13,867 nucleotides of DNA, from contig JAGYLS010000043.1 in assembly GCA_018400815.1 (NCBI GenBank), positions 1-13,867 on the forward strand, in the 5' to 3' direction. Below, one piece after another: positions 1-13,867 of the stretch; position 1 is the first letter of the stretch; each line of letters opens with the position of its first letter. Below the pieces are notes generated by a model. The model searched no databases and was not told the origin of the DNA. It was given only the letters and a program-made list of their open reading frames with translations. The stretch comes from Candidatus Oleincola secundus (lineage in GTDB: Bacteria > Atribacterota > Phoenicimicrobiia > Phoenicimicrobiales > Stramentimicrobiaceae). Made by a program: the position numbers and the translations under genes.

Positions 1-96
1 TTTTACGATTGCTTCAATAATTTCTTCCCTCTCCGGTGTGTATTTTAAATCTCTTTCTTTTAAAAAATACTTAAATCTTTCTTTATAACTAAGCAA
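1..96 (-). CDS. Fur-family transcriptional regulator, N-terminal 32 aa (runs off the window edge)
   Basis: Not in the ORF track. Manual translation from TTG at 96 gives MLSYKERFKYFLKERDLKYTPEREEIIEAIVK, matching the Fur N-terminal pattern (L..+GL+.T.+R..I+..I). An SD-like GGAGTGAGG lies just upstream, as does a Fur-box-like palindrome. Confidence 0.8.
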   Translation of the reverse strand, partial: MLSYKERFKYFLKERDLKYTPEREEIIEAIVK

Positions 97-114
97 ATCC
101 TCACTCCTGATGTA

Positions 115-133
115 ATTGAGTATCATTCTCAAT
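115..133. promoter_or_regulatory. Fur-box-like operator (9-1-9 inverted repeat)
   Basis: ATTGAGTAT-C-ATTCTCAAT has 8 of 9 positions palindromic. The minus-strand core TGAGAAT-G-ATACTCA resembles the 7-1-7 Fur consensus TGATAAT-N-ATTATCA. Confidence 0.75.
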
Positions 134-136
134 AAT

Positions 137-164
137 ATTTTATTACATAATCACATTTTGTCAA
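137..164 (-). promoter_or_regulatory. Predicted sigma70-type promoter of the partial fur gene
   Basis: TTGACA (164-159), 16-bp spacer, TAAAAT (142-137). Confidence 0.6.
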
Positions 165-366
165 GACAGAAAATTATAAAAATGTAAATATTTATTATTT
201 TTGCAGAAATTTCTTTATAAAATCTCTTTAAAATGGATGGAGGGGGTTTGAATTAATGTTTGCCTGCCAATGAATAAAAATCTCTGTTATTTAGTATCTG
301 ATTTAGAATATCCAAATCATCTTTACTTTTTTTACCAGTGTACAAATCTTATTTCTCATGCCTTAT

Positions 367-1287
367 TTATTCTTTACTTTCAGTAGCCTCAATAGGTAGT
401 ATCTTCTTTTTCAAACTATTTTCCAGAACAAAATCGCCTATATTACAACCAAGGTGCCTGGCAATGACCGGACATTTGGCAATTAACAAAAAGAATAAAG
501 GATTTGGTTCACCGGAAAGTGCTTCATAGTTTCCCTGTCCTTTGCTAATTATCATTTCTGCCTCATCAAAAATACGTATAAATTCTGGAGAACAATAGTC
601 CAAAACAACTCCCGGGGAATCCGCACCACATGAAATAATATTAGCATAATGATTAATGCCACAAAAAATTGCATCATCAACAAGCGCATCATTTAAGACT
701 GGTTTCCCTTTCACCACATAAATAACATTTTTATGGTAATAAGTTACCAGATATTCTATTAGGATACGATCAAAGACTACTTCGCCAGAATTATCAGCAA
801 GATAAAGAACTGAATCAACATCTAATAGGTGTTGACGGAAAGAAAAGTAATCAAAATGTTCTCCATCACTATTTACCTGTGAATCAAAGTCAATTCTTAG
901 CATTTTATTAATTTTTTCACTAATACTATCAAAGCCTTCTATTCCAAAATCAATGATATTGCCGATAATTGACAATCTAATGGCTGTTAAAAGCTTATTT
1001 TCTGCATCCTTCATTTTGATTTTCATTTCCGGGTACATCTTTAAGGCCATTTTATTACTTTCTTCTTTAATTTCTCTGTAAGGATCTTTCTTACCGGTTA
1101 CTTTGCTAATCATGGTATAAATTTTACTTCCCATCTCTGCTGGTGTTGTATTCAAGGAAAAATGAGGGATTATCTCAGATAAGTTGTTTAATACCTCTCT
1201 TTGGACCTCCTCACTGGCACCAGATATTCTCGCAGCCTTGAGTGCCTGCTGATAAAAACAGGGAATACAGTCTAAATAACTTTTCAT
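367..1287 (-). CDS. DUF89/ARMT1-like damage-control metal-dependent phosphatase, subfamily I type
   Basis: Motifs: N-terminal DCIPC, GNIIDFG, YLADNSGEVVFD, PVLNDA, SKGQGNYE, C-terminal AKC. SD GAGGAG upstream. Confidence 0.9.
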   Translation of the reverse strand: MKSYLDCIPCFYQQALKAARISGASEEVQREVLNNLSEIIPHFSLNTTPAEMGSKIYTMISKVTGKKDPYREIKEESNKMALKMYPEMKIKMKDAENKLLTAIRLSIIGNIIDFGIEGFDSISEKINKMLRIDFDSQVNSDGEHFDYFSFRQHLLDVDSVLYLADNSGEVVFDRILIEYLVTYYHKNVIYVVKGKPVLNDALVDDAIFCGINHYANIISCGADSPGVVLDYCSPEFIRIFDEAEMIISKGQGNYEALSGEPNPLFFLLIAKCPVIARHLGCNIGDFVLENSLKKKILPIEATESKE

Positions 1288-1328
1288 TTTTTGCTCCTCA
1301 CCTAAACATTATATTATTAACACTCATC

Positions 1329-1529
1329 CTATAATCGTTTATCAATTGTTCCATCTGGCATCATATTATCTGGATGGTATTGACCTCTTTCCTGCATCTT
1401 TCTTCTAAGACAACACCAATATTCTGATTTGCAGTATTGTTCCACCCACTTTTTATCAATTAAATTTTGCTCTGTATAGCGCCTTATTGGGCAAACGGAA
1501 AACCAATGGCAGGTTTCCCTGTTATTCAT
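1329..1529 (-). CDS. Small Cys-rich protein of unknown function, probably metal or Fe-S binding
   Basis: 66 aa with CxWxxxCP, YCxxxxxCCxR and HPDNMMPDG. SD GAAGGTG upstream; co-oriented with the cluster. Confidence 0.75.
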   Translation of the reverse strand: MNNRETCHWFSVCPIRRYTEQNLIDKKWVEQYCKSEYWCCLRRKMQERGQYHPDNMMPDGTIDKRL

Positions 1530-1568
1530 TAAAATTCACCTTCTTATAAGTAGATAAAAATATTTCTC

Positions 1569-1612
1569 TCTTAACTATAAAGAAAATTAGATAATTTTCT
1601 TTATAGTTAAGA
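1569..1612. repeat. Perfect 21-bp inverted repeat with 2-nt spacer
   Basis: TCTTAACTATAAAGAAAATTA-GA-TAATTTTCTTTATAGTTAAGA, between the Mrp gene and the 66-aa gene. Confidence 0.9.
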
Positions 1613-1649
1613 ATAAGAGCCAGGTTTTTCTTTGCCTTATCTTATCTAA

Positions 1650-2522
1650 TCATAGTTTAATCTGAGAAATAATGGATTGAATTATTTTCTCAAAAGCCTG
1701 ACTTGTTTCACTTTCCTTATTGCTGCAAATAAAAGGTTGACCCTCATCTGCAGACTTAACCATTTGTACATCGATGGGTATTGCGCCCAGAAATGGTACC
1801 TTAAAATCACTTGCTGCTTTCTTCCCTCCCCCAGTCATAAATAAATCAATCTTTTCTCCGCAATTAGGACAACGAAACCCGCTCATATTCTCAATAATTC
1901 CCAAAATAGGAATATTAATATCTCTTAAAAAATTAATACATTTTCGTGAGTCAGATAAAGCAATCTCCTGAGGCGTAGTTACTATAACACCACCGTCTAA
2001 CTCGGGTATAAGTTGACAAACAGATAGCGGCTCATCTCCGGTACCGGGAGGAGAATCGATAATCAAAAAATCGAGGTCACCCCAACTGACTTCAGCTAAA
2101 AACTGTTTGATTGCTATTCCTTTTAAAGGTCCTCTCCAAACCAACGGGGTATCGGGCGATTCTATCAATGAAGCCATAGAAACAGCTGACAGATTTTCTC
2201 TAACCTGTATTGGTTTAATCTGTCCGTTACTGCCGGTTAATTTTTCTCCTTCAAATCCTAACATCTTGGCTACAGAAGGTCCGTGTAAGTCGGCATCCAG
2301 CAAGCCAACCCGGTATCCTTTCTCGGCTAAAGCACAGGACAAATTTACGGAAACCGAACTTTTCCCGACACCTCCCTTATTTGACAAAACTAAGATTTTA
2401 TGTTTAATATTTGCCATATTCTGCTTTAATTTTTCGGCCATTTCCTTGTTACTCTGTTCTCTTTTCTTTCTCATTTCTTCTTGGGCTCTTTGCTGTGCTG
2501 CTTTAGTATTTACATTATCCAA
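1650..2522 (-). CDS. mrp: Mrp/ApbC/NBP35-family P-loop ATPase, Fe-S cluster carrier
   Basis: Deviant Walker A NKGGVGKS, DADLHGPS, VWRGP, DSPPGTGD, VTTPQ, ENMS..CPNC. TTG start with GAGGAAG upstream. Confidence 0.93.
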   Translation of the reverse strand: MDNVNTKAAQQRAQEEMRKKREQSNKEMAEKLKQNMANIKHKILVLSNKGGVGKSSVSVNLSCALAEKGYRVGLLDADLHGPSVAKMLGFEGEKLTGSNGQIKPIQVRENLSAVSMASLIESPDTPLVWRGPLKGIAIKQFLAEVSWGDLDFLIIDSPPGTGDEPLSVCQLIPELDGGVIVTTPQEIALSDSRKCINFLRDINIPILGIIENMSGFRCPNCGEKIDLFMTGGGKKAASDFKVPFLGAIPIDVQMVKSADEGQPFICSNKESETSQAFEKIIQSIISQIKL

Positions 2523-2597
2523 TATTTTACTTCCTCTTCTTTCCTCGTCTTATCTAAACAAATAATTATCAAATTTCAGGTAAAACTTGAAGCAAGT

Positions 2598-2822
2598 TTA
2601 TTTTCTAACCATTAGAGAACCACATTTGGGACATTTTATTTCTGTACATGGTATACCAGGCTCATGTGTTTTAACCGTTCCACAGGAAGGACAAACACAC
2701 TGTCCTCCGGGTCCGGCGCCTCCGGCAAATCCTCCTGTACCTGTATTAACATTTCCTCTTCCTTGTCCTCTTCCGGTTCCCGGTCCCTGACCTCTTGGTC
2801 CAGTTCCGTCACCTCTGGGCAT
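2598..2822 (-). CDS. Small protein with DUF5320-like Gly-rich N-terminus and a 6-Cys C-terminal metal-binding domain
   Basis: MPRGDGTGPRGQGPGTGRG followed by CVCPSC..H..PC....CPKC. Strong SD GGAGGTGAG. Confidence 0.85.
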   Translation of the reverse strand: MPRGDGTGPRGQGPGTGRGQGRGNVNTGTGGFAGGAGPGGQCVCPSCGTVKTHEPGIPCTEIKCPKCGSLMVRK

Positions 2823-2851
2823 CTAGCTCACCTCCAATCAAAATATTATTA

Positions 2852-3229
2852 CTAATGATGGTGATCTTCTTTTTCAATTCCGTATCCCTTGCCTGCACCA
2901 GGCTGACAAAGAGAATCACTTCCTTCTAACTTTCCCTCAATATATCTTTTAACAACATCATTGATTTCACCAGTAACACCAACTATTGGTTTTATTCCTT
3001 TCTCAGAAAAGAGATCTGCTGCCCTCTTCCCCATACCACCACAAATAATGACATGGACATCTTTTTCGGCAAGAAACTTCGGCAAAAAACCGGTGCGATG
3101 ACCGGGATTTGAAATCGTTTCCTGATTAATTACTTCCTTATTTTCCAATTCAATTATTGCAAAAGAAGGGCATCGTCCAAAATGATCTGATACTTGATTA
3201 TTATCAACGGCTATTGCAATTTTTTCCAT
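2852..3229 (-). CDS. NifB/NifX-family (FeMo-co-binding-like) protein with His-rich tail
   Basis: KIAIA...VSDHFGRC, NPGH, VIICGGMG; C-terminal LC..G...EDHHH. Confidence 0.88.
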   Translation of the reverse strand: MEKIAIAVDNNQVSDHFGRCPSFAIIELENKEVINQETISNPGHRTGFLPKFLAEKDVHVIICGGMGKRAADLFSEKGIKPIVGVTGEINDVVKRYIEGKLEGSDSLCQPGAGKGYGIEKEDHHH

Positions 3230-3250
3230 AAAAATTCTCCTACTATAACT

Positions 3251-3616
3251 TTAATTTAATCCTGAATGTGGTTCTACATTTGATTGGTTTGATGGTTTTA
3301 AATTTCCTTTTTTGTATTCTTGAATGGCTGAATCAACAGTACCGCTTGCTCCGGAAATCAACTGTATACCGGCAGCATTCATAGTTCGATATGCATTAGG
3401 TCCACAATTCCCACTAATAACAACCTCTACACCCTTGTCTGCCATCATCTGACCAGATTGAATTCCAACTCCACCCATACCACGAATATTACTATTTTCA
3501 ATTGCCTCGTACTCATCATTTTCAGTATCATAGATAATAAAATAAAGACATCTTCCAAATCTGGGATCAATTTCACTTTTTAATTCCGGTCCCGAAGAAG
3601 TAATTGCAATTTTCAT
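3251..3616 (-). CDS. NifB/NifX-family protein (orange-protein-like)
   Basis: MKIAITS...IDPRFGRC.YF, GGVGIQ, VISGNCGPNA; C-terminal V..H.G. Confidence 0.9.
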   Translation of the reverse strand: MKIAITSSGPELKSEIDPRFGRCLYFIIYDTENDEYEAIENSNIRGMGGVGIQSGQMMADKGVEVVISGNCGPNAYRTMNAAGIQLISGASGTVDSAIQEYKKGNLKPSNQSNVEPHSGLN

Positions 3617-3705
3617 TATTTCTCACCCCTGTTTTTTTTATTTTTCTTCACTATCTTTTATTATACCGCTTATGGCAAGTTTATAGAATATTCACTCTTT
3701 TCTTT

Positions 3706-3758
3706 ACCAAAATGAATCACCAGCAAAGATCATTTCCCTGCTGGTGATTCATTTTGGT
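3706..3758. repeat. Perfect 20-bp stem with 13-nt loop, no U-tract (possible mRNA-stabilising or attenuating hairpin)
   Basis: ACCAAAATGAATCACCAGCA (3706-3725) pairs with TGCTGGTGATTCATTTTGGT (3739-3758), 11 nt after the DUF5320 stop codon. Confidence 0.85.
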
Positions 3759-3769
3759 CACTTATAACA

Positions 3770-4159
3770 TCACTCTTTTTTTTCTTTCTTTAATTCAGCT
3801 AATCTTTTATTCACTGCATCTAATTCAGCCTTAATATCCTCAGCCTCTGCCTGGAGTAAATCCATTTCCTGTTTGGGTTCCATTTTCCCCTGATAAGGGT
3901 AAGTAGCTCCATAAACAGGATAGGCAGGCGGTGCCGGTGTATAAGCAGGATATGCCGGGTAACCCGAGTATGCACCTCGTCGGAAACCCCGACCAGCACC
4001 TCGTCCAAACCCGCGACCGAATCCGCCCCTAAATCCCATTCCTAAACGACCACCAACAGGATTGGCATAACCCGGAACAGCATAACCAGCACAATAACCC
4101 GCCGCTCTCCCAGTCATTGGACCAAGGCCGGCAGGACCAGTTCTATCACCACTTGGCAT
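3770..4159 (-). CDS. DUF5320-family protein (Gly/Arg-rich, Tyr/Pro-rich, C-terminal coiled coil)
   Basis: MPSGDRTGPAGLGPMTGRAAGYCAG.. signature, GFGRG repeats, heptad-like C-terminus. SD AGGAGGTGA. Confidence 0.88.
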   Translation of the reverse strand: MPSGDRTGPAGLGPMTGRAAGYCAGYAVPGYANPVGGRLGMGFRGGFGRGFGRGAGRGFRRGAYSGYPAYPAYTPAPPAYPVYGATYPYQGKMEPKQEMDLLQAEAEDIKAELDAVNKRLAELKKEKKE

Positions 4160-4187
4160 TATAAATCACCTCCTTTTTTTTATTATA

Positions 4188-4664
4188 TTATTCATTTTTT
4201 TGACAATCCTTGCATTCCCCATAAAATTGGAGAATACAACTCTTCACGGAAAACCCGTATTTTCGGTAAAGTTTTTCCTTCATTTTCTTAATCACATTAA
4301 TTTCTTCTTCAGTCAATTCGCTTGAGTCAAAAAAAGTACGGCAATTCATGCATACTAGATGTTGATGACAGTTTATCCCTTCAACTCTCCCTGCCAATTC
4401 GTATCTTGCTCTTCCTTCACCGAATTCTACCTTGATGACCACACCATTCTTTATCAAAAGATCAAGTGTCCTGTAAACAGTTGTCAGCCCAATAGCAGGA
4501 TATATCTTATAAGCCCGTAAATATATTTCTTCAGCGCTTAAATGCTTTTCGGCATTATTCAGAATCTGAAGAATAATCCTTCTGGGCATAGTCACTCTAT
4601 ATCCCCAGCCCTTAAAATGACTTGGCCAATTTTCCGGTGGCCCTTTACCAAATCTACCCTTCAT
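4188..4664 (-). CDS. Fur-family metalloregulator with Gly/Pro/Trp N-terminal extension
   Basis: RVTMPRRIIL, HLSAEEIY, TVYRTLDLL, HQHLVCMNC and GECKDC (two CxxC structural Zn motifs). Confidence 0.93.
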   Translation of the reverse strand: MKGRFGKGPPENWPSHFKGWGYRVTMPRRIILQILNNAEKHLSAEEIYLRAYKIYPAIGLTTVYRTLDLLIKNGVVIKVEFGEGRARYELAGRVEGINCHQHLVCMNCRTFFDSSELTEEEINVIKKMKEKLYRKYGFSVKSCILQFYGECKDCQKNE

Positions 4665-4680
4665 TATATTATAATTCCTT

Positions 4681-4699
4681 ATTGAAAATGATTACCATT
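4681..4699. promoter_or_regulatory. Fur-box-like operator
   Basis: ATTGAAAAT-G-ATTACCATT. The core TGAAAAT-G-ATTACCA matches the 7-1-7 consensus at 12 of 14 positions. Confidence 0.7.
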
Positions 4700-4702
4700 A
4701 AC

Positions 4703-4731
4703 ATTCTATGTCTAATTTTATTTTTTGTCAA
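4703..4731 (-). promoter_or_regulatory. Predicted sigma70-type promoter for the Fur/DUF5320/NifX/Mrp cluster
   Basis: TTGACA (4731-4726), 17-bp spacer, TAGAAT (4708-4703). Confidence 0.75.
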
Positions 4732-4754
4732 GCATTTCATTAAAGCAAATATTG

Positions 4755-5001
4755 CACCCGCATAGCGGGTGGCTTTAAGAATCCTCTAAAAGAGGCTAAA
4801 GTTTTTATTAGACAGTTTTTTCTCTGCTCTTTTCTTTTGATCTCTTAGCTATCTTTTAAAAGAGCTCTTTTATACCATGTTTCGTCTATTTAGGATTTAA
4901 GGTAAAAATATTTCAGTTAGTATAGCTTTATCTTTATGGTAAAACCATTTTATTTAACCATTACCACCTTCAAAGAAGGTGTTTTTTTATGGTTAAATAA
5001 A
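4755..5001 (-). mobile_element. Possible decayed, internally deleted IS200/IS605-family remnant
   Basis: GC-rich hairpins CACCCGC-ATA-GCGGGTG (4755-4771), CCTCT-AAA-AGAGG (4783-4795) and CACCTTC-AAA-GAAGGTG (4965-4981). Broken minus-strand peptide pieces (IDE, MV, RDQKKR) resemble the TnpA C-terminus. Confidence 0.4.
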
Positions 5002-5047
5002 TAAAAATAAAAGAAGGCAGTGATTACCTGCCTTCTTTTATTTTTAT
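5001..5047. terminator. Intrinsic terminator after the AOR gene, potentially bidirectional
   Basis: Perfect 20-bp stem ATAAAAATAAAAGAAGGCAG / CTGCCTTCTTTTATTTTTAT with 7-nt loop; T-rich tails on both strands. Confidence 0.88.
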
Positions 5048-5091
5048 CTTAAGTTATAACAAAATAATATGAACTCTATAAAATTAGAGAA

Positions 5092-7248
5092 TTATTGATT
5101 AGCTTTATAATTCTCCCAAACTTCCAACACTTCGGGAAAATCAATTTTTAGTTTTTTGATGGTCTCCAGATTAGGTACGCCATTCTCATCCCATCCCTTT
5201 CTCTGGTATACAACATCACACAGTGATTTATATTGACTCTCTCTGTAACTTCTTAAGGCTCTTAGCTTTTCCTCAACTGTTTTCCCTTCGGTTGAAAATC
5301 CTACTTTTTCTTCCAATTGTTTATCATATAATTCGACATTTGAATCATATTCCTTCATAGTTACCGGACCCATTGCACGATAGGGAATTGCATCATTTTT
5401 TCTTGTTCCAAAACCCATCTTTAAATTTAGCAATCTCTGGAAATTATGCACTGCTTCCGATTGTTTAATAATATCTTCTGGGGAAATCTTTTTCCCGGTT
5501 ACTCCTTCAAATATCCAGCAATAATTTTCTACGTGTTCCGGTACTTTAGCAGCTGCAATACCTGAAAATATTTTCTTATTATCAGCCGGTTCAATGTCAT
5601 TCCAGGGAAGCTTGCAAAGCCCTACCAGGGAAAACCAGGTCCGAAATAGTGGAAAATAATACAAAGCTTCTGCTTTATCCTCAAAGGTAGGAATCTGATT
5701 GTTCACCTGGTCCATAAAAATCAGCCAGGATTCATCATGCTGCGGTCCTTTGTTGGCAATGCCGTATCCACCCTGCTGAGCAAGCGATTCTTTGGTTCCG
5801 TATTCAGAAAATTCCATTCCTTTGCATTCCATTCCAATGTCATTTAAAAAATTCTCATCTGCCTGATAATGTTCGGCAAAATATTTCTTGCATCGACGCA
5901 CTCCCTGGCCGGCAATTTTTCCAAAACCTTCTCCCTGGGCAATTTGATGGATAAGTTCTAACAGGGCATTACTGTTGCCGAATGTTAAATCCAACCCCCC
6001 GGTTCTCTCTTTATTTAAAATACCATTTTCATAACATTCCATTAGAAAAGCAATGGTAGTGCTCACCCCAATGGTGTCCAAGCCATAATGGTCACAATAA
6101 AAATTAGCCTCTAAAACAACATCCGGGTCAAAACATCCACAGTTACCACCAAATCCGGCTGCTGTCTCATATTCAGGTCCGTCAACTATTACTTCTTCTC
6201 CTTTTAATGGACCGGTTTTCAGTTTAAATTGATCAACGGCATGGGAACAGCGTAAATTACATCCTATCCAGCAGGAATCACCTGGTTGCTTCTGTGAAAA
6301 ACGATTCAGCCAAACCTTATTACTTATATTTACTGCCTGGGGATGTGAACTGAATTGATAATTATGAACAGGTAAACAGTTATGGTTATTCATGTGGTCT
6401 AAAAGATTGGCAGTGCCGGTTTCACGCATACCATTCTGAATATGGTCTAAGGAAAGTATTTCTTTTGTTAAACGCTGCCCTGCTTTTTTTAATAATTCAG
6501 GATTAGCTGGATTGTTGCTACTTCCCTTTACACCTTTATATTTAACAACAATGGCAGCTATTTTTTTATTTCTAAGAACTGTTCCTGTACCGCCTCTTGC
6601 TCCCTGTTTATAACGTATTTTTTTACGGCCACGATCATACCAGCTAAAATTTAGGATTCCCAACAGTGCATTTTCTGCTCCCTGGCCAGCAGACACGACA
6701 CTGATATTGCTCTTATCTTCTTCGCTTTCTGCAAAATGTTCAGTCAGTTTCTCTGCTAAAATATAAGAATTGGTTTCCTCGTATGGAGACACCTGTACTT
6801 TAATTTCACCTTTATTTCCATCAATAAATATAACTACATCCTGCTCAGCCTTACCTTGAATCTCTAAGGCATCCCATCCCGAAAATTTTAACAATGGGGC
6901 AAAATAACCACCAGCATTGTTGTCATTAGCACTTCCGGTTTCAGGGGAAATACTGACTACATGACTCTTACCACAACCCGAATATTGGGTTATCCCGCAA
7001 ATTGGTCCAGTACAAAACACCAATTCATTTTCCGGGTCATCCCACTTTGTCTCCGGCTTCACTGCCTGCCATAGGTACCATAAACCATAACCACGACCAC
7101 CGGTTAACACTTCTTTCACTTTTGCAGGAACAGTTTTAATTTTAGCCTTTTTGTCGGATAAATTAAGATAAAGGACCTTATCCGTATAACCTTTATTTAC
7201 TTTGGCTGGCTGGTATTGAGTTGACATCAGCAAACGTTCTTCAGACAT
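5092..7248 (-). CDS. aor: Tungsten/molybdopterin aldehyde:ferredoxin oxidoreductase (AOR/WOR family)
   Basis: GGRGYG, CTGP, SP.TG, LKFSGWDA.EIQGKA, RGGTGTV...K..AI, CWIGCNLRC, GPEYET, CDHYGLDTI, GLC, GWDENGVP. SD AGGAGG. Confidence 0.93.
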   Translation of the reverse strand: MSEERLLMSTQYQPAKVNKGYTDKVLYLNLSDKKAKIKTVPAKVKEVLTGGRGYGLWYLWQAVKPETKWDDPENELVFCTGPICGITQYSGCGKSHVVSISPETGSANDNNAGGYFAPLLKFSGWDALEIQGKAEQDVVIFIDGNKGEIKVQVSPYEETNSYILAEKLTEHFAESEEDKSNISVVSAGQGAENALLGILNFSWYDRGRKKIRYKQGARGGTGTVLRNKKIAAIVVKYKGVKGSSNNPANPELLKKAGQRLTKEILSLDHIQNGMRETGTANLLDHMNNHNCLPVHNYQFSSHPQAVNISNKVWLNRFSQKQPGDSCWIGCNLRCSHAVDQFKLKTGPLKGEEVIVDGPEYETAAGFGGNCGCFDPDVVLEANFYCDHYGLDTIGVSTTIAFLMECYENGILNKERTGGLDLTFGNSNALLELIHQIAQGEGFGKIAGQGVRRCKKYFAEHYQADENFLNDIGMECKGMEFSEYGTKESLAQQGGYGIANKGPQHDESWLIFMDQVNNQIPTFEDKAEALYYFPLFRTWFSLVGLCKLPWNDIEPADNKKIFSGIAAAKVPEHVENYCWIFEGVTGKKISPEDIIKQSEAVHNFQRLLNLKMGFGTRKNDAIPYRAMGPVTMKEYDSNVELYDKQLEEKVGFSTEGKTVEEKLRALRSYRESQYKSLCDVVYQRKGWDENGVPNLETIKKLKIDFPEVLEVWENYKANQ

Positions 7249-7315
7249 TACAAACCTCCTGAATATTTATTTTTTATTACTCAATATAGTATATATTATT
7301 ATATCTTCCCATTTT

Positions 7316-8635
7316 CTATCCGGAAAATTTATGTTGCAATATATCTTGTAAATCAGGCTTCCCGATTTCCTGTAATTCATATCTTACTCTGACATATTTT
7401 TTAGCAATTCTCATGACTCTACTTAAATCAATTGGCGTACCTATAATCACCAGTTCAGCATCGCTATTATTTATAGTGGCTTCCAATTCCTTAATCTGTT
7501 CCTGGCCATAGCCCATTGCTGGTAATAATGTACCAATAAGGGGGTATTTTTGATAAGTTTTTTTTATGCTGCCCACAGCAAAAGGTCTGGGATCAATAAT
7601 TTCCTTAGCACCATATTTCTGTGCAGCAACCACACCTGCACCAAATTTCATTTCACCATGCGTTAAGGTTGGACCATCTTCAATAACAATTACCTTTTTA
7701 CCTCTAATTGTCTCTGCCTGCTCGACTTGAATAGGTGAGGCTGCCTCAATTAATATTGCTTCTGGTGCCAGTAAATAAATATTTGTCCTTAATTGTGCAA
7801 TGTTTTCCGGATTTGCAGTATCAATTTTGTTAATTACCACAATGTCTGCCATTCTTAAGTTAACTGCGCCCGGATAATAGGTTGTTTCATGACCAACTCT
7901 ATGGGGATCGGTAACTACAATGTGTAGATCCGGCTGATAAAAAGGAATATCGTTATTGCCTCCGTCCCATACAATTACATCAGCCTCTTTCTCGGCTCGC
8001 TGTAAAATTTCACCATAATCTACACCGGCATAGACAATATTGCCCAAATCGATATGGGGTTCATATTCTTCCCGCTCTTCTATGGTACACTGATATGAGT
8101 CCAAATCATTATAAGTTTCATAACGCTGCCAAATTTGTTTGGTTAAATCCCCATAGGGCATAGGATGTCGGATCACTACTACTTTTTTACCCATTTCTCT
8201 TAATATTTGGGTTACTTTACGGGTAGTCTGACTTTTCCCGCTCCCGGTTCTGACTGCACAAATAGAAACCAGGGGTACTTTTGCCTTTAACATAGTATTT
8301 TTAGGACCCATCAACCTGAAATCAGCCCCTTCTGACAAAACCATCGAAGCTCTTTCCATAACATACTGATGTGGTAAATCACTATAAGCCAGAATGACCT
8401 GATCGATATTGTATCGCTGAATTAAGTCAGGCAAATCCTCCTCGGGGAAAATCGGTATACCGTCAGGATAAAGTGGTCCGCTTAATTGGGCTGGATATTT
8501 TCGCCCGGCGATATCAGGAATCTGTGTAGCAGTAAAAGCTTTCACATGATAATCATCATTATTGCGAAAAAAAACGTTAAAATTATGAAAATCTCTCCCT
8601 GCAGCCCCCATAATAACAATATTTTGTTTTTTCAA
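7316..8635 (-). CDS. ArcE/arginine-synthetase-like P-loop enzyme (COG2403; often auto-annotated as GTPase or cyclic 2,3-diphosphoglycerate synthetase)
   Basis: MGAAGRDFHNFN, AFTATQIPDIAGRKYP, RTGSGKSQTTR, RHPMPYG, TIEEREEYE, WDGGNND, EDGPTLTHG, LPAMGY. TTG start with SD GAGGTGA. Confidence 0.8.
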   Translation of the reverse strand: MKKQNIVIMGAAGRDFHNFNVFFRNNDDYHVKAFTATQIPDIAGRKYPAQLSGPLYPDGIPIFPEEDLPDLIQRYNIDQVILAYSDLPHQYVMERASMVLSEGADFRLMGPKNTMLKAKVPLVSICAVRTGSGKSQTTRKVTQILREMGKKVVVIRHPMPYGDLTKQIWQRYETYNDLDSYQCTIEEREEYEPHIDLGNIVYAGVDYGEILQRAEKEADVIVWDGGNNDIPFYQPDLHIVVTDPHRVGHETTYYPGAVNLRMADIVVINKIDTANPENIAQLRTNIYLLAPEAILIEAASPIQVEQAETIRGKKVIVIEDGPTLTHGEMKFGAGVVAAQKYGAKEIIDPRPFAVGSIKKTYQKYPLIGTLLPAMGYGQEQIKELEATINNSDAELVIIGTPIDLSRVMRIAKKYVRVRYELQEIGKPDLQDILQHKFSG

Positions 8636-8660
8636 ACAGAATCACCTCTTCTCTTCTATA

Positions 8661-8696
8661 TGTTCTAATTGTAATATTTATAGAACAAGAAATCAA
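8661..8696 (-). promoter_or_regulatory. Predicted promoter of the arcE-like gene with overlapping palindromic operator
   Basis: TTGATT (8696-8691), 17-bp spacer, TACAAT (8673-8668). The inverted repeat TGTTCTA-N13-TAGAACA (8661-8687) brackets the -10. Confidence 0.5.
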
Positions 8697-8777
8697 TTTC
8701 TTTTGCTAATCTAATTTAAAATAGAAAAAATATAGCATTTATTTAGGCTCAATTTGTAGAAATATAAAAAATGGGAT

Positions 8778-8836
8778 AAAAGAAATAGACATCTGTCTTA
8801 CTTATTGTAGAGAATAATAAATAAGACAGATGTCTA
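8778..8836 (-). terminator. Intrinsic terminator after the NhaC-family gene
   Basis: 15-bp perfect stem TAGACATCTGTCTTA (8786-8800) / TAAGACAGATGTCTA (8822-8836), followed on the minus strand by TTTCTTTT. Confidence 0.8.
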
Positions 8837-8864
8837 AAAAATATAATAAATTATTATGTACTGA

Positions 8865-10538
8865 TTATTCTGACTCTTTTTCTACAAATTCCTCTAGAGG
8901 AAATTTTATACCCAATTGATTAGCAGAGATAGAAGACAATAAATAGACAGCAAGATAAACTAAAGCAAACCCAACAATCAAATCAATAATGACAGGAACT
9001 CCAAGTCCGGCAAGAATATAACAAAATGCAGCAATTAAGGCAACAGTAATAGCATAAGGTATCTGAGTCCTGACATGATCAATATGGTCAGACCCGGCAA
9101 AGGTCGAAGACATTACTGTAGTGTCAGATATTGGGCTACAATGATCTCCCATTACAGCTCCGGTTAAGACACTGGAAATTACAATTGGAAGAACAGCACC
9201 TACACTTACTCCCAGAGGAATTACAATTGGTGTAACGATAGCCATTGTTCCCCAGGACGTACCGGTAGAAATAGCAATAAGGGCTGAAATAATAAAAGTC
9301 AAAATTGGTAGCATTACCGGGGATAAATAGCTCCCTAAAGCTCCTACAATATATGGAGCAGTTCCCAATTCATCACATATGCTCCCGATTGACCAGGCTG
9401 TAATTAGAATTAATGTTGCATAAACCATCATTCGTGCCCCGTTCATAAAGGAATCCATTATTTCTGCTACAGTTGCTATTTTTTGAACTATGTACATAAT
9501 CATAGCTACAATAAAAGCAATAAGTGTAGCCAGCAAGATGGCAAACATGGAATCTGCATCAGATATAGCCTGGGAAAATGATTCCGCTTCACTACCACCA
9601 CCGGTTGCCCACATAAAATAAAATGACAAGAGAACCAATAGAATGATTGGTACCCACAGGTTTGTTGCCTTTAAAGAAGCTTTTGGAGCCACTTTTAATT
9701 CTGAGGTACCTGCCAAGGGCCTGGAATCTTTTGCCCATAACTCATGGGTAGTTCTGGCACGATATTCTGCCTTTAACATAGGACCAAAGTCTCTCCCGGT
9801 ATAAGCAATAACACCAACCATAATAATAGCAAAAATAGAATAAAAGCTATAGGGAATACTGTTTAACCATAAAAAATATGGTGATAGTTCAATGCCTTCA
9901 GGAAGAGAATCTCCAATTAAACCAACCTGATATCCAATCCAGGTAGAAATTAGAAATATAGAAGAGACAGGAGCAGCAGTCGAATCTACAATATAGGCAA
10001 GCTTTTCTCTTGAAATATGATATTTATCAGAAAGAGGTCGAAATAAATTTCCGATAAAGGCTGAATTTGCATAGTCATCAATAAAAATCACAATTCCACC
10101 CAACCAGGAAAATATTTGTGCCATTTTAGAATTGTGGGCTTTCTTGGCTAATGATTCCAAAAAAGCCTGTCCTCCGCCTGAGAAGAAAATCATGCCCATC
10201 AAACCACCGACTACGAAGAAAAACAAGATAATACTGGCATTCCAGGAATCAGCCACTGATGATACCAGAGTACTGGCTGTAGTATTGACACCTGCCCATA
10301 AATTGCCATTATGCAGTATTGTCGCACCAGCCCAAACAGCAATAAATAAAGATATCAAAGCCTCTCTCAAAATCATACAAAGAGTAATAGCCAAAATAGG
10401 AGGAACCAAAGACCAGAACCCGAAGTTACCTGTGCTCTCTTCTTCAACAGCCCAACCTGTTAAGGACAAGAATAATGTAATCATAATCACAAAAAATATT
10501 ATGATAAAAATTCGATTAAAATTGTTTTTCTTAATCAT
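8865..10538 (-). CDS. NhaC-family transporter, probably a lysine importer (LysW-like)
   Basis: Multi-TM protein with IFIDDYAN, SREKLAYIVDSTAAP, TGTSWGT, GDHCSPISDTT and HVRTQIPYA. It sits directly under a lysine riboswitch. Confidence 0.88.
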   Translation of the reverse strand: MIKKNNFNRIFIIIFFVIMITLFLSLTGWAVEEESTGNFGFWSLVPPILAITLCMILREALISLFIAVWAGATILHNGNLWAGVNTTASTLVSSVADSWNASIILFFFVVGGLMGMIFFSGGGQAFLESLAKKAHNSKMAQIFSWLGGIVIFIDDYANSAFIGNLFRPLSDKYHISREKLAYIVDSTAAPVSSIFLISTWIGYQVGLIGDSLPEGIELSPYFLWLNSIPYSFYSIFAIIMVGVIAYTGRDFGPMLKAEYRARTTHELWAKDSRPLAGTSELKVAPKASLKATNLWVPIILLVLLSFYFMWATGGGSEAESFSQAISDADSMFAILLATLIAFIVAMIMYIVQKIATVAEIMDSFMNGARMMVYATLILITAWSIGSICDELGTAPYIVGALGSYLSPVMLPILTFIISALIAISTGTSWGTMAIVTPIVIPLGVSVGAVLPIVISSVLTGAVMGDHCSPISDTTVMSSTFAGSDHIDHVRTQIPYAITVALIAAFCYILAGLGVPVIIDLIVGFALVYLAVYLLSSISANQLGIKFPLEEFVEKESE

Positions 10539-10715
10539 TGTTCGAAATATTCCTTTCTAATATTTTTTTACTGGATTTGAACTTTTGAACTAAAATGTGC
10601 AAAATAATAAAATTATTTACTCACATCAATATTATCAACCCCCTTTTTGATGTGTTCTAAAAAAGACTATTTTGGAAATCAATTAGTTCCTTATCCTTAC
10701 TATTATGTTACAATT

Positions 10716-10753
10716 AAAAAAAGCAATCAACAAGCGCTGAGCTCATCGATTGC
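10716..10753 (-). terminator. Riboswitch expression-platform terminator
   Basis: GCAATCGATGAGC-TCAGC-GCTTGTTGATTGC followed by T7 (13-bp stem including G-U pairs). Confidence 0.88.
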
Positions 10754-10802
10754 TCTAAATAAATAACAAGCTTTCTTTTTACCTCCCTCTTATCTCTTCT
10801 CG

Positions 10803-10986
10803 ATGAGATAGCGCACCATCAGTGACCGGAAGTTTTCCCTGATGACAGTACTATGATTGTTGACCATAGTCCCAGCCTGAACGTTAGAGCAATGATTTTC
10901 AGACTTCGGCGAAGACCCCTTCCCTGATAAATCATTGCAGCTCAGCTCATTATCAATACTCTTGATCGTTCGCGCCTCTACCCCAC
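10803..10986 (-). ncRNA. Lysine riboswitch (L-box) aptamer
   Basis: Conserved motifs in order: GGTAGAGGCGCG, AAGAGTA, GAAAGGGG..CGCCGAAG, CTGGG, ACTGTCA, TGGTGCGCTA. P1 is GTGGGGTAG paired with CTATCTCAT. Confidence 0.93.
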
Positions 10987-11027
10987 TTCAGATAAAAAGT
11001 GAGGCAATTCAATATTTAATTTTCTTC

Positions 11028-11056
11028 AAATTAGCATAATAAAATTAGAAAGTCAA
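11028..11056 (-). promoter_or_regulatory. Predicted promoter of the riboswitch leader
   Basis: TTGACT (11056-11051), 17-bp spacer ending in TGn, then TAATTT (extended -10-like). Confidence 0.5.
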
Positions 11057-11100
11057 TTCTTTTACGCATAATTCATATTTTTTCTATTTTTACTTCTTGA

Positions 11101-11241
11101 TTACTTTTGAACACTTATCTTGGCTCCTGATTGCACTTGTTCAAAAATTTTGGCATCTCCAATAATTTTTCCAAAGACATTCACAGAACTTGCTGCCCGA
11201 ATATCATTACCCCGACTGGCAGGAGTTTTACCAAAGAATAT
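11101..11241 (-). pseudogene. 5'-truncated remnant of a cyclophilin-like-fold (TM1367/DUF369-type) gene
   Basis: Manual translation: IFFGKTPASRGNDIRAASSVNVFGKIIGDAKIFEQVQSGAKISVQK*. No start codon or SD at its 5' end; upstream it runs into the ADH stop codons. Confidence 0.75.
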
Positions 11242-11259
11242 ACGGTTATAATTAATTTA

Positions 11260-12537
11260 CTATCTCATATTTTTTATTACCGTAAAATCTCCGGTTTCCG
11301 CAGCTTCCAGAATGGGTCCCATATATTCATCAACTAAATCTGCATTCAATGGTATAGGCATATTCTTTAATTTCATATCTAATTGTGGATTTTTGGCAGC
11401 TTCTAATGCCCTTTTAACGTGTTTTTCACTAAATTCAGGAATATCCGTTAATTTATAGGGGGCACCGATACTCTTATTAAAATTAACCAGACCTTCAGCA
11501 ATTGAAATGCCAAGATTTCTTCCTGAAAGTTTATCAATATCCTCAGAAATAAAATTATTTCTTTGCAATACCTGTCCTATTACATGTAACTGTCTTTCAA
11601 TCGCTGGTGCAAAGAATACAGTATAATAAGGATTCATAATACCACATGCTCGGCCATGGCTGGTAATATCAACAAGAGAGAAACTGGTAAGGTGAGCACC
11701 ATTAGTTCCACCAACCATGATAGCGTATCCACCTAAATCAGTTGCTAAACCTAATGCTTCCCTGGCTTCTAAGTTTTCAGGATTTTCGATTGCTTTTTTG
11801 GTATTCTGGAAAATTAATTCCAGGGCAGTTGAAGTAATCTCACTGGTTAACTCAAATTTATCTTCTCCTGCTCCGTAAAAGACCTCTAAAGTATGGGCAA
11901 TACCATCCAAAGCCCCATCAATTGTTAAGGATTTAGGCATACTTGCAGTGACTGAATAGTCAAATACCGGTCTTTGTGGAATAATTGCCTCATCAACAAT
12001 CAATTTCTTCTGTCCGGCTACCGGATCAGTAATATTACTATATTTAGTTAAATGAGCAGCTGAACTTGATGAAGTTTGAATTGCAACAAATGGCCATAAT
12101 GTTTTATTTGAATCTTGTAAAGCACTGCTAACTAAGCCTGTTCCCAAATAATCATCAATTTCAGGACTGTGCAAACCAAGAGTCGCCAATACATTGGCTG
12201 CTTTAACACAGTCAATATTACTACCACCACCAAAAGCAATAACACAATCAGGCTGATAATGTAGAATATAACTTTCTATGCGATAAACATCTTCTCTAGG
12301 AGTATTAGGCCTAGAACCAGGCACAATCCGGTTACCTGCTAATTGGACATTATTTTCTCTTAGATATTCAACAATCTTTTCAATTTCATTTTTTTGGTGA
12401 GTTTGATTTGCTACCAACAATGCCTTTTGACCATACTCAGAAGCAAGTTTGCCAATTTTATTTAAAACATCTAAACCATGGGTATAACTATTACCTTTAA
12501 ATTTATCTATTAATTCATATGCTTTGTCTTTAAGCAT
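11260..12537 (-). CDS. Iron-containing (group III) alcohol dehydrogenase
   Basis: PNTP, FGGGSNIDCVKA, LDGIAHTLE, GAHLTS, HGRACG (Asp/His metal ligands). SD AAGGAGG. Confidence 0.88.
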   Translation of the reverse strand: MLKDKAYELIDKFKGNSYTHGLDVLNKIGKLASEYGQKALLVANQTHQKNEIEKIVEYLRENNVQLAGNRIVPGSRPNTPREDVYRIESYILHYQPDCVIAFGGGSNIDCVKAANVLATLGLHSPEIDDYLGTGLVSSALQDSNKTLWPFVAIQTSSSSAAHLTKYSNITDPVAGQKKLIVDEAIIPQRPVFDYSVTASMPKSLTIDGALDGIAHTLEVFYGAGEDKFELTSEITSTALELIFQNTKKAIENPENLEAREALGLATDLGGYAIMVGGTNGAHLTSFSLVDITSHGRACGIMNPYYTVFFAPAIERQLHVIGQVLQRNNFISEDIDKLSGRNLGISIAEGLVNFNKSIGAPYKLTDIPEFSEKHVKRALEAAKNPQLDMKLKNMPIPLNADLVDEYMGPILEAAETGDFTVIKNMR

Positions 12538-12625
12538 TTTAATTCCTCCTTTATCAGAACCAATATTCTTAGCAAAAAATACTATGGCTACATATTAAAA
12601 TATCACGATTTGGATTAAAAATTGA

Positions 12626-13510
12626 CTAATTGATACTAACATTATTAATAATTTCTTTCAATTTTTCTCTTGCCTCGGCAGTCAAAGGCTTAATCGGATT
12701 TAAAGTATTCCCTACATCAATCCCTCTTAATTTTAATCCTTCCTTCATAATAACCGGGAAACTACCAAGCGAAAATGCCATACGTAAAGGTGCCAACTTA
12801 AATTGCGCATCCAATGCAGTCTTATATTCCCCTTTTTGATATAACTCATAAATAGAAACTACTAATTCAGGAACAATATTAGCTGTCGCGGCAACACTGC
12901 CATGACCACCATAAGCCAAAAATCCATAGATTAATGTATCTCTTCCTGCCAGGACAGCAAAACCTTTTCCTGTACACCGAATAATTTCTGCAGCCTTGCT
13001 CATATCTCCACTACTGTCCTTAATCCCGACAATATTATCAATACTGCTCAAACGAATTATTAATTCCAAGCTTAAATCAACGCCTGTTCTTCCTGGGTTA
13101 TTATAAAGAATAATGGGTAAATCAGTACTAGAGGCAATTTCTTTATAATGTGTATAGAGCTCTTCTTCGTTTGGACTGATAAAATATGGCGTAATAACCG
13201 ATAAAGCATCAACTCCTATTTTAGTAGCCATCTCAGTTAATCTAACGGATTCTTTGGTAGTAATAGCCCCGGTACCTGCATAGACCGGCACTCTGTTATT
13301 AGTTGCTTCCAAGACAGTTTCAATTACTTTTCTTTTTTCATCAAAGTCAATACCATAACCCTCTCCAGTACTACCCAGTGGAAAAACACCATGCACTCCT
13401 GCATCAATCAGATAATTGTTCATTTTCTTAAGTGTCTTACAATCAACTTTTTCTTCTTCATCAAATGGTGTAATCATCGGAGGAATTATTCCTCTTACTT
13501 TAAAAACCAT
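12626..13510 (-). CDS. DapA/NanA/KDG-aldolase-family class I aldolase
   Basis: ITPF, GSTGE, ITPYF, LYNNPGRTG, GIKDSSGD (Schiff-base Lys). Substrate cannot be determined from sequence alone. Confidence 0.88.
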   Translation of the reverse strand: MVFKVRGIIPPMITPFDEEEKVDCKTLKKMNNYLIDAGVHGVFPLGSTGEGYGIDFDEKRKVIETVLEATNNRVPVYAGTGAITTKESVRLTEMATKIGVDALSVITPYFISPNEEELYTHYKEIASSTDLPIILYNNPGRTGVDLSLELIIRLSSIDNIVGIKDSSGDMSKAAEIIRCTGKGFAVLAGRDTLIYGFLAYGGHGSVAATANIVPELVVSIYELYQKGEYKTALDAQFKLAPLRMAFSLGSFPVIMKEGLKLRGIDVGNTLNPIKPLTAEAREKLKEIINNVSIN

Positions 13511-13543
13511 TCTTTGCTCCTTTTTACTTTTTTAACTATTATC

Positions 13544-13867
13544 TTATTCTTCCTTCAACGAAACCCCATTCATCTTCTCATAGAACAGGGCCAGTCCGCC
13601 ATGGTCTACCTCTGTGTGACCTTCTGCCATCAGGGTCTGCATCATCTCCATGACCTGGGCAGTCAGTGGCATGGCATTATGTAAGGCCTGGCTGGTAGAT
13701 AGGACATTGGTCAGGTCTTTGACATGTAGCTTCATACGAAAGCCGGGATCATAGTTGGCTGAGAACATCCGGGGAGCCTTGTCGGTAAAACACTGGCTGC
13801 CGGCCAGTCCTCCCTTTATGGCATCAAAGATGCGCTTGGGGTCTACTCCGGCTTTCTTGCCTAAGAG
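13544..13867 (-). CDS. garR: 2-hydroxy-3-oxopropionate (tartronate semialdehyde) reductase-like protein, C-terminal part
   Basis: The frame is open to the window edge: LLGKKAGVDPKRIFDAIKGGLAGSQCFTDKAPRMFSANYDPGFRMKLHVKDL..DHGGLALFYEK. The 74-aa ORF in the track starts at an internal Met. Confidence 0.85.
   Translation of the reverse strand, partial: LLGKKAGVDPKRIFDAIKGGLAGSQCFTDKAPRMFSANYDPGFRMKLHVKDLTNVLSTSQALHNAMPLTAQVMEMMQTLMAEGHTEVDHGGLALFYEKMNGVSLKEE

Follow-up and report, generated by a model that had tools for sequence, protein, structure and literature searches.

Two small proteins of 74 and 129 aa, encoded on the minus strand of the 13,867-nucleotide stretch of DNA analyzed here (the window), owe their common 18-residue start to the N-terminal signature of the Pfam family DUF5320 (PF17253), which both bear, as judged by profile match and alignment. 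At the level of sequence, DUF5320 amounts to a short N-terminal tag that is portable and stands in front of interchangeable modules. We tentatively propose that this strictly N-terminal signature is a docking peptide that tethers the module behind it to adjacent NifX-like metal-cluster carriers, a reading that we consider possible rather than probable. NifX-like proteins are the best-supported candidate for a common partner of the tagged proteins, as suggested by co-occurrence and by gene fusions.

The tag of the 74-aa protein (MPRGDGTGPRGQGPGTGR, residues 1–18; 2769..2822, minus strand, from translation) and that of the 129-aa protein (MPSGDRTGPAGLGPMTGR, residues 1–18; 4106..4159, minus strand, PF17253 profile positions 1 onward) follow the consensus MPxGDxTGPxGxGPxTGR and agree in 13 of their 18 residues, so that the coordinates and the identity of the common N-terminus described in the first-pass annotation are reproduced. 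Membership in the existing family PF17253 had gone unrecognized there. In a whole-protein BLASTP comparison, the tag is the sole stretch over which the two proteins align (14/21 identical, E = 3e-6). The DNA of the two tags matches at 35 of 54 bases, and the codons differ synonymously at 9 of the 13 shared residues; the pair is therefore not a recent copy, and the codon comparison indicates selection on the tag at the protein level and an old duplication. Among 113 homologues of the 74-aa protein, Pro2, Thr7, Gly8, Pro9, and Gly13 are invariant, and Met1, Arg3, Gly4, Asp5, Gly6, Gly11, Gln12, Pro14, Thr16, and Gly17 are at least 90% conserved. An alignment of the pattern matches described below (A3) has invariant Met1 and Cys23 and a nearly invariant Arg18, all of them positions left free in the search pattern. 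Hydrophobic anchor residues other than Met and Pro are lacking in the tag, and AF2 assigns it no structure. What is conserved is thus the peptide sequence; by itself the tag is disordered, and it follows the start codon immediately.

The 129-aa protein (3770..4159, minus strand) is the canonical DUF5320 protein of the window. It matches the whole PF17253 model, at 86.4 bits across profile positions 1–99 against a gathering cut-off of 27, and the model begins with the 18 residues common to this protein and the 74-aa protein. The tag (residues 1–18) is followed by a GYCAGY segment with a single cysteine, Cys23, within a cationic, disordered Gly/Arg/Tyr/Pro region (residues 19–94), and then by a helix (residues 95–128). 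In the AF2 model, residues 1–90 have pLDDT values of 44–54, and the helix, which corresponds to the C-terminal helix or coiled coil of DUF5320 (profile positions ~70–99), has values of 90–98. The 76 residues of the disordered region comprise 19 Gly, 8 cationic, 15 aromatic, and 9 Pro residues and 1 Cys, with a pI of 9.9. NCBIfam has no model for this protein or for the 74-aa protein. A search for proteins in which the 129-aa protein is extended by fusion gave three matches, two of them mis-joined or over-extended ORFs and one a PNPOx-like fusion.

The 74-aa protein (2598..2822, minus strand) carries a different module, as the first-pass annotation had stated in setting a 6-Cys domain against a low-complexity region and coiled coil in the 129-aa protein. 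Homologue alignment and the AF2 model divide it into the tag, a Gly/Arg linker (residues 19–40), and a Cys6-His zinc-ribbon-like module (residues 41–74) with Cys42, Cys44, Cys47, Cys59, Cys64, Cys67, and His53. The linker and the ribbon stand in place of the GYCAGY segment, tail, and helix of the PF17253 model. In the AF2 model, residues 1–40 have a pLDDT of ~50, and residues 41–74 (pLDDT 80–88) form a ribbon fold from two CPxCG knuckles; two short strands take the place of the C-terminal helix, and the protein therefore lacks that feature of DUF5320. PF17253 matches residues 1–38 (profile positions 1–39) at 23.1 bits (E = 1.7e-4), below the cut-off of 27, and some close homologues carry the precomputed PF17253 label. 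A Foldseek search of the model against the PDB gave no match at E ≤ 0.001 (best 0.95); the weak top rows, none of them significant, are zinc ribbons and rubredoxins. There are 436 homologues of 40–130 aa, and a profile of the family matches 2183 representative proteins. Elsewhere in the phylum, the pair, taken as a canonical PF17253 match with a match to profile positions 1–38/45 about 1.1–1.5 kb away, recurs in six additional genomes of the same family (G076, G065, G066, G068, G069, and G072). The 74-aa form is accordingly, by homology, a widespread variant of DUF5320.

The occurrence of the tag beyond these two proteins was surveyed in a genome collection with a degenerate DNA pattern for PxGDxTGPxGxGPxTG that demanded no start codon. 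At least 123 stretches match, and about 0.03 are expected by our own arithmetic under uniform base composition; the tag therefore occurs in excess of chance. The matches listed contain 137 distinct tagged ORFs from bacteria and archaea. Among these, a start codon immediately precedes Pro2 in 135, and Arg18, at a position that the pattern left free, occurs in 128. The modules behind the tag, again among the matches listed, are 85 coiled-coil tails, 17 Gly/Arg/aromatic tails ending in Trp, 15 zinc ribbons, 1 ferredoxin, and 11 others, with 8 ORFs cut by the end of the locus. Overall, at least five module types occur (coiled-coil tail, Trp-ended Gly/Arg tail, Cys6-His zinc ribbon, 2x[4Fe-4S] ferredoxin, and NifXa-type domain), and a single record provides a candidate sixth, a PNPOx-like module. 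A cysteine lies at residues 18–27 in all 122 of the non-ribbon ORFs among the matches listed, versus none of the 15 zinc-ribbon ORFs, which have six cysteines further on.

The tag also occurs internally, and the Met that precedes Pro is kept in 11 of the 11 such records read. Five fusions to DUF134 regulators were seen, and sequences were read for all but P0332. In three of the five (P0299, P0386, and P0362), the entire unit of tag and zinc ribbon lies behind the DUF134 domain; the unit is degenerate in P0329. The ribbon module of the 74-aa protein is further found fused to NifX-like and PDZ proteins as well as to DUF134 proteins. The suggestion of the first-pass annotation that the peptide is portable is borne out by this motif-wide search and its list of fused domains: the tag is N-terminal in nearly all of the ORFs among the matches listed and precedes several module types in both bacteria and archaea. 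Being old and spanning bacteria and archaea, it is therefore not confined to recent duplicates, the circumstance that the first-pass annotation had named as speaking against a portable motif.

The two tagged genes lie in a minus-strand operon with genes for Fe-S handling. At its head is a Fur-family regulator (4188..4664, minus strand; PF01475, 96 bits) with a Gly/Arg/Trp-rich N-terminal extension. Comparison of N-termini gave no tag on this regulator, its N-terminus (MKGRFGKGPPENW...) being a mere extension of that composition. The canonical DUF5320 gene is followed by a NifXa-type NifX-like protein of 121 aa that has no tail (3251..3616, minus strand; PF02579, 92.4 bits; 1342 homologues) and that is the proposed receptor of the tag. 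Next come a NifXb-type NifX-like protein of 125 aa (2852..3229, minus strand; PF02579, 89.9 bits), which corresponds to the C-terminal domain of MrpORP (NCBIfam MrpORP, 108 bits, positions 266–365), the gene for the 74-aa protein, and a 290-aa Mrp/NBP35-type deviant-Walker-A Fe-S carrier ATPase with the motif KGGVGKS (1650..2522, minus strand; PF10609, 325 bits), which is an alternative receptor. NifXa and NifXb are the only two PF02579 proteins of the genome. The order Fur-DUF5320-NifX-NifX recurs in two other loci (L007 and L067).

Gene neighborhoods elsewhere were read from labeled families alone, as the locus maps contain spurious alternative-frame ORFs over G-rich genes. In 54 of 80 loci, the tagged gene has a NifX-like gene no more than 4 kb away. 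As the immediate downstream gene in 75 loci, NifX-like genes are the commonest (20/75), with Mrp in 7 and MinD-ferredoxin in 5. Within three genes, NifX-like genes are found in 37 of the 75 loci and an Mrp or MinD-ferredoxin ATPase in 36, so that gene context does not discriminate between the two kinds of partner. OrpR-like genes are found near tagged genes in 11 other loci.

Fusions join the same modules to NifX-like domains directly. C-terminal extensions of at least 50 aa are present in 13 of the 46 NifX-like ORFs examined; ten of the 13 were scanned with Pfam, and eight of these match PF17253, seven over the cut-off. Seven of the eight matches begin at profile position 17–32, i.e., without the tag. 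Locus L007 encodes a fusion of NifXa to a zinc ribbon, likewise without the tag, that is identical to the 74-aa protein at 23 of 39 residues (BLASTP, E = 1e-15). The converse arrangement, a tag in front of a NifXa domain, is seen in two proteins of 145 aa (L130:1650-2087 and L131:1730-2167) and is rare: among 151 genomes, two give a full-length match. Seven loci (L005, L008, L022, L023, L037, L056, and L065) have both free tagged tails and fusions of NifXa to a tail, so that the tag does not just stand in for the covalent link. A fusion of the tag to an ATPase was not found among the 137 tagged ORFs listed, 86 genomes of the same phylum, or 151 genomes of another order.

The co-occurrence of whole families was counted in these two sets of genomes, the related members of which are not independent. 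In the same phylum, PF02579 is present in 52 of 60 DUF5320-positive genomes versus 5 of 26 negative ones; in the other order, it is present in 66 of 66 positive versus 43 of 85 negative genomes. Five of five genomes that have no NifX-like gene near the DUF5320 locus have one elsewhere, four of them over the cut-off. PF02579 is, however, common in any case (109/151 and 57/86 genomes), which limits the power of this association. In one genome that is 84% complete (G085), an intact DUF5320 gene adjoins Mrp and no PF02579 match was found in the genome. For the MinD-ferredoxin ATPase, the 151 genomes divide into 57 with both it and DUF5320, 9 with DUF5320 alone, 7 with the ATPase alone, and 78 with neither; DUF5320 thus matches this ATPase more tightly in both directions (57/66 and 57/64) than it matches NifX-like proteins. 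Pfam names no MinD-ferredoxin protein in the window, and one query (E ≤ 1e-5) found none in its genome, which is 86% complete.

The gene content of the window resembles that of described systems. In the orange protein (ORP) cluster of Desulfovibrio vulgaris, as given in PMC8359166, the genes are orp7-orp8-orp9, orp5-orp4-orp3, and OrpR. The neighbors of tagged genes in the 75–80 loci are of the same kinds (NifX-like, Mrp, MinD-ferredoxin, and PAS-sigma54 activator), and the succession of DUF5320, NifX-like, and Mrp genes, as in L081, matches the order orp7-orp8-orp9 given there (PMC8359166). From this gene order we infer that Orp7 is a DUF5320 protein. The window has the single-domain NifX-like proteins of the Orp5/Orp8 type, in the form of its two PF02579 proteins; it lacks the MinD-like ATPases with two [4Fe-4S] motifs (Orp3/Orp4), its regulator is of the Fur family rather than a sigma54-dependent PAS activator of the OrpR type, and its Mrp has no fused NifX-like domain. 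The MrpORP family (NF041136), a fusion of Mrp/NBP35 and NifX-like domains, is jointly covered by the window's Mrp (368 bits, model positions 1–251) and NifXb (positions 266–365). Here, however, the two parts are encoded separately, their order is reversed, the 74-aa tagged gene lies between them, and neither alone reaches the cut-off of 450 bits.

A further system is IssA, the thioferrate Fe-S storage protein of Pyrococcus furiosus, in which, according to PMC5524996, a tail that follows a NifX-like domain is proposed to bind thioferrate. The 70 residues of that tail comprise 15 Gly, 7 cationic, 14 aromatic, and 11 Pro residues and 1 Cys, with a pI of 10.7 (PMC5524996), and residues 19–94 of the 129-aa protein are close to it in composition, with one Cys each. 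Whereas the domain and tail of IssA form one chain, they are separate genes in the window, where NifXa and NifXb are both tail-less; a NifX-like domain (IPR003731) fused to a cationic Gly/aromatic tail is absent from the window and present in other loci. The tail protein of the window also has a tag and a coiled coil, which the passages of PMC5524996 considered here do not mention for IssA.

These comparisons suggest how the tagged proteins might work if the tag docks onto NifX-like carriers. The 129-aa protein would provide the tail-less NifXa with an IssA-like cationic Gly/Arg/aromatic tail in trans; this tail could hold anionic Fe-S (or Mo/W-S) material, and the coiled coil could cross-link one carrier with another. 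Through the 74-aa protein, that carrier would also gain a Cys6-His ribbon able to bind a metal or cluster, placed between the NifX-like proteins and the Mrp ATPase, and the entire operon would be controlled by the Fur-family repressor at its head. A point against docking onto NifX-like proteins is that the listed components of the ORP complex are Orp3, 4, 5, 8, and 9 (PMC6345978), without Orp7, the gene at the position of DUF5320 if the equivalence suggested by gene order holds. Also to be weighed against it are the lack of anchor residues and of predicted structure in the tag, the loci in which free tagged tails accompany NifXa-tail fusions, the rarity of tag-NifXa fusions, the genome G085, and the closer phyletic match to the MinD-ferredoxin ATPase.

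The ATPases of the neighborhood are the other candidate partner. The tag could be an adaptor peptide that binds, and perhaps stimulates, deviant-Walker-A ATPases (Mrp/NBP35 here and MinD-ferredoxin proteins of the Orp3/4 type elsewhere), with the C-terminal modules as cargo or clients, by analogy with the N-terminal peptides of ParB, MinE, and McdB. We regard this as unlikely, even though the tightest two-way phyletic match of DUF5320 is to the MinD-ferredoxin ATPase, an ATPase lies within three genes as often as a NifX-like gene does, and G085 keeps DUF5320 with Mrp only. As no MinD-ferredoxin match was found in the genome of the window, this reading requires Mrp as the receptor in the present operon, and one highly conserved peptide would need to fit two diverged ATPases. 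To our knowledge, Mrp/NBP35 proteins have no adaptors. The strictly N-terminal position of the tag and its near-invariant Arg18 would suit an adaptor, and in PMC11321042, ParA/MinD adaptors are described as typically contacting the ATPase through basic residues of the adaptor N-terminus, and McdB as disordered or coiled-coil and condensate-forming, with an invariant C-terminal Trp to which the Trp-ended DUF5320 form (17/137 ORFs among the matches listed) is comparable. The tagged proteins are likewise small and disordered or coiled-coil, adjoin a deviant-Walker-A ATPase, and combine a conserved N-terminal peptide with variable cargo parts. The likeness to McdB, ParB, and MinE is, however, one of architecture and gene neighborhood only; the tagged proteins have no sequence relation to them, and the ATPases here are Fe-S carriers rather than positioning ATPases. 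The tag is, moreover, rich in Gly and Pro and without an amphipathic pattern, and no fusion of tag and ATPase was seen, yet fusions of tag to NifXa and of NifXa to tail exist.

The tag might instead be a small ligand-binding head rather than a docking site, in which Asp5, Thr7, Thr16, Arg18, and the Cys that follows would join the alternating Gly residues in a "nest" for an anion or cluster, so as to hold Fe-S or thiometallate species together with the cationic tail. This we judge not to be likely. The Cys at residues 18–27, found in every non-ribbon ORF and in no ribbon ORF among the matches listed, would fit such a head, as would the restriction of conserved tag residues to polar residues or Gly and Pro, the occurrence of the tag on proteins that themselves bind clusters (NifXa and ferredoxin), and the whole unit of tag and ribbon behind DUF134 domains. 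The Met kept before Pro in all 11 internal tags read is in keeping with a requirement for a true N-terminus or for Met as such. The tag alone, however, has neither Cys nor His, AF2 gives it no preformed structure, and NifXa-tail fusions work without it; we know of no metal or cluster site with its sequence. It is improbable that the shared N-terminus has no separable function, being either the least-drifting part of old paralogues or part of a Gly/Arg region that binds nucleic acid like an RGG box. Both proteins do match one Pfam model, and PMC7565180 lists one DUF5320 and one DUF134 protein in a computational screen of archaeal proteins for putative quadruplex-binding RG motifs. The C-terminal folds (zinc ribbon, ferredoxin, NifX-like, and coiled coil) are, however, unrelated and cannot be produced by divergence alone, conservation is far higher in the tag than in the adjoining Gly/Arg region, and the neighbors are Fe-S handling genes, not nucleic-acid enzymes. 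Extremely unlikely, finally, is that the tag serves a modifying enzyme as leader or recognition sequence or directs loading into a shell, which would make the 74-aa six-Cys protein a ribosomal peptide precursor or encapsulin-type cargo. The N-terminal tag followed by six Cys, a radical-SAM neighbor in three loci, and an ARMT1-like/DUF89 gene that the window has and that recurs in 19 of 80 loci could be read in this way. The Cys pattern is, however, that of a folded ribbon with two CPxCG knuckles, and this module is fused to NifX-like, DUF134, and PDZ proteins. The analogies to a leader peptide and to cargo loading that the first-pass annotation had drawn also find no counterpart in gene content: Pfam names no radical-SAM, protease, or exporter/transporter family among the ten window ORFs scanned, and the encapsulin family PF04454, the one shell family covered, was not found in the 86% complete genome.

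A more general form of the proposal that the tag docks onto NifX-like carriers, which we put forward as rather doubtful, is that the tag is the universal address of an ancient system of bacterial and archaeal anaerobes. Any tagged module would dock onto NifX-like carriers, whether a cationic storage tail, a Cys6-His ribbon, a ferredoxin, or another NifX domain, so that an IssA-like assembly for the storage and delivery of Fe-S (or Mo/W-S) material would be built from separate parts. The tag and ribbon behind the DUF134 regulator domain in some genomes would mean that regulators could sense this assembly. DUF5320 genes belong to the "orange protein"-type Fe-S clusters of many anaerobes and are present in 66 of the 151 genomes covered in one order and in 60 of the 86 covered in the phylum studied here, and a full-text literature search found no functional study of DUF5320 (PF17253, IPR035205). 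If true, the universal address would be the first function for DUF5320/Orp7. The Cys6-His ribbon is now defined as a module that recurs across its representative proteins, has no curated model, and is tied to NifX-like domains. Since the tag is joined to interchangeable modules, these modules are also fused to NifX-like domains, and the main tail has an IssA-like composition, an anonymous family acquires a concrete and testable hypothesis, in which it may take part in the storage or hand-over of Fe-S material in anaerobes.

Both tagged genes of the window lie in one minus-strand operon, which encodes a Fur-family regulator (4188–4664), a 129-aa protein (3770–4159), the NifX-like (PF02579) proteins NifXa (121 aa, 3251–3616) and NifXb (125 aa, 2852–3229), a 74-aa protein (2598–2822), an Mrp/NBP35-type Fe-S carrier ATPase (Mrp, 1650–2522), a 66-aa Cys-rich ORF with five cysteines (1329–1529), and, as the last gene, an ARMT1-like/DUF89 protein (367–1287; PF01937, 235 bits). 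The 129-aa protein starts as MPSGDRTGPAGLGPMTGR and the 74-aa protein as MPRGDGTGPRGQGPGTGR; common to both is the 18-residue N-terminal tag MPxGDxTGPxGxGPxTGR. Their positions, the identity of 13 of 18 tag residues, and the two differing continuations are all as described in the first-pass annotation. At the DNA level, 35 of 54 bases are identical, and synonymous codons differ at nine of the 13 common residues; when the two proteins were compared by BLASTP, the tag stretch alone aligned (E = 3e-6).

Over its full length, the 129-aa protein belongs to DUF5320 (PF17253; 86.4 bits, cut-off 27). The tag forms the head of this family and is therefore no novelty at the sequence level. The AF2 model (56 aligned sequences) is unstructured over residues 1–90 (pLDDT 44–54) and ends in a single helix, 95–128 (pLDDT 90–98). 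Residues 19–94 include 19 Gly, eight cationic, 15 aromatic, and nine Pro residues and one Cys (pI 9.9). The 74-aa protein aligns to the first 39 positions of PF17253 only (23.1 bits, under the cut-off), matches no NCBIfam model, and is a well-defined separate family with 436 homologues of 40–130 aa. Its AF2 model is disordered over residues 1–40 and folds at 41–74 into a small zinc-ribbon-like Cys6-His module (pLDDT 80–88), for which Foldseek found no significant match in the PDB.

The 153-nt gap between the 129-aa gene and NifXa holds a 24-bp stem-loop with perfect pairing, then UUUUGG (3706–3758, minus strand; ΔG = −44.7 kcal/mol, z = −7.15), with equally good folds in 0 of 200 shuffles; it could be a partial terminator or stabilizer that sets the DUF5320 transcript level above that of the downstream genes. 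The Fur-family protein carries an extension of about 25 residues, MKGRFGKGPPENWPSHFKGWGYRVT, N-terminal to its Fur domain (4590–4664, minus strand), which resembles DUF5320 tails in composition but is not the tag; in three other tag loci (L007, L067, L083), the Fur gene has a comparable extension rich in Gly, Arg, and Trp. The 66-aa Cys-rich ORF has no match in Pfam or NCBIfam and was found by tblastn in only one of 80 related loci among the matches listed. Directly upstream of the operon (5092–8635, minus strand) are genes for a tungsten-type aldehyde:ferredoxin oxidoreductase (AFOR, 718 aa) and a 439-aa P-loop protein without clear family, in an order identical to that in G085, another Atribacterota genome; this neighborhood could point to a connection with the supply of W/Mo-S or Fe-S cofactors. 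Named NifXa homologues at 60–70% identity are from Atribacterota, as is locus L067, which has the gene order of the window.

To survey the tag, we searched bacterial and archaeal genomes, one per species, with a degenerate DNA pattern encoding PxGDxTGPxGxGPxTG, start codon optional. This yielded at least 123 stretches, of which 80 were examined with their flanks; two (L009 and L010) overlap on one contig, leaving 79 independent places. The matches listed come from Chloroflexota, Clostridia, Bacteroidota, Planctomycetota, Desulfobacterota-type lineages, Atribacterota, and Saccharibacteria and, among archaea, from Thermoplasmata, Methanothrix, Bathyarchaeia, Hadarchaeota, Aenigmatarchaeota, and Pacearchaeota. 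Among the 137 distinct tagged ORFs in the matches listed, the tag precedes a coiled-coil tail in 85, a Gly/Arg/aromatic tail with terminal Trp in 17, a Cys6-His ribbon in 15, a 2×[4Fe-4S] ferredoxin in one (L079), and other tails in 11, and eight are cut by the locus end; three tail types adjoin in each of loci L009, L018, and L057. A start codon stands immediately 5′ of Pro2 in 135 of these 137 listed ORFs, Arg18, which the pattern leaves free, is present in 128, and a Cys lies within residues 18–27 in 122/122 non-ribbon and 0/15 ribbon ORFs. Because most tag residues are fixed by the pattern, this set does not show how well those positions are conserved; the homology-based alignment of the 74-aa family provides an independent source, in which P2, T7, G8, P9, G13, G37, G40, C42, C47, H53, C59, C67, and M71 are invariant. 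The pattern also overlooks variants such as tag-NifXa fusions with Phe at position 4.

The 17 Trp-ended ORFs among the matches listed (for example at L018, L022, L024, L040, L051, L055, L057, L071, and L072) have no coiled coil, and several tail-less NifXa-type proteins likewise end in Trp-Val, Trp-Ile, or Trp (L018, L029, L045, L057, L062, L081, L084). Alongside the tag, the system may have a second short motif in this C-terminal Trp.

Neighbors were counted within 4 kb at 80 loci, by tblastn with the window's proteins, and within three genes at the 75 loci with a called tag ORF, in both cases among the matches listed. NifX-like genes were found at 54/80 and 37/75 loci, respectively, Mrp at 23/80 and 24/75, and Fur at 6/80 and 4/75. 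Clustering of the unlabelled neighbors, with Pfam scans of representatives, added three recurring families that were not queried in the 4-kb search: MinD/CbiA ATPases with two [4Fe-4S] motifs (MinD-ferredoxin; 26 proteins in 20 loci, and 20/75 within three genes), DUF134 (15/75), and PAS-sigma54 activators (11/75). An ATPase of either kind, Mrp or MinD-ferredoxin, lies within three genes at 36 of the 75 listed loci, and the first downstream gene is NifX-like in 20, Mrp in seven, and MinD-ferredoxin in five. FeoA/FeoB, DtxR, NifU-like, CGGC, and three radical-SAM genes are further neighbors. The ARMT1-like/DUF89 "damage-control phosphatase" gene is also seen near tagged genes, at 19/80 (4 kb) and 11/75 (three genes) of the loci listed. 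This gene set is that of the "orange protein" (ORP) operons of Desulfovibrio (PMC6345978, PMC8359166); from gene order we infer that DUF5320 is the equivalent of orp7, whose place it occupies.

The first-pass annotation had read the peptide as a portable docking, targeting, or modification motif that recruits different cargo to a common partner such as NifX or Mrp. Its portability is backed by the 137 ORFs and their several tail types; as to the partner, docking onto NifX-like carriers ranks first in our tentative reading of the sequences, because NifX-like genes are the only universal companion, because NifXa is found covalently joined to tails and to the ribbon in the absence of the tag, and because the tag itself occurs on NifXa. 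C-terminal extensions of at least 50 aa are present in 13 of 46 NifX-like ORFs adjoining tagged genes; a Pfam scan of ten gave PF17253 matches in eight, of which seven exceed the cut-off. The match starts at profile position 17–32 in seven of the eight, which therefore lack the tag, and the eighth (L056) aligns from position 2 but by eye shows no PxGDxTGP there. A ferredoxin is appended after the DUF5320 tail in L023 and L056, and in L075 Gly/Arg repeats, without a PF17253 match, are joined straight to a ferredoxin. The L007 operon (Fur, DUF5320, NifX, NifXa-ribbon, Mrp) encodes a NifXa-type domain followed by a Gly/Arg linker and a Cys6-His ribbon, without tag, the ribbon being identical to that of the 74-aa protein at 23 of 39 residues (E = 1e-15). 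Conversely, 145-aa proteins of two genomes (L130:1650-2087, L131:1730-2167) place tag, Cys, and linker before a NifXa-type domain, and full-length matches to this fusion came from 2 of 151 genomes. Tag-head, NifXa domain, and tail thus occur in nature in all three pairwise combinations. MrpORP, the NCBIfam model in which Mrp is fused to a NifX-like domain, also counts for docking on NifX-like carriers, as it makes that domain the hub; NifXb (model positions 266–365) and Mrp (1–251) jointly cover the model but are two genes, in the opposite order and flanking the 74-aa gene, so that the window holds, at 1650–3229 (minus strand), a split form of the published two-domain protein.

Co-occurrence bears on this reading and on its rivals, the figures being descriptive since related genomes are not independent. 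Among 86 Atribacterota genomes (DUF5320 at E ≤ 0.01), 52 hold DUF5320 and PF02579, eight DUF5320 only, five PF02579 only, and 21 neither; several of the eight are contig-end hits or weak helix-only matches. The window's own genome, a 2.0-Mb draft that is 86% complete, has no DUF5320 or PF02579 match beyond those in the window. In 151 genomes at least 90% complete from the order containing L050, DUF5320 occurs in 66, all 66 of which have PF02579 (109/151 overall), and 57 of which have a MinD-ferredoxin ATPase (64/151 overall); the DUF5320 genomes thus fall within the NifX-like set and show their tightest overlap with MinD-ferredoxin genomes. Five genomes without a NifX-like neighbor at the DUF5320 locus all hold such a gene elsewhere, four over the cut-off. 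That the tag is instead an adaptor peptide for deviant-Walker-A ATPases, by analogy with ParA/MinD adaptors (PMC11321042), seems rather unlikely. The tight match to MinD-ferredoxin genomes speaks for it, as does G085 (84% complete), a relative of the window organism from which Fur, the 74-aa gene, and both NifX-like genes have disappeared, whose genome has no PF02579 match, and which keeps, in this order, AFOR, an intact DUF5320, Mrp, and ARMT1, with a gap of 637 bp left between DUF5320 and Mrp (L129, G085:C22:7500-17500); no tag-ATPase fusion was found among the census ORFs or the open frames of the DUF5320 scans of Atribacterota and the L050 order. Just as doubtful is a direct anion- or cluster-binding head, with which the polar, Gly-rich make-up of the tag and the universal neighboring Cys of non-ribbon ORFs are consistent. 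Both rivals remain close to docking on NifX-like carriers.

The profile built for the 74-aa family matched 2183 representative proteins among 1.84 billion (E ≤ 0.001); of the longer matches, 32 were scanned with Pfam and 14 sequences read. Eight giant proteins of 770–1516 aa (P0244, P0246, P0247, P0250, P0263, P0283, P0289, P0325) have a hydrophobic segment at the N-terminus together with two PDZ domains, one to four NifX-like domains, and three to five ribbons, an architecture that to our knowledge matches no known family. In the 32 scanned proteins the ribbon also stands C-terminal to a PF04060 Fe-S domain, between rhodanese and NifX-like domains, and after NifX-like domains with or without tag. 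Ribbons after DUF134 regulator domains, some with tag (P0299, P0386, P0362, P0329, P0332; L130:968-1612), take the place of the PF04060 Fe-S domain seen on other DUF134 proteins (L032), which suggests that the ribbon can act in metal or cluster sensing. In 11 of 11 sequences read that have the tag within a longer ORF, Pro is still preceded by Met (P0254, P0257, P0268, P0299, P0317, P0324, P0336, P0345, P0362, P0386, P0391), pointing to translation that starts internally, to recent joins in frame, or to a role of Met1 in the motif.

If the tag docks onto NifX-like carriers, the two window proteins would bring different modules to them. In IssA, a thioferrate Fe-S storage protein of Pyrococcus furiosus, a NifX-like domain is followed by a tail for which wrapping of anionic thioferrate has been proposed (PMC5524996). 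The tail of the 129-aa protein is very close to that tail in composition, and the protein would therefore take the part of an IssA tail in trans. The 74-aa protein, in turn, would supply a metal- or cluster-binding ribbon in trans.
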